Numbered from the stretch's first letter, positions 1 to 64,000 are shown. The stretch: 64,000 nucleotides of DNA from Candidatus Xenobia bacterium (GCA_045863235.1 BTUM01000001.1:320001-384000), one strand, 5' to 3'. The notes: generated by a model not told the origin, from the letters alone. A program made the numbers and translations.

Positions 1-1716
1 ATTGACGACGAGACGCACCGGCAAGGCAAGTTCAACCGTCTGGCCCACGCTCAATTCTTGATCAACATGCGCGAGCATGGAGCCCGCGTGGTCTTCCTCG
101 ATCTCTTGTTTGACAACCCCCGCGACGAGGAGATGGATGCTGCACTGACCGAGGCCGTCAACGAGACGGGTCTGGCCGTGCTGGCCTGTGCCCTCGGACT
201 CCAGACGGTCAAAACCGAAACAGGAGATTCGAAGATCAATCAGCGAGGCACCCTGATCGAAAGCCTGGAGGAAAGCCTTGCGGCAGGCCGCGCTCTTCCC
301 GGGCTGATCAACTGTTACAACGACCCGACCGACCAGAAAATCCGTACCGCCGCGCTGGCCATCCAGTCTCCTGACCTCGACCGCCCCTGGCCGGCGGCCG
401 CCCTGGCAATCTATGCCCGACTCCATCAACTCAACCTGCATGACATCAAGTATGACGCCGTCAACCACGTCATCCTGGCCCCACCGGCCAGCATTCCTGT
501 GTCAGTCCACGACACCGAGGATTCTACCCGCTACATGCTGCCCATCTACTACCTTCCCCGGGCGACAGGTCCGGATCTGAGTCCTTCCCGGCGCGCGATG
601 CCTGTTATCCCCTACCACGAGTTGATCGACCCCGATAGCCCGACCCTGAAGGCGGTCAAAGACGCCGTCGTGATCGTGGGGGACAACACCGATGGCGACA
701 CAGACCTCTATCCGACGCCGGTAGGACCGATGAAAGGGTTCGAAATCCATGCTCAAATTCTGAATACCCTTCTGACCGGCCCGTACGCGCGACCTCTTCC
801 TGACTGGGTCCAGGGTCTGGTAAGCTACCTTCTCAATCTCGCCATTGCTATGGCCATCTTGCGCTCTCGCTCCAAGTGGACCGCCATGTTCTCGGCCGTG
901 GCCCTGCTCGGGGTGCTGCTGGGAGTCTACGGGGCGCTCTTCCGTCTCGGCTGGCAGACCGGCATCGCCGGCACCATCGGAGGCTACCTGACCACCCTGA
1001 TGCTGGCCACCACCGCTCGTCTTCTCCTGACGGCACAGGTGCTTCAAAGATTCATTCCGCCGGAAGTGGTCAGCGCCGTGATGGCCGCCGGCAGCGCCAA
1101 GCCCAGGAACGAGATCGCCACGATTATCGTGACCGATATCCGGGGATACACCACCTTGTCTGAGAGCAGGACTCCGGTCCAAATTCTCAAGTTGCTCAAT
1201 GAGTATCACAGCGTCACGGTGGCCATCTACGAGAAACACGGCGGCCGGGCCCTCACCTACCAGGGAGACGCCCAGATCATCGCCTTTCTCCAAAGGAAAG
1301 GACGCAATCAAACCGCCGCCGCCATTCGGGCGGCCTACGAGATGCAGAAGGCTGTCGATATCCTCCGGGAGCGTTGGGGAATCTTCAACCAATCCGAATT
1401 CGATGTGGGTGCGGCGGTTTGCACCGGACCTCTCACCATCGGAGAGATCGGCACGACCGGCTCAGGCCGAGCTGAGTACACCGTCATCGGCGAAACCGTC
1501 AGGTTGGCTCATAAGATCCAATCATTGAGCCAGGTACTCCGCTGCAATGTGTTGATGGACGAGGCCAGTTTCCACGCCTCCAAGCTCTCAATGCACGCCG
1601 AGGAGTTCAAGAATCGCCAGCTTGAGGGTGTGGAGATTCCGGTTACCCTTTACGGGCTCCGTTCGCTGGTCGTTCCGGGAAAGAAGAGTGGGGTCAGACT
1701 GGGTTTGGAGCGTTAG
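1..1716 (+). CDS. CHASE2-domain class III adenylate/guanylate cyclase (5' truncated by window edge)
   Basis: Frame is open from base 1 (IDDETHRQ...GARVVFLDLLFD, CHASE2-like). It has the TPVGPMKGFEIHA motif, 3 TM helices, then cyclase motifs TDIRGYTTLSE, YQGDA and EYTVIGETV. Confidence 0.85.
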   Translation: MDDETHRQGKFNRLAHAQFLINMREHGARVVFLDLLFDNPRDEEMDAALTEAVNETGLAVLACALGLQTVKTETGDSKINQRGTLIESLEESLAAGRALPGLINCYNDPTDQKIRTAALAIQSPDLDRPWPAAALAIYARLHQLNLHDIKYDAVNHVILAPPASIPVSVHDTEDSTRYMLPIYYLPRATGPDLSPSRRAMPVIPYHELIDPDSPTLKAVKDAVVIVGDNTDGDTDLYPTPVGPMKGFEIHAQILNTLLTGPYARPLPDWVQGLVSYLLNLAIAMAILRSRSKWTAMFSAVALLGVLLGVYGALFRLGWQTGIAGTIGGYLTTLMLATTARLLLTAQVLQRFIPPEVVSAVMAAGSAKPRNEIATIIVTDIRGYTTLSESRTPVQILKLLNEYHSVTVAIYEKHGGRALTYQGDAQIIAFLQRKGRNQTAAAIRAAYEMQKAVDILRERWGIFNQSEFDVGAAVCTGPLTIGEIGTTGSGRAEYTVIGETVRLAHKIQSLSQVLRCNVLMDEASFHASKLSMHAEEFKNRQLEGVEIPVTLYGLRSLVVPGKKSGVRLGLER

Positions 1717-1743
1717 CCTGGCGGCACGCTCCGAAGAGGCCGA

Positions 1744-1786
1744 ACCCCGGGCGGAGGAGTGGGGAGGATTCTCCTCCACCCGGGGT
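1744..1786. terminator. GC-rich hairpin between convergent genes, probable terminator
   Basis: Arms ACCCCGGGcGGAGGAG / CTCCTCCaCCCGGGGT. The single mismatch is a G-U pair on the minus-strand RNA. No long U tract. Confidence 0.5.
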
Positions 1787-1929
1787 CAGTTCTCAGGCGC
1801 GTCATACGCGCTTTATGGGGCCCGCCAGCCAGCCGCCAGGGGGGAGACGGCCAAGCTTGAGCGGTCAGCCCGCGCTGCGGCGCGGACCCGGGCCTGGGCG
1901 AGGCGCTGGAAGGAGACTCAGCGCCAGGC

Positions 1930-2172
1930 TCAGACCTTGCCGAGCATCCAGAGACTGCTCAGCATCAGTGCCAGGGAGAGCCCGAAGCAGGCCCCCTCTC
2001 TGAGCTCGGTGCAGCGAGCCAGGCGGCCCATCTGATTGAGCAGGCGGCGGAAGGCCCGCTCGAAGCGGCGACGCCGGCGGCGGTCATGACTACGCGGCAT
2101 CATCCAGGTCTGAGGGCGGCGAGGGGTGACGGGTTTCCAGGGCAGGTCCAGGGGGATGGTCTGGGTACTCAT
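1930..2172 (-). CDS. Small basic protein (80 aa) with C-terminal hydrophobic helix
   Basis: GGAGG upstream of ATG, Arg-rich middle, C-terminal GACFGLSLALMLSSLWMLG. Co-oriented downstream of lexA. Confidence 0.55.
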   Translation of the reverse strand: MSTQTIPLDLPWKPVTPRRPQTWMMPRSHDRRRRRRFERAFRRLLNQMGRLARCTELREGACFGLSLALMLSSLWMLGKV

Positions 2173-2247
2173 TGCGGTCTTGTTCCTCCAAGATCGTTCT
2201 TTTTGTGTGTGTTCCCAGGGCGGTCTCAGGCACGTTTTCAGACGGTT

Positions 2248-2454
2248 TCAGACGGTTTCGGCGGTCGAAGCAGACGGATGCGGGAAGGACTCCAGCACCG
2301 TGCTGCCAGGAAAGATCTCGAGTGCTCGCATTACGAACTCGGCGTGTGGAGTGCGCCGACGAGCAGTGCGCGAACGCTGGGGAGTCGCTGTGCGCCAGTC
2401 TCCCTGGGGCACAGTAGTGGTCTTTTGGGCAAAAGAAGGCTTAAGAGGTGACAT
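2248..2454 (-). CDS. Small hypothetical protein (~68 aa)
   Basis: GGAGG 9 nt before ATG 2454 (alternative start 2463). Directly downstream of lexA. Confidence 0.5.
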   Translation of the reverse strand: MSPLKPSFAQKTTTVPQGDWRTATPQRSRTARRRTPHAEFVMRALEIFPGSTVLESFPHPSASTAETV

Positions 2455-2497
2455 TGGCTTCATCCTCCGAGGAAAAATCTGAAGGGAATTCGCAGCT

Positions 2498-3124
2498 CTA
2501 GAGGTATTTTCGGATCAGAGCGGTGACCCGACCGAGGAGTTGGAGCGGTTGGCTCTCGGTCACGACGATGTCGGCAAAGTCGGGGTTGTCCGAGCGCAAA
2601 ATTACGCGCTCTTTCTCGCGCCAGAAACGCTTCACGGTAGCCTCATCATCGATCAGCGCGACCACGATCTCTCCCTGCTGAGCGGTTGGGCGCTTCTCGA
2701 CCAGCACCAGGTCGCCCGGTTGGATGGCCTCTGCCATACTGCGGCCACGCACCCGCAGCAGAAAGCTCTCTCCGCTGACGCCCAGCCAGTCGCTCCGAAT
2801 CGGCAGACGATCCTCCACATTCTCAACGGCGGTGATAGGCAAACCGGCCGCCACCTCCCCCAGGAGAGGGACCATCTGGACCTCGTCCTGGCCGGGTTGG
2901 CCTTCGAGCAAGTGGGGGGTAATCTGGATGGCCCGCGCCTTGGAGTCGCGCCGAATGAACCCCTTCCTTTCGAGCGCCTCCAGGTGCCGCTGCACACCCT
3001 GAGTGGAGTTGAGGTTGAAGTGAGCCGAGATCTCCCGAATCGACGGGGCGTAGCCGCGCTCACGCACCGTCTCGATCAAGAAATTCAGGACCTCGTCTTG
3101 TCGCGCCGTAATCTCTCGGGTCAT
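2498..3124 (-). CDS. lexA: SOS repressor LexA
   Basis: TARQ...GYAPSIREI winged HTH, VAAG cleavage site, GRSM catalytic Ser, TVKR catalytic Lys. GGAGG before ATG 3124. Confidence 0.97.
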   Translation of the reverse strand: MTREITARQDEVLNFLIETVRERGYAPSIREISAHFNLNSTQGVQRHLEALERKGFIRRDSKARAIQITPHLLEGQPGQDEVQMVPLLGEVAAGLPITAVENVEDRLPIRSDWLGVSGESFLLRVRGRSMAEAIQPGDLVLVEKRPTAQQGEIVVALIDDEATVKRFWREKERVILRSDNPDFADIVVTESQPLQLLGRVTALIRKYL

Positions 3125-3139
3125 TTTCGCCTCCAGATA

Positions 3140-3196
3140 GTGGACATTTGTCCACCTTCTGAAAATCATTCTAGTGGACAGGCGTTCACCTGTCAA
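3140..3196 (-). promoter_or_regulatory. lexA sigma70 promoter with two putative LexA operators
   Basis: TTGACA (3196-3191)-17 nt-TAGAAT (3173-3168). Palindromes GTGGAC-ATTT-GTCCAC (3140-3155) and GTGGAC-AGGC-GTTCAC (3174-3189). Confidence 0.85.
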
Positions 3197-3448
3197 GGCC
3201 ATGCTGGAATTTTCTCCAAGATGGCTCCCTGACGCGGGCTCGGTGCCTCGTGAGCTCGGGCCGTGGAGAAGCAGCGGGAGGGCTTTGGGTGCAGGTCGAA
3301 AATAGCTTGGACAGAAAACGTTCAGAGCTTTTTCCTGGCCAGTTGGTAGACCAATAAAATGATGTTGCAGCGCCAAGATCGGGCCGCGAAAGGCCCGGAG
3401 GACTAGATTCGCGGTCTGCTCCAAAGGCTCCTGACCCTTCGGGAGCTC

Positions 3449-5536
3449 TTGGCTGGCCTGCCACGCATCCCGTGGCTCCGCCGCGCATTTCACTGTTTCT
3501 GGATCTTTGCCGGGCTGCTCTTGATCCTGTCAGTCGAGTTCTGGTCCGCTCCGCCCCCCCTGAAAGTGGGCCAGGTCAGCCCCCGAGATGTCATCGCCCC
3601 CCGCACCGTCGAGGTGGAGAACGAGCGCGCCACGCAATCAGCTCGCCAGGAAGCGGCAGAGAGAGTCGAGCCGCAATACGCTTACGACCCCATGCCCGAG
3701 AAAGTATCCGAGCGCAAGGTCGAGGACACCTTTGCAGCCCTCAAGAGGATGGCCGCAGCCTACCAGAATCTCCCGACCGAGGAGTCCGAGCCTGAGATCG
3801 AGCGGCTCAAGAAAGACATCCCTTATCTACCCAAAAACAGTACCCTGACGGTGCTCCTTATCTCGAGCCCCGAGACTCTCCAACAACTCGAGACCACCAC
3901 CCGCCAGTTGCTCTGGAAAGTCCAGCACAATGGGGTGCGCGAGGACCGACTGGCGCAGGCTCGCCAGACCATCGCCTCGGACGCCGAGAAGATGCCGCAG
4001 TTGGGCCCCGAGCAGGTCGTGGCCGTCACTGAGATCGCCAACGGCTGCCTGCTCTTCAACATGAGCCTGGACATGGAGGCCACCATACGCGAGCAGCAGG
4101 CGGCCATGAACCGGGTCGAGCCGGTCCGCAAGATCATCCAAAAGGGCTACAAGATCGTCGGCAAGGGCGAGATGGTCGCGCCCGAGCACCTGCGCGAGAT
4201 GCAAGAACTGGGCCTGCACTCGTCCTGGAACGTGGCCCGTTTCGGCGGCTACGCTCTTCTGGTCATCAGCATGATGACCCTGGTGGCCCTCTATCTGCGC
4301 CGGCAACAAAAGGCCATCTACGAGTCCGACCGAATGCTGGCTCTGACCGGGTTCCTGGTGATCGCGGTGGCCGCCACTACCCGCTCGCTGACCGGCCTCT
4401 CCCCCTACCTGGCACCGGTTGTGACCGCTTCCATCCTGCTGGTCCTGCTGGTAGAAGCCCGCCTGGCCCTGATGGTCACCGTCTTCCTCTCAGCCCTGAT
4501 CGGAGTCGAGACCGAGAACCTGGCCGCGGCCATTGTCAGCCTTCTGACCGGTGTCTCAGGTCTGCTGGCGGTCTCGCGAGCCCAGCAACGAGCCAGCCTC
4601 ATCACAGCCTCGCTGGTCGTCGTCTTCACCAATGCCCTGGGGGCGCTCACCTTCAGCCTGATCGCTTCCGATGACCTCAATACAACCTTGAACGCGCTGG
4701 CCTTCGCGAGTTTGAACGGGCTGACGTCCACCCTGGTCGCAGTAGGCGCCCTGCCCTTGCTGGAGAACCTGTTCGGAATCACCACCAACTTCCGCCTGCT
4801 GGAGATCTCCAACCCCAGCGAGCCACTGCTGCAAAAGCTCCTCAAGGAGGCCCCGGGGACCTACCAGCACTCCATCATGGTGGCCAATCTGGCCGAGTCG
4901 GCTGCTCAGGCGGTCGGGGCCGACGCCCTGCTCTGCAAAGTGGGGGCCTACTACCACGACATCGGAAAAATCAAGCGTCCGCGCTTCTTCGTTGAGAATC
5001 AGACCGGGCAAGACAATCCCCATGATCGGCTCAACCCCAACCTGTCCACACTGATCATCATCTCCCATGTCAAGGATGGCCTGGAGCTCGCCCGTCAGTA
5101 CAAGCTTCCCGACGTCATTCAACGCTTCATCGCCGAGCATCACGGGACCAGCCTGGTATCCTACTTCTACCATCAGGCCATCAGCCGGGCCACCGAGCCG
5201 GTCTTCGAGGAAGACTTCCGCTACCATGGCCCCAAGCCGACCCTGCGCGAAACCGGCATCGTGATGCTCTGCGACGGGATCGAGGCGGCCGCCCGCACCC
5301 TGCCATCGCCCACCCCGGAGGCTATCACCGAGCTGGTCCACAAGATGACCCGCCAGTGTCTCGAGGACGGGCAGCTCGACGAGTGCGACCTCTCGTTCAA
5401 GGACATCACCGCCATCCGCGAGTCGCTGATCCGCTCTCTCAAGGGCATCTATCACACCCGGATCGAGTATCCCGAGCCCAGCTCGCTGGCTTCACCCCGC
5501 CGACAGAACGTTACCAGCCTGCGCAAGAAGGCGTGA
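3449..5536 (+). CDS. 7TM-HD (HDIG) phosphohydrolase, PgpH-like cyclic-di-AMP phosphodiesterase family
   Basis: Extracellular domain, 7 TM helices, APGTYQHS, YYHDIGK, EHHGT, MLCDGIEAA. Upstream of ybeY-dgkA. True start may be ATT 3407. Confidence 0.9.
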   Translation: MAGLPRIPWLRRAFHCFWIFAGLLLILSVEFWSAPPPLKVGQVSPRDVIAPRTVEVENERATQSARQEAAERVEPQYAYDPMPEKVSERKVEDTFAALKRMAAAYQNLPTEESEPEIERLKKDIPYLPKNSTLTVLLISSPETLQQLETTTRQLLWKVQHNGVREDRLAQARQTIASDAEKMPQLGPEQVVAVTEIANGCLLFNMSLDMEATIREQQAAMNRVEPVRKIIQKGYKIVGKGEMVAPEHLREMQELGLHSSWNVARFGGYALLVISMMTLVALYLRRQQKAIYESDRMLALTGFLVIAVAATTRSLTGLSPYLAPVVTASILLVLLVEARLALMVTVFLSALIGVETENLAAAIVSLLTGVSGLLAVSRAQQRASLITASLVVVFTNALGALTFSLIASDDLNTTLNALAFASLNGLTSTLVAVGALPLLENLFGITTNFRLLEISNPSEPLLQKLLKEAPGTYQHSIMVANLAESAAQAVGADALLCKVGAYYHDIGKIKRPRFFVENQTGQDNPHDRLNPNLSTLIIISHVKDGLELARQYKLPDVIQRFIAEHHGTSLVSYFYHQAISRATEPVFEEDFRYHGPKPTLRETGIVMLCDGIEAAARTLPSPTPEAITELVHKMTRQCLEDGQLDECDLSFKDITAIRESLIRSLKGIYHTRIEYPEPSSLASPRRQNVTSLRKKA

Positions 5537-5537
5537 G

Positions 5538-5993
5538 ATGGCTACGCTGCAGGTTTGGGTCAACCAGCTCAGGGTCCCTCGCAACGATCGATTTCCCGTC
5601 GCGTTTTTGCGCATGATAGCCCGCTATGCGGCTGAGGAGGGCGGCTGTCCCGGACCGGCTGAGATCAGCCTGACGCTGACCGACGATCCCTCCATCCACC
5701 AGCTCAACCGCGACTACCGCGGCAAGGACGCCCCCACCGACGTCCTGGCCTTCGCCCAGGAGAGCTCGCCCGGCCCCACCCGGGTCCTGGGAGACGTCAT
5801 CGTCTCGTTGGAAACCGCCCGGCGTCAGGCCGCCCACCAGGGTTGCACCCTGCGCCGAGAGGTAGCCTGGCTGATCTGCCACGGCGTCCTGCACCTGCTT
5901 GGCTATGACCACCGCGACGATACCGAGCTTGCCGCTATGCGCAAGCGCGAGCGAGCGGTACTCGAGCGTCTTGCTCTGGGTCCGCTTCCGTGA
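5538..5993 (+). CDS. ybeY: rRNA maturation endoribonuclease YbeY
   Basis: LNRDYRGKDAPTDVLAF and HGVLHLLGYDH motifs. Confidence 0.95.
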   Translation: MATLQVWVNQLRVPRNDRFPVAFLRMIARYAAEEGGCPGPAEISLTLTDDPSIHQLNRDYRGKDAPTDVLAFAQESSPGPTRVLGDVIVSLETARRQAAHQGCTLRREVAWLICHGVLHLLGYDHRDDTELAAMRKRERAVLERLALGPLP

Positions 5994-6790
5994 GCGAAAC
6001 AAGCGAGCCGGTCGAAGCAGACGTCCCTCTGCCGCGCCGCCAGGTCTTTCTGCCCCCCCCGGTGGGACAGCGCAAGAACCCCTCCCTGATGAGCAGCCTC
6101 GACCACGCCGCCGAAGGTCTGGTCTACGCCGTGCGTCGCGAGCGCAACCTCAAGATCCACTTTGTGATGGCCGTGGCCGCGCTGTTGCTCTGCCTCGGGC
6201 TGGACCTGAACGCCCTGCAACTTCTCTGTGTTGCTTTTGCCATCGTCCTGGTCATCATCACCGAGCTTATCAACACCGCCATCGAGACCATGATCAACTT
6301 GATGACCACGGCCCACCACCCCCTCGCCAAAGTTGCCAAGGATGTCAGTGCGGGGGCGGTCCTGGTCGCCTCGATCAACGCCCTGGTGGTGGCCTACCTG
6401 ATCATGCTGCCCCCGCTCATGCAAATGTTCAACCGCTCCGAGAGCATCATTTTGCGAGTGCAAAAGCACCCGGCCCACGCGGTAGCCCTGGCCATCGCCC
6501 TGATCCTGGTGGCTGTGCTGGTCGGCAAAGCCGTCGGCCACCGCGGGACCTTCACCAAGGGCGGTCTGGTCAGCGGTCACGCGGCCCTGGCCTTCGGGTC
6601 GGCCACCGCCATCGTGCTGATCACTCGCCAACCCCTGGTGGCCGGGCTGGCCTTGCTCATGTCGGCCCTGGTGGCCCACAGCCGGGTGGAGGCAGGCATC
6701 CACCAGTGGCGGGAAGTGGCTCTGGGAGCTTTGTGTGGCACCACCCTCAGCTTGATCGTCTTCTACCTCTTCCAGGTCATCGGCTATTGA
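5990..6790 (+). CDS. dgkA: Diacylglycerol/undecaprenol kinase fused to PAP2 phosphatase
   Basis: ELINTAIE...AKVAKDVSAGAVL (DgkA) followed by SGHAALAF...SRVEAGIH (PAP2). Confidence 0.9.
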   Translation: MSETSEPVEADVPLPRRQVFLPPPVGQRKNPSLMSSLDHAAEGLVYAVRRERNLKIHFVMAVAALLLCLGLDLNALQLLCVAFAIVLVIITELINTAIETMINLMTTAHHPLAKVAKDVSAGAVLVASINALVVAYLIMLPPLMQMFNRSESIILRVQKHPAHAVALAIALILVAVLVGKAVGHRGTFTKGGLVSGHAALAFGSATAIVLITRQPLVAGLALLMSALVAHSRVEAGIHQWREVALGALCGTTLSLIVFYLFQVIGY

Positions 6791-6815
6791 CACCCTGTTA
6801 ACATCCTGATAACAT
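6787..6815 (+). promoter_or_regulatory. Sigma70-type promoter overlapped by two TGWTAACA motifs
   Basis: TTGACA-17 nt-TAACAT. TGTTAACA at 6796-6803 and TGATAACA at 6807-6814. Confidence 0.6.
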
Positions 6816-6873
6816 AACTCACCCGGGCCCAAGGTTCCGGGCGGGGTCATCCTCCGAAACCGAGGTGACCCGA

Positions 6874-7893
6874 ATGCAGCAGCCCCCGGATCGACTCCAC
6901 TACCCCACCGTAACCCAGCTTTCGCAGAGCGTTCCTCAACAGCTCTCGCACTGCATGACCCAGCTCCCCCTCTGGGAAAGGCGACTGCTCTGGCACCGTT
7001 TCATTCTTCTGGTCCTGGGCCTCGTCACCGTGATCGCCTTCAACCTTTCCTTCGCCTGGGGCTTTCCTGCCCTCTTGCTCTTGTCGCTCCACGCCCTGAG
7101 TGGATCGGCCTGCAGCCAGCCGCTTGCCCAGTGGCAGCGTTGCCAACAGACCTTAGAGCGGTTGGGAAGCCTGGCGGAGGCCCTGCAGAGGCTTGGCCTG
7201 AGCGTGGTTGACGTGGTAGCAAACTGCGTGCCGCTCAAGCGAGAGGAGACCCTGCTCTGGCGCAAAGAAGACGGCTCTGAGGTGGAGAAACTGTATCAGG
7301 TCCGCTGGGTCAGCATCAGCTCCCCCGGCCTGAAGGTTCGTTTGCTCGATACCTTGCACGAGCTCGAGCGCTCCGGCGCCTGCCCCGAGTACGGTGCCGG
7401 CTCCTCTTGCGACACGACTCCCAGCTCATCGGTCGAGCTCGAGCTAACCCGAACCGAGCACCGCAGCCTTGAGCGCCTCCGCCACCGCATTTACTCCCAT
7501 CAGGCCGGCCGCCGGCCCAAGGTCCACTCGGCTCTTGGAAGCCTGAAAATCGTGTGGGGCTGGGACCAGGAGGCCAACCCTGGCCTGCTCCTGGAGGCTC
7601 TGGCATGGTTCAGCCTCTGGTCACGCACCCTGGACCGACCGGTGGATGCTCCCTGCCCAGGCTGCGACACCGAGCTCGTCGGTGGTGGTTGCCAGAACTG
7701 CGGGGGCGCCTGGGTAGGCCCGGGAACCCGACTGGAGCCCTGCCGCCGGGGGCGCCACCCTGCCGGAGCCAGGCTCTGCCCCTGCTGCGACCGGCTGATG
7801 GAGGTCGAGCAGGGCGTGGACACTTGCCCTCACTGCCTGGGCTTCTGGGTTTCCAGGAACTTTTCAGGCTTACCCAGTATCCTGACGGCATGA
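6874..7893 (+). CDS. Membrane protein with two C-terminal zinc ribbons (zf-TFIIB-like)
   Basis: Two N-terminal hydrophobic helices. CPGC..CQNCGGAW and CPCC..CPHCLGFW. GAGGTG RBS. Confidence 0.65.
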   Translation: MQQPPDRLHYPTVTQLSQSVPQQLSHCMTQLPLWERRLLWHRFILLVLGLVTVIAFNLSFAWGFPALLLLSLHALSGSACSQPLAQWQRCQQTLERLGSLAEALQRLGLSVVDVVANCVPLKREETLLWRKEDGSEVEKLYQVRWVSISSPGLKVRLLDTLHELERSGACPEYGAGSSCDTTPSSSVELELTRTEHRSLERLRHRIYSHQAGRRPKVHSALGSLKIVWGWDQEANPGLLLEALAWFSLWSRTLDRPVDAPCPGCDTELVGGGCQNCGGAWVGPGTRLEPCRRGRHPAGARLCPCCDRLMEVEQGVDTCPHCLGFWVSRNFSGLPSILTA

Positions 7894-10025
7894 ACGTCCA
7901 GGTCACCGCCTTGCAGCCTACCGCCACCCGCCCCATCCGGGAGGGCTGGGAAGTCAAGGGCCAGCATTACGGCTCAACCGCCGAGCTGGTGGACAAGGTG
8001 CAGCTCGGCGGCCCCGAGCTGGGAATCTACCGCCGCACAGAGCTGGCGCCCCCAAACCGGGTCAAAGGCGCCCTGATCGGCGCGGGTGTCGGCCTGGTGG
8101 CCAGCGCTCTGGTCGGTCTGGCCTCCAGCCCCGGCCTGCTGGTGGGCCTGCTGGCGGGCGCGGCCATGGGGGCGGCCACGGCCCGGCCCAAAGAGGTCGA
8201 GAAGGCCGTTACGGGCACCCTGCAACGTGACGGCCAGAACGTGACCTTCACCCCCAACAACGACTCCACTCGCACCCTCACCCTGCAGCCTGGCACATCG
8301 CTGCCCGGAGCCCTGCAGCCCCGAGACCCAAACGGCTTGAGCCTGGACCAGATCCGCCAGTTGCCCGAATTCGGCTGGACGGTCCCCACCCGCGACGCCC
8401 AGGTCGAGCGGCTGAAGAAGGAAGAGTTCGACATCATCGTCATTGGCGGGGGCGCCACCGGCACCGGCACCGCGATGGAGGCCGCTCGCCGCGGCCTCAA
8501 AGTGGCCATGTTGGAAGCCTGGGACTTCTCCACTGGCACCTCCAGCCGCAGTACCAAGCTGATCCACGGCGGCGTGCGCTACCTCGAGAAAGCCGTCAAA
8601 AAGCTCGACAAGGAGCAGTACGACCTGGTCCAGGAGGGCCTGCAAGAGCGTTCCAGCTTCCTGGAGATGGCTCCCCACCTCACCGACGAGCTGCGTCTGG
8701 TGACGCCCTGCTACAAGTATTATGAGGTGCCCTACTACTTCGCCGGCCTCTGGCTCTACGACCGCATCGCCGGACAGGCCGGACTGTCTGCCACCGAGGT
8801 GCTGTCCGCCAAGGAGGCAGCCAAGCAGTTCCCCATGCTCAAAACCGAGGGATTGAAGGGCGCCATTGCTTACTCCGACGGAGAATTCAACGATTCACGC
8901 ATGAACGTAGGTCTGGCCCTGACCGCTGCCGCCCACGGAGCGGCCGTGGCCAACTACACCGAGGTGGTCTCGCTGACCAAGGACGCCGGCGGCAAGGTGG
9001 TGGGCCTGGAGGCGCGCGACAAGCGCACAGGCGAGACTTTCTCTATCAAGGGAAAGTCCGTTATCAACGCCACCGGTCCCTTCATCGACAAGATCCGCCA
9101 GATGGACGACCCGCAGACGCCCGAGCTGGTCGTTCCCAGCGCCGGCACCCACATCTTCGTGCAAAACCTGAAGGTACCCGAGGGGTTGCTCATCCCCTCG
9201 GCCCCCAACGGCTCGGTGGCCTTCTTCAAGCCGTTCGAAGGGGGCACGGTGGTGGGTACCACCGAAGAGAAAACCTCCCTCACCATCGAGCCCAACACCA
9301 CCCAACAAGAAGTCGACTACCTGCGCGACCTGGCCAACAGCTACCTGGGCCCCAACCACCAGATCCAGCCCCAGGACGTGACCTCGGTCTGGACCGGCAT
9401 CCGCCCACTGGTCAAGGATCCGGCCAAGACCAACACCGCAGAGCTGTGCCGCAACCACCTGGTGGACGTCTCCAAGTCGGGGCTGGTCACCATCGGGGGC
9501 GGCAAGTGGACCAGTTTTGCCCGCATGGCCCAGGACGTGGTGGACGCAACCATCAAGAGCGCCGGCCTGCCCGACCTGCCCACCCAGCGCGAAGGGGCCC
9601 GCATCATCGGAGCCCACGGCTACTCCGAGGGGCTGGCGGCCCGTCTGGCCCAGCACTACGGACTGGACGCTGAAGTCTCCCTGCACCTGGCCAAGAATTA
9701 CGGCGACCGAGCCATTCAGGTGGCCGACCTGGGGCTCAACCAGCGGCTGCACCCGGACCATCCTTACCTGGAGGGGGAAGTTGTCCACGCGGTGCGCCAC
9801 GAGATGGCGGTCACCCCGGTGGACGTGCTGTCGCGCCGCACCCGCCTCTCCTTCCTGAATGAAGCCGCCGTGCGGACCGTGCTACCGCGGGTGGTCCAAC
9901 TGATGGCCGGCGAGGCCGGCTGGGATCAGGCCCAGGCCGCCCGAGAGCTCAAGGACTCGCAGGACTACTTCGCCCGCAACGGCATGGCCGCACTGCAGGC
10001 CCAGGCCCCTGTCAAGCAGCCTTAG
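7890..10025 (+). CDS. glpD: FAD-dependent glycerol-3-phosphate dehydrogenase with N-terminal extension
   Basis: IGGGATG, GTSSRSTKLIHGGVRYLE, GGKWT, SRRTRL. ATG overlaps the previous stop (ATGA). Confidence 0.92.
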   Translation: MNVQVTALQPTATRPIREGWEVKGQHYGSTAELVDKVQLGGPELGIYRRTELAPPNRVKGALIGAGVGLVASALVGLASSPGLLVGLLAGAAMGAATARPKEVEKAVTGTLQRDGQNVTFTPNNDSTRTLTLQPGTSLPGALQPRDPNGLSLDQIRQLPEFGWTVPTRDAQVERLKKEEFDIIVIGGGATGTGTAMEAARRGLKVAMLEAWDFSTGTSSRSTKLIHGGVRYLEKAVKKLDKEQYDLVQEGLQERSSFLEMAPHLTDELRLVTPCYKYYEVPYYFAGLWLYDRIAGQAGLSATEVLSAKEAAKQFPMLKTEGLKGAIAYSDGEFNDSRMNVGLALTAAAHGAAVANYTEVVSLTKDAGGKVVGLEARDKRTGETFSIKGKSVINATGPFIDKIRQMDDPQTPELVVPSAGTHIFVQNLKVPEGLLIPSAPNGSVAFFKPFEGGTVVGTTEEKTSLTIEPNTTQQEVDYLRDLANSYLGPNHQIQPQDVTSVWTGIRPLVKDPAKTNTAELCRNHLVDVSKSGLVTIGGGKWTSFARMAQDVVDATIKSAGLPDLPTQREGARIIGAHGYSEGLAARLAQHYGLDAEVSLHLAKNYGDRAIQVADLGLNQRLHPDHPYLEGEVVHAVRHEMAVTPVDVLSRRTRLSFLNEAAVRTVLPRVVQLMAGEAGWDQAQAARELKDSQDYFARNGMAALQAQAPVKQP

Positions 10026-10765
10026 GCCTTACCGGCTCGAACCCAGAGCCTCTGGATGTAGTGGTTCATCTGGATGTACCACCATTCCCAATCGTGGGCC
10101 ACGTCGTGGCCCCACAGGTCGTAATTGTGAGGGACGTCAATCTGCTCGAGCACGTCGTGGATGCGCTTGGACCAGTGCACACGCTCCCAGGGACCCTGAC
10201 CGCAGATGACATTGATGGAGCATTTCCTGAGGGCCGCACGGTGGTCGCGAGAAGCGTTGGGCAGGTAGGTGGTGGGGTTCTGCCAGTAACAGTTGTCGTC
10301 GAAGTAGTTCTCGAAGTACTGGCTCATGTCATAGATGCCGCTCATGAAGATGCCCCAGCGGAAGGCATCCGGGTGGCGAAAGAGCGTGTTGGAGGCGTGA
10401 AATGCGCCCAGGCTGGCCCCGGCGGTGGCGACAGGCAGCTGCCCCTGGCAGTCCTCGTAGATGATTCCCAGGAGCTCGCTGGCGACGTAAGCATCGTAGG
10501 CTGCCTGGCGTGCCAGGCGCTCCTTGACGCTGATCTCATAGTTGAACCAGCTCTGTCGGTTGATGGTGTCGATGCTGAAGACCTTGACGTGGCCGGCATG
10601 GATGGGGCCCCGCAGAGCATCGATCATTCCATGGCGCTCGAGCTCTTCGAAATCGGCTGAAGCGGTAGGAAAGAACAGCAGGGGCACGCCAAAGTGCCCA
10701 TAGATCGAGACAGGCATCGTCTGGCCCAGAATGCGGCTGTGGGGGAAGATTTTCTTGACACGCAT
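10022..10765 (-). CDS. Alpha/beta-hydrolase, esterase family
   Basis: GASLG nucleophile elbow and WGHDVAHDWEWW motif. Confidence 0.85.
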   Translation of the reverse strand: MRVKKIFPHSRILGQTMPVSIYGHFGVPLLFFPTASADFEELERHGMIDALRGPIHAGHVKVFSIDTINRQSWFNYEISVKERLARQAAYDAYVASELLGIIYEDCQGQLPVATAGASLGAFHASNTLFRHPDAFRWGIFMSGIYDMSQYFENYFDDNCYWQNPTTYLPNASRDHRAALRKCSINVICGQGPWERVHWSKRIHDVLEQIDVPHNYDLWGHDVAHDWEWWYIQMNHYIQRLWVRAGKA

Positions 10766-10768
10766 GGT

Positions 10769-11851
10769 TTAGCTCCTCAAAGCGAGAGTGGTGGGAAGCG
10801 GCCGTTCCTGCCGCTCTTGCCAGCGCTTGCCGGTTGGCAGGTCGTGGTAAGCCTGGCGCAGGACGCTCAGCGCCTCGCGTTCGGCCACCGACAGGCACGG
10901 GTGCCAGAAGTTCAAGAAGAGCACAACCCGCAATCGGTCGCTGCGGTTCCAGACCTCGTGCACGAATGAGTCGTCGAAGACAAGCACCTTGCCTTCCTCC
11001 CAGGTGGTCTCCTGGCCTCCCACCCGCAGGCCGCACCCGTCCGGGATCACCATGGCCAGGTGACCCCGCAGGATGCCGTTGAGGGGGCCGACGTGTGGGG
11101 GGATGGCGCTCTGCGGATTGAGGGCCGAGAACAGGATCCACTCCCCGGTCTCGAAGCCGGGTAGCTTCTCGAGGAGAGCCGAAGTTCGCGGACATCGAGC
11201 GGCATTCTCTTCATGACGCTGTCCATACAGCCACAGCGGGTAAGTGTTCCAGCCGGCCACTGCGGTATCATACTCGGTCTGGTAGGTGCCAAAGCCTCGC
11301 CGTTCGGCCAGCAGGCCCTCGAGCTCCTCGAGGATGAGCGGATAACTGTCCTCCAGCGTGCGGGCCCACTCGAACTGCTCCTTGGGGTAGAACCGATGAG
11401 CTGGAATGCCAGGCACCAGGTAGTACGGACGCTGGTGGGGGTCGCTGGTCTCGGTCCGAGGAAGGGGGGCGGGCTCAAAGAAGACGTCCAGGCAGGCGCT
11501 GCGCAAAAACATCGATTCCAGGCAGTTGCGAGCCCGGTGGGCATGCGCTCCGTGGGCGAAGGTATGGTGGCGGTCCAGGGCCGCAATGGCGTCGGCCAGC
11601 TGGCCAGCCTGCCGGAGAGTGAGCTGGCGGGCCATCTCGCACCAGTCGCGGGCCAGCTGGTTGGGGTGATTGCGTCCCGAGCGGCCCCAGACCTGGCTCA
11701 GCCCCCAGAAGAGCAACGCGAACAGGGCGGGGTGGTAGGAGACGAGTCGGGCAGCAATTCGGCGCAGCCAGAGGGGCAGTCGAAAGGGCGAGCGCTCGAT
11801 GCCCACCGTCTCGTAGCTCGCGTGCATGAGCTCGTCAAAGGTCTTCTCCAT
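10769..11851 (-). CDS. Aspartyl/asparaginyl beta-hydroxylase family 2OG-Fe(II) oxygenase
   Basis: CPRT, PPHVGP..LRGHL, FDDSFVHEVWN, RVVL. Confidence 0.88.
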   Translation of the reverse strand: MEKTFDELMHASYETVGIERSPFRLPLWLRRIAARLVSYHPALFALLFWGLSQVWGRSGRNHPNQLARDWCEMARQLTLRQAGQLADAIAALDRHHTFAHGAHAHRARNCLESMFLRSACLDVFFEPAPLPRTETSDPHQRPYYLVPGIPAHRFYPKEQFEWARTLEDSYPLILEELEGLLAERRGFGTYQTEYDTAVAGWNTYPLWLYGQRHEENAARCPRTSALLEKLPGFETGEWILFSALNPQSAIPPHVGPLNGILRGHLAMVIPDGCGLRVGGQETTWEEGKVLVFDDSFVHEVWNRSDRLRVVLFLNFWHPCLSVAEREALSVLRQAYHDLPTGKRWQERQERPLPTTLALRS

Positions 11852-12002
11852 GGAGCTGCAGCAATTCTTGAGGGATTGAGAGCTCCCCTTTCTGACGAGA
11901 AGCCGGGCCTCTAGAAGCCAGTCCGAGACTGGTTGTCTGTTTCCTGGTCAATTTTGGGTCAAGTGCCTCTTTGCGGAGCAAAGCTTGAATCCCCCGACCA
12001 AC

Positions 12003-12026
12003 AAAAAACCCCGCCGTTGCGGGGTT
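12003..12026 (-). terminator. Rho-independent terminator of tRNA operon
   Basis: Minus strand reads AACCCCGC-AACG-GCGGGG-TTTTTT. Confidence 0.9.
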
Positions 12027-12031
12027 CTCGG

Positions 12032-12108
<77 letters not shown>

Positions 12109-12145
12109 ATGGGCCATCTCGGTGTGCGAGACAGCGAGGAAAAAG

Positions 12146-12221
12146 TGGTGACCCCAGCGGGGCTCGAACCCGCGATCTTCGGCTTGAAAGGCCGACGTCC
12201 TAACCACTAGACCATGGGGCC
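12146..12221 (-). tRNA. tRNA-Glu(TTC)
   Basis: GGCCCCATGGTCTAG...TCGGC-CTTTCAA-GCCGA...GTTCGAG...CCA. Confidence 0.97.
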
Positions 12222-12257
12222 ACGACATCCGACAGGACAGAACCCTCGGAGCCAACC

Positions 12258-12333
12258 TGGTGGGCCCACCTGGGTTCGAACCAGGGACCAACCGGTTATG
12301 AGCCGGCCGCTCTCACCGCTGAGCTATGGGCCC
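12258..12333 (-). tRNA. tRNA with CAT anticodon, most likely tRNA-Ile2 (lysidine)
   Basis: GGGCCCATAGCTCAG...GCCGG-CTCATAA-CCGGT...CCA. It has a G1-C72 pair and lacks three consecutive G-C pairs at the base of the anticodon stem, so it is not fMet. The acceptor stem resembles ileX-type tRNAs. Confidence 0.9.
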
Positions 12334-12344
12334 AGGTTCGACCC

Positions 12345-12373
12345 ATTATAGCGATTCGAACCCGGACGGTCAA
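12345..12373 (-). promoter_or_regulatory. Sigma70 promoter of tRNA operon
   Basis: TTGACC-17 nt-TATAAT just upstream of the first tRNA. Confidence 0.85.
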
Positions 12374-12375
12374 TC

Positions 12376-15300
12376 CTAAGCCGTTGCAGCCACAGCGTTG
12401 CGGGCCACCTCGAGCACGCGAGCGTTCAGGGCTTCGGTGGGCAGCGTCACCAGCTCCGACACAGACAACTCCTCGAGGTAGCTGTCGTGCCACTCCATGT
12501 CGGTCTCGGTCACGAAGCTCTTGAGATCGTCGTAGCGCTGGGCCATGTCGCGCAGCAGGGCCACCTTGCGAGCCAGGGGCAGCTCCTGGAACTCGAGATG
12601 GAAAAGGACCAGCGTCTCCACCTTGCCGCGCGGAATCACCGGCAGAATGACGATCGGCTTGAGATCCTTGCCTCCCCGGCCGATGTAGCCCGCCCGGGTC
12701 CGCACCACTTTCTCCTTGGTGCCCATCAGGTGGTGCGGATGGTCGGCCCGCGAGCGCAGATTCCTGGCTGCACCCAGCTTGGTCAGCACCTGCAGGCTCG
12801 AGGTGGCCGTGGGCTCTCCCATCGGGCCCAGGCCGCTGACACGGTACTCGGTGACTCCGACCACCTCGCTGATGGCCGGGCTGATGGCCCGCAGTAACAT
12901 CAGGTCGCGGTAGGGGATGGATTCGAGCGAGACCTTCAAATCGCGCAGACCGTCGAACAGCGGACCGACCAGCGTCTCCTCTGAGCGAGAGATCCCCACC
13001 GTGATGGTCTTGGCCTGATGCTTGATGGCATCGATGGGCCTGGCCAGCTCGTTGATGGCCGTGGTCAAGTTGGCGATCAGGGTGGCGGCCATCCCCTCGG
13101 AGGTGCCCGGGGCATCGAACTCGGCCCGGAACTGCCTCAGCGGTTGGGCTCCGGTGAAGTAGCGGAACAGCAACGAAAGTCGCGCCCCCACGTCCACGGA
13201 GAGTGAGCTGTTAAAAGCCCCACGCGAGAGCCGCTCCTGGAACTGGCGTCCCAGTGTGATCACCTGGCGCCAGACGGCCGAGCCGGGCGAACTGTCCGGG
13301 CGGGTGGTCATGTACTTGACGGCCAGGGCTCGAGCCGGACGCAGCTGGGCGGCCCCCTGATCGATGGCCAGCGCGCAATAGTAGCCCCACAGATGCCCTA
13401 CCAGAGTGTTGAGAAGCACGGAAGCGTTCTCGGAGGCCTTAGGCACGTAGATCACGCCGGCCGCGTAAGACTCGAAGGCGTCGAAGCCCTCCGAGCAGAT
13501 CACGATGGGCACCGACTTGTGTGACTTGAAGATGGCCACCTCTTTGACCGCGTCCTTGAGCGCCACCAGCGGCAATCCGGCGGCGCAGATCAGCGTCAGC
13601 GGCTCGCTGGAGAGATCGATATGCTTCTTGTCCTCGATGTAATCGGTAGCGATCGACTTGTAGCAGAGCTCGCTGAGCTTGATGCGGATCTCGTCGGCGG
13701 CGGCCCGGGTGGAGCCGCTGCCGACCACCGCCCAGTCGCGCCGGGTGGGGGCCCAGGCTTCGGCCAGCTGGCTGACCACCGAGTGGTCGGCCAGCACCGA
13801 CTTCATCAGGTCGGGAAGCTGCAGGAGCGACTCCAGCTCGTGAAAAGCTTCTTCCTGGCCCAGCGTCCCCATCAGGATGCCCATCTGGTAGGCCAGCAGA
13901 TAGCCAGCCACCACCTGGCTGTAGAAAGCCTTGGTGGAGGCGACGGACATCTCGATGTCGCGCCCGTCTGAGGTATAAAGGACCCCATCCACCTTGTAGA
14001 CCAGGTCGGAGTTTCGCCGGTTGACGATGGCCAGCACGGAAGCGCCCTTGCTTTTGACCAGATCCACCGTCCGATTGGTATCGGTGGTGGTGCCCGACTG
14101 CGAGATAGCGATCACCAGGCAGCTCGTCATATCCGCGAGCATGGAGTAGCCGGAAAGCTCGGTCGCTTTCATGGCCCGAACGTCCACCGAGCTTCCCACC
14201 ACACGCTGCATCATCGAGGCCACCGCCTGACCGGCCACGGCAGCCGTGCCCTGGCCAATCAGCAGAACGTGCTTGAGCTCTCTTTGCTTGAGCCGCTCGG
14301 CCAGGGTGGCCGGAAAGACATCCTCGCCCAGCCGCATGGTCACGGCCGGGGGGTTCTCCTCCAGGACAAACTTGCCGCGCAGAGTCTTGCGCACCGACTC
14401 GGGCGACTCGGAGATCTCCTTGAGCAAGAAATGCTCGAATGGCCCGCGGTTGATGTCACGGGTGGTGATCTCGGCCACCTTGATCTGCTCGGGGGTCAGC
14501 TCCAGCCGATGGCCGTCGAACGACCAGGCCTCGATACCCTCGAGCTCGTGCAGCTTCTTCGCGTCCAGCACCAGAATCTGTCCGGCTGTCTCGGGGCGGC
14601 CTGCCTCGCGCTCGGTGGTGCCGTCCATGCGCAAGAAGCGCGAGGTCTGCTCCACCACCCCGTAGAGCTCGGAGGCAAAGGTGTATCCGTGGGGCCCGAT
14701 GCCCACGAACATGCTCTGGCCGCTGCCGCGCAGGGCCAGGTAGGTGCGGTCGGGCTCGTGAGTGGAGTGCATTACCACCGCAATGGAGCCTTCGCACTCT
14801 TGCATGGCCCGGCAGAAGGCCTCGCGCATGTTACCGGTCTCGCGGAAATAGGACTCCACCAGCACCGGGATGATCTTGGTATCGGTGGTGATGGGGGCCG
14901 AAATGGTGCGGCCGCTCTCGCGAGCCAGACGCGCCTGCAGCTCGATGTGGTTGTCCACGTCCCCGTTCAGGGCGGCCAGAATGCGGGGAGAGCCTTCGCG
15001 CGGCTGCTCGCGATCGCATCCCGAGGGGACCGTCAGCTCATTGACCGGGTGACAGTTGGGCTCGCTGATGATGCCGTTGGAGGCCCAGCGCGTGTGGCTG
15101 AAGAGGTTGGTGCGCACATCGGGGTCGCTGAGCACCCGCCAGAAAAAGCGATCCTCCAGGATGCTGTGGGCCAGGGCGGCCACATTGTCGCCCAGGGCCC
15201 CGACCTCCTGGGCCACCTTGAAGGTGAAAATCAAGGCGTTGGGTTCCTCGAGCACGGCGCCATCCACGAAGTCCGCCTGACCCAGGCGAGAACGCCATTC

Positions 15301-15900
15301 CGCCTGCCTTCCTTCCTGCTCGATCCACTCGTGAAAGCGTTGCAGGCCCTCGCGTTCGGAGAAGGTTGCCAGGATGGAGAGCCCGAGAGAATCTCGCCCA
15401 CGCACCTCCAGGCGGCCGATGTTCTCGAGGACACAAGAGAGCTTCCAGGCCTCGAACTGGGCTTTGGAGTTGTGCTGATAGGCGGCCGGGATCAGGCGAC
15501 GCAGGCGCTCGATCCCAGCCAGGATGTCGCGCTCGGCCGTCCAGGCCAGATCGCGGGCCCTAACCCAGAGGGCGTTCCAGCGCTCAACCACTTCGGTGGA
15601 GATCTGCTTGCCCTGCTGCAGCACCAGTGTCTGGCTGCGCACCTCCCAGTCGCCCAGGGTCTGGCTGCATTCCGCCAGCAAGGCCTGATGGTTGGCATCC
15701 TCAAGCAGCTCGCGCAGCACGGAGAACTCGCGCAGAATCGGCGTGTGCTCTTCCAGCGCCAGCAGGGGCGCCTCGAAAGTCTGTGGCTGGAAGGGATCGA
15801 CCGCCAGATGAGTCAGCTCTTCCAGGGCAGCGCGATACCCTTTCCAGTCCATCACCGCCTGGCCGGTAGCGTCGTAGAGAATTCCGGCTATTCCGCACAT
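12376..15900 (-). CDS. glmS: Extended glutamine--fructose-6-phosphate aminotransferase-like protein (~1174 aa; GATase-II plus two SIS domains)
   Basis: MCGIAG start with GGAGG RBS. LEVRGRDS, HTRWAS, ISQSGTTTDT, SVASTKAF, IKLSELCY, AKTITV. Confidence 0.8.
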   Translation of the reverse strand: MCGIAGILYDATGQAVMDWKGYRAALEELTHLAVDPFQPQTFEAPLLALEEHTPILREFSVLRELLEDANHQALLAECSQTLGDWEVRSQTLVLQQGKQISTEVVERWNALWVRARDLAWTAERDILAGIERLRRLIPAAYQHNSKAQFEAWKLSCVLENIGRLEVRGRDSLGLSILATFSEREGLQRFHEWIEQEGRQAEWRSRLGQADFVDGAVLEEPNALIFTFKVAQEVGALGDNVAALAHSILEDRFFWRVLSDPDVRTNLFSHTRWASNGIISEPNCHPVNELTVPSGCDREQPREGSPRILAALNGDVDNHIELQARLARESGRTISAPITTDTKIIPVLVESYFRETGNMREAFCRAMQECEGSIAVVMHSTHEPDRTYLALRGSGQSMFVGIGPHGYTFASELYGVVEQTSRFLRMDGTTEREAGRPETAGQILVLDAKKLHELEGIEAWSFDGHRLELTPEQIKVAEITTRDINRGPFEHFLLKEISESPESVRKTLRGKFVLEENPPAVTMRLGEDVFPATLAERLKQRELKHVLLIGQGTAAVAGQAVASMMQRVVGSSVDVRAMKATELSGYSMLADMTSCLVIAISQSGTTTDTNRTVDLVKSKGASVLAIVNRRNSDLVYKVDGVLYTSDGRDIEMSVASTKAFYSQVVAGYLLAYQMGILMGTLGQEEAFHELESLLQLPDLMKSVLADHSVVSQLAEAWAPTRRDWAVVGSGSTRAAADEIRIKLSELCYKSIATDYIEDKKHIDLSSEPLTLICAAGLPLVALKDAVKEVAIFKSHKSVPIVICSEGFDAFESYAAGVIYVPKASENASVLLNTLVGHLWGYYCALAIDQGAAQLRPARALAVKYMTTRPDSSPGSAVWRQVITLGRQFQERLSRGAFNSSLSVDVGARLSLLFRYFTGAQPLRQFRAEFDAPGTSEGMAATLIANLTTAINELARPIDAIKHQAKTITVGISRSEETLVGPLFDGLRDLKVSLESIPYRDLMLLRAISPAISEVVGVTEYRVSGLGPMGEPTATSSLQVLTKLGAARNLRSRADHPHHLMGTKEKVVRTRAGYIGRGGKDLKPIVILPVIPRGKVETLVLFHLEFQELPLARKVALLRDMAQRYDDLKSFVTETDMEWHDSYLEELSVSELVTLPTEALNARVLEVARNAVAATA

Positions 15901-16017
15901 GACTACGTTTCCTCCGCGCGCCTGAAGGCTGGCGCTTGCAGTGTATAGTTGACCCACCCTCGAAATTCCTGTCTGGGGGAAAAGGATCCGCGTGGGACGG
16001 GCAGAACCGGCCCGCCC

Positions 16018-17052
16018 ATGGCTCTCGCAATCGGTATCACTGGCCTGGCTCAGTCGGGCAAGTCCAGTCTCTTTCAGGCCCTGACGGCCGCCTCCCAGGG
16101 CGACGTAGGAGGCAAACGCCTGCCGATGGCGCGCGCTCCCGTGCCCGACGAGCGACTCGACCGCCTGAGCGCTATCTTCAACCCCAAGAAGACCACCCCG
16201 GCCACGGTCGACTTCCTGGACATGCCGGGCGGCTCAGGAACCGGCCTGGGGGACCAGGCCCTGGGCGAGATCCGCACGGCCACGGCCCTGGTCGAGGTGG
16301 TGCGCTGCTTCCCCCACGGCTACCTGGGCGAGCCCACTCCCCAGAAGGATATGGAAGACTTCGAGCTGGAGATCATGCTCGCCGATCTGAAGATCGTGGA
16401 AGGCCGGTTGGAGCGCGCCAAGAAGCTGACCCCTCCCGAGAAGGCCGTGCTGGAGCGACTGCAGCCCCCCCTGGCGGCTGGCGACTTCACCGCTCTGCCC
16501 CAGTTTGACGCCGAGGAGCTGAAACTGCTCTCGGGCATGGGTTTGCTCTCGCTCAAGCCCCGCATCTACTGCGCCAACCTGGCCGAAGACCTGATGGGCA
16601 AGAACAGCGAGCACGAGCAGACGGTCCGGGCTATGGCCGCCCGCCGGGGCACCCAGGCCATCGCTACCAGCGCCCTGCTCGAATCCGAGGTGGCCCAGCT
16701 CGATCCCGAGGAGCGGCAGGCCTTCCTGCAGGACCTGGGCATCCAGGAGACAGGCCTCTCTCAACTGGTGCGAGCCAGTTATGAACGGCTGGGCTTGATG
16801 ACGTTCTTCACGGTGGGCGAGGACGAGTGCCGCGCCTGGACCGTGCGCCAGCACGCCCGCGCCCCCGAGGCGGCCGGCGCCATCCACTCCGACCTCGAGC
16901 GCGGCTTCATCCGGGCCGAGGTGATCGGCTACGACACCTTCCTGGCCTGCGGCTCGATGGCCGCCGCCAAGGACCAGGGCAAACTGCGCGTGGAGGGCAA
17001 GGAGTACGAGGTGCACGAGGGGGAGATTGTGCACATTCGTTTCAACGTTTAG
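16018..17052 (+). CDS. ychF: YchF/Obg-family ATPase (divergent)
   Basis: GLAQSGKS, DMPG, C-terminal TGS domain FFTVGEDECRAW...AAGAIHSDLERGFIRAE...EGKEY..HIRFNV. Confidence 0.88.
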   Translation: MALAIGITGLAQSGKSSLFQALTAASQGDVGGKRLPMARAPVPDERLDRLSAIFNPKKTTPATVDFLDMPGGSGTGLGDQALGEIRTATALVEVVRCFPHGYLGEPTPQKDMEDFELEIMLADLKIVEGRLERAKKLTPPEKAVLERLQPPLAAGDFTALPQFDAEELKLLSGMGLLSLKPRIYCANLAEDLMGKNSEHEQTVRAMAARRGTQAIATSALLESEVAQLDPEERQAFLQDLGIQETGLSQLVRASYERLGLMTFFTVGEDECRAWTVRQHARAPEAAGAIHSDLERGFIRAEVIGYDTFLACGSMAAAKDQGKLRVEGKEYEVHEGEIVHIRFNV

Positions 17053-17106
17053 CATCTCTTTACTGAGCCACGCAGGGAGCATGCCGGGGTGGGGGAAATC
17101 CTTCTC

Positions 17107-18168
<1,062 letters not shown>

Positions 18169-18211
18169 CAGGTGATGCCCTACACAACCGGTTTTGCATC
18201 AGCCTGCAAGA

Positions 18212-18682
18212 CTACCAGATCTTATCCAGCTTGTCGGCGTAATAATGGAGCGCCCGACCGTAGGCCAGGATGCGCTCGTCACCCGTGGTCTCGAGCAACT
18301 GGGTCAAGAGGATCTCCATGGCCCGCTCAGAGCGACCCAGGTTGTAATAAGCCAGCGCGCTGAACACCTTGAGAGCCCGATCGTCGGGAAATTGCTCGCT
18401 GGCCCGGGACAACAGCTCCAGCGAATCGTGGTAGCGCCCCAAACAGCGGTAGGTGCTGCCCAGGCCGACGTAGGCCCCTCGCAGCTCCTCTCCTTCCAGC
18501 CCCTGCTCGATGGCCCGCTCGTAATATTGCACCGCTTCGCTCTCGCGGCCCAGCTTGTCGTGGGTCCAGGCGCACTGATACAAGACTTCCGGGTCGTCGG
18601 GATGCTCCGAGCAGAGAGCGAGGATCCCCTCGAGATCCCCGGCTTCCCGCAGAGTGACGGCTCTCTGCAACACTTCTCTCAT
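18212..18682 (-). CDS. Tetratricopeptide repeat protein
   Basis: AWTHDKLGRE..AVQYYERAI...LGSTYRCLG TPR pattern. Confidence 0.85.
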   Translation of the reverse strand: MREVLQRAVTLREAGDLEGILALCSEHPDDPEVLYQCAWTHDKLGRESEAVQYYERAIEQGLEGEELRGAYVGLGSTYRCLGRYHDSLELLSRASEQFPDDRALKVFSALAYYNLGRSERAMEILLTQLLETTGDERILAYGRALHYYADKLDKIW

Positions 18683-18726
18683 TGAAGGAAATTCAGCCCT
18701 TCCTGACAAACTTTCATCGACCAGCC

Positions 18727-21700
18727 ATGTACCTGAAACGTTTAGAGCTTTCCGGCTTCAAAACCTTTGCCGACAAGATCGACCTGGAGTTGCCCCGAGG
18801 CTTTCTGGCCGTGGTCGGCCCCAACGGAAGCGGCAAGAGCAACCTCACCGACGCGCTGCGCTTCTGCCTGGGCGAGCAGAGCCTCAAAGTGCTGCGGGCC
18901 AACAAAGCCGAAGAGCTGATCTTCGCCGGCACCAATAACCGGCGTCCGGCCCCCTTTTGCGAAGTGAGCGCGGTGTTCGACAACTCCGACGGCCATCTAC
19001 CGGTCGATTTCGCAGAGGTTTCCATCACCCGCCGCATCGAGCGCAGCGGCGACACCAAGTATTTCATCAACCGCACCACCTGCCGGCTCAAGGACATCCA
19101 CGAGCTCTTGATGGGCAGCGGCATCGGTCCGGGCTCGTTCTCGGTCCTGGGCGGGCGCGAGGTGGACCGGGTGCTGTCCACCGACCCCAAGGAGCGGCGA
19201 ATGATGCTCGAGGAGACGGCCGGCGTCAACCGCTACCGCTTCCGCAAGCAGGAAGCCGAGCGGCGCCTGCAGCGCACGGCCGCCAACCTGACCCGGCTCA
19301 AGGACATCCTGATCGAGGTCGAGCAACAGTGGGAGGAGAGCAAGAAGCAGCTCGCCCGCTACGAGCGCTACAAGAAAGCCCAGGACGAGCTGAAAGAGCT
19401 CGATTGCCAGGTGGCCCACTTCGACTACAGCCAGCTGGAAGGAAAGCGCGTCCTGCTGCAGGGCCGCGTGGAGGAGCTGGAGGGGGTGGCGACCGCCAGC
19501 GCCGCCAGCGAAGCCGAGCTCTCCACCAGGCTCGAGCTCCTGCAGGAGAAGCGGACCACGCAGGAGGCTGAACGCGAGCGCCAGGGCGCCGAACTGGCCG
19601 CCATGCGCGAGGAGTCCGTGGCCAAGAAGGCCGCCTACGACGGGCTCTTCGGACGGGCCCGCGATCTGGAGCATTCGGCCCGGGTAGCCGAAGAGCGCCT
19701 GCAAGCGGCTCAGGACCGGCTGACCCTGCGCAGCCACGACCTGGACCGGTTGGGACGCGAGCGTCCTCGCCTGCTGGCCGAGGTCGCCGAGGCAGAAGAG
19801 CGCGTGAGGAAGCTGCGCGCCGAGTGGGAAGCGCTGCCCTTGCCCGGCCAGGGGGCCCACGGCGACCTGCGCGCCAAATTGCAGCAACTCGACCAGGAGC
19901 TGAGCCGCCTGATGGCCCGGGTCGAGAGCCTGCAGACCCGACTGGATACCGACCAGCGCCGCATGGACGAGATCGAGGCTTTGAGCCTGGCCGCCCGGGG
20001 TGAAGCCGGCGAGGCGGTCGATCTGGCTCCTCTGGTGGGCGACGCCGAAGGGCGCCTGAATGCGGCCCTGGAACGGCAGAAGGAGCTGCAGACCGCCTGG
20101 ACCGCCAGCGAGAAAGACCTGATGGACGCGCGCAACAACCGCAAGGTGCTCGAGAACGAGCGTCGGCCGCTGTTCACGCGCTGCACCGAGCTCGAATCCT
20201 TCCTGGAGGACCGCAGTGGCATGCCGGCCGCGGTGCGGGCGGTGATGGCCTGGAAACAGCCCGGCACCGTCGGGCTGGTGGGCGAGTTGATCAAAGTGCG
20301 CGAGGGCATGGAAGTGGCCGTGGAGGCCGCCCTGGGCGGACATATGCACGACGTCATCACGCGTGACCGCAGCACCGCCTCGGGGCTGATCGAGCGGCTC
20401 AAGCAAGAGCGCATCGGGCGGGTCACCTTCTGGCCCCTGGACCTCTCGCGCAAGGCCGCTCCCAAACCTGAGCTGCCCTCGCGCCAGGGGGTCGTGGGGC
20501 TGGCCCTGGAGCTGATCGGCTACCCCAAGGAAATCCTGCCGGTGCTGGAAGAGATGCTCGGGCGCACGGTCTTCATGGAGGACCTGCCCTCGGCCCTGGC
20601 GCTCTACGATCGTGGCTTCGGGCGCAGACCCCACCTGGTCACCTTGCAGGGTGAGTACCTGTCCCCCAGCGGCGCCCTGACGGGCGGCAGCCTGGCCCAG
20701 AACCGTTCCAACCTGCTCACACGTCGGCGCCAGCTCGAAGACGCTCGGGCCTCTCTCAACGGGCTGGAGAAGCGCCTGCTAGAGCAGCAAGAGCGTGAAG
20801 AGCACGTGCAGAAGCTGCGCTATGAGCTGGAGCGCGAGAAAGCCCTGTTGGACGAGGAGATCCGCAAGCTGCGCCAGGAGGTGGGCGACCTGACCGCCCA
20901 GCAGCGCCGCCACGAGGCTGACCAGGAGCGTTCCACCAGGGCTCTGGAGAAGCTTGAAGCCGAGCGAGCCGAGCTTGTGCGGCGGGGCGAGCAGTGGGCC
21001 GCCGAGCTGACCCAGTCGGATATCGACCGCGAGCGTCTGCAAGCTGAGCAGGAGAAGACCCGCGAGCTTCAGGCCCAGAACCAGGAGGAGGAGGCCCGCC
21101 GTCAGGTAGCCCGCGAGCGCATGCAGCAACAGGTGCTGGAAGCCGAGCTCGACCTGCAGCGCTGCCAGCAAAAACAGCATGAGCTCGACCGTGAGCTGGC
21201 CTCTATCCAGGCTCGCGCCGACGAGCTGGCGGCCGACCAGGCCCAGGCCCGGGCCGAGCAGGAGCGCTGCTTGCAGGCCCGCAAGGACCTGGAGACGGAA
21301 GGCGCCCAGCTGCAGCAAGACCTGGCCCGCCTGGAGGTGGAGCTGGTCACCCGCTCCACCGCCCTGGAAGAGCTGAAGAGCTCGCTGGCGGCCGTGGACC
21401 GCGAGCTGGGCGAGCTGAAGAAGCAGCATCACGAGGTGGCAGCGAGCGCGGCTGAGCAAGGCCGCAAGCTGCACTCACTGCAGGTGGAGCTGGCCGGAGT
21501 GCAGGCCCGGGCCGAGGAGGCCCTGGCCCGGGTGGAGGAGCTTGGGCTGAGCCTGGACGAGCCCCCGGAGCTACCCGAAGGGATCGACCTGGACAAGATC
21601 CGCACTCAAGCCCAGCGGGTCAAAAGCTATCTGGAGAACTTCGGCAGCGTCAACCTGGGGGCCCGGGAAGACTTCGAGCGCCTGCAAGGACGCCAGGCCG

Positions 21701-22275
21701 ACCTGACCACCCAGATCGCCGACCTGGAGGAGGGCTCCGCCAGCCTGCGCCAGATCATGGCCGAGATGGACGCGGCCACCGTGGAGCAGTTCCAGGCCTC
21801 GTTCACGGCTGTCAACGAGACCTTTAGCCGCATGTACACCGAGCTCTTCGGGGGGGGCACGGCCCAGCTCGAGCTGACCAACCCGGCCGACGTGCTCGAA
21901 TCGGGGGTGGAGATCGTGGCCCGCCCCCCGGGTAAGAAGGTGCAGAACCTGACGTTAATGTCCTCGGGCGAGCGGGCCCTGTCGGCCATCGCCTTCCTGC
22001 TGGCCTTGCTGGCTCACCGTCCCAGCCCCATCGTCATCCTGGACGAGCTGGACGCCCCCCTGGACGACTCCAACGTGGAGAAGGTGGCCGCCCGCCTGCT
22101 CGAGTTCTCGACCTCCTCGCAGTTCCTCTGCATCACCCATAACCGCAAGACAATGGAGTTTGCTGACCGGCTCTACGGCGTCACTATGGAAGAGCCTGGC
22201 GTGAGTCGGATGCTGACAGTGACCCTCAGCGGTCAGCCAGTCAGCGAGCCCCAGGCCCAGGAGGTGACCGCGTGA
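18727..22275 (+). CDS. smc: Chromosome segregation protein SMC
   Basis: MYLKRLEL.GFKTF, GPNGSGKSN, coiled coils, hinge GRVTFWPL, signature LMSSGE, Walker B ILDELDAPLD. Confidence 0.97.
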   Translation: MYLKRLELSGFKTFADKIDLELPRGFLAVVGPNGSGKSNLTDALRFCLGEQSLKVLRANKAEELIFAGTNNRRPAPFCEVSAVFDNSDGHLPVDFAEVSITRRIERSGDTKYFINRTTCRLKDIHELLMGSGIGPGSFSVLGGREVDRVLSTDPKERRMMLEETAGVNRYRFRKQEAERRLQRTAANLTRLKDILIEVEQQWEESKKQLARYERYKKAQDELKELDCQVAHFDYSQLEGKRVLLQGRVEELEGVATASAASEAELSTRLELLQEKRTTQEAERERQGAELAAMREESVAKKAAYDGLFGRARDLEHSARVAEERLQAAQDRLTLRSHDLDRLGRERPRLLAEVAEAEERVRKLRAEWEALPLPGQGAHGDLRAKLQQLDQELSRLMARVESLQTRLDTDQRRMDEIEALSLAARGEAGEAVDLAPLVGDAEGRLNAALERQKELQTAWTASEKDLMDARNNRKVLENERRPLFTRCTELESFLEDRSGMPAAVRAVMAWKQPGTVGLVGELIKVREGMEVAVEAALGGHMHDVITRDRSTASGLIERLKQERIGRVTFWPLDLSRKAAPKPELPSRQGVVGLALELIGYPKEILPVLEEMLGRTVFMEDLPSALALYDRGFGRRPHLVTLQGEYLSPSGALTGGSLAQNRSNLLTRRRQLEDARASLNGLEKRLLEQQEREEHVQKLRYELEREKALLDEEIRKLRQEVGDLTAQQRRHEADQERSTRALEKLEAERAELVRRGEQWAAELTQSDIDRERLQAEQEKTRELQAQNQEEEARRQVARERMQQQVLEAELDLQRCQQKQHELDRELASIQARADELAADQAQARAEQERCLQARKDLETEGAQLQQDLARLEVELVTRSTALEELKSSLAAVDRELGELKKQHHEVAASAAEQGRKLHSLQVELAGVQARAEEALARVEELGLSLDEPPELPEGIDLDKIRTQAQRVKSYLENFGSVNLGAREDFERLQGRQADLTTQIADLEEGSASLRQIMAEMDAATVEQFQASFTAVNETFSRMYTELFGGGTAQLELTNPADVLESGVEIVARPPGKKVQNLTLMSSGERALSAIAFLLALLAHRPSPIVILDELDAPLDDSNVEKVAARLLEFSTSSQFLCITHNRKTMEFADRLYGVTMEEPGVSRMLTVTLSGQPVSEPQAQEVTA

Positions 22276-22961
22276 GCCGCCTGCGCGAGCTGACGGGCAA
22301 GGGTCGCTTTCGCCTGATGGTGAGCCTGCCCAAGAATCGTGTGGATCTGGCCCTGGCGGCGGTCGAGGCGGGGGCCGAGATCCTCAAGGTCCACCTGAAC
22401 TGCCACCACTTCGCCTCAGACACCCGCTTCGGCAGTTGGCGGGACGAACAGCCGGTCCTGCGCAAAATCCTGGACGCGGTCCAGGTTCCGGTCGGAATCG
22501 TCACCGGTGAGGAGACCCAGCCATCGGCCGCGGAGTGGGCCGAGCTGGCCGACTTCGGGTTCGACTTCTGGGACCTCTTCGCGCGCTCTACCGCCCCGGG
22601 GTGCTTCGAGGTCCCTCGCCTGGGCCGCATGGTGGCAGTGGACGACAGCTGGACGGCAGAGATGGTGCAGGACATGGTCAAGCTGGGGGTGGATGTGTTC
22701 GAAGCCTCCATCATCCCGCGCAGCCAGTACCGAACCACCCTCAACCTGGTCGACCTGACCCGCTACGCCGCCTTGAGCCGGGCCGCCGGAGTGCCCATCA
22801 TGGTGCCCAGCCAGAAGGCCGTGCGTCCGGATGAGGTGGGCTGGTTGCGCCGGGTGGGGGCCAGCGGTATCACCATCGGGGCCATCGTCACCGGACTGGA
22901 GCTGGAGAGCCTGAGAGAGGCCACCGCCAGCTTCCGGGCCGCCATCGACGCGCTGGACTGA
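22272..22961 (+). CDS. Conserved hypothetical TIM-barrel (aldolase-like) protein
   Basis: Alternating beta/alpha pattern (SLPKN..ALAAVEAGA.ILKVH). GTGA overlap with smc. Confidence 0.65.
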   Translation: MSRLRELTGKGRFRLMVSLPKNRVDLALAAVEAGAEILKVHLNCHHFASDTRFGSWRDEQPVLRKILDAVQVPVGIVTGEETQPSAAEWAELADFGFDFWDLFARSTAPGCFEVPRLGRMVAVDDSWTAEMVQDMVKLGVDVFEASIIPRSQYRTTLNLVDLTRYAALSRAAGVPIMVPSQKAVRPDEVGWLRRVGASGITIGAIVTGLELESLREATASFRAAIDALD

Positions 22962-22964
22962 GCC

Positions 22965-24326
22965 TTGTCCATCCTGCTCGTCCCGCTGGACGACCGCCCC
23001 TGCTGCACCCAGTTCGTCCAGCGCCTGGCAGCCATGGCCGGGCGGGAGCTGGTCCTCCCCGACCGACTGGGAAACTTCCTCAGCCCGGGAGACCCCGAGG
23101 CCATGCTGGCGGCCATGGACGAGCCTCACGAAGCCCTCCTGGTCTCGTTGGACATGGTGGCCTGGGGAGGGCTGGTGGCCTCCAGGGCTCAGAAGGAGCC
23201 ACTGGAAACGGCCCGAGAGCGGCTAGAAAGGGCGGCCTTGCTGGCCTCCGGCCGCCCGGCCTGCGCTTTTCAGTCCATCATGCGGACCGCGCCTACCCAG
23301 ACCAGTCGTCAGGAGGTCGAGCTGGCCGAGAAGCTGGTCGAGCTCTCGGTCCTGACGGCCCGCCGAGATCCCCGCGCCTCGGCCTTACGGGCCACCTTGC
23401 CAGCGGACTACCTGGAAGACTACCTGACTCGCCGCAAGCGGGCTCACCAGCTCAATCGCCTGGCCATCGATCAGGCTGGTCAGGGTAGCTGGAGAGAGCT
23501 TCTTCTGGGTATCGACGACAGCCGGACCGAGGGTTGGAACGTGCTGGAGATCCTGGAGTTGGAGCCGCTGCTGCCTTCGAACGCCAGCATCGCTCCGGGC
23601 ACCGACGAGATGGCCCTGCTCTTGTTCACCCGTCTGGTCAGACTGACCCGGGCCATTCAGGTCCTCTGGTTCCCTGACGAGTCCGCCCGGCGGGTGGGGC
23701 GATACGAAGACCGTTCCCTCCTGCGAGTGGTCCAGGCCCAGGCCCGTGCCGCCGGACTGACGCTGGGTGCATCCCGCCGCCAGCTCTGGGTCTACGGTCC
23801 CCTGGGGGACCAGGGGGAGGCCTGCGAGCAGCCCGCCGACGGGTCGGAACGGGCCGACGCCTTCGTCAACAAGCTGCGCGAAGGCCTGGAAGGCGGGCTC
23901 GAGATCGCCGTCGCAGACGTTGCCCATGCCAATGGCGGCGATCTGCCGCTGCTCCAATCTCTGGTGGCCTCTGGCCTGGCGCCGCAATTGATCGGCTACG
24001 CCGCCTGGAACACCGCCGGCAACACTCTGGGAACGGCTCTGAGCGTGCTGGGCTGCTGGCCCGAGCAAGCCGGGCCGGCCCAACAACGGGCGCGACTTCG
24101 ATTCTTGATGGAGCGGCTGCTCGACGACGGCTACTACCAGGCCGAGATCCGTCAGCACGGCGGAACAGCCGGACTCAAGGACGTGCCCCAAAGCCAGCTC
24201 GACTCGATCCGACGGGAGCTGAGCCAGCGACTGGACAGATTGACCAGCGCGGGATTTCCTTCCGAACGGCTTCAGGTCGAGCTTCCCTGGGGTCGCCTGT
24301 TCGAAGTGCGACTCCAGGTCGCCTAG
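22965..24326 (+). CDS. DUF4127 family protein
   Basis: LVPLDDRP, SLDM..GGLVASR, PGTDE, VADVAHANG, YAAWNTAGN, LPWGRLFE. Confidence 0.8.
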   Translation: MSILLVPLDDRPCCTQFVQRLAAMAGRELVLPDRLGNFLSPGDPEAMLAAMDEPHEALLVSLDMVAWGGLVASRAQKEPLETARERLERAALLASGRPACAFQSIMRTAPTQTSRQEVELAEKLVELSVLTARRDPRASALRATLPADYLEDYLTRRKRAHQLNRLAIDQAGQGSWRELLLGIDDSRTEGWNVLEILELEPLLPSNASIAPGTDEMALLLFTRLVRLTRAIQVLWFPDESARRVGRYEDRSLLRVVQAQARAAGLTLGASRRQLWVYGPLGDQGEACEQPADGSERADAFVNKLREGLEGGLEIAVADVAHANGGDLPLLQSLVASGLAPQLIGYAAWNTAGNTLGTALSVLGCWPEQAGPAQQRARLRFLMERLLDDGYYQAEIRQHGGTAGLKDVPQSQLDSIRRELSQRLDRLTSAGFPSERLQVELPWGRLFEVRLQVA

Positions 24327-26281
24327 TCGGACCAGGCTCCATACCAGAGAGCGGCCCCATCACTGCGAGCCTGCAGTGGCCCGTCCCTTTCCAGGTCCCA
24401 CGAGCCCTCGGGCAATTCCACCCGTGAGCCCTCCAACTGAAGGCTGGCTTTGCGTCTCCAGCCCCACTGCATTCGACCAGCCTGAATGAGCAGACTGGAA
24501 GGCTCGCTGATCACGCGCATGGGACCGAGCTGGGCCTGCTCACGCTCCAGGCTATCCAGACTGATCTCCAGATCGGCCCGAGCCACCCCCTGATCGCGCA
24601 AAAGCTCGCGCGAGCTACCCTCGAGACGAGCAGTTTCCCTGATCAGCAGGTGCTTTCCGTCCACGGTCAACCAGACCACCGCTCCCTGGGGAAGGTAAGC
24701 GTGACGAATGGTCAGGGTCTTCTCCATCTGACCAACCTGAAAGGTCAGACTCACCAGCGAAACGACCAGACAGACCAGTCCCAGACCACGCCTGGAGGGT
24801 ACCAGCAGCAAACCCAGACCGGCCCCATAGAAGAGCCAGAAGTCCAGTCCGGGCGTGGGAAGCCCAACGGGGGGAAGCACACGGGCCAGAACCTGGGGAA
24901 GGGTGATCAACAAGTCCAACCCGAGCTGGGTGAGGCCGATCAGAGGAGCCGCCAGGCGACTATCCAGACCGATCAACCCTGAAGTGAAGAATCCGAGAGG
25001 CAGGAGGGCTTCAGCCAGGGGTGCCAGCAGCAAGTTGGCCGGCAGAATGGCCGGGGGGAGTTGATGGAAGGAGTGAAGGAGGAGGGGGGTGACCGGGAGA
25101 CAGGCGGCCAGAGTGAGGGAGGAGGCCCGAGAGAGCCAGTTGAGGGCGCGATTTCGGAAGCGAAAAGTGAGGGAGGGCCCGTAGGCAAGCAGGCCCAGAA
25201 CGGCTGCGAAGCTGAGTTGGAATCCCAGGTCGGACCAGACGCCAGGGTCGGCCAGAGTGCAGGCCAGGGTCGTGAGGAGGAAAGTCTGCCAGCCGTCCGA
25301 GCGGCGGCCGAGCGCCTGGGCCAGGAGGGCGAACAGGGCCATGAGGGTCGCTCGCACGATCGAGGGGGAGGCGCCGGCCAGGAGGCAGTAAAAGGTCACC
25401 GCGCAGGCGGCCGGACAGGCAAGCCGGTAGGAGCTGTAGCCGAGCCTTCGGCCGGGCCAGAAAATGAGGGAGGTCACGATGGCCACATTCAGACCCGAGG
25501 CGGCCAGAAGATGGCTCAGACCGACGGCCCGAAAGTCCTGCTCGACCTCAGCTGGCAGCTCGCCGGTCTCACCCAGCAGAATGCCTGCCAACAAGCCCCG
25601 CTGGGCCTGAGAATAGTGTGGTCGGAGGCTCTGCAGCAGGTCGAGCCGCAGGCGGCAGGCGATCTGCCAGGGGCTCCAGCCTGCGGGCGGTCCGAGCCGA
25701 TCGCAATCAGCCGGAGCAAGCCTGAGCTGATGGTGGATCCCTCTGTGCGCCGCCCAGACCCGGGCATCGAAGCTCCCGGGATAGGCTGGCCCGGCCAGTG
25801 GACGCAGACGACCCGTCAGGCGCCAACTCTCGCCGGGCGCCACCTCGGGCAGGAACTCCGCGGGCCCCCGCACCTCAACCAGGACACGGAACGGGCCCAG
25901 TCGCGGCCGACCTTCCACCCGCTCGACCTGAAAGGGAAAGCGAACCTTGCCCCCCTGGCAGCGTGCCGGTTCCAGCACCTGGCCGCTGCAGTCGAGCTCA
26001 TGGCCGTCGTAACCCGCGGCCGGGTCGTGGGCCCGGGCTCGCGCCGCCATGCTCTCGCGGGCGTAGCCCAGAGCGGTGAAAGCGACCACCAGCAGCAAGG
26101 TCGCTGCCTGGCGCCGAAACCAGGCTTGATCGGGTCCGGCCGCTAGCGCCGCCAGGCAACCCGCTCCGGCCACCAGTCCGGTAACAAGGGCCAGTGCCCC
26201 CGGCCCCTTCTCGACCAGCATGACCCCGGCAATGGCTCCCAGGCAAGCCCATAAAACCTGGCGTTGAGTCAGCTCCTGCAC
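24323..26281 (-). CDS. comEC: ComEC/Rec2 competence DNA-uptake membrane protein
   Basis: OB/DUF4131 region, PGSFD, GLSHLLAASGLN, SIVRATLM, GFQLSF. Confidence 0.9.
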   Translation of the reverse strand: MQELTQRQVLWACLGAIAGVMLVEKGPGALALVTGLVAGAGCLAALAAGPDQAWFRRQAATLLLVVAFTALGYARESMAARARAHDPAAGYDGHELDCSGQVLEPARCQGGKVRFPFQVERVEGRPRLGPFRVLVEVRGPAEFLPEVAPGESWRLTGRLRPLAGPAYPGSFDARVWAAHRGIHHQLRLAPADCDRLGPPAGWSPWQIACRLRLDLLQSLRPHYSQAQRGLLAGILLGETGELPAEVEQDFRAVGLSHLLAASGLNVAIVTSLIFWPGRRLGYSSYRLACPAACAVTFYCLLAGASPSIVRATLMALFALLAQALGRRSDGWQTFLLTTLACTLADPGVWSDLGFQLSFAAVLGLLAYGPSLTFRFRNRALNWLSRASSLTLAACLPVTPLLLHSFHQLPPAILPANLLLAPLAEALLPLGFFTSGLIGLDSRLAAPLIGLTQLGLDLLITLPQVLARVLPPVGLPTPGLDFWLFYGAGLGLLLVPSRRGLGLVCLVVSLVSLTFQVGQMEKTLTIRHAYLPQGAVVWLTVDGKHLLIRETARLEGSSRELLRDQGVARADLEISLDSLEREQAQLGPMRVISEPSSLLIQAGRMQWGWRRKASLQLEGSRVELPEGSWDLERDGPLQARSDGAALWYGAWSD

Positions 26282-26299
26282 ATCTTCATGGTGAGGCGC

Positions 26300-26480
26300 G
26301 GTTGTTACCCGGAGACTGCCGACCTCTTGCCGTACTGTTGCGAACTTGTAACCAGAAGTTGAACGAGCGTGCCTTTCGATGCGCCCTGGTCACCGGGCTC
26401 ATGAAATCGGCGGGTTCCCAGAACCCCCAGACATGGCCCATGGACCCCTGGCTCGAAAGATCCCGGGGCTGATTACAACC
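26300..26480 (-). ncRNA. Putative 6S RNA-like long hairpin RNA
   Basis: About 180 nt intergenic with self-pairing ends and an imperfect apical stem. Motif order GGGAACC...GGCAC...GGTTACAA...ACGGCA resembles Firmicute 6S RNA. Confidence 0.45.
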
Positions 26481-26493
26481 AGGCCCTGCCAGA

Positions 26494-27411
26494 TCAACCT
26501 GGCTGGAGCAACACCTTCAAAACGCCCGGAGCGGCAGCCCGCTCGAAGGCTTCCAGGCCCTCTTGAAGAGCAAAGGTATGCTCAACCAGGGGATCGACCA
26601 GAACCCGCCCGGTGGCCAGCGCTTCGATGGCCGGGGGAAAGGGACCACAGCGAGAGCCCTGCAGCCTGATCTCCTTGACCATCAAACGAGAGGCCTGCAG
26701 GGGCGAAGGCTCGAGCCAACTCGATTTGAGAACGACGGTACCCAGCGGGCGCACGAGTTCGAGGGCAAGGTCTAGCAATGCCGGAGCGCCACTACACTCC
26801 ACGACCAGGTCAAAGCTCTCCGCGTCGAGCTCCTGGCGGCTGCCCACCCACCGCAAACCCAGTCTCTTCAGCAGGGCTTGCTTGGAGGGGCGCCGGCTGA
26901 GGACAGTGACCTCGGGGAGGAGCTGAGCCACCAGCAGCCCGAGCTTGCCATCTCCCAGCACCAGGGAACGCCCTGCAGTCTCAACCTGCTCAAGGATCCG
27001 AAAGGCCGCCGCCAGCGGTTCGACAAACACGGCCTGCACATCGCTCACACCGGCAGGCAGATGGTGCAGATTCTCGCGTGGAACGGCTATCCTCTGAGAG
27101 AATGCCCCGTGCTTGCCTCGGATGCCCAGCACCCTGCGCTCGGAGCAGTGGTTCCCCAGGCCCGACCGGCACCGGGCACAGACCCTGCAGGGACAGTTGA
27201 TCTCGGCCACCACCCGCCGACCCTCAACCAGGCCGACGAACTCGTGGCCCGGGATGCCCCGGAATCCTGCATAACCAGCAAGCAGCTGCAGATCGGTGCC
27301 GCAGATTCCGGCCAGGAGTACATCCACCACGACCTCACCCTCACCGGGAATCGGGTCCGGGCAATCAGGCCGGAACGCGAGCGTCCCGTTCTCGAGCCAC
27401 AGCGCCCGCAG
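26494..27411 (-). CDS. Zinc-dependent medium-chain alcohol dehydrogenase (probable CTG start)
   Basis: GICGTD, PGHEFVG, CRVCARC..NHC, GDGKLG. The frame extends upstream to (L)RALWLENG at CTG 27411. Confidence 0.88.
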   Translation of the reverse strand: MRALWLENGTLAFRPDCPDPIPGEGEVVVDVLLAGICGTDLQLLAGYAGFRGIPGHEFVGLVEGRRVVAEINCPCRVCARCRSGLGNHCSERRVLGIRGKHGAFSQRIAVPRENLHHLPAGVSDVQAVFVEPLAAAFRILEQVETAGRSLVLGDGKLGLLVAQLLPEVTVLSRRPSKQALLKRLGLRWVGSRQELDAESFDLVVECSGAPALLDLALELVRPLGTVVLKSSWLEPSPLQASRLMVKEIRLQGSRCGPFPPAIEALATGRVLVDPLVEHTFALQEGLEAFERAAAPGVLKVLLQPG

Positions 27412-28110
27412 CTACAGACTCCGCTGCCAGAGAGCAAGCATCTGGCCGGCAGCCAGGGTGAATGCCAGAACCCCGACCAGCCAGACCAGCCAGCCTGACG
27501 AGGCGGCCTTGGAGGCGGGTCGTTCGGCGGAATAAGTCACCTCCGGGGCAGGTCGAGGATTCTCCTCCATCAGCTGCAGACGCTGAAAGAGCTGCTGATT
27601 GAAGCGCTCGAACCCCTGAGCCATCCCCTCCCAACGCCCGGCCTGAGTGCGAGCTGCGATCAGCTCTTGAGTGCGCTCCTCACAACGGTCGCGTTCCTTC
27701 TGTAGTTCCTCGCGCAGGCGGTCGAGCTCGACCCGAATGTACTCACTGAGCTCGGGTACGCTGGCCGGACCTTCCTCACTGGGGGAGGCGGGAGGGAGTG
27801 GGGGCTCCAGGTCGGCCCCGCCGGCAGCGCAGGCGACCCGCAGGGAACGGGGCTCCACCAGGTAGACGAAACCGGTGCGAGTGCGCACTTTCCGACTCTC
27901 GACCTTTCTCGCTTTGACCAGCCTTCGAATGGTTTGCTCGCTCTTGTCCACCGCCAGGGCGGCCTCTCGCAGAGTCAGATAACCGCCGGTGTCCAGCATG
28001 GTCTGCCCGGTCGGATCGAGCTCGACCGGGGTAACCAGACTATCCACAGCATCGTGCTCCCCGGAGTCTGTTTCATTGACTTCACTGATTTCGGTCATCG
28101 TGGCGACCAT
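27412..28110 (-). CDS. HTH plus coiled-coil plus C-terminal TM protein
   Basis: YLTLREAA...SEQTIRRLVK (MerR/excisionase-like HTH), heptad coiled coil, WLVWLVGVLAFTLAAG. AGGAGG 9 nt upstream. Confidence 0.75.
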   Translation of the reverse strand: MVATMTEISEVNETDSGEHDAVDSLVTPVELDPTGQTMLDTGGYLTLREAALAVDKSEQTIRRLVKARKVESRKVRTRTGFVYLVEPRSLRVACAAGGADLEPPLPPASPSEEGPASVPELSEYIRVELDRLREELQKERDRCEERTQELIAARTQAGRWEGMAQGFERFNQQLFQRLQLMEENPRPAPEVTYSAERPASKAASSGWLVWLVGVLAFTLAAGQMLALWQRSL

Positions 28111-28250
28111 CGCGCTTCGCCTCCTAAGAAAACTACTCAAGCTAGTCTTAGCTCAAGAGCAAGAATTTCCTTCAAGGACCCGAGCTGAAAAGCGAACCGC
28201 CTTTCCTGGCTTATCACAGAAAGGAAAACCGCCAGAAAGCAAGAAATCAA

Positions 28251-28276
28251 GACTTTGTGAGAAACTTCACAAAGTC
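28251..28276. promoter_or_regulatory. Putative Rex operator
   Basis: GACTTTGTGA-gaaact-TCACAAAGTC. The core TTGTGAG-AAAC-TTCACAA matches TTGTGAA-N4-TTCACAA at 13 of 14 positions. Confidence 0.75.
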
Positions 28277-28330
28277 GTCCCCAGGCCGATTTGAAGCCTG
28301 TTTCAGCGTCTGGACAGCGAGTTTTCCTTG

Positions 28331-29629
28331 ATGCCCGCAGTGCGAACTCGATCCCATGAGTTGGCCCAGGAGGCCTGCAAGCACATGCCGGGCGGTGTCA
28401 ACAGCCCGGTACGCGCCTTTCGGGCCGTAGGCGGCGAACCGATCCTCTTCTCCTCAGCCCAGGGATGCCGATTGACTGATGTCGACGGCAATGAGTACAT
28501 CGACCTGGTGGGCTCATGGGGGCCCATGATCTTGGGCCACGCCTACCCCAAAGTCATCCAGGCCGTACAGGAAGCCGCCTCGCGGGGACTTTCGTTCGGA
28601 GCCACCACCGAGGCAGAGATCCGTCTGGCCGAGAAGGTCAAACAGCTCGTCCCCTCCATCGAGCTCTTTCGACTGGTCAACTCCGGCACCGAAGCCTGCA
28701 TGAGCGCCCTTCGGGTGGCTCGCGGATTCACCGGTCGCGATCGCATCGTCAAGTTCGCCGGCTGCTATCACGGACACAGCGATTCTCTCCTGGTGAAAGC
28801 CGGCTCTGGTGCCCTCACGCTGGGCATCCCCGACAGCGGGGGAGTTCCGGCCGACATCGCGCGCAACACCCTGACTCTGCGCTACAACGACCTTGACGCC
28901 GTCCGCACCCTGTTTGCAGCCGAGGGGGACAACATCGCTGCCGTCATCCTCGAGCCGGTCGCAGGCAACATGGGTGTGGTTCCACCCGCTCCGGGCTTCT
29001 TGCAGCTCCTGCGCGAGAAGACCCACCGGTGCGGAGCCTTGTTGGTCTTCGACGAGGTGATGACCGGTTTTCGACTGGCCCCGGGTGGGGCCCAGGAGCA
29101 TTACGAAATCACTCCCGACCTGACCTGTCTGGGCAAAATCCTGGGTGGAGGGCTCCCGCTGGCTGGCTACGGCGGACGCCGCGACATCATGGAGGTGGTG
29201 GCCCCGTTGGGTCCCGTCTACCAGGCCGGCACCCTGTCAGGAAACCCCGTGGCCGTAGCGGCCGGACTTGCCATGCTGCAGAAACTGAGCAACTCGCCCG
29301 GCCTGCACGATAGCCTGGACAACAAAGGGCGTCTGCTGGAGGAGGGCCTTCAGAGCGCCATCGCTCAACACCAGGTCCCCGCCCGGGTGCAGCGCGTGGG
29401 CTCCATGCTGACGCTATTTTTTACAACCACGCCGGTGACCAACTTCGATACCGCCCAGACCAGCAGCACCGACCTCTTCGCCGCTTTCTTCCAGGGAATG
29501 CTGGCGCAGGGAATCTATCTACCGCCCTCGCAGTTTGAAGCGGCCTTTTTGTCCACCGCCCACACCCGCGAGGATATCGATCTGATCGTGGAAGCCGCCG
29601 CGCGCGTCCTGGCCGGCCTGAAGGCCTGA
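28331..29629 (+). CDS. hemL: Glutamate-1-semialdehyde 2,1-aminomutase
   Basis: PGGVNSPVRAF, GCYHGH, FDEVMTGFR, GKILGGG, YQAGTLSGNP, PPSQFE. Confidence 0.97.
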   Translation: MPAVRTRSHELAQEACKHMPGGVNSPVRAFRAVGGEPILFSSAQGCRLTDVDGNEYIDLVGSWGPMILGHAYPKVIQAVQEAASRGLSFGATTEAEIRLAEKVKQLVPSIELFRLVNSGTEACMSALRVARGFTGRDRIVKFAGCYHGHSDSLLVKAGSGALTLGIPDSGGVPADIARNTLTLRYNDLDAVRTLFAAEGDNIAAVILEPVAGNMGVVPPAPGFLQLLREKTHRCGALLVFDEVMTGFRLAPGGAQEHYEITPDLTCLGKILGGGLPLAGYGGRRDIMEVVAPLGPVYQAGTLSGNPVAVAAGLAMLQKLSNSPGLHDSLDNKGRLLEEGLQSAIAQHQVPARVQRVGSMLTLFFTTTPVTNFDTAQTSSTDLFAAFFQGMLAQGIYLPPSQFEAAFLSTAHTREDIDLIVEAAARVLAGLKA

Positions 29630-29642
29630 GGAAGGAGCCATC

Positions 29643-30614
29643 GTGGTCATCGCGCCCCTGAAAGAACTCGAGGAGGATCTCCAGCGCGTCGAAGGCGTCG
29701 TGCTCGAGCTGCTGCAACGCCGCGGGGGCGCCGTTCGGCTACCGGCCGAGCTGATGTTCAAGAGCGGTGGCAAACGCCTGCGACCTGCTCTGGTGCTGCT
29801 CAGCTCGCGCATTCTGGGCCAGCGTCCCGATTCGGCCGTCAAGATCGGGGCCGCGGTGGAAATGGTTCACGGCGCGTCCCTACTTCATGACGACGTCATC
29901 GACGGCACCTTCATGCGCCGCGGTCAAGCAACCTTGAACGCCCTGGAGGGGAACCGCTTCACGGTGCTTCTGGGCGACTTCCTGCTCTGTGAATCGCTAC
30001 TGGCCGTATCCGACCTCAACCAGGTCGTGCTGGTGCAGGTGGTCAGCGAGTCGGTGGCCCTGATGACCCTGGGTCAGCTCCTCGAGCTTGCCCATCAAGG
30101 CGACCCGTTCCTGGCGGAAGCCGACTACCTGCGCATCGTGGAGGGGAAGACGGCTTCCCTGATGTCCTGCGCCTGCAAACTTGGAGCCCTGCTGGGTGGG
30201 GCTGACCCCGATCAGGTGGCCGCCCTGGGCGAGTTTGGACTGAACCTGGGTATCGCGTTCCAAATTGTGGACGATGTGCTCGATTTCTGGGGCGACCCCA
30301 AAGTTCTGGGCAAGCCGGTGGGTTCGGACCTGGGCGAGAAGAAGTTCACGCTTCCGTTTCTTGTTGCCATGCAAAGCAGCGAAGAGCCCGAGCGGGGGCG
30401 CATCGAGGCCCTGGTGACCAACGGCAAGCTCGCCAACGGCAGCGTTCAGGAGGTCGTCAATTGGATGGATTGCCATCAGGCACGCCCGCGCGCCTTGGAG
30501 CTGGCGCGTGGCTATGCTGATCGGGCCAGGCAAGCCCTGGCCCGAATTCCGGCAGGGCCTGCTCGCTTAGCCCTGGAAGAGGTGCTGCACTACGTTCTGG
30601 AGCGGGACCTGTAA
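29643..30614 (+). CDS. Trans-polyprenyl diphosphate synthase
   Basis: GGKRLRP, LHDDVID, RRG, FQIVDDVLD, GKPVGSDL. Confidence 0.93.
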   Translation: MVIAPLKELEEDLQRVEGVVLELLQRRGGAVRLPAELMFKSGGKRLRPALVLLSSRILGQRPDSAVKIGAAVEMVHGASLLHDDVIDGTFMRRGQATLNALEGNRFTVLLGDFLLCESLLAVSDLNQVVLVQVVSESVALMTLGQLLELAHQGDPFLAEADYLRIVEGKTASLMSCACKLGALLGGADPDQVAALGEFGLNLGIAFQIVDDVLDFWGDPKVLGKPVGSDLGEKKFTLPFLVAMQSSEEPERGRIEALVTNGKLANGSVQEVVNWMDCHQARPRALELARGYADRARQALARIPAGPARLALEEVLHYVLERDL

Positions 30615-30980
30615 ATGGAATATGCCTATGTAGCGCTTTTCCTGTTGGGCGGGTTGGCCTTCGTTGGGGCCAGCCTGACACTGAACCGCTTCGTGACCTC
30701 TCCCCACCGCCCCAGTGCCTCCAAACTGATCGCTTACGAGTGCGGCGAGCCCCCCATCGGAGAAGCCTGGGTCCAGTACAACGCTCGCTACTACCTGTTC
30801 GCGATGATGTTCGTGCTCTTCGATGTCGAGGCCGCCTTTCTGATCCCGTGGGCGGTCGGCTTCAAGACCATGAGCCTCGACCTGGGCATCTTGCCTCTGC
30901 TCGAGATGCTCGTCTTTCTCGGCTTGCTCGCCCTGGCGCTAATCTACGCCTGGAGAAAGGGGGCTCTGGAATGGGTCTGA
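30615..30980 (+). CDS. nuoA: NADH-quinone oxidoreductase subunit A
   Basis: YECGE, FVLFDVE, YAWRKGALEW. Confidence 0.95.
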   Translation: MEYAYVALFLLGGLAFVGASLTLNRFVTSPHRPSASKLIAYECGEPPIGEAWVQYNARYYLFAMMFVLFDVEAAFLIPWAVGFKTMSLDLGILPLLEMLVFLGLLALALIYAWRKGALEWV

Positions 30981-31567
30981 TCGACAAAATCCCGGCCTAC
31001 GTGGAGAAAACACCCGGCGGTGGAGTCTTGATGACTCCCCTCAACTGGGTGGTCAATAATGTCAAAGCCAGCTCTCTTTGGTACATGCTCTTTGGTCTGG
31101 CATGCTGCGCCATCGAGATGATGGCCACGGGCGCCTCGCGCTACGACTTCGACCGCCTGGGCATGATCTTTCGCGCCACTCCGCGCCAGACCGACCTGAT
31201 GATCGTGGCCGGCACGCTCACCCTCAAGATGGCACCGCGTGTCAAGTTGCTCTACGAGCAGATGCCCGATCCCAAGTACGTCATCGCCATGGGTGGCTGC
31301 ACGGTCTACGGAGGGCCCTTCTACCATGACGGTTACTCGGTGCTCAAAGGGGTCGACAAGATCATCCCCGTGGACATCCACGTAGCCGGCTGCCCGCCCC
31401 GTCCCGAGGCCCTCATGCACGGCTGTATCGAGCTGCAAAACCTCATCAAGACCGAGAAGCTCGGTCACAAACGCGACCGTCCCGGCCTTCGCCACCTGGC
31501 CGCGGGCACCGTTCGCCCCTCGGGCCTGGTCGTGCCCGACTCGATGCGTGTCGTCCAGAACGCATGA
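30971..31567 (+). CDS. nuoB: NADH-quinone oxidoreductase subunit B
   Basis: GLACCAIEM, TPRQTD, QMPDPK, GCPPRPE. Confidence 0.95.
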   Translation: MGLIDKIPAYVEKTPGGGVLMTPLNWVVNNVKASSLWYMLFGLACCAIEMMATGASRYDFDRLGMIFRATPRQTDLMIVAGTLTLKMAPRVKLLYEQMPDPKYVIAMGGCTVYGGPFYHDGYSVLKGVDKIIPVDIHVAGCPPRPEALMHGCIELQNLIKTEKLGHKRDRPGLRHLAAGTVRPSGLVVPDSMRVVQNA

Positions 31568-32022
31568 AACGGGCGGATTTCCTCAAGAAACTCCAGGAGC
31601 GCTGGCCCGAGACCGTCCAGGACGAGCTCAACGAGAACGGGCTAGAGGCTCCTGCTCAGGCAATTCCCGAGGCGCTGGCCTGGCTCAAGGACGATCCGGA
31701 AACCCGGATGAACTATCTCGACTTCATCACCGCAGTCGACTACCCACCCGATACCATGCACGTGATCTACTCTCTGTATAGCCTGGATAAGCAACATCGA
31801 GTTCAGCTGAAAGTAAAACTCGATCGCCATCACCCTACTCTCCCGACCGTCTCCCACCTGTGGACCAACGCCGAATGGAACGAGCGTGAAATCTACGACC
31901 TGTTCGGGGTGGTCTTCCCGGGCCTGAACGACCCTCGCCGCATCCTGATGCCGGAAGACTGGGAAGGCCATCCCCTGCGCAAAGACTACCTCCACCCCAA
32001 CCTTGCGAGCAAGCCTGACTGA
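31564..32022 (+). CDS. nuoC: NADH-quinone oxidoreductase subunit C
   Basis: TAVDY, EREIYDLFG, RILMP..WEGHPLRKDY. Confidence 0.95.
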   Translation: MKRADFLKKLQERWPETVQDELNENGLEAPAQAIPEALAWLKDDPETRMNYLDFITAVDYPPDTMHVIYSLYSLDKQHRVQLKVKLDRHHPTLPTVSHLWTNAEWNEREIYDLFGVVFPGLNDPRRILMPEDWEGHPLRKDYLHPNLASKPD

Positions 32023-33140
32023 TGTTGACCGAAGACCTGCGCGACGTCCGCACCGAAGAGTTCGAGCTGAACATGGGTCCCCAGCACCCGTCCACCCACG
32101 GCGTGCTGCGCATGATCCTCAAGATGGACGGCGAGAAGGTTCTCCATTGCGACCCGATCATCGGCTATCTGCATCGCTCCATCGAGAAGATGGCCGAGTC
32201 GCGCACTTACACCCAGTTCATTCCGGTCACTGACCGACTCGACTACTGCACCAGCATGACTTCCAACTATGTCTACGTGCTGGCCGTGGAAGCCCTGGGC
32301 GACATCAGCCCGCCGCCTCGGGCCGAGTACATCCGGGTCATCATGTCCGAGCTGAACCGCATCGCCTCGCACCTGCTCTGGTATGGCACGTTCTGCCTGG
32401 AAATCGGAGCCACCACACCCTTTCTCTATGCCTTCCGCGACCGCGAGAAAGTACTCGACCTCTTCGAGATGACCTGCGGTGCCCGGCTCCTCTACAACTA
32501 CTTGCGCGTGGGCGGGGTGTCGCGCGACCTGCCGCCAAGCTTTCTCAAGGAAATGATCGACTTTCTGGATTACTGGGAGCCGATCATCCCCGAGTACGAA
32601 GACCTGCTCGACCAGAACCCGATCTTCTACAATCGGGCCCAGCAGGTCGGGGTCCTCACGCCCGAGCATGCCAACCGATTTGCTATCTCCGGGCCCAGCC
32701 TGAGGGCTTCCGGTGTGAACTACGACGTCCGCCGAGCCGATCCGTACTCGGTCTACAAGGAGCTGAAGTTCGAGGTGCCCCTTGGCAAGAATGGGGATGT
32801 CTTCGACCGCTACCGGGTGCGGATGGAGGAGATGCGCCAGAGCGCGGCCATTCTGCGCCAGTGCGCCGAGATGATCCCTTCCGGCAAGTTCATCGACCTG
32901 CACAACTGGCGTTTTACTCTGGCCCCCGGGGAGGTCTACAAGCACATCGAGTCGCCCCGCGGCGACATTGGCTGCTATCTCGTCTCGGGCGGCGGGGACA
33001 AGCCCTGGCGCTGCAAGTTCCGGACCCCCTCTTTCGTGCACATTCAGCTCTTCCGTGAGCTGATCAAGGACGTGCTGATCCCCGATATCATGGCCATCGC
33101 GGCCAGCTTCGACATCGTGCTCCCCGAGACCGACCGCTGA
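32022..33140 (+). CDS. nuoD: NADH-quinone oxidoreductase subunit D
   Basis: NMGPQHPSTHGVLR, GYLHR, DRLDY, ESPRG. No CxxC NiFe motifs. Confidence 0.95.
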   Translation: MLTEDLRDVRTEEFELNMGPQHPSTHGVLRMILKMDGEKVLHCDPIIGYLHRSIEKMAESRTYTQFIPVTDRLDYCTSMTSNYVYVLAVEALGDISPPPRAEYIRVIMSELNRIASHLLWYGTFCLEIGATTPFLYAFRDREKVLDLFEMTCGARLLYNYLRVGGVSRDLPPSFLKEMIDFLDYWEPIIPEYEDLLDQNPIFYNRAQQVGVLTPEHANRFAISGPSLRASGVNYDVRRADPYSVYKELKFEVPLGKNGDVFDRYRVRMEEMRQSAAILRQCAEMIPSGKFIDLHNWRFTLAPGEVYKHIESPRGDIGCYLVSGGGDKPWRCKFRTPSFVHIQLFRELIKDVLIPDIMAIAASFDIVLPETDR

Positions 33141-33189
33141 GGACTCGAAAGAGGAAAGCCAGGCCCGGCCTCAAACCTCCCGAAGGCTC

Positions 33190-34425
33190 ATGCTGATTCT
33201 GGCCCAGACCCCCCATGGATTTGACGGCTGGCTGACGCCCTACCTGACGCCTTTACTGGGCGAGGTCGGGGCAGCGGCCCTGAGCATGCTGATCGTTCTG
33301 GCGGGTTGCCTGGCCTTCATCGCCCTCAACGTGATGTTCCTGGTCTGGCTCGAGCGCAAGATCAGCGCTCGCATTCAGAACCGCACCGGACCGATGATGA
33401 CCGGTCCTCGCAAGTGGGCTGAAACCTCCATGTGGTTTGGTGGCTTCCTGCAGACTCCGGCCGACGCCATCAAGCTCCTCTTCAAGGAGCAGATCGTTCC
33501 CGCCAAAGCCGATCGGGTGCCCTTCTACCTGGCCCCCATGTCGATCTTCGCGGTGTGCCTTTCGGCCCACGTCGTCTTGCCTTTCGGGCCGCTCTTCTGG
33601 GTGGCAGATTTGAACGTCGGGTTGCTGTACGCGGTCGCCATCAGCTCCCTGACCGTCCTCTCCATCCTGATGGCCGGCTGGGCCTCCAACAGTAAGTACA
33701 GCCTCCTGGGCGGATTGCGGTCGGCAGCCCAGATGCTCTCCTACGAGATTCCCCTGATCTTTGCTCTGCTGGGCCCCATCCTGATGGCGGGCAGCCTCTC
33801 CATGGTGGACATCGTGCGGGCCCAGGCCGAATACGGTGTCTGGTTCATGATCCCCAGCTTTTTGGGACTGGTGATCTACTTCATTTGCGGCATCGCCGAA
33901 GTCAACCGTCCACCCTTCGATATCCCGGAGGCCGAGTCCGAGCTCGTGGCGGGCTACGTTTCCGAGTACTCCGGCCTGATGTTCGCCATGTTCTTCCTGG
34001 CCGAGTTCGCCAACATGTTCCTGATTTCGGGCATCGCGACCACGGTCTTTCTGGGCGGCTGGCTGATTCCTGGATTTGACGCGCCCGAGCTGACCCACCC
34101 TGGCCTGACCGCCAATCCTCGTCTCTGGGTGCAGCTCCTGGGTCTGGGCGCCTTCGTCTTCAAAGCCTACATCCTCGTTCTCATCATGATGTGGATCCGT
34201 TGGACGTTCCCGCGCCTTCGTCCCGACCACCTGATGAACTTTGGCTGGAAATTCCTGCTCCCCATCGCATTCCTCAACCTGATTGGCTGCGCCATCGCCA
34301 CCCTGCTCTACGAAGTGACCGGCAACCCCCTCAGCTTCTGGGCCGCCGGGTTGTTGCTCTGCCTGACCGTCTGGAGCATCATGCGCTCCCGTCGCCAGCC
34401 TCTCCCCCAGGGGGCCAGGCCATGA
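33190..34425 (+). CDS. nuoH: NADH-quinone oxidoreductase subunit H
   Basis: ERKI..RIQNR.GP, ADAIKLL.KE, AQMLSYE, PFDIPEAESEL. Confidence 0.95.
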   Translation: MLILAQTPHGFDGWLTPYLTPLLGEVGAAALSMLIVLAGCLAFIALNVMFLVWLERKISARIQNRTGPMMTGPRKWAETSMWFGGFLQTPADAIKLLFKEQIVPAKADRVPFYLAPMSIFAVCLSAHVVLPFGPLFWVADLNVGLLYAVAISSLTVLSILMAGWASNSKYSLLGGLRSAAQMLSYEIPLIFALLGPILMAGSLSMVDIVRAQAEYGVWFMIPSFLGLVIYFICGIAEVNRPPFDIPEAESELVAGYVSEYSGLMFAMFFLAEFANMFLISGIATTVFLGGWLIPGFDAPELTHPGLTANPRLWVQLLGLGAFVFKAYILVLIMMWIRWTFPRLRPDHLMNFGWKFLLPIAFLNLIGCAIATLLYEVTGNPLSFWAAGLLLCLTVWSIMRSRRQPLPQGARP

Positions 34426-34925
34426 CCGATGCGGTCTTCTTTGTGCTGGCCGGAGTCATCGTTGCCTCAGCCCTGTCCATGGTCCAGGCTCGTAACCTGT
34501 TCCACGCCGGCCTGGCGCTGATCACTTGCTTTTTAGGCGTGGCAGGCATCTACGTGCTGCTGAAGTCACCTTTCATTGCCGCCCTGCAGGTCTTGATCTA
34601 CGCTGGAGCCATCGCGGTCATCCTGCTGTTTGGCTTCATGCTGACCCACCACGTGATGCACACCGACCCCCACAAACGCTTTACTCAGCAAGCCGCCGGC
34701 CTGGGCGCGGCCCTGGCCATGGCCCTGATGCTGGTGGTGATCATCGCGGTATCACCATGGCACAAGACCGGTCAGTCGGTACCGGTGGGCGACCTGGGCT
34801 CGCTGGGGCGACAGCTGCTCACCACTTACCTGCTGCCCTTCGAGCTGGCCTCGGCGTTCTTGCTGGCCGCGCTGGTGGGCGCCATCATGATCGCTCGCAA
34901 GGAAGAGGGGCCGCCTCCCGCATGA
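34422..34925 (+). CDS. nuoJ: NADH-quinone oxidoreductase subunit J
   Basis: QVLIYAGAIAV, YLLPFELAS. ATGA overlap with nuoH. Confidence 0.93.
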   Translation: MTDAVFFVLAGVIVASALSMVQARNLFHAGLALITCFLGVAGIYVLLKSPFIAALQVLIYAGAIAVILLFGFMLTHHVMHTDPHKRFTQQAAGLGAALAMALMLVVIIAVSPWHKTGQSVPVGDLGSLGRQLLTTYLLPFELASAFLLAALVGAIMIARKEEGPPPA

Positions 34926-35230
34926 CGCCCGTTGGTTTGCAGCACTACCTGATTCTGGCCGCGGTGCTGTTCAGCATCGGATTGTACGGCGCCCTGACGC
35001 GACGCAATGCCGTGGCCGTCTTGATGTCGCTGGAGCTGATGTTCAACTCGGTGAACATCAACCTGGTGGCCTTCAGCCACTTCTTGCCCGACTTCACCGG
35101 GGTGCTCTTCTCCATCTTCGTGATCACGGTCGCTGCGGCCGAGGTGACCATCGGAGTCGCCATCGTCTTGTCAGTCTACCGCAACCGCAACACCATCGAC
35201 CTCGAGCAGGTCAACCAGCTGCAGGGCTGA
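34922..35230 (+). CDS. nuoK: NADH-quinone oxidoreductase subunit K
   Basis: LFSIGLYG..TRRN, MSLELMFN, VAAAE. Confidence 0.95.
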   Translation: MTPVGLQHYLILAAVLFSIGLYGALTRRNAVAVLMSLELMFNSVNINLVAFSHFLPDFTGVLFSIFVITVAAAEVTIGVAIVLSVYRNRNTIDLEQVNQLQG

Positions 35231-35714
35231 GCGCTCGCGCCGTCGATACCCCCATCAGGAATCCGATCGCCTTGTCGGTGTCGGGGTACTGGCGCACCAG
35301 CTTCCAGAAGGCCTCCGAGTGGTCGGGCACAATCAGGTGCGCCAGCTCGTGAACCAGCACGTAATCGAGCACAAACTCCGGAAAAGGCTCCAATTCGCGG
35401 GAAATGCGAATCGACTCGGTGCAAGGGGTGCACGAGCCCCAGCGCTTGGCCTGATTGTCTACCCACTGCACCGAGAACCTTAGTTTCCCAGAGAAGTAGA
35501 GATGGTTCAGGACCCGCGCCCGCTGCATCAGGTCGTTGTCGCTCTTCACACGGCGACGCTTCTTTTCGAAATGCTTGCGCATGCGCTCGATCCACTCGAG
35601 CTCTTCCTGGCGCGTGAAACGGGCCGGCACGCGCAGAACCATGACCCCATTCTCGATCGTGGCGGAAACGGTGCGGCGGCGCTGCGCGCTACGAATGATG
35701 CGGACTTCTTCCAT
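35211..35714 (-). CDS. YgjP/DUF45 SprT-like zinc metalloprotein
   Basis: RSAQRRRT, RWGSC, DYVLVHELAHL..DHS.AFW. GGAGG RBS. Confidence 0.88.
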   Translation of the reverse strand: MEEVRIIRSAQRRRTVSATIENGVMVLRVPARFTRQEELEWIERMRKHFEKKRRRVKSDNDLMQRARVLNHLYFSGKLRFSVQWVDNQAKRWGSCTPCTESIRISRELEPFPEFVLDYVLVHELAHLIVPDHSEAFWKLVRQYPDTDKAIGFLMGVSTARALSPAAG

Positions 35715-35836
35715 ACCAGGCCTCCAGAAGGTTTGCCCTGGTGGGCGCCGAACCGGGGACGACCGGCCCTTGGCGGGTTTTCAATTCTTGAGCTCCCTTC
35801 AAGACCCCTGCCAGACCGAACAGCGAGAACAACAGC

Positions 35837-37981
35837 TTGGGTGAACATCAGGCCATAAACTCCATCCTGGAGCTCACCGGTCAGCAGGTGACCGAGGTTG
35901 GGCTGATCCCCCTGTTCCCACTGCTGGCCTTCGTCCTGATCACTCTGGTGACGCTGCGCTGGGGGCGGCTCTCGGCGGCCCTGTCGATCCTGGCGATCTC
36001 CTCGTCACTGGTCCTGTCGACCCGGCTTTTCCTGGGCCGACTGCACGGACCCGACCAGGTAGCTCAAGTCGACTTTTCCTGGATCGACCTGGGTTGGGCC
36101 AGTGTCGAGATGGGCCTGCTGGTGGACAACCTGTCGGCCACCATGCTGATCATGGTCTGCTTCATCGCCCTGCTGATCCAGATCTATTCCTTCAGCTACA
36201 TGGAGACCGAGATTCACCACTTCCCCACCCAGGGCTCTGCCTCGCTCTCACGCTTTTATGCCTATATGTCCCTGTTCGCGTTCTCCATGCTGGGCCTGGT
36301 GCTCTCCACCAACCTGCTTCAGATCTACGTCTTCTGGGAGCTGGTGGGGGCCTGCTCCTTCCTGCTGGTTGGTTTTTGGTACTTCAAGACCAGCGCCACC
36401 CAGGCTTCCAAGAAGGCCTTTGTCGTTACGAAATTCGCCGACCTCTTCTTTCTGATGGGCATCTTGATGCTGGGTACCAAGCTCGACACGTTCGACTTCG
36501 TGTCCATCAATTCCAGCGTGAGCCTTTCAGCCGTCTGGCAGCAAGGCTATCTGCCCCTGGCGGCGGTGCTCATCTTCTGTGGAGCCATCGGCAAGAGCGC
36601 CCAGTTCCCGCTTCAGGTCTGGTTACCGGACGCGATGGAAGGCCCGACACCGGTGTCCGCCCTCATCCACGCAGCCACCATGGTTGCCGCTGGAGTCTAC
36701 CTGGTGGCCCGTATGTTCCCAGTTTTCGACGTGGCCATCCTGGCTGGCGGGACGGTGGCAGCCATCGGCGCCCTGACGGCTCTCCTGGCGGCCACCATGG
36801 CCTGTGTGCAAAACGACGTGAAGCGGGTGCTGGCCTACTCGACCATCTCCCAGCTAGGCTTCATGATGGCCGCCCTGGGCTCGGGCGCCTACACAGCCGG
36901 AACCTTCCACCTGATCACCCACGCCTTCTTCAAAGCCCTGCTGTTCCTGGGCTCGGGTGCCGTGATCGTGGCCTGCCACAACCAGGACATGTGGACCATG
37001 GGGGGGCTGCGCAAGAAGCTCCCCATGACCAGCCTGGCCTTCGCAGCCGGTTGCCTGGCCCTGGCCGGCATTCCCCCTTTTGCGGGCTTCTGGTCCAAAG
37101 ATGAGATCCTGGCTGGCACTCACGGGGCGGTCCTGGTGGTGTTGGTGGTCGCCGCTTTCCTGACCGCGTTCTATGTCACCCGAATGTTCTGCATCACCTT
37201 TCTTGGCGAATTCCGCGGCCAGGAGCACGCCCCGGCCGATCTGGCCGGGCCCGTGCCTCCCGCTACCCTCACCCCTCCTATTGACCCTTCCTGGGAAGTC
37301 TTCACCTTCAAACCCGACTGGACCGAGGAGCGCGCCGTGACCGCCGGCGAGGGACTTCCGCCGGCCTGCCTGGGAGCCCACATGGAGCTGCACCCGGCTG
37401 GCCATCATGAGCCCCACGAAGTCAGCCCGATCATGTACGTGCCCCTGTTGATCCTGTCGCTCTTTGCCGCCTTCCTGGGTTTTGCCGGAATGCCCTGGGA
37501 CAACCTGTTCCACCACCTGATCAACAACCCTCACGAGCCAGAGCACGCCTTCCACGCCTCTATGATGGTCTTCTCGGTCCTGGTCGCACTCGGCGGTGTG
37601 GCCGCGGCCTGGAGCTACTTCGGGCGCGACCCGGTGGCAGGAGAGCGACGCTTGCGCGCCCAGCTCGGGCGTGTCTGGGTGCTCTGGCAACAGAAGTATT
37701 ACATGGACCACCTCTGGGCCTGGCTGCTTTCGGGGACCATGTACCTGGGCGCCCGCGTGGCCGCCTGGGTCGACGACAACATCGTGGATGTGGCCGTCAA
37801 CACCGTCGGGCAGTTGACCGTCTGGGCCGGCAACGAGCTTCGCAAGGAGCAAAGCGGTCGCATCCAGCAGTATCTGCTGCTCATCGTGCTGGCAACGCTG
37901 GTGCTGATCGTCGGGCTCGGCCTGGTGGAGCCTGAATTCGTGCTCCACCCCTTCCCCGGACTCCCGGGAGGTGAGCCATGA
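35837..37981 (+). CDS. nuoL: NADH-quinone oxidoreductase subunit L (start uncertain, possibly GTG 35888)
   Basis: WELVG, GKSAQFPL.VWLPDAMEGPTPVSALIHAATMV, HAFFKALLFL. Confidence 0.93.
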   Translation: MGEHQAINSILELTGQQVTEVGLIPLFPLLAFVLITLVTLRWGRLSAALSILAISSSLVLSTRLFLGRLHGPDQVAQVDFSWIDLGWASVEMGLLVDNLSATMLIMVCFIALLIQIYSFSYMETEIHHFPTQGSASLSRFYAYMSLFAFSMLGLVLSTNLLQIYVFWELVGACSFLLVGFWYFKTSATQASKKAFVVTKFADLFFLMGILMLGTKLDTFDFVSINSSVSLSAVWQQGYLPLAAVLIFCGAIGKSAQFPLQVWLPDAMEGPTPVSALIHAATMVAAGVYLVARMFPVFDVAILAGGTVAAIGALTALLAATMACVQNDVKRVLAYSTISQLGFMMAALGSGAYTAGTFHLITHAFFKALLFLGSGAVIVACHNQDMWTMGGLRKKLPMTSLAFAAGCLALAGIPPFAGFWSKDEILAGTHGAVLVVLVVAAFLTAFYVTRMFCITFLGEFRGQEHAPADLAGPVPPATLTPPIDPSWEVFTFKPDWTEERAVTAGEGLPPACLGAHMELHPAGHHEPHEVSPIMYVPLLILSLFAAFLGFAGMPWDNLFHHLINNPHEPEHAFHASMMVFSVLVALGGVAAAWSYFGRDPVAGERRLRAQLGRVWVLWQQKYYMDHLWAWLLSGTMYLGARVAAWVDDNIVDVAVNTVGQLTVWAGNELRKEQSGRIQQYLLLIVLATLVLIVGLGLVEPEFVLHPFPGLPGGEP

Positions 37982-39501
37982 GCGACTGGCCTGTGCTCAG
38001 CCTCATGGTCTGGGCTCCCTTGCTGGGGGCCATCCTCATCCTGGGCAGCCCGGCCTGCTGGGTGAAGGGCATTCAACGCCTGGGGGTGGTCTTCGCGAGC
38101 CTGCCTCTGCTGCTGGCGCTGCCGATGTACGTGAACTTCTGGCAGGCTCCCGCCACAGGTTACCGCTGGGTGGAAGACGTTCTCTGGTTTGCCCCCTTGA
38201 ACATCCACTACAAGCTCGGGGTGGACGGACTGTCCATGCCCATGCTGCTTTTGAGCGGAATCGTTTGCTGCACGGCCGCCTTCATCTCGCTGCAGATCGA
38301 TTTCCGCCATCGAGAGTATTTCGCCCTCGCTCTCACGGCCATGACCGGCGTGCTTGGCGTTTTCGCCACCACCGATCTCTTCTTCTTGATCTTGTTCTAC
38401 GAGTTGGCCTCCATCCCGATGTTTTTCCTGGTGGGCATCTGGGGCTCGGACAAGTCGGGCGACGGCAAACCGATCCACCGCCGCCAGGCGGCCATGAAGC
38501 TGCTGGTCTATCTGCAACTGGGCGGCGGGTTGGTCCTGATCGGCATACTCGGGCTCTACTTCCTGAGTGCTCAGTACTCACCCAATCAGACGTTTTCATT
38601 CGATCTCGAGGTGCTTCGCCAGATCCCACTGCCGATCGAAGCCCAGAAGATACTCTTCTTGATCTTCTTCATCGGTTTTGGCATCGAGGCCGGGCTGGTT
38701 CCCTTCCACACCTGGTTGCCGGAAGGCCACTCCTCGGCCCCCACCGCTCTGTCCATGTTGCTGGCCGGGGTGCTGCTCAAGATGGGCGGCTATGGTATCG
38801 TGCGACTGGGCTTCGACCTGTGTCCTCAAGCGGTGGCCGACTGGATGCCCATCTTCGCCGCCGTTGCAGTGGTCAACGTGCTTTACGGAGGGCTTTGCGC
38901 TCTGCGCCAGTCCGACATCAAGGTCATGATCGCCTACAGCTCAGTGAGCCATATGGGCATGGTTTTTCTGGGCCTGGCGGCCATGACGGGTGAATCTCGC
39001 TCGGCCCTGTTCGGGCTCACGGGAGCCGTCTTCCAGATGTTCTCGCACGGCATCATCACGGCTCTTCTTTTCGCCCTGGCCGGCACGGTCTACCACATCA
39101 CCCACAGCCGCAACCTCAAGCAGTGGGGAGGGCTGGCCGCCCGCATGCCTTTCCTGGCGACCCTCTTTGCGGTGGGAGCCATGGGCTCGCTTGGTCTGCC
39201 CGGAATGACCGGCTTTGCAGCCGAGCTGATGGTCTTCCTGGGCTCCTGGCCGGCCCGGCCGGGTCTGACGGCCCTGGCGATCTGTGGGCTGGTGATCACC
39301 ACGACCTACATGCTCCGTTCGCTGGGATACGGTTTCTTCGGACCCCTGAACCCTCGCCTGATTGGAGTGCGCGACGCCCTCTGGTGGGAGCGCCTGCCCC
39401 TGATGCTGCTGGCTCTGACCACCCTCGCTTTCGGCTTCTATCCGGTGCTGCTCACGGCTGTGACCAGCCCCACTCTGCAGGATCTGGTGAACCGTGTCTA
39501 A
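37978..39501 (+). CDS. nuoM: NADH-quinone oxidoreductase subunit M
   Basis: LGVDGLS, PFHTWLP, LLKMGGYG, AYSSVSHMG, LGLPG..GF.AE. Confidence 0.93.
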   Translation: MSDWPVLSLMVWAPLLGAILILGSPACWVKGIQRLGVVFASLPLLLALPMYVNFWQAPATGYRWVEDVLWFAPLNIHYKLGVDGLSMPMLLLSGIVCCTAAFISLQIDFRHREYFALALTAMTGVLGVFATTDLFFLILFYELASIPMFFLVGIWGSDKSGDGKPIHRRQAAMKLLVYLQLGGGLVLIGILGLYFLSAQYSPNQTFSFDLEVLRQIPLPIEAQKILFLIFFIGFGIEAGLVPFHTWLPEGHSSAPTALSMLLAGVLLKMGGYGIVRLGFDLCPQAVADWMPIFAAVAVVNVLYGGLCALRQSDIKVMIAYSSVSHMGMVFLGLAAMTGESRSALFGLTGAVFQMFSHGIITALLFALAGTVYHITHSRNLKQWGGLAARMPFLATLFAVGAMGSLGLPGMTGFAAELMVFLGSWPARPGLTALAICGLVITTTYMLRSLGYGFFGPLNPRLIGVRDALWWERLPLMLLALTTLAFGFYPVLLTAVTSPTLQDLVNRV

Positions 39502-41029
39502 CGAGCTTTTCACCCAGGTTGCCCAGCTGGTCGCGCCACTCTCGCCCGAGTTCTGTCTATTGCTGGCAGCTCTTTCGGCCCTGGTCATCGACATGGTTGA
39601 CCAGCGTTCCGTGCGCCAGATTCGGATGGTGGTCTGGGTAGCCAGCCTGGCGGCAGTCTTCTGCAGCCTGGCCTTGATGGTCAGCCCTCTGCCGATCCAC
39701 CTGTTCGCTCGCCAACCGGCCACAGAGCTGGGAGTGGCTCCCTCGTCCTACGTGGTGGATAGCCTGGCACTCTCTCTCAAAGCCCTGATCGGGCTGCTCA
39801 CAGCCCTGGCCGTCTGGCTGTCGGAAGATTCCTTCGATGAGGAGCGCTCCAACACCGGCGAGTACTACAGCCTGATCGCCTTCGCCGGGCTGGGCATGAT
39901 GGTGGCCGTCTCGGCCAACGAGTTCCTGACCTTCTTCATCGCCTTCGAGCTCTTCTCGATTCCTCTCTACGCCCTGGCCGCCATTCGCCGTTATCGTTCC
40001 GAGTCAGCCGAGGCAGGCTTGAAGTACTTCCTGGCCGGTTCGGTCTCCTCAGCCCTGATGCTGTTTGGAATCAGCTGGGTGTACGGTAGTCTCGGGACCA
40101 CCTACTTCAGCGAGTTTCCCACGCGTTTTGCGGAAGTGGCCAGCATGCCCCACGCCCTGCTCGTCGGAGTGCTCATGATCCTGGCCGGGCTGGCCTTCAA
40201 GATGGCTGCGGCCCCTTTCCACATGTGGGCCCCTGACGTCTACGAAGGTGCTCCCCCCACAGTGGTGGCTTACCTCTCCTCGGCTCCCAAGGCGGTTATC
40301 ATCGGTTTCTGCCTGCGGCTCTTCTGGGCCGACCTTGACCTCGAGAGCGACCTCCTGCGAGTCAGCCTGGCCGATGGTTGGATGCTGGTGTTCGCGGTGC
40401 TCTCCTTGTTGTCGATGTGCCTGGGCAACCTGATGGCCCTGCCTCAGGTGAGCCTCAAGCGTATCCTGGCTTACTCCGGCATCGCCCAGATCGGGTACCT
40501 CCTCATCGGCGTGACTGCGGCGGGCGGTCTGACCGGCACCATGGCGGCAGGAGCCACCCTGTTTTATCTCTGGATCTACTGCCTGACCAATCTGACCAGT
40601 TGGGCTGCCCTGGTGGCCTGTTTGCCCGCCAACAGCACGTACCAGCGCAGTGAGCTGGCCGGGCTGGCTCAACGAAATCCCTTCATCGCCTTCGTACTGC
40701 TGATCAGCTTCATGTCCCTGGCCGGGGTCCCCCCGCTGGCGGGCTTCGTCGGGAAATTCTACCTCTTCCGAGCCATCTACTCAGCGGGCATGCCCTGGTT
40801 GGTCGTGGTCGGCGTGGTGAACTCGGTCATCAGCCTCTACTACTACTTTGGAGTGCTGCGCACCGCCTACTTTGACCCCCCGGCTCCGGATAGTCCGCCT
40901 ATCCGGGTCAAGCTGGGTGTGAAGGTAGTGCTGGTGATCGGCACAGCCGCCAGCTTGATACTCGGCCTCTGGCCCGGCTTCGCGCTTTGGAGCTTGGAGA
41001 CGGTCCAGACGCTTTTCGTGGGACAGTAA
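39494..41029 (+). CDS. nuoN: NADH-quinone oxidoreductase subunit N
   Basis: EAGLKYF, FKMAAAPFHMWAPDVYEGAP, KRILAYS, SLAGVPP. Confidence 0.94.
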   Translation: MSNELFTQVAQLVAPLSPEFCLLLAALSALVIDMVDQRSVRQIRMVVWVASLAAVFCSLALMVSPLPIHLFARQPATELGVAPSSYVVDSLALSLKALIGLLTALAVWLSEDSFDEERSNTGEYYSLIAFAGLGMMVAVSANEFLTFFIAFELFSIPLYALAAIRRYRSESAEAGLKYFLAGSVSSALMLFGISWVYGSLGTTYFSEFPTRFAEVASMPHALLVGVLMILAGLAFKMAAAPFHMWAPDVYEGAPPTVVAYLSSAPKAVIIGFCLRLFWADLDLESDLLRVSLADGWMLVFAVLSLLSMCLGNLMALPQVSLKRILAYSGIAQIGYLLIGVTAAGGLTGTMAAGATLFYLWIYCLTNLTSWAALVACLPANSTYQRSELAGLAQRNPFIAFVLLISFMSLAGVPPLAGFVGKFYLFRAIYSAGMPWLVVVGVVNSVISLYYYFGVLRTAYFDPPAPDSPPIRVKLGVKVVLVIGTAASLILGLWPGFALWSLETVQTLFVGQ

Positions 41030-41030
41030 C

Positions 41031-41381
41031 GTGGAACCGGAAGTCATGATCACCAGGAGTCTCTTCAGCCGGATGAAGGAGGAGGACTGCCTGCGTCCAG
41101 GCGACCGCGAAGCCGTCGCCTATCGCATTGCCGAGGTGATGGTCCTGGCCAAGCACCTCTACACGGAAGTGCTGCCTCGCCTGACGGGGGAATCGGAAGA
41201 GAGCCTTTTCGACGAGTTGGCCGGGCTCCGCATGGCGCTCTTGAATCTGCGGGATCTGGTCAGCGAGTATGATGAGGCCTTTCTGGAGGCCATGCACCAC
41301 CAGCGCGAGGACGATGCCCCACCCGACGAGGAAGACATACTCGGGGACGAGACGCGCGAGGAGCCCCTGAACGGAGCCTGA
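41031..41381 (+). CDS. Acidic helical hypothetical protein (116 aa)
   Basis: Starts 1 nt after the nuoN stop, with typical codon usage. Confidence 0.7.
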   Translation: MEPEVMITRSLFSRMKEEDCLRPGDREAVAYRIAEVMVLAKHLYTEVLPRLTGESEESLFDELAGLRMALLNLRDLVSEYDEAFLEAMHHQREDDAPPDEEDILGDETREEPLNGA

Positions 41382-41448
41382 GGCTCATTCGACCAGGTAG
41401 GCAGGAGGAGAACACCGCCGCGGGCCCCGAAGCCGCCCCGAGGGCTTG

Positions 41449-41976
41449 ATGAAACGGTTCACAACCACCGCCACCATGCTGCTGGTGACCGTCGTTCTGG
41501 GAGTAAGCGGTCTGGGATTTCTGGAGGTGGCCGACGATCCCGGCAGCGCCTTCACGTTCCTGCACATCCCCGTCATCCTGGCTGCCATTCTGGATGGGCC
41601 CCTGGCCGGGAGCCTGGTCGGCCTGGTTTTCGGGGCGGTCTGCTTGCTCCACTATGATCCAACCGATCCGGTGGTCCAGCTGTTGCCTCGCCTGCTGATC
41701 GGACCGGTGACCGCGGGCACTTTCGCGCTGGTCCGCGAGCTGCGAGCCCACTCCAGCGCTCGGAACAGTCTCGCAGCCCTCGTCGCCGTCATGGCCGGCT
41801 CCTGGACCAATACCCTCGGAGTCTGTCTGGTGGCCATCATGCGAGGTCACAACACCCTCGAAGAGTTGGCCCCGATGGCTCTCTTGCACGGCTCGGCCGA
41901 GTGGATCACGGCTGAAATGGTGGCCTTCCCCATTGTCGTCCTGATCTACAGTCAACGAAGAAGAAAGCGCAGGTAA
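41449..41976 (+). CDS. ECF transporter S-component, PanT-like (pantothenate)
   Basis: TFLHIPVILAAILDGPLAG..VGLVFG, LPRLLIG, GSWTNT. Adjacent to coaX. Confidence 0.8.
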   Translation: MKRFTTTATMLLVTVVLGVSGLGFLEVADDPGSAFTFLHIPVILAAILDGPLAGSLVGLVFGAVCLLHYDPTDPVVQLLPRLLIGPVTAGTFALVRELRAHSSARNSLAALVAVMAGSWTNTLGVCLVAIMRGHNTLEELAPMALLHGSAEWITAEMVAFPIVVLIYSQRRRKRR

Positions 41977-41982
41977 ACTCGA

Positions 41983-42759
41983 TTGAGCCTCCTGATGGTG
42001 CTGGACATCGGCAACACCAACCTGGTTCTGGGTCTCTACCGAGGCGAGAAACTTGCCCATAGCTACCGACTGCACACCAACCGCCAGCAGACGGCCGACG
42101 AATACGGACTGCTGCTGAAAAGCCTGCTGGCCCAGACCGGGGCCACCCCCGACCAGGTCGAAGGGGTGGGAGTCTCCAACGTGGTGCCCGAACTGGCCAC
42201 CCGCATCGAGGAAGCCTGCCAGCGCTACCTGGGCCACCATCCCAGGTTCGTCAGTGCACGATTGGAGCTGGGCCTGACCCTGCAAGTCGATCGGCCCACC
42301 GAGGTCGGCGCCGACTTGATCGCCGGCGCGGTGGCAGCGCGGGAGCGCTGGGGTCTGCCGGTCGTGGTGGTCGACCTGGGCACGGCCACCACCCTCTCAG
42401 TCATCTCCTCCGAGGGCGCCTTCCTGGGCACGATCATCGCTCCCGGGCTGGAAATCTCGGTCGATGCGATCAGTCGCCGGGCCCCCCATCTTCCGGGCAT
42501 CCGCATGGAGCCTCCTCCCCGTCCATTCGGGACCAACACCGTACACAGCCTCCAGGCCGGGTTGGTGCTGGGTCACGTCGCCATGATCGATGGCCTGGTG
42601 GACCGCATCCGTGAGCACCTGGAACTGCCTGACCTCAAAGTGGGGGCTACCGGCGGCCTGGCCCCCCTGGTCTCGGGCCTGTCACGAACCATCAGCATGG
42701 TGGAGAGCGATCTGGTACTTGAGGGGATCCGCCTTTTGTATCGACGCAACGTTAGCTGA
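41983..42759 (+). CDS. coaX: Type III pantothenate kinase
   Basis: LDIGNTN, VGAD, VDLGTATT, IAPG, ATGG. Confidence 0.95.
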   Translation: MSLLMVLDIGNTNLVLGLYRGEKLAHSYRLHTNRQQTADEYGLLLKSLLAQTGATPDQVEGVGVSNVVPELATRIEEACQRYLGHHPRFVSARLELGLTLQVDRPTEVGADLIAGAVAARERWGLPVVVVDLGTATTLSVISSEGAFLGTIIAPGLEISVDAISRRAPHLPGIRMEPPPRPFGTNTVHSLQAGLVLGHVAMIDGLVDRIREHLELPDLKVGATGGLAPLVSGLSRTISMVESDLVLEGIRLLYRRNVS

Positions 42760-42804
42760 CAAGCACAGGAGTCGCCCCACCATTCGACGAAGGCGGCGAA
42801 CCCC

Positions 42805-44085
42805 GTGACGCTAGAAGTGGCTCCGCATAGTCCCTGGCTGGACATCCACGAGATCTCGAGGCTGTACCGCGAGCATCTTAGCCCTGATCTGGCCCGCCTC
42901 ATCAAATTCAGCGGGCTCGGGACCATGGAGCAGAGCGCCTCGGGCTCGCTGGTGTGCGACCACGAGGGGCAAGAGTACCTCGACTTCGCCGGCGGATATG
43001 GCGTCTTCAACCTGGGGCACCGTCATCCCGAAGTGGTGGCGGCAGTTCAGGCTCAACTCGCGACCCAGCCCCTGTCGGCCCGGGTCTTCCTCAACCCGCT
43101 TCAGGCCCGCCTGGCAGGGGCTCTGGCCGAGGTCGCTCCCGGTCGCCTGCAGTACAGTTTCTTCGCCAACTCGGGCACAGAAGCCGTGGAGGGTGCTCTC
43201 AAGCTGGCCCGGCTGCACACCGGGCGACCCGGCTTCGTGGCCGCCGACCAGGCCTACCACGGCAAGAGCCTGGGCAGCCTGTCGGTTTCCGGACGCAAGA
43301 CCTATCGCGATCCTTTCGAGCCGCTCATCCCCGGAGTGAGCCACGTCCCATTCGGCGACCTGGCTGCCCTGGAGGAGGCCGTCACCGACCAGACCGCGGC
43401 CGTCATCCTCGAGCCCGTGCAGGGCGAGGGGGGAATCCATGTGGCACCCGAGGGCTATCTGGCCGGGGCCCGCGCTCTGTGTACCCGGAAGGGCTCCCTG
43501 CTCATCGCCGACGAGGTGCAGACAGGCCTGGGACGCACGGGACGAATGTTCGCCGTGGACCACTGGGGAGTGGAGCCCGACATCCTGGTCCTGGCCAAAG
43601 CCCTGGGCGGAGGGGTGATGCCCATTGGCGCTTTCATGGGAACACCCGAGGTCTGGCAGGCCTTCAAGGGCCGACCCCTCCTCCACACCAGCACCTTCGG
43701 CGGCAACCCCCTGGCCTGCGCCGCCGCCCTGGCCACCCTTAAGGTCCTGAGAAGGGACCGGCTGAGCGAGCGTGCCCGGGAACTGGGCGAACGCCTGCTG
43801 GCCGGACTCCAGAGCGTCTGGTCAGACTATCCCTGGTTGATCAGCCAGGTCCGGGGTCTGGGTTTGATGCTCGGCGTGGAGCTGCAAGAGGAAGCCTTCG
43901 GAGGCAGCTTCATTCTGGAGATGGCCAGGCAGCGAGTGATCGCCGTGCATACTCTGAACCAACCCCGGGTGATTCGCTTTGAGCCACCCCTCACGGTCAG
44001 CCCGGAGGAAGTCGACCGCTGCCTGGCTGCCTTCCGCGAGGCAGCTCGCCGCACGGCCGAGCGATTCGCTGCGAAGGAACGCTGA
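42805..44085 (+). CDS. Class III PLP aminotransferase (putrescine/acetylornithine aminotransferase-like)
   Basis: NSGTEAVE, YHGKS, EPVQGEGG, DEVQTGLGRTG, LAKALGGG, STFGGNP. Confidence 0.9.
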   Translation: MTLEVAPHSPWLDIHEISRLYREHLSPDLARLIKFSGLGTMEQSASGSLVCDHEGQEYLDFAGGYGVFNLGHRHPEVVAAVQAQLATQPLSARVFLNPLQARLAGALAEVAPGRLQYSFFANSGTEAVEGALKLARLHTGRPGFVAADQAYHGKSLGSLSVSGRKTYRDPFEPLIPGVSHVPFGDLAALEEAVTDQTAAVILEPVQGEGGIHVAPEGYLAGARALCTRKGSLLIADEVQTGLGRTGRMFAVDHWGVEPDILVLAKALGGGVMPIGAFMGTPEVWQAFKGRPLLHTSTFGGNPLACAAALATLKVLRRDRLSERARELGERLLAGLQSVWSDYPWLISQVRGLGLMLGVELQEEAFGGSFILEMARQRVIAVHTLNQPRVIRFEPPLTVSPEEVDRCLAAFREAARRTAERFAAKER

Positions 44086-44086
44086 C

Positions 44087-44530
44087 ATGCCCTACGTGGA
44101 GCGCAGCATCGTGATTTGCGGGGACATCGAGTCGGTCTACGCCCTGGCCAAGGACATGGAGCGCTATCCGGAATTCATGCCCGACGTGAAGAGCGTCAAG
44201 GTCATCTCCCGCGAGGGCAACACCACCCTGACCGAGTGGGTGACCAGCGTCGAGGGCACTCCCATCCTGTGGACCGAGAAGGATATCTTCGACGACCAGA
44301 ACCACCGCATCGACTACCGCCTGGTGGAGGGCGACCTGGACAAGTTCGAGGGCTCCTGGATCTTTCGCCCCACCAGGGTTGGGACCGAGGTGGTGCTGGG
44401 GGTCGACTACGACTTCGGAATTCCCGAGCTGACTGCCCTGATCGGTCCCACCTTGCAGGAGAAAGTGGGCGAGAACTCCGAGATGATGCTGCAGGGGATG
44501 AAGAAGCGCATCGAAGGGTCCGACCAGTGA
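44087..44530 (+). CDS. SRPBCC/START-like cyclase-dehydrase family lipid-binding protein
   Basis: DMERYPEFMPDV...WTEKD...EGDLDKFEGSW. Confidence 0.88.
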   Translation: MPYVERSIVICGDIESVYALAKDMERYPEFMPDVKSVKVISREGNTTLTEWVTSVEGTPILWTEKDIFDDQNHRIDYRLVEGDLDKFEGSWIFRPTRVGTEVVLGVDYDFGIPELTALIGPTLQEKVGENSEMMLQGMKKRIEGSDQ

Positions 44531-45630
44531 AACGATTCGCCTTCTTGATCCATCCCCTGGGCATCCAGGACGTGGTGCGCTACGCTCCTCGCGCGGCTGG
44601 CAAACGTGAAGCCCTGGTCGCCAAGATCCTGGAGTGGATGCCCCCGTACCAGGCCTCCACCATTACCGGCGTGCGCTCGGCGGCCACCGGCCAGGAAATC
44701 GTGGGAAACTTCGTGTGCATCCCCTTGCTCCCGGCCCAGTTCTTGCAGATGCAACGAAGCGAGGTGGAGCGACGTGTCCTGGAGGGAGCCAGGCTGGGCC
44801 AGGAGCTGGGCGCGTCGATGGTGGGGCTGGGAGGATACACTTCCGTGGTCGGTGGGGCGGGCCGGATGGTGGCCGACGACCTGCGCGCGGGCGTGACCAG
44901 TGGCAACTCCTACACCGTCAGCACAGCCATCGCAGGCACTCTGGAGGCCGCTCGCGCTCTCGATCTTGACGTTCGGGAAGCGAGCGTGGCCGTGGTGGGT
45001 GCCACCGGCTCGATTGGAAGCGTGTGCGCTCGGATTCTGGCCCACCAGGTCGGCCGTCTGGTTCTGGTGGCCCGTTCCAAGTCACGCCTGCAGCACCTGG
45101 CCGAAAGGATCCACCGCGAGAGTCGGGCGGCGGTGGGACTGGAAACCGACCTGGAACGGGGCTTGATGTCAGCCGACATCGTCATCAGCGCCACTTCCTC
45201 GGGAGGAGGCATCATTGCGCCCCACGCCCTCAAGCCGGGCGCCATCGTGTGCGACGTCGCCGTGCCTCACGACGTTTGTCGCGAGGTCGCGCGGGCCCGT
45301 CCCGACGTGCTTGTCATCGAGGGGGGCGTAGTCGAGGCTCCCGGCAACCCGGAGTTCAATTTCGACTTCGGCTACCCGCCCGGACTCTGCCTGGCCTGCA
45401 TGGCCGAAACCATGACCCTTACCCTCGAGGGACGGTCCGAGGACTACAGCATCGGACGAGGTCTGGCCTTCGAGCGAGTGGAGGAGATCGCCGCCCTGGC
45501 CCGCAAGCACGGATTCCGCCTGGCGGGGTTCCGAGCCTTTGACCAACCCGTGACCCGCGAGAAGCTCGACGAGGTTCGCTACGAACGGCAGAAGGCCTGG
45601 CGGCGTGGAATGGTCGTCCTGGGCGGGTGA
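44527..45630 (+). CDS. Long-chain acyl-ACP reductase-like NAD(P)H oxidoreductase (often annotated 'shikimate dehydrogenase')
   Basis: FAFLIHP, LGGYTSVV, TSGNSYT, VAVVGATGSIG, ACMAETM..LEG..YSIGR parallel cyanobacterial AAR motifs. Confidence 0.75.
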   Translation: MKRFAFLIHPLGIQDVVRYAPRAAGKREALVAKILEWMPPYQASTITGVRSAATGQEIVGNFVCIPLLPAQFLQMQRSEVERRVLEGARLGQELGASMVGLGGYTSVVGGAGRMVADDLRAGVTSGNSYTVSTAIAGTLEAARALDLDVREASVAVVGATGSIGSVCARILAHQVGRLVLVARSKSRLQHLAERIHRESRAAVGLETDLERGLMSADIVISATSSGGGIIAPHALKPGAIVCDVAVPHDVCREVARARPDVLVIEGGVVEAPGNPEFNFDFGYPPGLCLACMAETMTLTLEGRSEDYSIGRGLAFERVEEIAALARKHGFRLAGFRAFDQPVTREKLDEVRYERQKAWRRGMVVLGG

Positions 45631-46535
45631 GCCTGCGGCGAATCGTCAGCGTCAGCCTGGGTAGCTCGGAGCGCGACCACGAGGCAGAAACCGAGTTTCT
45701 GGGACAGCGCTTCTGGCTGCGCCGAGTGGGCACCGACGGCGACCTGGATCGGGCCCGCTCCCTGCTCGAGGAGCTGGATGGCACCGTGGACGCCATCGGC
45801 CTCGGGGGCATCGACGTCTACCTGCGCACTCGCCAGGAAACCTACACCTTGCGAGACGGATTGCGGCTCATGCAAGTGGTCAAGAAGACTCCGGTGGTGG
45901 ACGGGAGCGGGCTGAAGGACACGCTGGAGCGCTCAGCGGTGGAGTGGCTCGTGAGCGATGGTCGAGTCCCCCTGGCGGGGCGCAAGACTCTCATGGTGTG
46001 CGCGCTGGATCGCTTCGGGATGGCCGAGGCGCTCCACCAGGCCGGAGCCCGGGTGGTATTCGGGGACATGATCTTTACGCTGGGGGTGGACAAGCCGATC
46101 ACCAACCTGGAAGAGCTGGAGAGCTATGCCCGCAAGCTTTTGCCCGAGATCTGCAAGCTCCCCATCAGCCTGGTCTATCCAATCGGAAAAAAGCAGTCCG
46201 AGATCAGGCCGGATAGTCTGACTGGTCCCTACTACCAGGAAGCCGAAGTGCTGGCCGGCGACTTCCACTTTATCCGCCGTCGCATGCCTGAGCGGCTCGA
46301 GGGTAAGACGGTGCTGACCAACACCGTCACGGCCCGGGACGTGCAAGAGCTTCATCATCGAGGTGTGCACTGGCTGGTGACCACGACCCCGGAGCTGAGC
46401 GGGCGCTCGTTCGGCACCAACGTGTTGGAGGCAGCCCTGGTGGCCCTGGGAGGAGACTATGCCGATCTGATCGCCAGGCTGGGGCTCAAACCCAGGGTGG
46501 TCGATCTGAGGGAGGTCCCATCTTCGGCGCCTTGA
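45627..46535 (+). CDS. Conserved protein of the 'quinate 5-dehydrogenase'-annotated family, function unknown
   Basis: VSVSLGSSERDH, GTDGD, VVDGSGLK.TLE, DRFGMAEAL, GRSFGTNVLEA. Confidence 0.7.
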   Translation: MSLRRIVSVSLGSSERDHEAETEFLGQRFWLRRVGTDGDLDRARSLLEELDGTVDAIGLGGIDVYLRTRQETYTLRDGLRLMQVVKKTPVVDGSGLKDTLERSAVEWLVSDGRVPLAGRKTLMVCALDRFGMAEALHQAGARVVFGDMIFTLGVDKPITNLEELESYARKLLPEICKLPISLVYPIGKKQSEIRPDSLTGPYYQEAEVLAGDFHFIRRRMPERLEGKTVLTNTVTARDVQELHHRGVHWLVTTTPELSGRSFGTNVLEAALVALGGDYADLIARLGLKPRVVDLREVPSSAP

Positions 46536-46590
46536 GCAAGGTGCGACGAACCTGACAGGAAACCCCGCCATGGCTTGGAATTGCAGGCGG

Positions 46591-48093
46591 ATGTCCGAAG
46601 ATGAAACAACCCCGCCAACCGAGGAAGACGAAAGCGAGCACCAACGAGTCCGCCGGGCCAACCTGGAAGCTCTCCGGGACGCCGGAATGGACCCCTACGG
46701 CGAGCGATTTGACCGTTCCGCAACAGTTGCCGAGATCCAGCAACGTTACGCTGACCTGGAGCCCGACCAGCACGGAGGAGAGGCCCGACTGGCCGGCCGA
46801 ATCGCGTCCCAGAGAGGCCAGGGCAAAGTCATGTTCTGGGATCTCGTGGACGTCACCGGAAAACTCCAGCTCTATTTCAAGATCGATCTTTTGGCCGACA
46901 GCTACGAGTTGCTCAAGAAGGTCGACCTGGGTGACGTGCTGGGGGTCGAGGGCACGGTCTTTCGCACCCGTCGCGGTGAGCTGTCGCTCCAGGTCACCAG
47001 CTGGCGCGTCCTGTCCAAGGCGTTGCGGCCCCCACCCGATAAATGGAAGGGGTTGCGCAACGTCGAGCTCAAGTATCGGCAGCGCTACGCTGATCTGCTC
47101 CACAACGCCGACGTCCGTCAGACCTTCATCCAGCGCAGCCGGATCCTTTCGGCCATTCGACGTTACCTGGACGATCTAGGCTTCTACGAAGTCGAGACCC
47201 CCACCATGACCACGCTGGCGGGTGGGGCTGCGGCGCGTCCGTTCATCACCCACCACAACGCGCTCGACCTGCAGCTCTACCTGCGCATCGCCACCGAGCT
47301 CTACCTCAAGCGCTGCATCGTGGGAGGCCTGGAGAAAGTCTACGAGATCGGGCGCATCTTCCGCAACGAGGGCATCTCCACACGCCACAACCCCGAGTTC
47401 ACCATGCTCGAGCTCTACCAGGCCTACACCGACTACCACGGGATGATGGAGATTACCGAAGGCATCATCGACTGTGCCTGCCGGGAGGTGCTGGGCACCC
47501 ACCAGGTCGAGTTCGCAGGCCACTCCATCTCGCTTCTGCCGCCCTTCCGACGGGCGACCATGGATGAGCTGCTCAAGGAGCACGCGGGAGCCGGCGTCCA
47601 CGAGCTACGCGACGAGAAGAGACGCCGTGAGCTGGCCGAGAAGTTCGATGTGCATCTGCCCGTCAAAACTTCGCCCGGACACGCTATGGACAAGATTTTC
47701 GAAGCCACTGTGCAAGACCATCTGATCCAGCCGACCTTCGTGCTCGATTACCCGGTCGAGCTCTCGCCGCTGGCCAAGCGCCAGACCGAGGACTCTGGCC
47801 TGACCTACCGCTTCGAGCTTTTCTGCTGCGGCTCGGAGATCGCCAACGCCTTCTCCGAGTTGAACGACCCCGATGATCAGCGGGTGCGTTTCGAAGAGCA
47901 GCAAGCCCTCAAGGACGTGGACGAGGAGGCCCACCCACTGGATGAGGACTTCCTGACCGCCCTGGAGTATGGCATGCCCCCCACCGGAGGCCTCGGCATC
48001 GGCATCGACCGGCTGATCATGCTTTTGACCGGCAAACCATCCATCCGCGACGTCATCCTGTTCCCGCTGCTGCGGCCCCGCCAGGAGGGGTGA
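46591..48093 (+). CDS. lysS: Lysine--tRNA ligase (class II)
   Basis: YRQRY, GGAAARPF.TH, LRIATELYLKR, FRNEG, YGMPPTGG.GIDR. Confidence 0.98.
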   Translation: MSEDETTPPTEEDESEHQRVRRANLEALRDAGMDPYGERFDRSATVAEIQQRYADLEPDQHGGEARLAGRIASQRGQGKVMFWDLVDVTGKLQLYFKIDLLADSYELLKKVDLGDVLGVEGTVFRTRRGELSLQVTSWRVLSKALRPPPDKWKGLRNVELKYRQRYADLLHNADVRQTFIQRSRILSAIRRYLDDLGFYEVETPTMTTLAGGAAARPFITHHNALDLQLYLRIATELYLKRCIVGGLEKVYEIGRIFRNEGISTRHNPEFTMLELYQAYTDYHGMMEITEGIIDCACREVLGTHQVEFAGHSISLLPPFRRATMDELLKEHAGAGVHELRDEKRRRELAEKFDVHLPVKTSPGHAMDKIFEATVQDHLIQPTFVLDYPVELSPLAKRQTEDSGLTYRFELFCCGSEIANAFSELNDPDDQRVRFEEQQALKDVDEEAHPLDEDFLTALEYGMPPTGGLGIGIDRLIMLLTGKPSIRDVILFPLLRPRQEG

Positions 48094-49292
48094 GCGAGCA
48101 CAAATACTGGGTGGAAGTCGACCTGGGGGCCATCCGGCACAACTTCCGGCGGCTGCAAGAGCGCATCCGCCCCACCGGCATCCTGGCCGTGGTGAAGAGC
48201 GAGGCATACGGGCACGGTCTCCTCCCCGTGGCCAGAGTCGCCCTGGAGGAGGGAGCCTGGGGGCTGGGGGTGGTGACCGCCCAGGAGGGCCTCAAACTGC
48301 GCCAGGCGGGCCTCATGAAACCCATCGTGGTGCTCGGGCCGGTGATTGAGAGTGAAATGGACCGAGCCTTGCAGGCCGACCTGTCGCTGCCCGTGCATGA
48401 GCTGAACCTGGCCCGGCATCTGTCGGCCCGAGCCGTTGCCCTGGGCAAGTCGGCTCGCATCCACTTGAAGGTGGATACCGGACTCTCTCGCCTGAGCGTA
48501 CCCGCGGAACAGGCGCTGGAGTTCGCCCGAGCGGTCATGGCCCTGCCCAACCTCGAGCTCGAAGGCGTCTACAGCCACCTGGCCGACGCCGAAGGATTGG
48601 ACCAGAGCTACACTCTGAGGCAGTATCAGAGTTTCCAGGGCTGTCTGGAGGAGCTGGCTGCCCAGGGATTTCGCCCCCGAGTGCGCCACATCGCAGCCAG
48701 TGCCGCGGGACTTCTGCTGGAGGCAACCCGCTTCGACCTGGTCCGAGCCGGCATCACGCTCTACGGGCTCTGGCCGGCCGAAGAGACGCGCCTCTTGCTC
48801 CTGTCTGGTGGGCAAGACCTGTTGCACGCCCTCAACCGCCAGTTTTCGGCCGGGGACGAGGTGCGCGAGGACTTCCTTCGCCCGGCCCTCAGCTTCAAGA
48901 CGGTGGCCGCCCAGGTCAAGGACGTCCCTCAGGGAGCCTCGGTGGGTTACGGCTGCACCTTCCGCACTCAGCGGCCTACCAGGCTGGCCATTCTACCCCT
49001 GGGCTATGCCGAAGGCTACGACCGGGGCCTCTCAAATTGCGGGGAAGTGCTGATCCGGGGCCAGAGGGCGCGAGTCGTCGGCCGGGTGTGCATGAACATG
49101 ACCATGGTCGACGTGACCGACGTTCCAGGCGCGGCTCCAGGCGACGAAGTGGTCCTGATCGGCCGACAGGGTGGGCAGCGCGTCTCGGCCGAGGAGCTCG
49201 CGAGCTGGTGCGGCACCATCAACTACGAAGTGGTCACCCGCATTCCAGCGGTCGTCCCAAGGGTTTATCGGGATGAAACTTCCTCGCCTTGA
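48090..49292 (+). CDS. alr: Alanine racemase
   Basis: AVVKSEAYGHG, HLKVDTG, GYAEG, GRVCM, GTINYE. Confidence 0.96.
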   Translation: MSEHKYWVEVDLGAIRHNFRRLQERIRPTGILAVVKSEAYGHGLLPVARVALEEGAWGLGVVTAQEGLKLRQAGLMKPIVVLGPVIESEMDRALQADLSLPVHELNLARHLSARAVALGKSARIHLKVDTGLSRLSVPAEQALEFARAVMALPNLELEGVYSHLADAEGLDQSYTLRQYQSFQGCLEELAAQGFRPRVRHIAASAAGLLLEATRFDLVRAGITLYGLWPAEETRLLLLSGGQDLLHALNRQFSAGDEVREDFLRPALSFKTVAAQVKDVPQGASVGYGCTFRTQRPTRLAILPLGYAEGYDRGLSNCGEVLIRGQRARVVGRVCMNMTMVDVTDVPGAAPGDEVVLIGRQGGQRVSAEELASWCGTINYEVVTRIPAVVPRVYRDETSSP

Positions 49293-49409
49293 ACAGCCTG
49301 CTTGCGAACGCTTCCAAAATGCTGTGGCACGAGCGTTGGAAGTTCAGCGTGTTGAAAATCTTTGCAGAGTTCGTGCCAACGCGCCGGAACGTAGTTCGGG
49401 CGCCTCGCA

Positions 49410-49450
49410 AACAAAAACCGCGCCTGACTTGCCCAGACGCGGCTTTCTTT
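49410..49450. terminator. Bidirectional terminator between alr and rpsU
   Basis: A-rich run, CCGCGcCTG...CAGaCGCGG hairpin, then T-rich run. Confidence 0.7.
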
Positions 49451-49475
49451 CACCTTCCGTGTCGCCTTAGTTCGA

Positions 49476-49646
49476 TCAGGAACGACGGCGGCGCGCGGCG
49501 AGAGCCTTCTTCTTGCGCTTGACGCTGGGCTTCTCGTAGTATTCCCGCTTCTTGATCTCGGCGAGAACTCCATCGCGCTGGCACTGACGGCGGAATCTCT
49601 TCAGGGCAGAATCAATGGACTCGTCTTGGTTGACCCGGGTCTCCAT
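49476..49646 (-). CDS. rpsU: 30S ribosomal protein S21
   Basis: [10 protein letters not shown]...[22 protein letters not shown]. Confidence 0.96.
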
Positions 49647-49735
49647 CTGCTTCTTCCCTCCTTCCTGCACGTCTCACCCCGATTCATGGGCTCGACAGAA
49701 TGTTCCCCCGCACAGTTGTTTGGAAAAACTTCCCG

Positions 49736-49764
49736 ATTCTACCAGGACCGGAAAATTCTGTCAA
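49736..49764 (-). promoter_or_regulatory. Sigma70 promoter of rpsU
   Basis: TTGACA-17 nt-TAGAAT. Confidence 0.8.
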
Positions 49765-49801
49765 ACTGCTCACTGACCTCAGGACATGAGATATACCCGG
49801 T

Positions 49802-51262
49802 CTAGAAGCGTTTTCCTGCTCCCACCATCGGGATCCTGGTTCGTTCGGTCACGTCGCGCACCCCACCCATGATGTAGAAGTCACCCGGGAAGAGCACCTT
49901 GCCGGTGAGATCAAGCTGGGGATTCCGCGTGTTATAGGCATCCATGCTGAGCTCCACGCGCTTGTCGAACAGCCGAGCATCAGCCCCCACGCCAAACTGA
50001 GAGCGGATCACGCCGCCACGCAGTCGATATCGCGCGTCACTGAAGTTCTTGGAGCCCTGGACATTGATCAGGTTCGTCCGTCCAAGCGCGTCCACTCCCA
50101 CCTTGACCGACCAGGGCCCCTCCGGGAAGAGCATGGCATTCAAGTTCGTGAACGACTGCCCATCGTTGGTCCAGAACTCTTGCTCGACGTCTATCTGGCC
50201 AAGCCGTCCGGTCGTGCCATCGGTCAAGCCTTTGAATCGGCCCACCAACTCCTTGGCGCCGGCGCTGGCCTCCTTGGCGTTCTTGATGGTGTCGCGCAGG
50301 TCTTCTTGCACCTTCGGGTCGGCAGTGATCGAGCGAATGTCGCTGGCGATGCCGGCAACCTGCTCACTCATATTGCGCAGGTTGGACACGGTGGCCAGCA
50401 CGTCCGCTTTCAGGTCCTCGTTCGTGGCCAGGCTCTCCAGTGAGCTCATGGTCTTCTTCAGAGTAATCGAAGTCTCGCGCAGGTTCAGCACGATGGTATC
50501 GATATTGCCCCGATTGCCGGATACGACCGAACGAAGGTCGGAGGAGAAGCCGCGCAGGTTGGCTCCCACAACCTGGGCGTCGCCCTTGAAGCCCAGCACC
50601 GTCTCATCGACGTGAGCCACAACTGTCTCAACCGCGTTGCCCAGTCGCTCCACTCGCCCGTTCAGGGAGGCTACCAGCACCCGCGCATCCTTGCTGGCAC
50701 CCTTGAGATTGCCCGAGATGTCCTTGAAATTGGACATGGTGATCTTGATGTCGTTCTGGAAGCGCGGATCGGCCACCAGCGAGTTGAGAGCTTCCACCGA
50801 CTTGCGGAACTCCCCCATCACCTCGCTCCCTTCGCGGGCTAAATCATCAAGGGTCACCGGGGTCACCCCTTGCACCTCTTGATTCTCGGCCAACGGCTTG
50901 GCGTTGACGGGAACCGGGCCGGGCTGGATCTCGAGCCACTTGTCCCCCATCAGATTGCCGGTCACGGTATAAACATATCCCGTTTCCTTAGAAGGAAAGA
51001 GCACCACGTCCGGGCGTGTCACCAGAATGTGCACCAGCACGTCGTTCTGGTCGGTCAGCTCGAGATTGGCCACATAACCGACTTTCACCCCGGCGAGTTG
51101 CACAGGAGCGCGGTTCTGCAGCCCGGCAACCTCTTCGAAACGAACCACGTACTGCTTGCCGGCATCTCCCCCGGTCTTGCCGATCTGCGCGTAGATCAGG
51201 CCAAGGATCAGGGCCGCGAGGACCGCGATCATTCCTACTCTCGCTGCGGGGTTGATATCCAT
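49802..51262 (-). CDS. mlaD: Long MlaD/MCE protein with helical stalk and C-terminal beta-rich domain
   Basis: N-terminal TM, MCE motif (F..VAGL..APV.LAGVKVG.V, LMGDKWLEI.PG), long helical region, beta-strand C-terminus ending in F. Confidence 0.85.
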   Translation of the reverse strand: MDINPAARVGMIAVLAALILGLIYAQIGKTGGDAGKQYVVRFEEVAGLQNRAPVQLAGVKVGYVANLELTDQNDVLVHILVTRPDVVLFPSKETGYVYTVTGNLMGDKWLEIQPGPVPVNAKPLAENQEVQGVTPVTLDDLAREGSEVMGEFRKSVEALNSLVADPRFQNDIKITMSNFKDISGNLKGASKDARVLVASLNGRVERLGNAVETVVAHVDETVLGFKGDAQVVGANLRGFSSDLRSVVSGNRGNIDTIVLNLRETSITLKKTMSSLESLATNEDLKADVLATVSNLRNMSEQVAGIASDIRSITADPKVQEDLRDTIKNAKEASAGAKELVGRFKGLTDGTTGRLGQIDVEQEFWTNDGQSFTNLNAMLFPEGPWSVKVGVDALGRTNLINVQGSKNFSDARYRLRGGVIRSQFGVGADARLFDKRVELSMDAYNTRNPQLDLTGKVLFPGDFYIMGGVRDVTERTRIPMVGAGKRF

Positions 51263-51343
51263 CAAATCCTCCTGGAGGTCTGGCGCAACAGATTGTAGAG
51301 GTCCGGCCGCGCGACGACGTTCCCTCGGTTGTGGCGTGCGCGG

Positions 51344-52141
51344 TCATGCAACATGGATCGGCCCTGCCACTTTTCCATCGCGAAACTGTGCGATGAACTC
51401 ATTGGTCGTGGTGGTAAACTCCTGAGCTGTACCGATCCAGACGATCCTGCCCTCGTGCAGCATGCAGATTCGATGGCCCACCATCAAAGCACCCCGCAGA
51501 TCGTGGGTCACCACCACACAGGTGGCGTGCATGCGTTTCTGGACGTCCAGAATCAAGTCGCTGATCACGGTGGTGATGATTGGATCCAGGCCCGTCGTGG
51601 GTTCGTCATACAAGATGATGTCGGGATCGGTGGCAATGGTCCTGGCCAGGCTCGCGCGCTTTTGCATGCCGCCGGAAAGCTGATTGGGATAAAGATGCTC
51701 CACTCCCTCCAGATCAACGATTGCCAGCTTCTCGCTGACAATGCGAGAGATCTCCTCCTCGCTGAGTCGGGTGTGCTCGCGCAAGCCAAAAGCCACGTTC
51801 TCGCCCACGGTCATGGAGTCGAACAGGGCGGGCATCTGAAAAACCATGCCAACCCGCAAACGAAGCTCGTTCCATTCGTTGGGCCGCAACTCGGAGATGT
51901 CTCGCCCATTCACCAGGACCGTGCCCGAAGTCGGCTTCTGCAGCCCGACCAGGCAGCGCAACGTGGTGCTCTTGCCCACTCCCGATAGCCCCATGACAGC
52001 CAGTGTCTGGCCTCGGGGCACCTCAAAGGAGACGTTGGAGAGGATCTCTCGCCCACTGAAGGCCACCGTGAGGTTCCTGGCCACGATCGGCGGATCGACC
52101 AGCGGGGTGCGAGGGCCGGTAACGGGAGTGTTCGTGCTCAT
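51344..52141 (-). CDS. mlaF: MlaF-type ABC ATPase
   Basis: GLSGVGKS, ALFDSMTV.ENV, LSGGMQKR, YDEPTTGLDP. Confidence 0.92.
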   Translation of the reverse strand: MSTNTPVTGPRTPLVDPPIVARNLTVAFSGREILSNVSFEVPRGQTLAVMGLSGVGKSTTLRCLVGLQKPTSGTVLVNGRDISELRPNEWNELRLRVGMVFQMPALFDSMTVGENVAFGLREHTRLSEEEISRIVSEKLAIVDLEGVEHLYPNQLSGGMQKRASLARTIATDPDIILYDEPTTGLDPIITTVISDLILDVQKRMHATCVVVTHDLRGALMVGHRICMLHEGRIVWIGTAQEFTTTTNEFIAQFRDGKVAGPIHVA

Positions 52142-52920
52142 CAGTGCACCGGGAACAGCCAGGCCGACATGAAGTAGTTGGTGATGAAGATGATGATCAT
52201 CGCGACCACCACCGAGCCGGTCGTTGCCTGGCCCACACCGGCCGCTCCGCGAGGAGTATTCAAGCCCTGGTAACAAGCAACCAGGCACACCTCCATCCCG
52301 AATATCATGGCTTTGAACAGCCCCCGAAAGACATCGTCCATCTCCACCATGCGAGTGATCGAATCAAAGAAAGCCTCGTAGGGTACCCCGGCGGAATTCA
52401 TTGCCACCACCGCACCACCCACCACCCCTGAGAGGTTGGAGAAGAGTGTCAGGATCGGCATCATGATCAGCAGCGCAACGAAGCGCGGGACCACCAGATA
52501 TCCGACCGGGTTCACGGCCATGGTAATCAGGGCGCTGATCTGCTCGGTCACCTTCATGGTCCCGATCTCGGCCGTGATGGCCGCTCCTGCCCGCCCGGCC
52601 ACCACCACTGCGGTCAGCATCGGACCGAGCTCACGGCACATGGCCAGCGCCACGCCCCCTCCCACAACGTTGGACACTCCGTAACGAACGGCAATATGGG
52701 CCAGTTGCAGCGACATGACCATGCCCGCAAAGGTGGTGGTCATGATGACGATGCCGACCGAATTCACCCCCAGAAAAGCCATCTGCTGGATGGTCAGATT
52801 CAATCGGAGGGCACCACGCAGCAGAAATCCAAGCGCCTCCACGAGCAGCAGAACCAGGTTGCCCACATACTCGAAGAATCGAATCAGAGCCAGCCCCAGT
52901 ATTTCAAAGAGGGAGAACAT
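52141..52920 (-). CDS. mlaE: MlaE-type ABC permease
   Basis: RELGP..AGRAGAAITAEIGTMKVTEQI, GAAGVG.ATT. Confidence 0.94.
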   Translation of the reverse strand: MFSLFEILGLALIRFFEYVGNLVLLLVEALGFLLRGALRLNLTIQQMAFLGVNSVGIVIMTTTFAGMVMSLQLAHIAVRYGVSNVVGGGVALAMCRELGPMLTAVVVAGRAGAAITAEIGTMKVTEQISALITMAVNPVGYLVVPRFVALLIMMPILTLFSNLSGVVGGAVVAMNSAGVPYEAFFDSITRMVEMDDVFRGLFKAMIFGMEVCLVACYQGLNTPRGAAGVGQATTGSVVVAMIIIFITNYFMSAWLFPVH

Positions 52921-52974
52921 AAGGCAGGAACGGTTCTGAGCCGGGTTGGGGAGTCCTTCCCAGCCGTGTTGGAG

Positions 52975-54222
52975 CTACTTCAGAACCTCCTGGGCGCTCT
53001 TCTCCCCTTTGATAACCGAGGGCAGTTGCTTGCCCAGACGCTCGAGGGTCGGCCGGGCGTTGCCGGAAGTGTCCACCATCCGGGCCGATCCCAGCACGTT
53101 GACGAAAACACGAAGGTTGTTGTGATCGGCCAGCCGCGCCTGGCGATAGAACGGGTTGTCAAAAACTTTGACGTGGGCGGCCAGATAGGGGGTTTCCTCA
53201 GCCCACTTCAGCTGCTGCTGGAAGTCCAGAATGTAGAAAGCCACGTCGCGGACTTTGTAGAGCTGGGCGGGATCGACGGCAAACATCCCCAGGGCCCAAA
53301 CCTGAGCCTCGGTCGTCCGCTTGCTCTTGTCGAGCCCCGGAATGGCAGCCGTGCGAACGTTTACGCCCCGGGCACGCAGAGAGAGATAGTCCTCGACGGT
53401 CCCGATCATCATTCCCACTCCGTCCGGAGAGGTCGGGTCCGCCATTGCCGCCTTCTTCGTAACGGTCAAGTCCTGAAGATAGGCCAGGGCTTTGTTGGCC
53501 CCCTCCAGACTCGGGCTGATCCCGTGGGAGGTGGCCAGGTCGCCGCCTGACTGCCAGCACATGACCTGTAGATTCCGGCAAAGATGCTCCGGACTGGCGT
53601 TGGCCGCCAGGGTAAAGCCAATTCCGGCGCCACTCTGGCTGATCTTCTGAGCGGCCTGGGCCACCTGCTCCCAGGTGGCGGGTGCGAACTTCACTCCGGC
53701 CGTCTGCAAGACCTCGGGATTGTAGATCAGAGCCCGGGTCGTGTAGCAGAAGGGCATCGCCATCTGGACGCCGCCTACCTGCACGGCATTCCAGAGAGGG
53801 ATGTAGTTGTTCCCCTTGACGCTCCAGTTGAACAGAAATTGCTCTTTGGGCATCCACTGCTCCAGCGGCATCAACTGGCCGCGGGCCTGGACGACCGGTA
53901 GCCAGCTCGTTTCCATCAGAGCCATCGTCGGATGGACGCTCCCGGAGGTCAACTCGCGGTAGAGAGTGGCAGAACTTGGGAAATTCTTTCCCTCGATCTC
54001 GACGTACGGGTTCTTCTGATCGTATTCATTGAGGAGACGTTGAAAGACCGAGGCCTCGGCGGGCGCCAGGCTATACCAGACAGACACTTGCAGAGCGCCG
54101 CTGGGCGCTCCCTTGCTGGCCTGGGCCAGACGGGCGCCAGAGCCAGCCGGGTCTCCCCAGGCTGGAAGGGTCAGGGTCATCGCGGCCGACAGGGCCACCA
54201 CGGCGTGCTTCCAAGACTTCAT
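52975..54222 (-). CDS. Extracellular solute-binding protein (family 1), orphan
   Basis: Signal peptide, then MPF...LIYN..L..AG...PATWEQ pattern. Confidence 0.8.
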   Translation of the reverse strand: MKSWKHAVVALSAAMTLTLPAWGDPAGSGARLAQASKGAPSGALQVSVWYSLAPAEASVFQRLLNEYDQKNPYVEIEGKNFPSSATLYRELTSGSVHPTMALMETSWLPVVQARGQLMPLEQWMPKEQFLFNWSVKGNNYIPLWNAVQVGGVQMAMPFCYTTRALIYNPEVLQTAGVKFAPATWEQVAQAAQKISQSGAGIGFTLAANASPEHLCRNLQVMCWQSGGDLATSHGISPSLEGANKALAYLQDLTVTKKAAMADPTSPDGVGMMIGTVEDYLSLRARGVNVRTAAIPGLDKSKRTTEAQVWALGMFAVDPAQLYKVRDVAFYILDFQQQLKWAEETPYLAAHVKVFDNPFYRQARLADHNNLRVFVNVLGSARMVDTSGNARPTLERLGKQLPSVIKGEKSAQEVLK

Positions 54223-54410
54223 CACGACATTCTCCTCCCAAAGGCTGGGCCACGAACAATGGCTCTGCAGCAATCAACAGACTCGACCTTATTGAAGGAT
54301 CTTCTAGAAAAAATCGAAAATCCTTTCCCGATCTGCGATCGGGGACAGGGGGAGTTTAGCCGATCCGTTCGACTGCCGCAACCAGCCGACGAAACGGTAA
54401 CATGTCCGAC

Positions 54411-55400
54411 TCAGCGGTCGAAGCCAATCTCCTCGCTGTTGCCGAGAATGTCGTCAAGAGCGATGCGGGTGGGGCCAGGATCTTCCAGACGTGGGAAGTA
54501 GACGAATCCGAGCACCTCCTCTCCAGGATTGAGCGCCTTATCCAGGATCTGATCGTAACGCTGACACTGAACCCGCTGCCCGTCTACCAGCATGAAGATG
54601 TGGAAATTGAAGGGGGCAAGTTGAGCGATCACGGGCCCGGTGTTTCGGATCTTCACCTCGACCACCTGATTTTGATCAAGCCCCTTCTGGGAATACAGAA
54701 TGGACTTGACAGCCGCCATCTGCTGCAGGTTGCCTCGAGCCTCGCGATAGGCTGTGTAATCGGAGAAGCTGTCCATCAGAGGACCGTCCCAGTTGGTCAG
54801 GGTGATCTCCACCTCGGCATCCTGATAGTAGTCGCCCATCCAGACGTTGCTGGCCACTGAATCGGCAACCGTGGATGCGATAATCTGAGGGCTGCCCGTG
54901 AATCCATAGGGACCGAAGCTGGTGATGGCCAGGGAGGCGACGTTCATCCACATCATGGCGTCCATGCCCGAATCGGTCCGGGGCGTCTGGGAGGCTGCCG
55001 TAAACGTTCGCTGTGCCGTCCGTCCGCGGAACCTGTCTCGATAACGCTCCTCGTATTGCTCGAGTTGCTCGGTCGAATAGGCTGTCTGCACTGGCGCGTT
55101 CACCACCGCATCCTGAGGAGGTCCACCCACAGTGGCCTCCCGCACAGCATCACCCGTCTCGGCTGACCCGCTTACCAGGCGAGCCGCGGACTGATATTGA
55201 TCGACCAGGGTCACCTCAACCTCGCCTACCGACTGTCCGTTCCGGTAGACCTGATAGCGAGCCCCGGGAGTCATGCCGTCCTGGCTGCCCCGATTGAGCG
55301 TCACCTCGCTGCCGCTGCTCTTGACCACCATTCCGGTGCCTGGATTGGCCAGGGCGGTGACTCCTAAGAGCAGAGTCAACAAAAGAAGCCTCAATATCAT
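54411..55400 (-). CDS. Exported hypothetical protein with FlgT-C-like beta domain
   Basis: Signal peptide. LNRGSQDGMTPG..Y.VYR....GEVEV..V....SAARL motif. AGGAGG RBS. Confidence 0.65.
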   Translation of the reverse strand: MILRLLLLTLLLGVTALANPGTGMVVKSSGSEVTLNRGSQDGMTPGARYQVYRNGQSVGEVEVTLVDQYQSAARLVSGSAETGDAVREATVGGPPQDAVVNAPVQTAYSTEQLEQYEERYRDRFRGRTAQRTFTAASQTPRTDSGMDAMMWMNVASLAITSFGPYGFTGSPQIIASTVADSVASNVWMGDYYQDAEVEITLTNWDGPLMDSFSDYTAYREARGNLQQMAAVKSILYSQKGLDQNQVVEVKIRNTGPVIAQLAPFNFHIFMLVDGQRVQCQRYDQILDKALNPGEEVLGFVYFPRLEDPGPTRIALDDILGNSEEIGFDR

Positions 55401-55528
55401 CGTTCTCCTCCTCACGGTTGCGCGGTGAAGGAACCCTCCGTGCAACCGTGGAACAGCCTTAAACTGCAAATCCCGTTGACGCTCTTATTATGCATCATCG
55501 GGGCGCACTCTGACAACGAGGGTGGCAA

Positions 55529-56092
55529 ATGGCGGAAAAGAAAGTTCGCCTCAAGAGGCGCATCCCTCAAAATACCAGGCATCAGATGCGCTACTTCTTT
55601 GCCATTCTGGCCATCGTTTTCGTTCTGTTCATCCTGGTTTTGCGCTATCTGGTGTGGGCTCGCCAGAGTGATCTGGGAGTTTCTGCTGGTCACGAGGCCA
55701 ACGGACTCTTTTACAAACTTGAAATCGAGCGAGCCACATTCAGTCGAGGCGAACCGATCAAAGTCCAGCTCTCGGTCCAGAACATGAGCGACAAGGCGGT
55801 CACCTTGCAGTTCGCCGATAGCCTGGAGTTCGATTTCATCGTCCAGCGCGAGGTCAACATGCTTTTCGTGGACGTGCCCATGGACGTCTGGAAATTTTCC
55901 GCCAAGAATGTTCCCCAACCCAAGCCCCACGCGATCGTCGTCCCTCCGGGCGAGAAGAAGGTTTTCTCGGCCATGTGGGACCAGACCGATTCCGCCGGCA
56001 ATCCAGTCAAGTCGGGACGTTACATCATTACCGGAACTCTCAACGCCATCGACCGAACTGAGAGCCTGCGCGTCCGCGGCCAGACAAATTGA
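55529..56092 (+). CDS. Membrane-anchored BsuPI-like (proteinase-inhibitor/Ig-like) protein
   Basis: One TM, then GEPI...V.N...L.F....FDFIV...VWKFS...PGE...F...WDQ...G..V..G.Y. Confidence 0.7.
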   Translation: MAEKKVRLKRRIPQNTRHQMRYFFAILAIVFVLFILVLRYLVWARQSDLGVSAGHEANGLFYKLEIERATFSRGEPIKVQLSVQNMSDKAVTLQFADSLEFDFIVQREVNMLFVDVPMDVWKFSAKNVPQPKPHAIVVPPGEKKVFSAMWDQTDSAGNPVKSGRYIITGTLNAIDRTESLRVRGQTN

Positions 56093-56117
56093 CCCGAACC
56101 CGTCCTTGTGATAGGCT
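56089..56117 (+). promoter_or_regulatory. Sigma70 promoter of rnpB
   Basis: TTGACC-17 nt-TAGGCT with an extended TG. Confidence 0.6.
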
Positions 56118-56128
56118 CGTTCGGGTCT

Positions 56129-56491
56129 GGAGCAGGCCGGGTGGCCGCGGCCGCGGGAGCGGCTGAGGAAAGTCCGGGCTCCGCAGGGCAGGGCGCTGGG
56201 TAACTCCCAGTAGGGGCGACCCTCAGGAAAGTGCCACAGAAATGATGACCGCCGGCCGCCTTCGGGCAGCCGGTAAGGGTGCAACGGTGGGGTAAGAGCC
56301 CACCAGCAGTGCGGTGACGCACTGGCTAGGTAAACCCCGTTCGGAGCAAGACAGGCGAGGACAGGCCCATCGGCCACTGGCGGCCCGTCAGGGTCCTCAC
56401 GAACGTCGCTCGAGCCGCCTGGAAACAGGCGGCCCAGATAGATGGCCACCGTCGCTTCGGCGACACAGAACCCGGCTTACAGGCCTGCTCC
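56129..56491 (+). ncRNA. rnpB: RNase P RNA (bacterial type A)
   Basis: GAGGAAAGTCCGGGCT, AGTGCCACAGAAA, GGTAAACCCC, AGATAGATG, ACAGAACCCGGCTTA. P1 stem GGAGCAGG/CCTGCTCC. Confidence 0.98.
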
Positions 56492-56520
56492 AGACTCTTC
56501 TTTGCCACCTCGAACCGGAT

Positions 56521-57627
56521 TCAAGAATTCTGGCCTACGTAGTAGTGGCGCACCGTGCTGGCCAACCAGCTGGCAGTGCGAGTATCCACCAATCGGCGAG
56601 TAATGATCAGGCGATCCGAGATCAGCTGCAGGAAGGAGCCGCGGGAAGATTCACGCACCGAAATCTGCTCGAGTTCTTGGGCGGGGATGGTGGCCCGACG
56701 CGTGGTCACCCCCCAGACGCGCTGCCGCCAGATCACTCGGGTTGGCTCGAGCCGGAACTCATGGCGCAACCCCACCAGGTACAGCAAGACGGCCGCAAGG
56801 ATGCCGAACTGAGCGTACAGGCCGGTATAGTCACCACTGGTGCGCATGATGTCGAAAACCGACTGGGTGGGCGCGTCTTCTCGACCATGGAAGGGCAGCA
56901 TTTCGAGTCCCACCAGCAAACCAAAGGACACAAGCACTTCCGACAGCAAATTCTTGTTGAACGAGCTCCAGGCCAGAACCAGCGCTGGTCCGTCATGTCG
57001 AACCAGCACGGCCGCCGGCACCGGTTCGTCGGGAGCCGGCCCAAGAAGCACCGGATGACGCTTGACCCGCTCGACGAAACTGAGATCGAGCTCACTGGCC
57101 TCCAGGGTGAGTTCCCCTGTCTCGCGGCTCTTCTCCATCACCGGGCACCCGATCGCTTTCGCCAGCATCTCAGCCAGGGTCCGGCTCTCCATTTGTTGAC
57201 CCGGCCGACGGTCGAGCAGGTAGTCGTAATGGCCGTCCACCAAGTGCACCTCGAAGACCTCAGTGGGTTTGGGACCCCGATCTTCGTCCACGGAACGCAT
57301 GCGAATGCGGGGAGTCTCCCTCCAGCGATAGACCAGAACGCGGCGAAACAGGCCATCCTTCATGCGGATCTCGCCCTGGCCGACACGAAAGCTCTTGCGA
57401 GTCCCGAGTAAAAAGCCCATGCCCATGACCACCAGAGCCAACCCGACGAAGCCTCCCAGTCGCCAGTCCCAATTCTCCCAGTGAAGAAAGAGCCGATTGA
57501 TGATGTAAAAGCCAGGTACCGTTCCTACCAGCCCTAGAAATACCAGGAAGAGGCCCAGATCGCGATGCGAATCGCTGGGAATGAGCAGGTAAACAAGCTG
57601 ATTCCGTTGATAACGCTGGACAGCCAC
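56521..57627 (-). CDS. Membrane protein with two TM-hairpin plus beta (PH-like) modules
   Basis: Twice-repeated pattern of two TM helices followed by a beta-rich soluble domain. Starts 3 nt after the preceding gene. Confidence 0.7.
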   Translation of the reverse strand: MAVQRYQRNQLVYLLIPSDSHRDLGLFLVFLGLVGTVPGFYIINRLFLHWENWDWRLGGFVGLALVVMGMGFLLGTRKSFRVGQGEIRMKDGLFRRVLVYRWRETPRIRMRSVDEDRGPKPTEVFEVHLVDGHYDYLLDRRPGQQMESRTLAEMLAKAIGCPVMEKSRETGELTLEASELDLSFVERVKRHPVLLGPAPDEPVPAAVLVRHDGPALVLAWSSFNKNLLSEVLVSFGLLVGLEMLPFHGREDAPTQSVFDIMRTSGDYTGLYAQFGILAAVLLYLVGLRHEFRLEPTRVIWRQRVWGVTTRRATIPAQELEQISVRESSRGSFLQLISDRLIITRRLVDTRTASWLASTVRHYYVGQNS

Positions 57628-57630
57628 GGT

Positions 57631-58818
57631 CTAGGTCCCGATCAGCCCGAATGTGCGAACTTCAGCCAGGGGAGCCACCTCGCTGTAGGCCAGAACGGCT
57701 ACCATGGGGAAAGAAGGCTCAATGAGCCGACGAAGGAATCGCCGGGGTCTTGGTGAGCATAAGACAACCACGGGGACACCGACCTCACCGGCACGCTGCA
57801 ACCCTCGAGAAACGGAGGTGAGAATCTTCAGGCTGGTATCCAGGTCCAGGTCCAACCAGAGTGCCGAGCTCGACTCCCGCAGGCCGGCCAGGACCGAGCG
57901 CTCGGCGCTCGGCTCGAGAATGAGAGCGTGCAGCACTCCCTCATTGTCACTGAACTTGGCACACAAGAAGTGCGAAAAGCTGGAGCGCACGAACTCGGTG
58001 AGCTGATCAGGATCCTGGGAGTGACCGCGGAACTCGACCAGAGCCTCCAGGATGGAAGCCAGGTCGCGGATCGAAATCCCTTCCCTGAGCAAATTTCGAA
58101 GGATCACCCGCAAGGACGTGATGGAGAAACGCTGAGGAAACAGCTCCTTGACCAAACCGGAGTGGGTCTTGCGAAGATTGTCGAGGAGCGCTTCGGTTTC
58201 ACGGTATCCAAGCAAGCGCCACGCGTTCTGCTCGACGGCCCGCGCAACATCACGCAAGAGTGGCTCAAGATTCTGGGGCTCGAAGCTGCCTTGAGAAACC
58301 ACCACGTCCCTGAGAGCCAGCCGATACTGCCCCTCGGTCAATTCCGGGAAAACCCTCAGAGAAATGTCTGACAGGATGATCCCCAGCTCGAGCTCGAGGC
58401 GAGGAGCGAGCTTGAGCAAGGCCTCGCGCAACTCGGTCGAATCTGAACCTGAGCCGACCTGAAGCGCGACGCGGGCTACCTCGAGTTGTCCCAACACTTC
58501 TTCGGCTTTACAAGCCAGACGCTTCCTGAGAGCGGTGGGCAGCTTGCCCACCGAGCGAATCAAACGCACCGGAGTTGGACCTGGCCGAGCTCGCTGGATC
58601 AAAGCCAGGCATTGTGCGACCACCCGGTAGGCAGGCTCGGGAATCTCCTCGTCGATGGGGAACTGGCTGAGGCTGAATTCTTCCAGGGGCACGTCCACCA
58701 GCGGAAGGTTCATCTCCTGGGCGCACCAGAGAAGCTCCTCAACCTCTTTACCCCGCACGGCTGCAAGAGTAACCGGGGTTTCGCCGGGAGTGTAAGCCAA
58801 CACCGCTGCATGCTCCAT
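57631..58818 (-). CDS. Fusion of FlhB C-terminal-like domain and FlhA/SctV (FHIPEP) cytoplasmic domain
   Basis: N-terminus AAVLAY...PIDEEIPEPAYRVVAQCLA. C-terminus ELGIIL..I.LR, ILRNLLREGISIRDLASILEAL, LTEFVR, RRFLRRLIE..P.VAVLAYSEV. Confidence 0.8.
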   Translation of the reverse strand: MEHAAVLAYTPGETPVTLAAVRGKEVEELLWCAQEMNLPLVDVPLEEFSLSQFPIDEEIPEPAYRVVAQCLALIQRARPGPTPVRLIRSVGKLPTALRKRLACKAEEVLGQLEVARVALQVGSGSDSTELREALLKLAPRLELELGIILSDISLRVFPELTEGQYRLALRDVVVSQGSFEPQNLEPLLRDVARAVEQNAWRLLGYRETEALLDNLRKTHSGLVKELFPQRFSITSLRVILRNLLREGISIRDLASILEALVEFRGHSQDPDQLTEFVRSSFSHFLCAKFSDNEGVLHALILEPSAERSVLAGLRESSSALWLDLDLDTSLKILTSVSRGLQRAGEVGVPVVVLCSPRPRRFLRRLIEPSFPMVAVLAYSEVAPLAEVRTFGLIGT

Positions 58819-58991
58819 CCCCTGCAGCAACACGACTTCGGCCTGACCCAGCACTTGAGGCGAAAATGCCACCTCGAAACCTCCCTCGCATCGCATCAGG
58901 ACGCGGGTCTTGGCCTTCTGGGAACTTGAGCTAAATTCCTCTGCCTGGCCCGGGGGAGGAACCCCTCCAGCATGCGGGAAACCCCACAGCC

Positions 58992-60212
58992 ATGCGCGCC
59001 CTGCGGCTCATCCTGCTGGCTGCCTGCCTGCTGGTCGCCTGGCCAGGGTGCAGTCAGAGCCAGCGCAGTCCCGATGAAGTGATTCTGTGGACTGGCTTTG
59101 AATCCGAGCTGCCCACCTTGATCCGACTGGCCAACGAGTTCTCGGCACAAAGCGGCAAGACGGTGCGAGTGGTCAAGGTGCCCTTCCAGCGCCTGCGCGA
59201 CAAGTATCTCATCGCCGCTCCGGCTGGCCAGGGCCCCGACCTCCTGATCGGACCCCAGGACTGGGTGGGCATATTGAAGACGGCGGGCCTGCTCGAGCCC
59301 CTCCCCCCCGAGGCGCTCCCTCGCTCGGAAGAGTTCTTGCCGGTCACCATCGAGGCTCTGACCTTTCAAGGCCAGCTCTATGCCGTTCCTCTGGTGGCCC
59401 AGTGCGTGGCCCTGATTCGCAATCCCGAGCTGATACCCCGAAGCCCGGCCAATCTCGAGGAAATGGCGCGCATGGCCAGCGAGCTCCCCCCCCAGCCTGG
59501 ACGCTACGGGATCTACTGGGAACTCAAGGACCTCTACTTTACGTGGCCCATCTTCGCCACGCACGGAGCCTATCTGTTCGGCACTCGCGACGGCCAGCTC
59601 AATCCCGAGGACCTGGGGCTGGACAATCCGGGGGCCCAGCGGGCGGGAGAATTCTTACGCCGCCTCACAGCCGAAGGGTTGGTGCCCTCCGACGCCACCA
59701 CCGACCTGGCTCGCAGTCTCTACCTCGAGCGCCGAGCGGCCATGACCGTGAACGGTCCCTGGTTCTTGAAAGACCTGCGCCAGGCGGGGGTCCCCTATGT
59801 GATTGAGCCCGTGCCCGGGCTGGGCGAGGCCCCGGCTCCTTGCCTGGTAACGGTCGAGGGGGTCATGCTGAACAACCGGGCCATCGCCCGCCAGGCATCC
59901 CTCGACTTTCTAAAGTTCCTGGCCACTCCCCAGGCCCAGGTGGAGATCGCCCTTGCTTCGGGCAGGCCTCCCGCCAACCGACTGGCACTCGAGCAGGCCG
60001 GTCGCGATCCCCAGGTTGGCCCCGATCTGCTGGCTTTTGCCCGCGTCGTGGAGGCCGGAATCCCCATGCCCAACCATCCAGCCGTCAGTGCGGTCTGGGA
60101 GGACATGAAGCAGACCGTTGAGCTGATCACCAAAGGGGAGGTTCAGCCCTCCGTTCAGCTACCGCTCACCCGGCAGCGCATCCAGAAACGCATTCGACAG
60201 ATGATGGAGTAA
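58992..60212 (+). CDS. Maltose/maltodextrin-type ABC substrate-binding lipoprotein
   Basis: Lipoprotein-like signal (WPGC), AAPAGQGPDL..GPQDW.G, NGPW, PMPN.P....VW. Confidence 0.88.
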   Translation: MRALRLILLAACLLVAWPGCSQSQRSPDEVILWTGFESELPTLIRLANEFSAQSGKTVRVVKVPFQRLRDKYLIAAPAGQGPDLLIGPQDWVGILKTAGLLEPLPPEALPRSEEFLPVTIEALTFQGQLYAVPLVAQCVALIRNPELIPRSPANLEEMARMASELPPQPGRYGIYWELKDLYFTWPIFATHGAYLFGTRDGQLNPEDLGLDNPGAQRAGEFLRRLTAEGLVPSDATTDLARSLYLERRAAMTVNGPWFLKDLRQAGVPYVIEPVPGLGEAPAPCLVTVEGVMLNNRAIARQASLDFLKFLATPQAQVEIALASGRPPANRLALEQAGRDPQVGPDLLAFARVVEAGIPMPNHPAVSAVWEDMKQTVELITKGEVQPSVQLPLTRQRIQKRIRQMME

Positions 60213-60215
60213 GCT

Positions 60216-61106
60216 GTGAACGAGCGCCGCACTCTGTTGCCTTACGCCTACATCGCCCCTGCTCTCCTCTTGATGAGCCTGCTCTCGCTGTTGCCCAATC
60301 TCTATTCAGTCTACCTGGCCTTCACCAACTTCTCGCTCTACCACTATTCCGACTTCCGATTCGTCGGCTTGCGTAACTTCATGACGATCCTGACCGGAGA
60401 CGAGATTCGTGAATTCGCCAGAGTGCTGAGTTGGACGCTGGCCTGGGCGGGCGGATCGGTGATTCTCAGCCTGGGCCTGGGCCTCTTTCTGGCCATGGGC
60501 CTCAACAAGCCAGAAATCCGCTTTCGCAATCTCTACCGCACTCTCTTCATCGTGCCCTGGGCCATCCCGGCCTTCATCTCGGTTCTCATGTGGCAGGGCC
60601 TGCTCAACTCCAACGAGGGCGCCATCAACGTGCTTCTTGGTCTGCACATCCGCTGGCTGGACGACCCCTTCTGGGCCCGTATCTCGGTTCTGGTCGTGAA
60701 TGTCTGGCTGGGATTTCCGTTTATGATGACGGTCTGTCTGGGTGCATTGCAGTCGATTCCCCGCGAGCTCTATGAATCGGCCTCGGTGGATGGAGCCCCT
60801 GCACCTCGCCAGTTCTTTCAGATCACCTTGCCGATGCTCCGCTCAGCTCTTCTCCCCGTATTGATCTCCAGCTTCGCCTTCAACTTCAACCAGTTTACCG
60901 CCATCTATCTTCTGACCAATGGCGGGCCGGCTGTCTCGGGCAGCACGGCCGGCGCCACTGACATCCTGATCACCTATTCCTACAAGCTTGCCTTCGGGCT
61001 CTTCCAGTACGGTATGGCGTGTGCTTACGCCATCATTATCTTCTTGATCGTGGCCGGGCTCTCAGCGGTGAACTTCCGCCTGACCGGCGCCTTCGAGGAC
61101 GCCTGA
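60216..61106 (+). CDS. Sugar ABC permease (MalF-like)
   Basis: PWAIPAFIS, WLGFPFMM, ELYESASVDGA EAA loop, FAFNFN. Confidence 0.92.
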   Translation: MNERRTLLPYAYIAPALLLMSLLSLLPNLYSVYLAFTNFSLYHYSDFRFVGLRNFMTILTGDEIREFARVLSWTLAWAGGSVILSLGLGLFLAMGLNKPEIRFRNLYRTLFIVPWAIPAFISVLMWQGLLNSNEGAINVLLGLHIRWLDDPFWARISVLVVNVWLGFPFMMTVCLGALQSIPRELYESASVDGAPAPRQFFQITLPMLRSALLPVLISSFAFNFNQFTAIYLLTNGGPAVSGSTAGATDILITYSYKLAFGLFQYGMACAYAIIIFLIVAGLSAVNFRLTGAFEDA

Positions 61107-61960
61107 TGCGAGCGAGCCGACTCAACATCTGGAGCTGGCAGATCGCCCTGACCCTCGTTCTGGGTGCGGTGCTGATGCCCGCCATGCTGGTGCTGTTTGC
61201 CTCCATCAACCGAAAAGCCACCCTGGTATCGCGCAACCTGGTACCGCCCCCAGGCGAGTGGACGCTGGCCAACTACCAGGCTTTGCTCACCCAGACGCCC
61301 TTCCTGGAATGGATGGGGAACACGCTGCTGGTCTCGCTGCTCTCAACCGCCGTGGCCCTGGTGGTCACGACTCTGGCCGGTTATGCCTTCTCACGCTTTC
61401 GCTTTCACGGCCGCAAGAACGGGTTGCTGGTCATGATCTTGCTGCAGATGTTCCCGGCCGCCATGAGCATGGTGGCGGTCTTTCGCTTGTTGCAGTCGAT
61501 GGGCGCAGCGACCGGAGGCTGGATCGGCCTCAACAGCCTGCTGGGACTGTCTCTGGTCTATATCGGAGCCGGAATCCCATTTAACTCGTGGATGATCAAG
61601 GGCTATGTCGACTCGCTGCCGCGCGAGTTAGAAGAAGCCGCTTGCATCGATGGAGCCACTCCCACCCAGACGTTCCTCCTCGTCGTTTTGCCACTCCTGG
61701 GGCCGGTCCTCACGGTGGTGGCCGTGTTCAACTTCATCGCTCCCTACTCGGACTTCATCTTCCCTTCGGTTCTCCTGTTCGACGAGCAGCGCTACACCCT
61801 GGCGGTGGGGATGCAAGGCTTCGTTTCCGGCAACTTCTCGACCAACTGGACCCTCTTTGCAGCCGCCTCCATGCTTGGCTCCCTGCCTATTCTGGTGCTC
61901 TTCCTGGGCTTGCAGCGATTCCTGGTCCAGGGTTTGACTCAGGGGGCAGTAAAGGGTTAG
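61106..61960 (+). CDS. Sugar ABC permease (MalG-like)
   Basis: AGYAFSRFRF.GRK, LQMFP, ELEEAACIDGA, GLTQGAVKG. Confidence 0.92.
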   Translation: MRASRLNIWSWQIALTLVLGAVLMPAMLVLFASINRKATLVSRNLVPPPGEWTLANYQALLTQTPFLEWMGNTLLVSLLSTAVALVVTTLAGYAFSRFRFHGRKNGLLVMILLQMFPAAMSMVAVFRLLQSMGAATGGWIGLNSLLGLSLVYIGAGIPFNSWMIKGYVDSLPRELEEAACIDGATPTQTFLLVVLPLLGPVLTVVAVFNFIAPYSDFIFPSVLLFDEQRYTLAVGMQGFVSGNFSTNWTLFAAASMLGSLPILVLFLGLQRFLVQGLTQGAVKG

Positions 61961-62042
61961 GATCCCGCGAGCAGAATCTGTCGCTGTGCTGGATCGCTGC
62001 CCCGAGGGGCGACGTTCAATTTGGCCCTGGAGTTGATCTACC

Positions 62043-62924
62043 GTGAGATCATTTGCATATCTATTGCTGGCCAGCCTGGTGCTGGCCAGCCTGCTTCGCC
62101 CCGCTGCCGCTGAGAACGGCAATCCGGCCATGGAAGGTCCAATGGCGTCGTTCTACGCCCAGAAATGGGATGACGCGATCACTGGCTTCGAGGCTGTCCT
62201 TGACCAGGACCCTCAAAACACGATGGCCATGGCCTTCTATCTGGACTCTTACTTTCACAAACGAGACATCAACGGAGTCATCAACAAGATCGAGCAGCGT
62301 GCCGTCTCTGGTGGCGACAGCCCGGTGCTGCAGGCTCACCTGGGAATGGCCTACTTCCTGCGCGGGCGGCTGATGCCAAACGTGCTCGAAGAAGCCCTCA
62401 GCGAGTTCAAGCAAGCCCTCAAGGACGACCCCAACCAGGCGATGGCTCACTGCGGAATGGGCCTGGTCTACTTCCAGAAGCGCATGATGCCCCGCGCCAA
62501 AGGTTACTTTATCAAGGCGCTGCGCCTCAACCCGCACGATACGATGGCCATGGAGCAACTGGGCAACATTCTGCTGGTCGATGAAAAGAAGGCCGGAGAC
62601 GCCCTGCAGCTCTTCCAGCGCATCAACGCCGAGCTGCCCACCTATCCGGACGGCTACTACTACACCGGGTCGAGTTACTTCGATCTGCAGAACTACGACC
62701 AGGCCATCGCGCACCTGATCAAAGCACTGGAGCTCGACCCCAATGGCATCACCATGGGCTACGACTCAGCCTGCCTGCTGGGTGACTGCTACATGAAGGT
62801 AAACCGCTATCCTGAGGCCATCGCAGCTTACGAGCAGGCCAAGAAGATTCATCCCGACAGCCAGTACGTCGCCATCAAGATCAAGAAGGCGAAAGAGCAG
62901 TCCGCGGGCGGCGGAACCAAGTAG
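62043..62924 (+). CDS. Exported TPR protein
   Basis: Signal peptide and about six TPR repeats. Confidence 0.85.
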   Translation: MRSFAYLLLASLVLASLLRPAAAENGNPAMEGPMASFYAQKWDDAITGFEAVLDQDPQNTMAMAFYLDSYFHKRDINGVINKIEQRAVSGGDSPVLQAHLGMAYFLRGRLMPNVLEEALSEFKQALKDDPNQAMAHCGMGLVYFQKRMMPRAKGYFIKALRLNPHDTMAMEQLGNILLVDEKKAGDALQLFQRINAELPTYPDGYYYTGSSYFDLQNYDQAIAHLIKALELDPNGITMGYDSACLLGDCYMKVNRYPEAIAAYEQAKKIHPDSQYVAIKIKKAKEQSAGGGTK

Positions 62925-62930
62925 GCTTTC

Positions 62931-63536
62931 TCAGGAAACCTGGGACCGTCCCTGCAGGGCTCTTCCCAGGGTCAGCTCATCGGCGTACTCCAGGTCGGCT
63001 CCCATAGGGAGCCCCTGGGCCAGGCGGGTCACCTTAAGTTGGGGCCGAACTGCCAGCAGCCGCTGCAGGTAAAGAGCAGTGGCCTCACCTGAAACCGTGG
63101 GGTTGGTGGCCAGGATGAGCTCTTCGAGCGGCTCTCTTTCCAGACGCTCGAACAGGGATGTGATAGCCAGTTGGTCAGGCCCGATCCCATCCATGGGTGA
63201 GATCAAACCACCCAGAACGTGATAGCGACCACGGAATTCGCCGGTACGCTCGAGGGCGGCGATGTCCCGCGCCTCCCCGACCACGCAGAGCAAGGCTGGA
63301 TCGCGCCGCGGGTCGCGGCATACAGAGCACTCGGGCTGATCGGAGTAGTTCCCGCAACGCTCGCAAGCGCGCATCCGGGAGCGCAACTCGGTCAGAGCGC
63401 GGGCCAGGCCTTCGACATCCTCCAGAGGAGCCTTGAGCAGGTGGAAGGCCAGACGACTCGCCGTCTTCGGCCCCACAGTCGGCAACTTGAGCAGGGCTTC
63501 CACCAGGCGCTCGAGTGGCTCGGGGTACTCGTACAC
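62931..63536 (-). CDS. recR: Recombination mediator RecR
   Basis: LPTVGPKTA.RLA, CERC..CSVC, YHVLGG.ISP, ATNP, G.DLEYADE.TL. Confidence 0.97.
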   Translation of the reverse strand: MYEYPEPLERLVEALLKLPTVGPKTASRLAFHLLKAPLEDVEGLARALTELRSRMRACERCGNYSDQPECSVCRDPRRDPALLCVVGEARDIAALERTGEFRGRYHVLGGLISPMDGIGPDQLAITSLFERLEREPLEELILATNPTVSGEATALYLQRLLAVRPQLKVTRLAQGLPMGADLEYADELTLGRALQGRSQVS

Positions 63537-63542
63537 TCTGGC

Positions 63543-63875
63543 CTAGAAGAGTCCCGGGGGAAGAGGCAGACCGGCCGTGAGCTGGGCCATCTTGTCCTGA
63601 GACAGAGTACGCGCCTTATCAAGCGCGTCCTTGACTGCGGCGAAGACCAGGTCTTCCAGCATCTCTACATCATCCGGGTCGACCGCTTCCTTCTTGATCT
63701 TCACCGAGAGAATCTGCTGCTGACCGTTGACCCGCACGGTCACCATTCCCTGACCGGCGCTGCCCTCGACTTCAGACTTCTCGAGCTCATCTTGCATCTG
63801 CTGCATCTGGCCCATCGAGTTCTGCAGCTTGGCCTGCATCTTCTGCATTTTCTTCATGATCTGTCTTTGCATCAT
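63543..63875 (-). CDS. ybaB: YbaB/EbfC nucleoid-associated protein
   Basis: [27 protein letters not shown]. Upstream of recR. Confidence 0.95.
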
Positions 63876-63885
63876 TAACTCCCTC

Positions 63886-64000
63886 TCAGGCCTCGGCGAA
63901 GACCTGGTTGATCACTTCCACCAGCTCGTCGAGATTGAACGGCTTTACCATGTAAGAGCTGACCCCCATCTGGTAACCCTTGAGAACATCCTGGTGCTGA
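63886..64000 (-). CDS. Response regulator receiver domain, C-terminal fragment (5' end outside window)
   Basis: Translates as [37 protein letters not shown]. Confidence 0.85.

What the first reader, a model, noticed from the sequence alone, without database searches (positions are those of the whole stretch)
42805..46535. Four-gene unit that may synthesise long-chain alkylamine lipids
Seen: four tightly coupled ORFs (1-nt gap, GTGA overlaps). They encode a class III aminotransferase, an SRPBCC protein, a Rossmann reductase and an uncharacterised 'quinate dehydrogenase-like' protein. The reductase has TSGNSYT, VAVVGATGSIG and ACMAE..LEG..SIGR. Known: these parallel cyanobacterial acyl-ACP reductase (TTGNTHT, GATGDIG, catalytic Cys in ACFAE), which releases fatty aldehydes. 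Class III aminotransferases aminate terminal aldehydes, SRPBCC domains bind lipids, and Thermus/Deinococcus phosphoglycolipids contain alkylamines. Inference: acyl-ACP to fatty aldehyde to long-chain amine, with a lipid carrier and a partner subunit. The pathway would be hidden under 'shikimate/quinate dehydrogenase' labels. No aldehyde-deformylating oxygenase is present here, which argues against alkane synthesis.
Basis: partly seen in the sequence, partly recalled or inferred. Interest (0 to 1): 0.85.

Follow-up and report, generated by a model that had tools for sequence, protein, structure and literature searches.

The report
Candidate fatty-amine lipid-tail gene set
Four tightly packed housekeeping genes, conserved across a whole bacterial phylum, likely turn a carrier-bound fatty acid into a long-chain amine, and they are good but untested candidates for the still unidentified enzymes that make the amine tail of the unusual membrane lipids of Thermus, Deinococcus and their kin.

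Summary
The four ORFs are real and coupled as described. The reductase is an acyl-ACP-reductase-type thioester reductase, not AroE (fold Z 34.5 vs 14.5; Cys291 in 44/45). Reductase and aminotransferase match the two halves of PigE, and by the TamH paper of TamH, fusions shown to convert acyl-thioester to aldehyde to amine, so the chemistry is known. The aminotransferase lacks the putrescine-binding Gln and the ornithine-binding Arg. The fourth gene has no Pfam family in the library used. It is a distant reductase-fold paralog without the cysteine, fused to the reductase in 112/120 long homologs and present in 149/151 genomes of the host phylum (Vulcanimicrobiota) and 60/61 Armatimonadota. In 101 Bacillota-group genomes the three unlinked genes co-occur (59 all three, 23 none). 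Relatives occur in Thermus, Deinococcus and the phylum of Chthonomonas, all reported to make N-glyceroyl-alkylamine lipids, whose enzymes a 2022 paper calls unidentified. Product, chain length and lipid link are inferred. No Deinococcota genome could be read, and the Thermus SRPBCC ortholog has a tiny cavity. This scan noted the unit before on three other genomes. Verdict: new variant of a known kind.

The parts
42805..44085 (+). Class III PLP omega-aminotransferase of the YgjG/PigE branch; PLP lysine K265 (43597-43599); likely aminates the fatty aldehyde
   Evidence: (PatA model 492.7 bits, cut-off 612; PigE C-terminal half); co-occurrence; found fused to the reductase in ~890-aa proteins
44087..44530 (+). 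SRPBCC/START-fold protein; likely ortholog of T. thermophilus TTHA0849; possible shuttle for aldehyde or amine, or a small catalyst
   Evidence: 2d4r E 1.9e-27, next hit 8.6e-5; 58/61 Armatimonadota; one SRPBCC-reductase fusion
44527..45630 (+). Acyl-thioester reductase of the AAR/PigE-N/TamH-TR family; TSG 124-126, Rossmann G158-G164, catalytic Cys291 (45397-45399)
   Evidence: AAR Z 34.5, rmsd 3.3, 325 aligned; AroE Z 14.5
45627..46535 (+). ORF4, labelled 'quinate 5-dehydrogenase' in databases: distant AAR-fold paralog with no conserved Cys and no GxxGxxG; invariant S10, R33, D147, N265 and near-invariant R16, D92, K97, R129, Y184, D212, K227, R260
   Evidence: (AAR Z 12.3, rmsd 4.7, 240 aligned; TAD Z 11.2)
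41983..42759 (+). Type III pantothenate kinase coaX; conserved upstream neighbour, not part of the unit
46570..48093 (+). Lysyl-tRNA synthetase lysS; conserved downstream neighbour, not part of the unit

Best explanation
These four genes likely form a housekeeping pathway that converts a fatty acyl-ACP into a long-chain primary amine, probably the alkylamine tail of N-glyceroyl-alkylamine membrane lipids. Step 1 (inferred from homology to AAR, PigE-N and TamH-TR, with the catalytic residues present): Cys291 takes the acyl chain from the carrier, and NAD(P)H releases the fatty aldehyde. Step 2 (inferred from homology, fusion and active-site residues): the aminotransferase transfers an amino group, probably from glutamate or alanine as in TamH, giving R-CH2-NH2. 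The SRPBCC protein would bind or hand on the hydrophobic aldehyde or amine (weak inference). ORF4 acts with the reductase, either as a non-catalytic partner or, as I think slightly more likely, as a second enzyme on a phosphorylated polar substrate, such as the step that joins the amine to a glyceroyl unit (speculative). Odds: steps 1-2 on some acyl thioester about 0.8; the whole statement including the membrane lipid about 0.55.
For: Both enzymes hit the single PigE model NF053554 (reductase E 1e-66 on positions 52-355; aminotransferase E 5e-128 on 378-733). PigE and TamH are reported to do thioester reduction then transamination (TamH makes C12 amine from C12-ACP with NADH and Glu). Natural aminotransferase-reductase fusions with intact Cys, Rossmann and PLP-Lys motifs occur in ORF4-bearing genomes. 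In 101 genomes of one Bacillota group, where the aminotransferase is mostly unlinked: 59 have all three genes, 23 none; 59/66 reductase-positive vs 5/35 reductase-negative genomes have the aminotransferase; 66/75 ORF4-positive vs 0/26 ORF4-negative have the reductase (kin are not independent). The aminotransferase keeps YgjG's narrow hydrophobic entrance (L384 37/37, L292, K154 36/37) but has K/R in 31/37 at the putrescine-binding Gln119 position. Mostly single copy, near-universal in two phyla (149/151, 60/61), among housekeeping genes: primary metabolism, not a secondary-metabolite cluster. Of 14 named control genomes the AAR model rings only in Synechococcus, T. thermophilus and D. radiodurans. 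T. thermophilus also has a PatA-like gene and the SRPBCC relative TTHA0849. Chthonomonas (Armatimonadota) phospholipids are all phosphatidylglyceroylalkylamines; Moorella thermoacetica has N-glyceroyl alkylamines; the Thermus enzymes for this third chain are stated to be unidentified.
Against: No assay, and no lipid analysis that names an alkylamine in any Vulcanimicrobiota: the one cultured member has only 'unidentified' polar lipids and glycolipids. This genome also has Psd-like and three CDP-alcohol phosphotransferase genes for ordinary phospholipids. PigE's substrate is a C8 thioester for a pigment, so the family does not fix chain length or purpose. The aminotransferase's best matches are putrescine aminotransferase; 5/37 relatives keep Gln, and a Lys/Arg there could equally bind a distal carboxylate or phosphate. 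TTHA0849 has a cavity of only ~18 A3, poor for a C16 chain. D. radiodurans did not ring for PatA at E 1e-115. ORF4, gene order and Cys could not be checked in any Deinococcota genome, nor were the named species Chthonomonas calidirosea or Moorella thermoacetica searched. In 12 Armatimonadota loci the aminotransferase and SRPBCC genes were never within 6 kb of ORF4. ORF4-reductase fusions are common in Chloroflexota, for which I found no report of alkylamine lipids.
Confidence: 0.55

Rival explanations
1. Same chemistry (acyl thioester to aldehyde to amine), but the product is another conserved amine, for example a shorter or functionalised one used in an envelope polymer, cofactor or small metabolite, not the N-glyceroyl-alkylamine lipid.
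For: PigE acts on a C8 branched thioester; tiny cavity of the SRPBCC ortholog; basic residue at the distal site of the aminotransferase; ordinary phospholipid genes in the host; the family extends to Chloroflexota, Negativicutes and Marinobacter.
Against: The reductase is rare among the 14 control genomes and falls on the two known alkylamine-lipid makers; near-universal in the phylum of Chthonomonas; I found no other candidate product.
Confidence: 0.22
2. Reductase and ORF4 supply fatty aldehyde for other lipids (alcohols, wax esters, long-chain diols, vinyl ethers), and the aminotransferase is a separately acting neighbour.
For: ORF4 and reductase are the tightest pair: fused in 112/120 and 119/120 long homologs and adjacent without the aminotransferase in 8/12 Armatimonadota loci and most Bacillota loci. 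Wax esters and diols in Chloroflexales and Thermus are recalled, not checked.
Against: Aminotransferase-reductase fusions and co-occurrence of the unlinked aminotransferase (59/66 vs 5/35).
Confidence: 0.11
3. A catabolic or polyamine route: the aminotransferase deaminates putrescine, cadaverine or alkylamines, and the 'reductase' runs backwards as an acylating aldehyde dehydrogenase.
For: Closest characterised aminotransferase is E. coli YgjG/PatA (E 1e-125); amino-acid/polyamine permeases lie next to the unit in some soil relatives.
Against: Below the PatA cut-offs (492.7 < 612 and 443 < 659); Gln119 replaced by K/R in 31/37; near-universal single-copy retention in aerobes and anaerobes alike is unusual for a catabolic option; the characterised family members work in the reductive direction.
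Confidence: 0.08
4. The database labels are right: shikimate/quinate dehydrogenases plus an acetylornithine aminotransferase; or the reductase makes alkanes as in cyanobacteria.
For: PF01488 hit on the Rossmann part; TIGR00707 at 387.7 bits is not far below its 410 cut-off; AroE-type folds appear at Z 8.5-9.6 for ORF4.
Against: No shikimate-binding domain PF08501 on either ORF; a true aroE lies on contig C30; fold Z 34.5 AAR vs 14.5 AroE; Lys rather than the carboxylate-binding Arg; arg-operon ArgD genes group apart in a quick tree (weak support); no ADO.
Confidence: 0.02

Closest known systems
PigE (prodigiosin MAP branch; NF053554; PDB 4ppm)
   Same: Thioester-reductase domain and class III aminotransferase domain are the best characterised matches of genes 3 and 1 (E 2e-40 and 5e-93 by phmmer); same Cys, TSGN and Rossmann motifs.
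   Different: One fused protein in a pigment cluster acting on a C8 thioester; here two genes, opposite order, housekeeping context, with SRPBCC and ORF4.
TamH (tambjamine YP1, Pseudoalteromonas tunicata; PMC9594044)
   Same: TA-TR pair shown to make C12 amine from C12-ACP; the ~890-aa fusions in ORF4-bearing Bacillota have the same domain order.
   Different: Fused, in a secondary-metabolite cluster with its own ACP (TamA). I compared by the paper only; the TamH sequence was not in hand.
Cyanobacterial acyl-ACP reductase AAR (TIGR04058; PDB 6jzq/6jzy)
   Same: Same fold over the whole chain (Z 34.5); Cys291 aligns with Cys294.
   Different: Score 115.6 against cut-off 449.7; partner is an aminotransferase, not ADO; product amine rather than alkane (inferred).
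E. coli putrescine aminotransferase YgjG/PatA (PDB 4uox)
   Same: Closest solved aminotransferase; shares Lys300, Glu243, Lys183, the Leu419 turn and a bulky residue at Phe327.
   Different: Gln119 is K/R in 31/37 and Phe91 is Tyr in 35/37; below family cut-off.
Terminal amidation domain TAD (carmabin CarI; PDB 9e4s; bioRxiv 2024.10.28.620694)
   Same: AAR-fold relative proposed to form an amide; second fold match of both the reductase (Z 31.3) and ORF4 (Z 11.2).
   Different: TAD keeps the Cys and NAD site and showed no activity in vitro; ORF4 has neither Cys nor GxxGxxG, so TAD's proposed mechanism does not transfer.
TTHA0849, START-domain protein of T. thermophilus HB8 (PDB 2d4r)
   Same: By far the best PDB match of gene 2, full length.
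   Different: Function unknown; cavity ~18 A3; its gene neighbourhood was not seen.

Membership tests
Shikimate/quinate dehydrogenase (AroE) | Shikimate-binding N-terminal domain PF08501 | tested here: not met
   No hit on gene 3 or ORF4; the genome's PF08501 gene is at C30:43042
Shikimate/quinate dehydrogenase (AroE) | Closest fold is AroE | tested here: not met
   Gene 3: AAR Z 34.5, TAD 31.3, AroE 14.5. ORF4: AAR 12.3, AroE 9.6
AAR-type thioester reductase superfamily (gene 3) | Two-domain AAR fold, T-[TS]-G junction, GxxGxxG, Cys at the helix start | tested here: met
   T124 and G126 45/45, G158 and G164 45/45, C291 44/45; fold
Cyanobacterial AAR (TIGR04058) | Score over curated cut-off | tested here: not met
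   115.6 vs 449.7 bits
Cyanobacterial AAR (TIGR04058) | ADO partner in the genome | tested here: not met
   TIGR04059 0 matches in a 97.6%-complete genome; control S. elongatus rings
PigE/TamH reductase-transaminase fusions | Homologous TR and class III TA domains | tested here: met
   NF053554 halves; 4ppm
PigE/TamH reductase-transaminase fusions | One polypeptide, over family cut-off, in a prodiginine/tambjamine cluster | tested here: not met
   Two ORFs, 226 and 429 bits vs 850; neighbours coaX and lysS
PigE/TamH reductase-transaminase fusions | Converts acyl thioester to amine | not testable with these tools
   Needs an assay
Putrescine aminotransferase PatA | Cut-off, and Gln119 for the distal amine | tested here: not met
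   492.7 < 612; R93 here, K/R 31, Q 5, H 1 of 37
Putrescine aminotransferase PatA | Leu419 turn, Lys183, bulky residue at Phe327 | tested here: met
   L384 37/37, K154 36/37, L292 31/37
Acetylornithine aminotransferase ArgD | Carboxylate-binding Arg at the Lys183 position, Gly at the Phe327 position | tested here: not met
   K154 and L292; TIGR00707 387.7 < 410
Terminal amidation domain (for ORF4) | Invariant Cys and GxGxxG NAD site | tested here: not met
   No conserved Cys or glycine loop in 88 diverse ORF4 sequences; fold resemblance only
N-glyceroyl-alkylamine lipid pathway (genes unknown) | Genes present in known producers | tested here: inconclusive
N-glyceroyl-alkylamine lipid pathway (genes unknown) | Host makes the lipid; knockout removes it | not testable with these tools
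   V. alpinus lipids are reported only as unidentified

The most novel reading that the evidence does not exclude
This is the missing pathway for the third, amine-linked tail of N-glyceroyl-alkylamine phospholipids: reductase and aminotransferase make the C14-C18 amine, and ORF4, an acyl-ACP-reductase fold that has lost cysteine and cofactor loop, is a new enzyme that couples the amine to a (phospho)glyceroyl unit. These lipids would then be the norm in Vulcanimicrobiota, Armatimonadota, many anaerobic Bacillota (gut Phascolarctobacterium included) and parts of Chloroflexota and Actinomycetota, not a Deinococcus-Thermus oddity.
Probability: 0.22. Interest if true: 0.85.

Novelty: new variant of a known kind. 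Interest (0 to 1): 0.62.

Why it matters
The enzymes that make the alkylamine chain of Thermus/Deinococcus phosphoglycolipids are stated to be unidentified (PMC9636437). This unit names specific genes to knock out in genetically tractable, harmless hosts, so an old question becomes directly testable. If right, it predicts an unusual membrane chemistry across several phyla, gives a gene marker for a lipid biomarker, corrects thousands of 'shikimate/quinate dehydrogenase' and 'serine carboxypeptidase' labels (7485 ORF4 relatives among 8000 candidates scored), and offers stand-alone, possibly thermostable enzymes for fatty-amine production.

Tried and rejected
AroE, ArgD, classic PatA and alkane synthesis: rejected (see membership tests). 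ORF4-reductase kinship is invisible by sequence: BLASTP E 0.89, HHalign probability 0.3%, no PDB sequence hit under E 1; Foldseek gave only generic two-domain folds, TM at most 0.39. It rests on the VIA search alone, with modest Z. Complex prediction of reductase with ORF4 was not available, so binding is untested. A second PlsY in this genome was not found (1 copy). The PigE model at E 1e-50 rings in all 14 controls and is uninformative. Phospholipid-gene searches gave no support for an unusual membrane. The aminotransferase tree is a quick tree with weak deep support and one long-branch intruder, G000_C27. Bale et al. 2025 and Nakabayashi et al. 2005 were not held. Paper searches listed no paper assigning genes to alkylamine-lipid synthesis; I read listings only, and the library lacks most subscription journals.
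Full report
OBSERVATION. The four ORFs, their coordinates, the 1-nt gap, both GTGA overlaps and the quoted motifs are in the sequence. Genes 2-4 are single copy in the genome, and gene 1 has only more distant class III paralogs (33-44% identity). They lie in a co-directional housekeeping run between coaX and lysS, with no promoter-like or terminator-like site at the borders; the 'unit' is defined by comparison. Named close relatives place the host in Vulcanimicrobiota/Eremiobacterota.

GENE 3, THE REDUCTASE. NCBIfam ranks the PigE N-terminal half first (E 1e-66), cyanobacterial AAR second (E 3e-33, below cut-off), HemA 2e-13 and AroE models only 9e-7. PDB sequences give the same order. An AlphaFold model (pLDDT 93.9) matches AAR at Z 34.5 (rmsd 3.3, 325 aligned), TAD at 31.3 and AroE at 14.5. 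Cys291 aligns with AAR Cys294 and is kept in 44/45 relatives, as are the T-[TS]-G junction and the GxxGxxG loop. Arg183 after the second Rossmann strand matches AAR and suggests NADPH (inference). A true aroE lies elsewhere; ADO was not found.

GENE 1, THE AMINOTRANSFERASE. Best models are PatA (492.7 bits, cut-off 612) and the PigE C-terminal half; best structure is YgjG. Against the residues named in the YgjG paper (PMC4244111, passages), 37 relatives keep the PLP lysine, Glu208, the Leu384 turn (37/37), Lys154 instead of the carboxylate-binding Arg (36/37) and a bulky residue at 292. That excludes ornithine-type substrates. The Gln that holds putrescine's far amine is K/R in 31, Q in 5 and H in 1. 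This fits an unbranched aldehyde without a distal amine, but a basic residue there could also bind an acid.

KNOWN CHEMISTRY. TamH, a transaminase-reductase fusion, makes C12 amine from C12-ACP with NADH and Glu, accepts C7-C14 aldehydes and did not use C12-CoA (PMC9594044, parts 1-2 of 5). PigE is reported to reduce a thioester and transaminate the aldehyde (PMC8341465, part 1 of 2). Streptomyces does the same with an unrelated reductase, TabE, and TabA (bioRxiv 2025.08.11.669332, passages).

GENE 2. SRPBCC fold, strongly conserved. The best PDB match by 22 orders of magnitude is T. thermophilus TTHA0849. A 2026 review gives that protein no function and a cavity of ~18 A3 (PMC13525633, passages), which weakens the carrier idea unless the pocket opens. 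One of 120 long reductase homologs is an SRPBCC-reductase fusion.

ORF4. No Pfam, NCBIfam or PDB sequence match in the libraries here; the Atlas gives it bare accessions PF30885/PF30884 from a newer Pfam. Its model (pLDDT 92.6) has AAR as top match over its whole length among 48,161 chains (Z 12.3, rmsd 4.7, 240 aligned), then TAD 11.2, GDH 9.9 and AroE 9.6. Sequence methods do not see this kinship, so it is a moderate inference. Among 88 diverse members there is no conserved Cys and no glycine loop. An invariant Asn265 with Glu268 sits at a helix start, where the reductase has Cys291 and Glu294 (equivalence judged by eye from motif and secondary structure). A set of Arg, Lys, Asp, Ser and Tyr residues is near-invariant, which looks like a site for a charged, perhaps phosphorylated, ligand (inference). 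ORF4 is fused to the reductase in 112 of the 120 listed long homologs; from the other side 119 of 120 long reductase homologs carry it, 117 in one order and 2 in the other. In two Syntrophomonadaceae loci the gene after ORF4 has lost the motifs (one still scores as a reductase, one does not); the genome of the second carries an intact aminotransferase-reductase fusion, and ORF4 stays conserved. That suggests a job of its own beyond propping up the stand-alone reductase. TAD, the other AAR-fold relative, is proposed to form amides but was inactive in vitro and needs its Cys (bioRxiv 2024.10.28.620694, parts 1-3 of 5), so it is an analogy only.

DISTRIBUTION. ORF4 is in 149/151 genomes of the host phylum (tally includes unpublished G127) and 60/61 Armatimonadota; the SRPBCC ortholog is in 58/61 of the latter. 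All four genes lie in order in 19/20 chosen phylum loci. Of the 80 best of 558 GTDB loci, 52 hold all four within 6 kb, 14 reductase plus ORF4, 12 ORF4 alone and 2 other subsets; some are cut by contig ends and most are Vulcanimicrobiota. Two Actinomycetota-labelled loci have all four in another order. In Armatimonadota ORF4 abuts the reductase in 8/12 loci and the other two genes are elsewhere. In 101 genomes of the Bacillota group of G152: ORF4 75, reductase 66 (all ORF4-positive), aminotransferase 64; 59 have all three, 23 none. About 15 of them carry 870-920-aa open frames that hold the reductase domain, 14 of which also scored as aminotransferase. These genomes are kin and the thresholds were mine (E 1e-10, 1e-25, 1e-120), so this is a pattern, not a test.

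LINK TO LIPIDS. Thermus phosphoglycolipid carries an alkylamine on a glycero backbone, and the enzymes for this third chain 'have not been identified' (PMC9636437, passages). Chthonomonas calidirosea phospholipids all have a phosphatidylglyceroylalkylamine structure (meeting report PMC3367263, one passage). Moorella thermoacetica has N-glyceroyl alkylamines, and a 2025 paper title says they dominate several Bacillota (PMC13274423, table and reference; the paper itself not held). Among 14 named controls the AAR model rings only in S. elongatus, T. thermophilus and D. radiodurans. Against or neutral: V. alpinus lipids are unidentified (PMC9758169, passages); the host has ordinary phospholipid genes; I could not read any Deinococcota chromosome or search the named producer species; Chloroflexota, Phascolarctobacterium and Marinobacter carry ORF4 with no alkylamine report that I found. 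That Moorella belongs to the sampled Bacillota group is recalled, not shown.

EARLIER NOTES. The scan reached the same reading on three other genomes and flagged a PlsY-like/reductase fusion in Deinococcota. My reading was written down before the look-up. The fusion note prompted the PlsY check and the idea that ORF4 may stand in for that domain; I could not test the fusion.

VERDICT. Real, conserved and mis-annotated. Shown: ORFs, motifs, families, fusions, synteny, co-occurrence. Predicted: folds. Inferred: acyl-ACP to aldehyde to amine (0.8), destination in N-glyceroyl-alkylamine lipids (0.55), amide-forming role of ORF4 (about 0.25). A split, housekeeping variant of the PigE/TamH system with two extra conserved proteins; interest 0.62 because it makes an open question directly testable.

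Noticed in passing
L071, L092, L095, L098, L103, L107, L109-L111, L143, L144, L146, just upstream of ORF4; L084 between two ORF4 copies: In Bacillota and two Actinomycetota-labelled loci a conserved ~175-195 aa gene with an N-terminal helix-turn-helix-like part directly precedes or overlaps ORF4; absent from the window. A likely fifth component or regulator.
   Followed up: no
L117:166-2841, L125:64-2742, L120; about 15 of 101 genomes: TamH-order aminotransferase-reductase fusions of ~890 aa in anaerobic Bacillota, outside any tambjamine cluster that I saw, apparently replacing the split genes.
   Followed up: partly
L095:7052-8113, L107:6887-7816: The gene after ORF4 in two Syntrophomonadaceae loci lacks Cys, TxG and GxxGxxG yet stays an open frame; L095 still scores as a reductase (E 2e-24), L107 does not.
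   Followed up: partly
H6-H30: 128 Ralstonia megaplasmids and a few Methylocystis, Leisingera and Paraburkholderia plasmids encode a related reductase domain, mostly inside genes annotated as aminotransferases.
   Followed up: no
window 41031-41381: 116-aa acidic protein with no Pfam or NCBIfam family, with relatives near the unit in several genomes of the same class.
   Followed up: no
window 35837-41029: Three NuoL/M/N-like (Mrp antiporter-type) membrane subunits upstream in the same direction; read from the translations only.
   Followed up: no
window 49736-52920 (- strand): MlaE/MlaF/MlaD-like lipid-transport genes (MlaD by Pfam) converge on the run; a near-consensus sigma-70 site (TTGACA-17-TAGAAT) lies at 49764-49736 just past them.
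   Followed up: no
L033, L061, L049, L063, L092: Record titles (Burkholderiales, Rhodospirillales, Verrucomicrobiia, Sumerlaeota) disagree with gene content that matches Vulcanimicrobiota or Bacillota; probably mislabelled bins. G158 (L092) falls in the GTDB phylum of G152.
   Followed up: no
window 46535-46570 versus L014, L020, L024, L025, L026, L029: Most relatives have greA between ORF4 and lysS; the window's genus and some close kin have lost or moved it.
   Followed up: no
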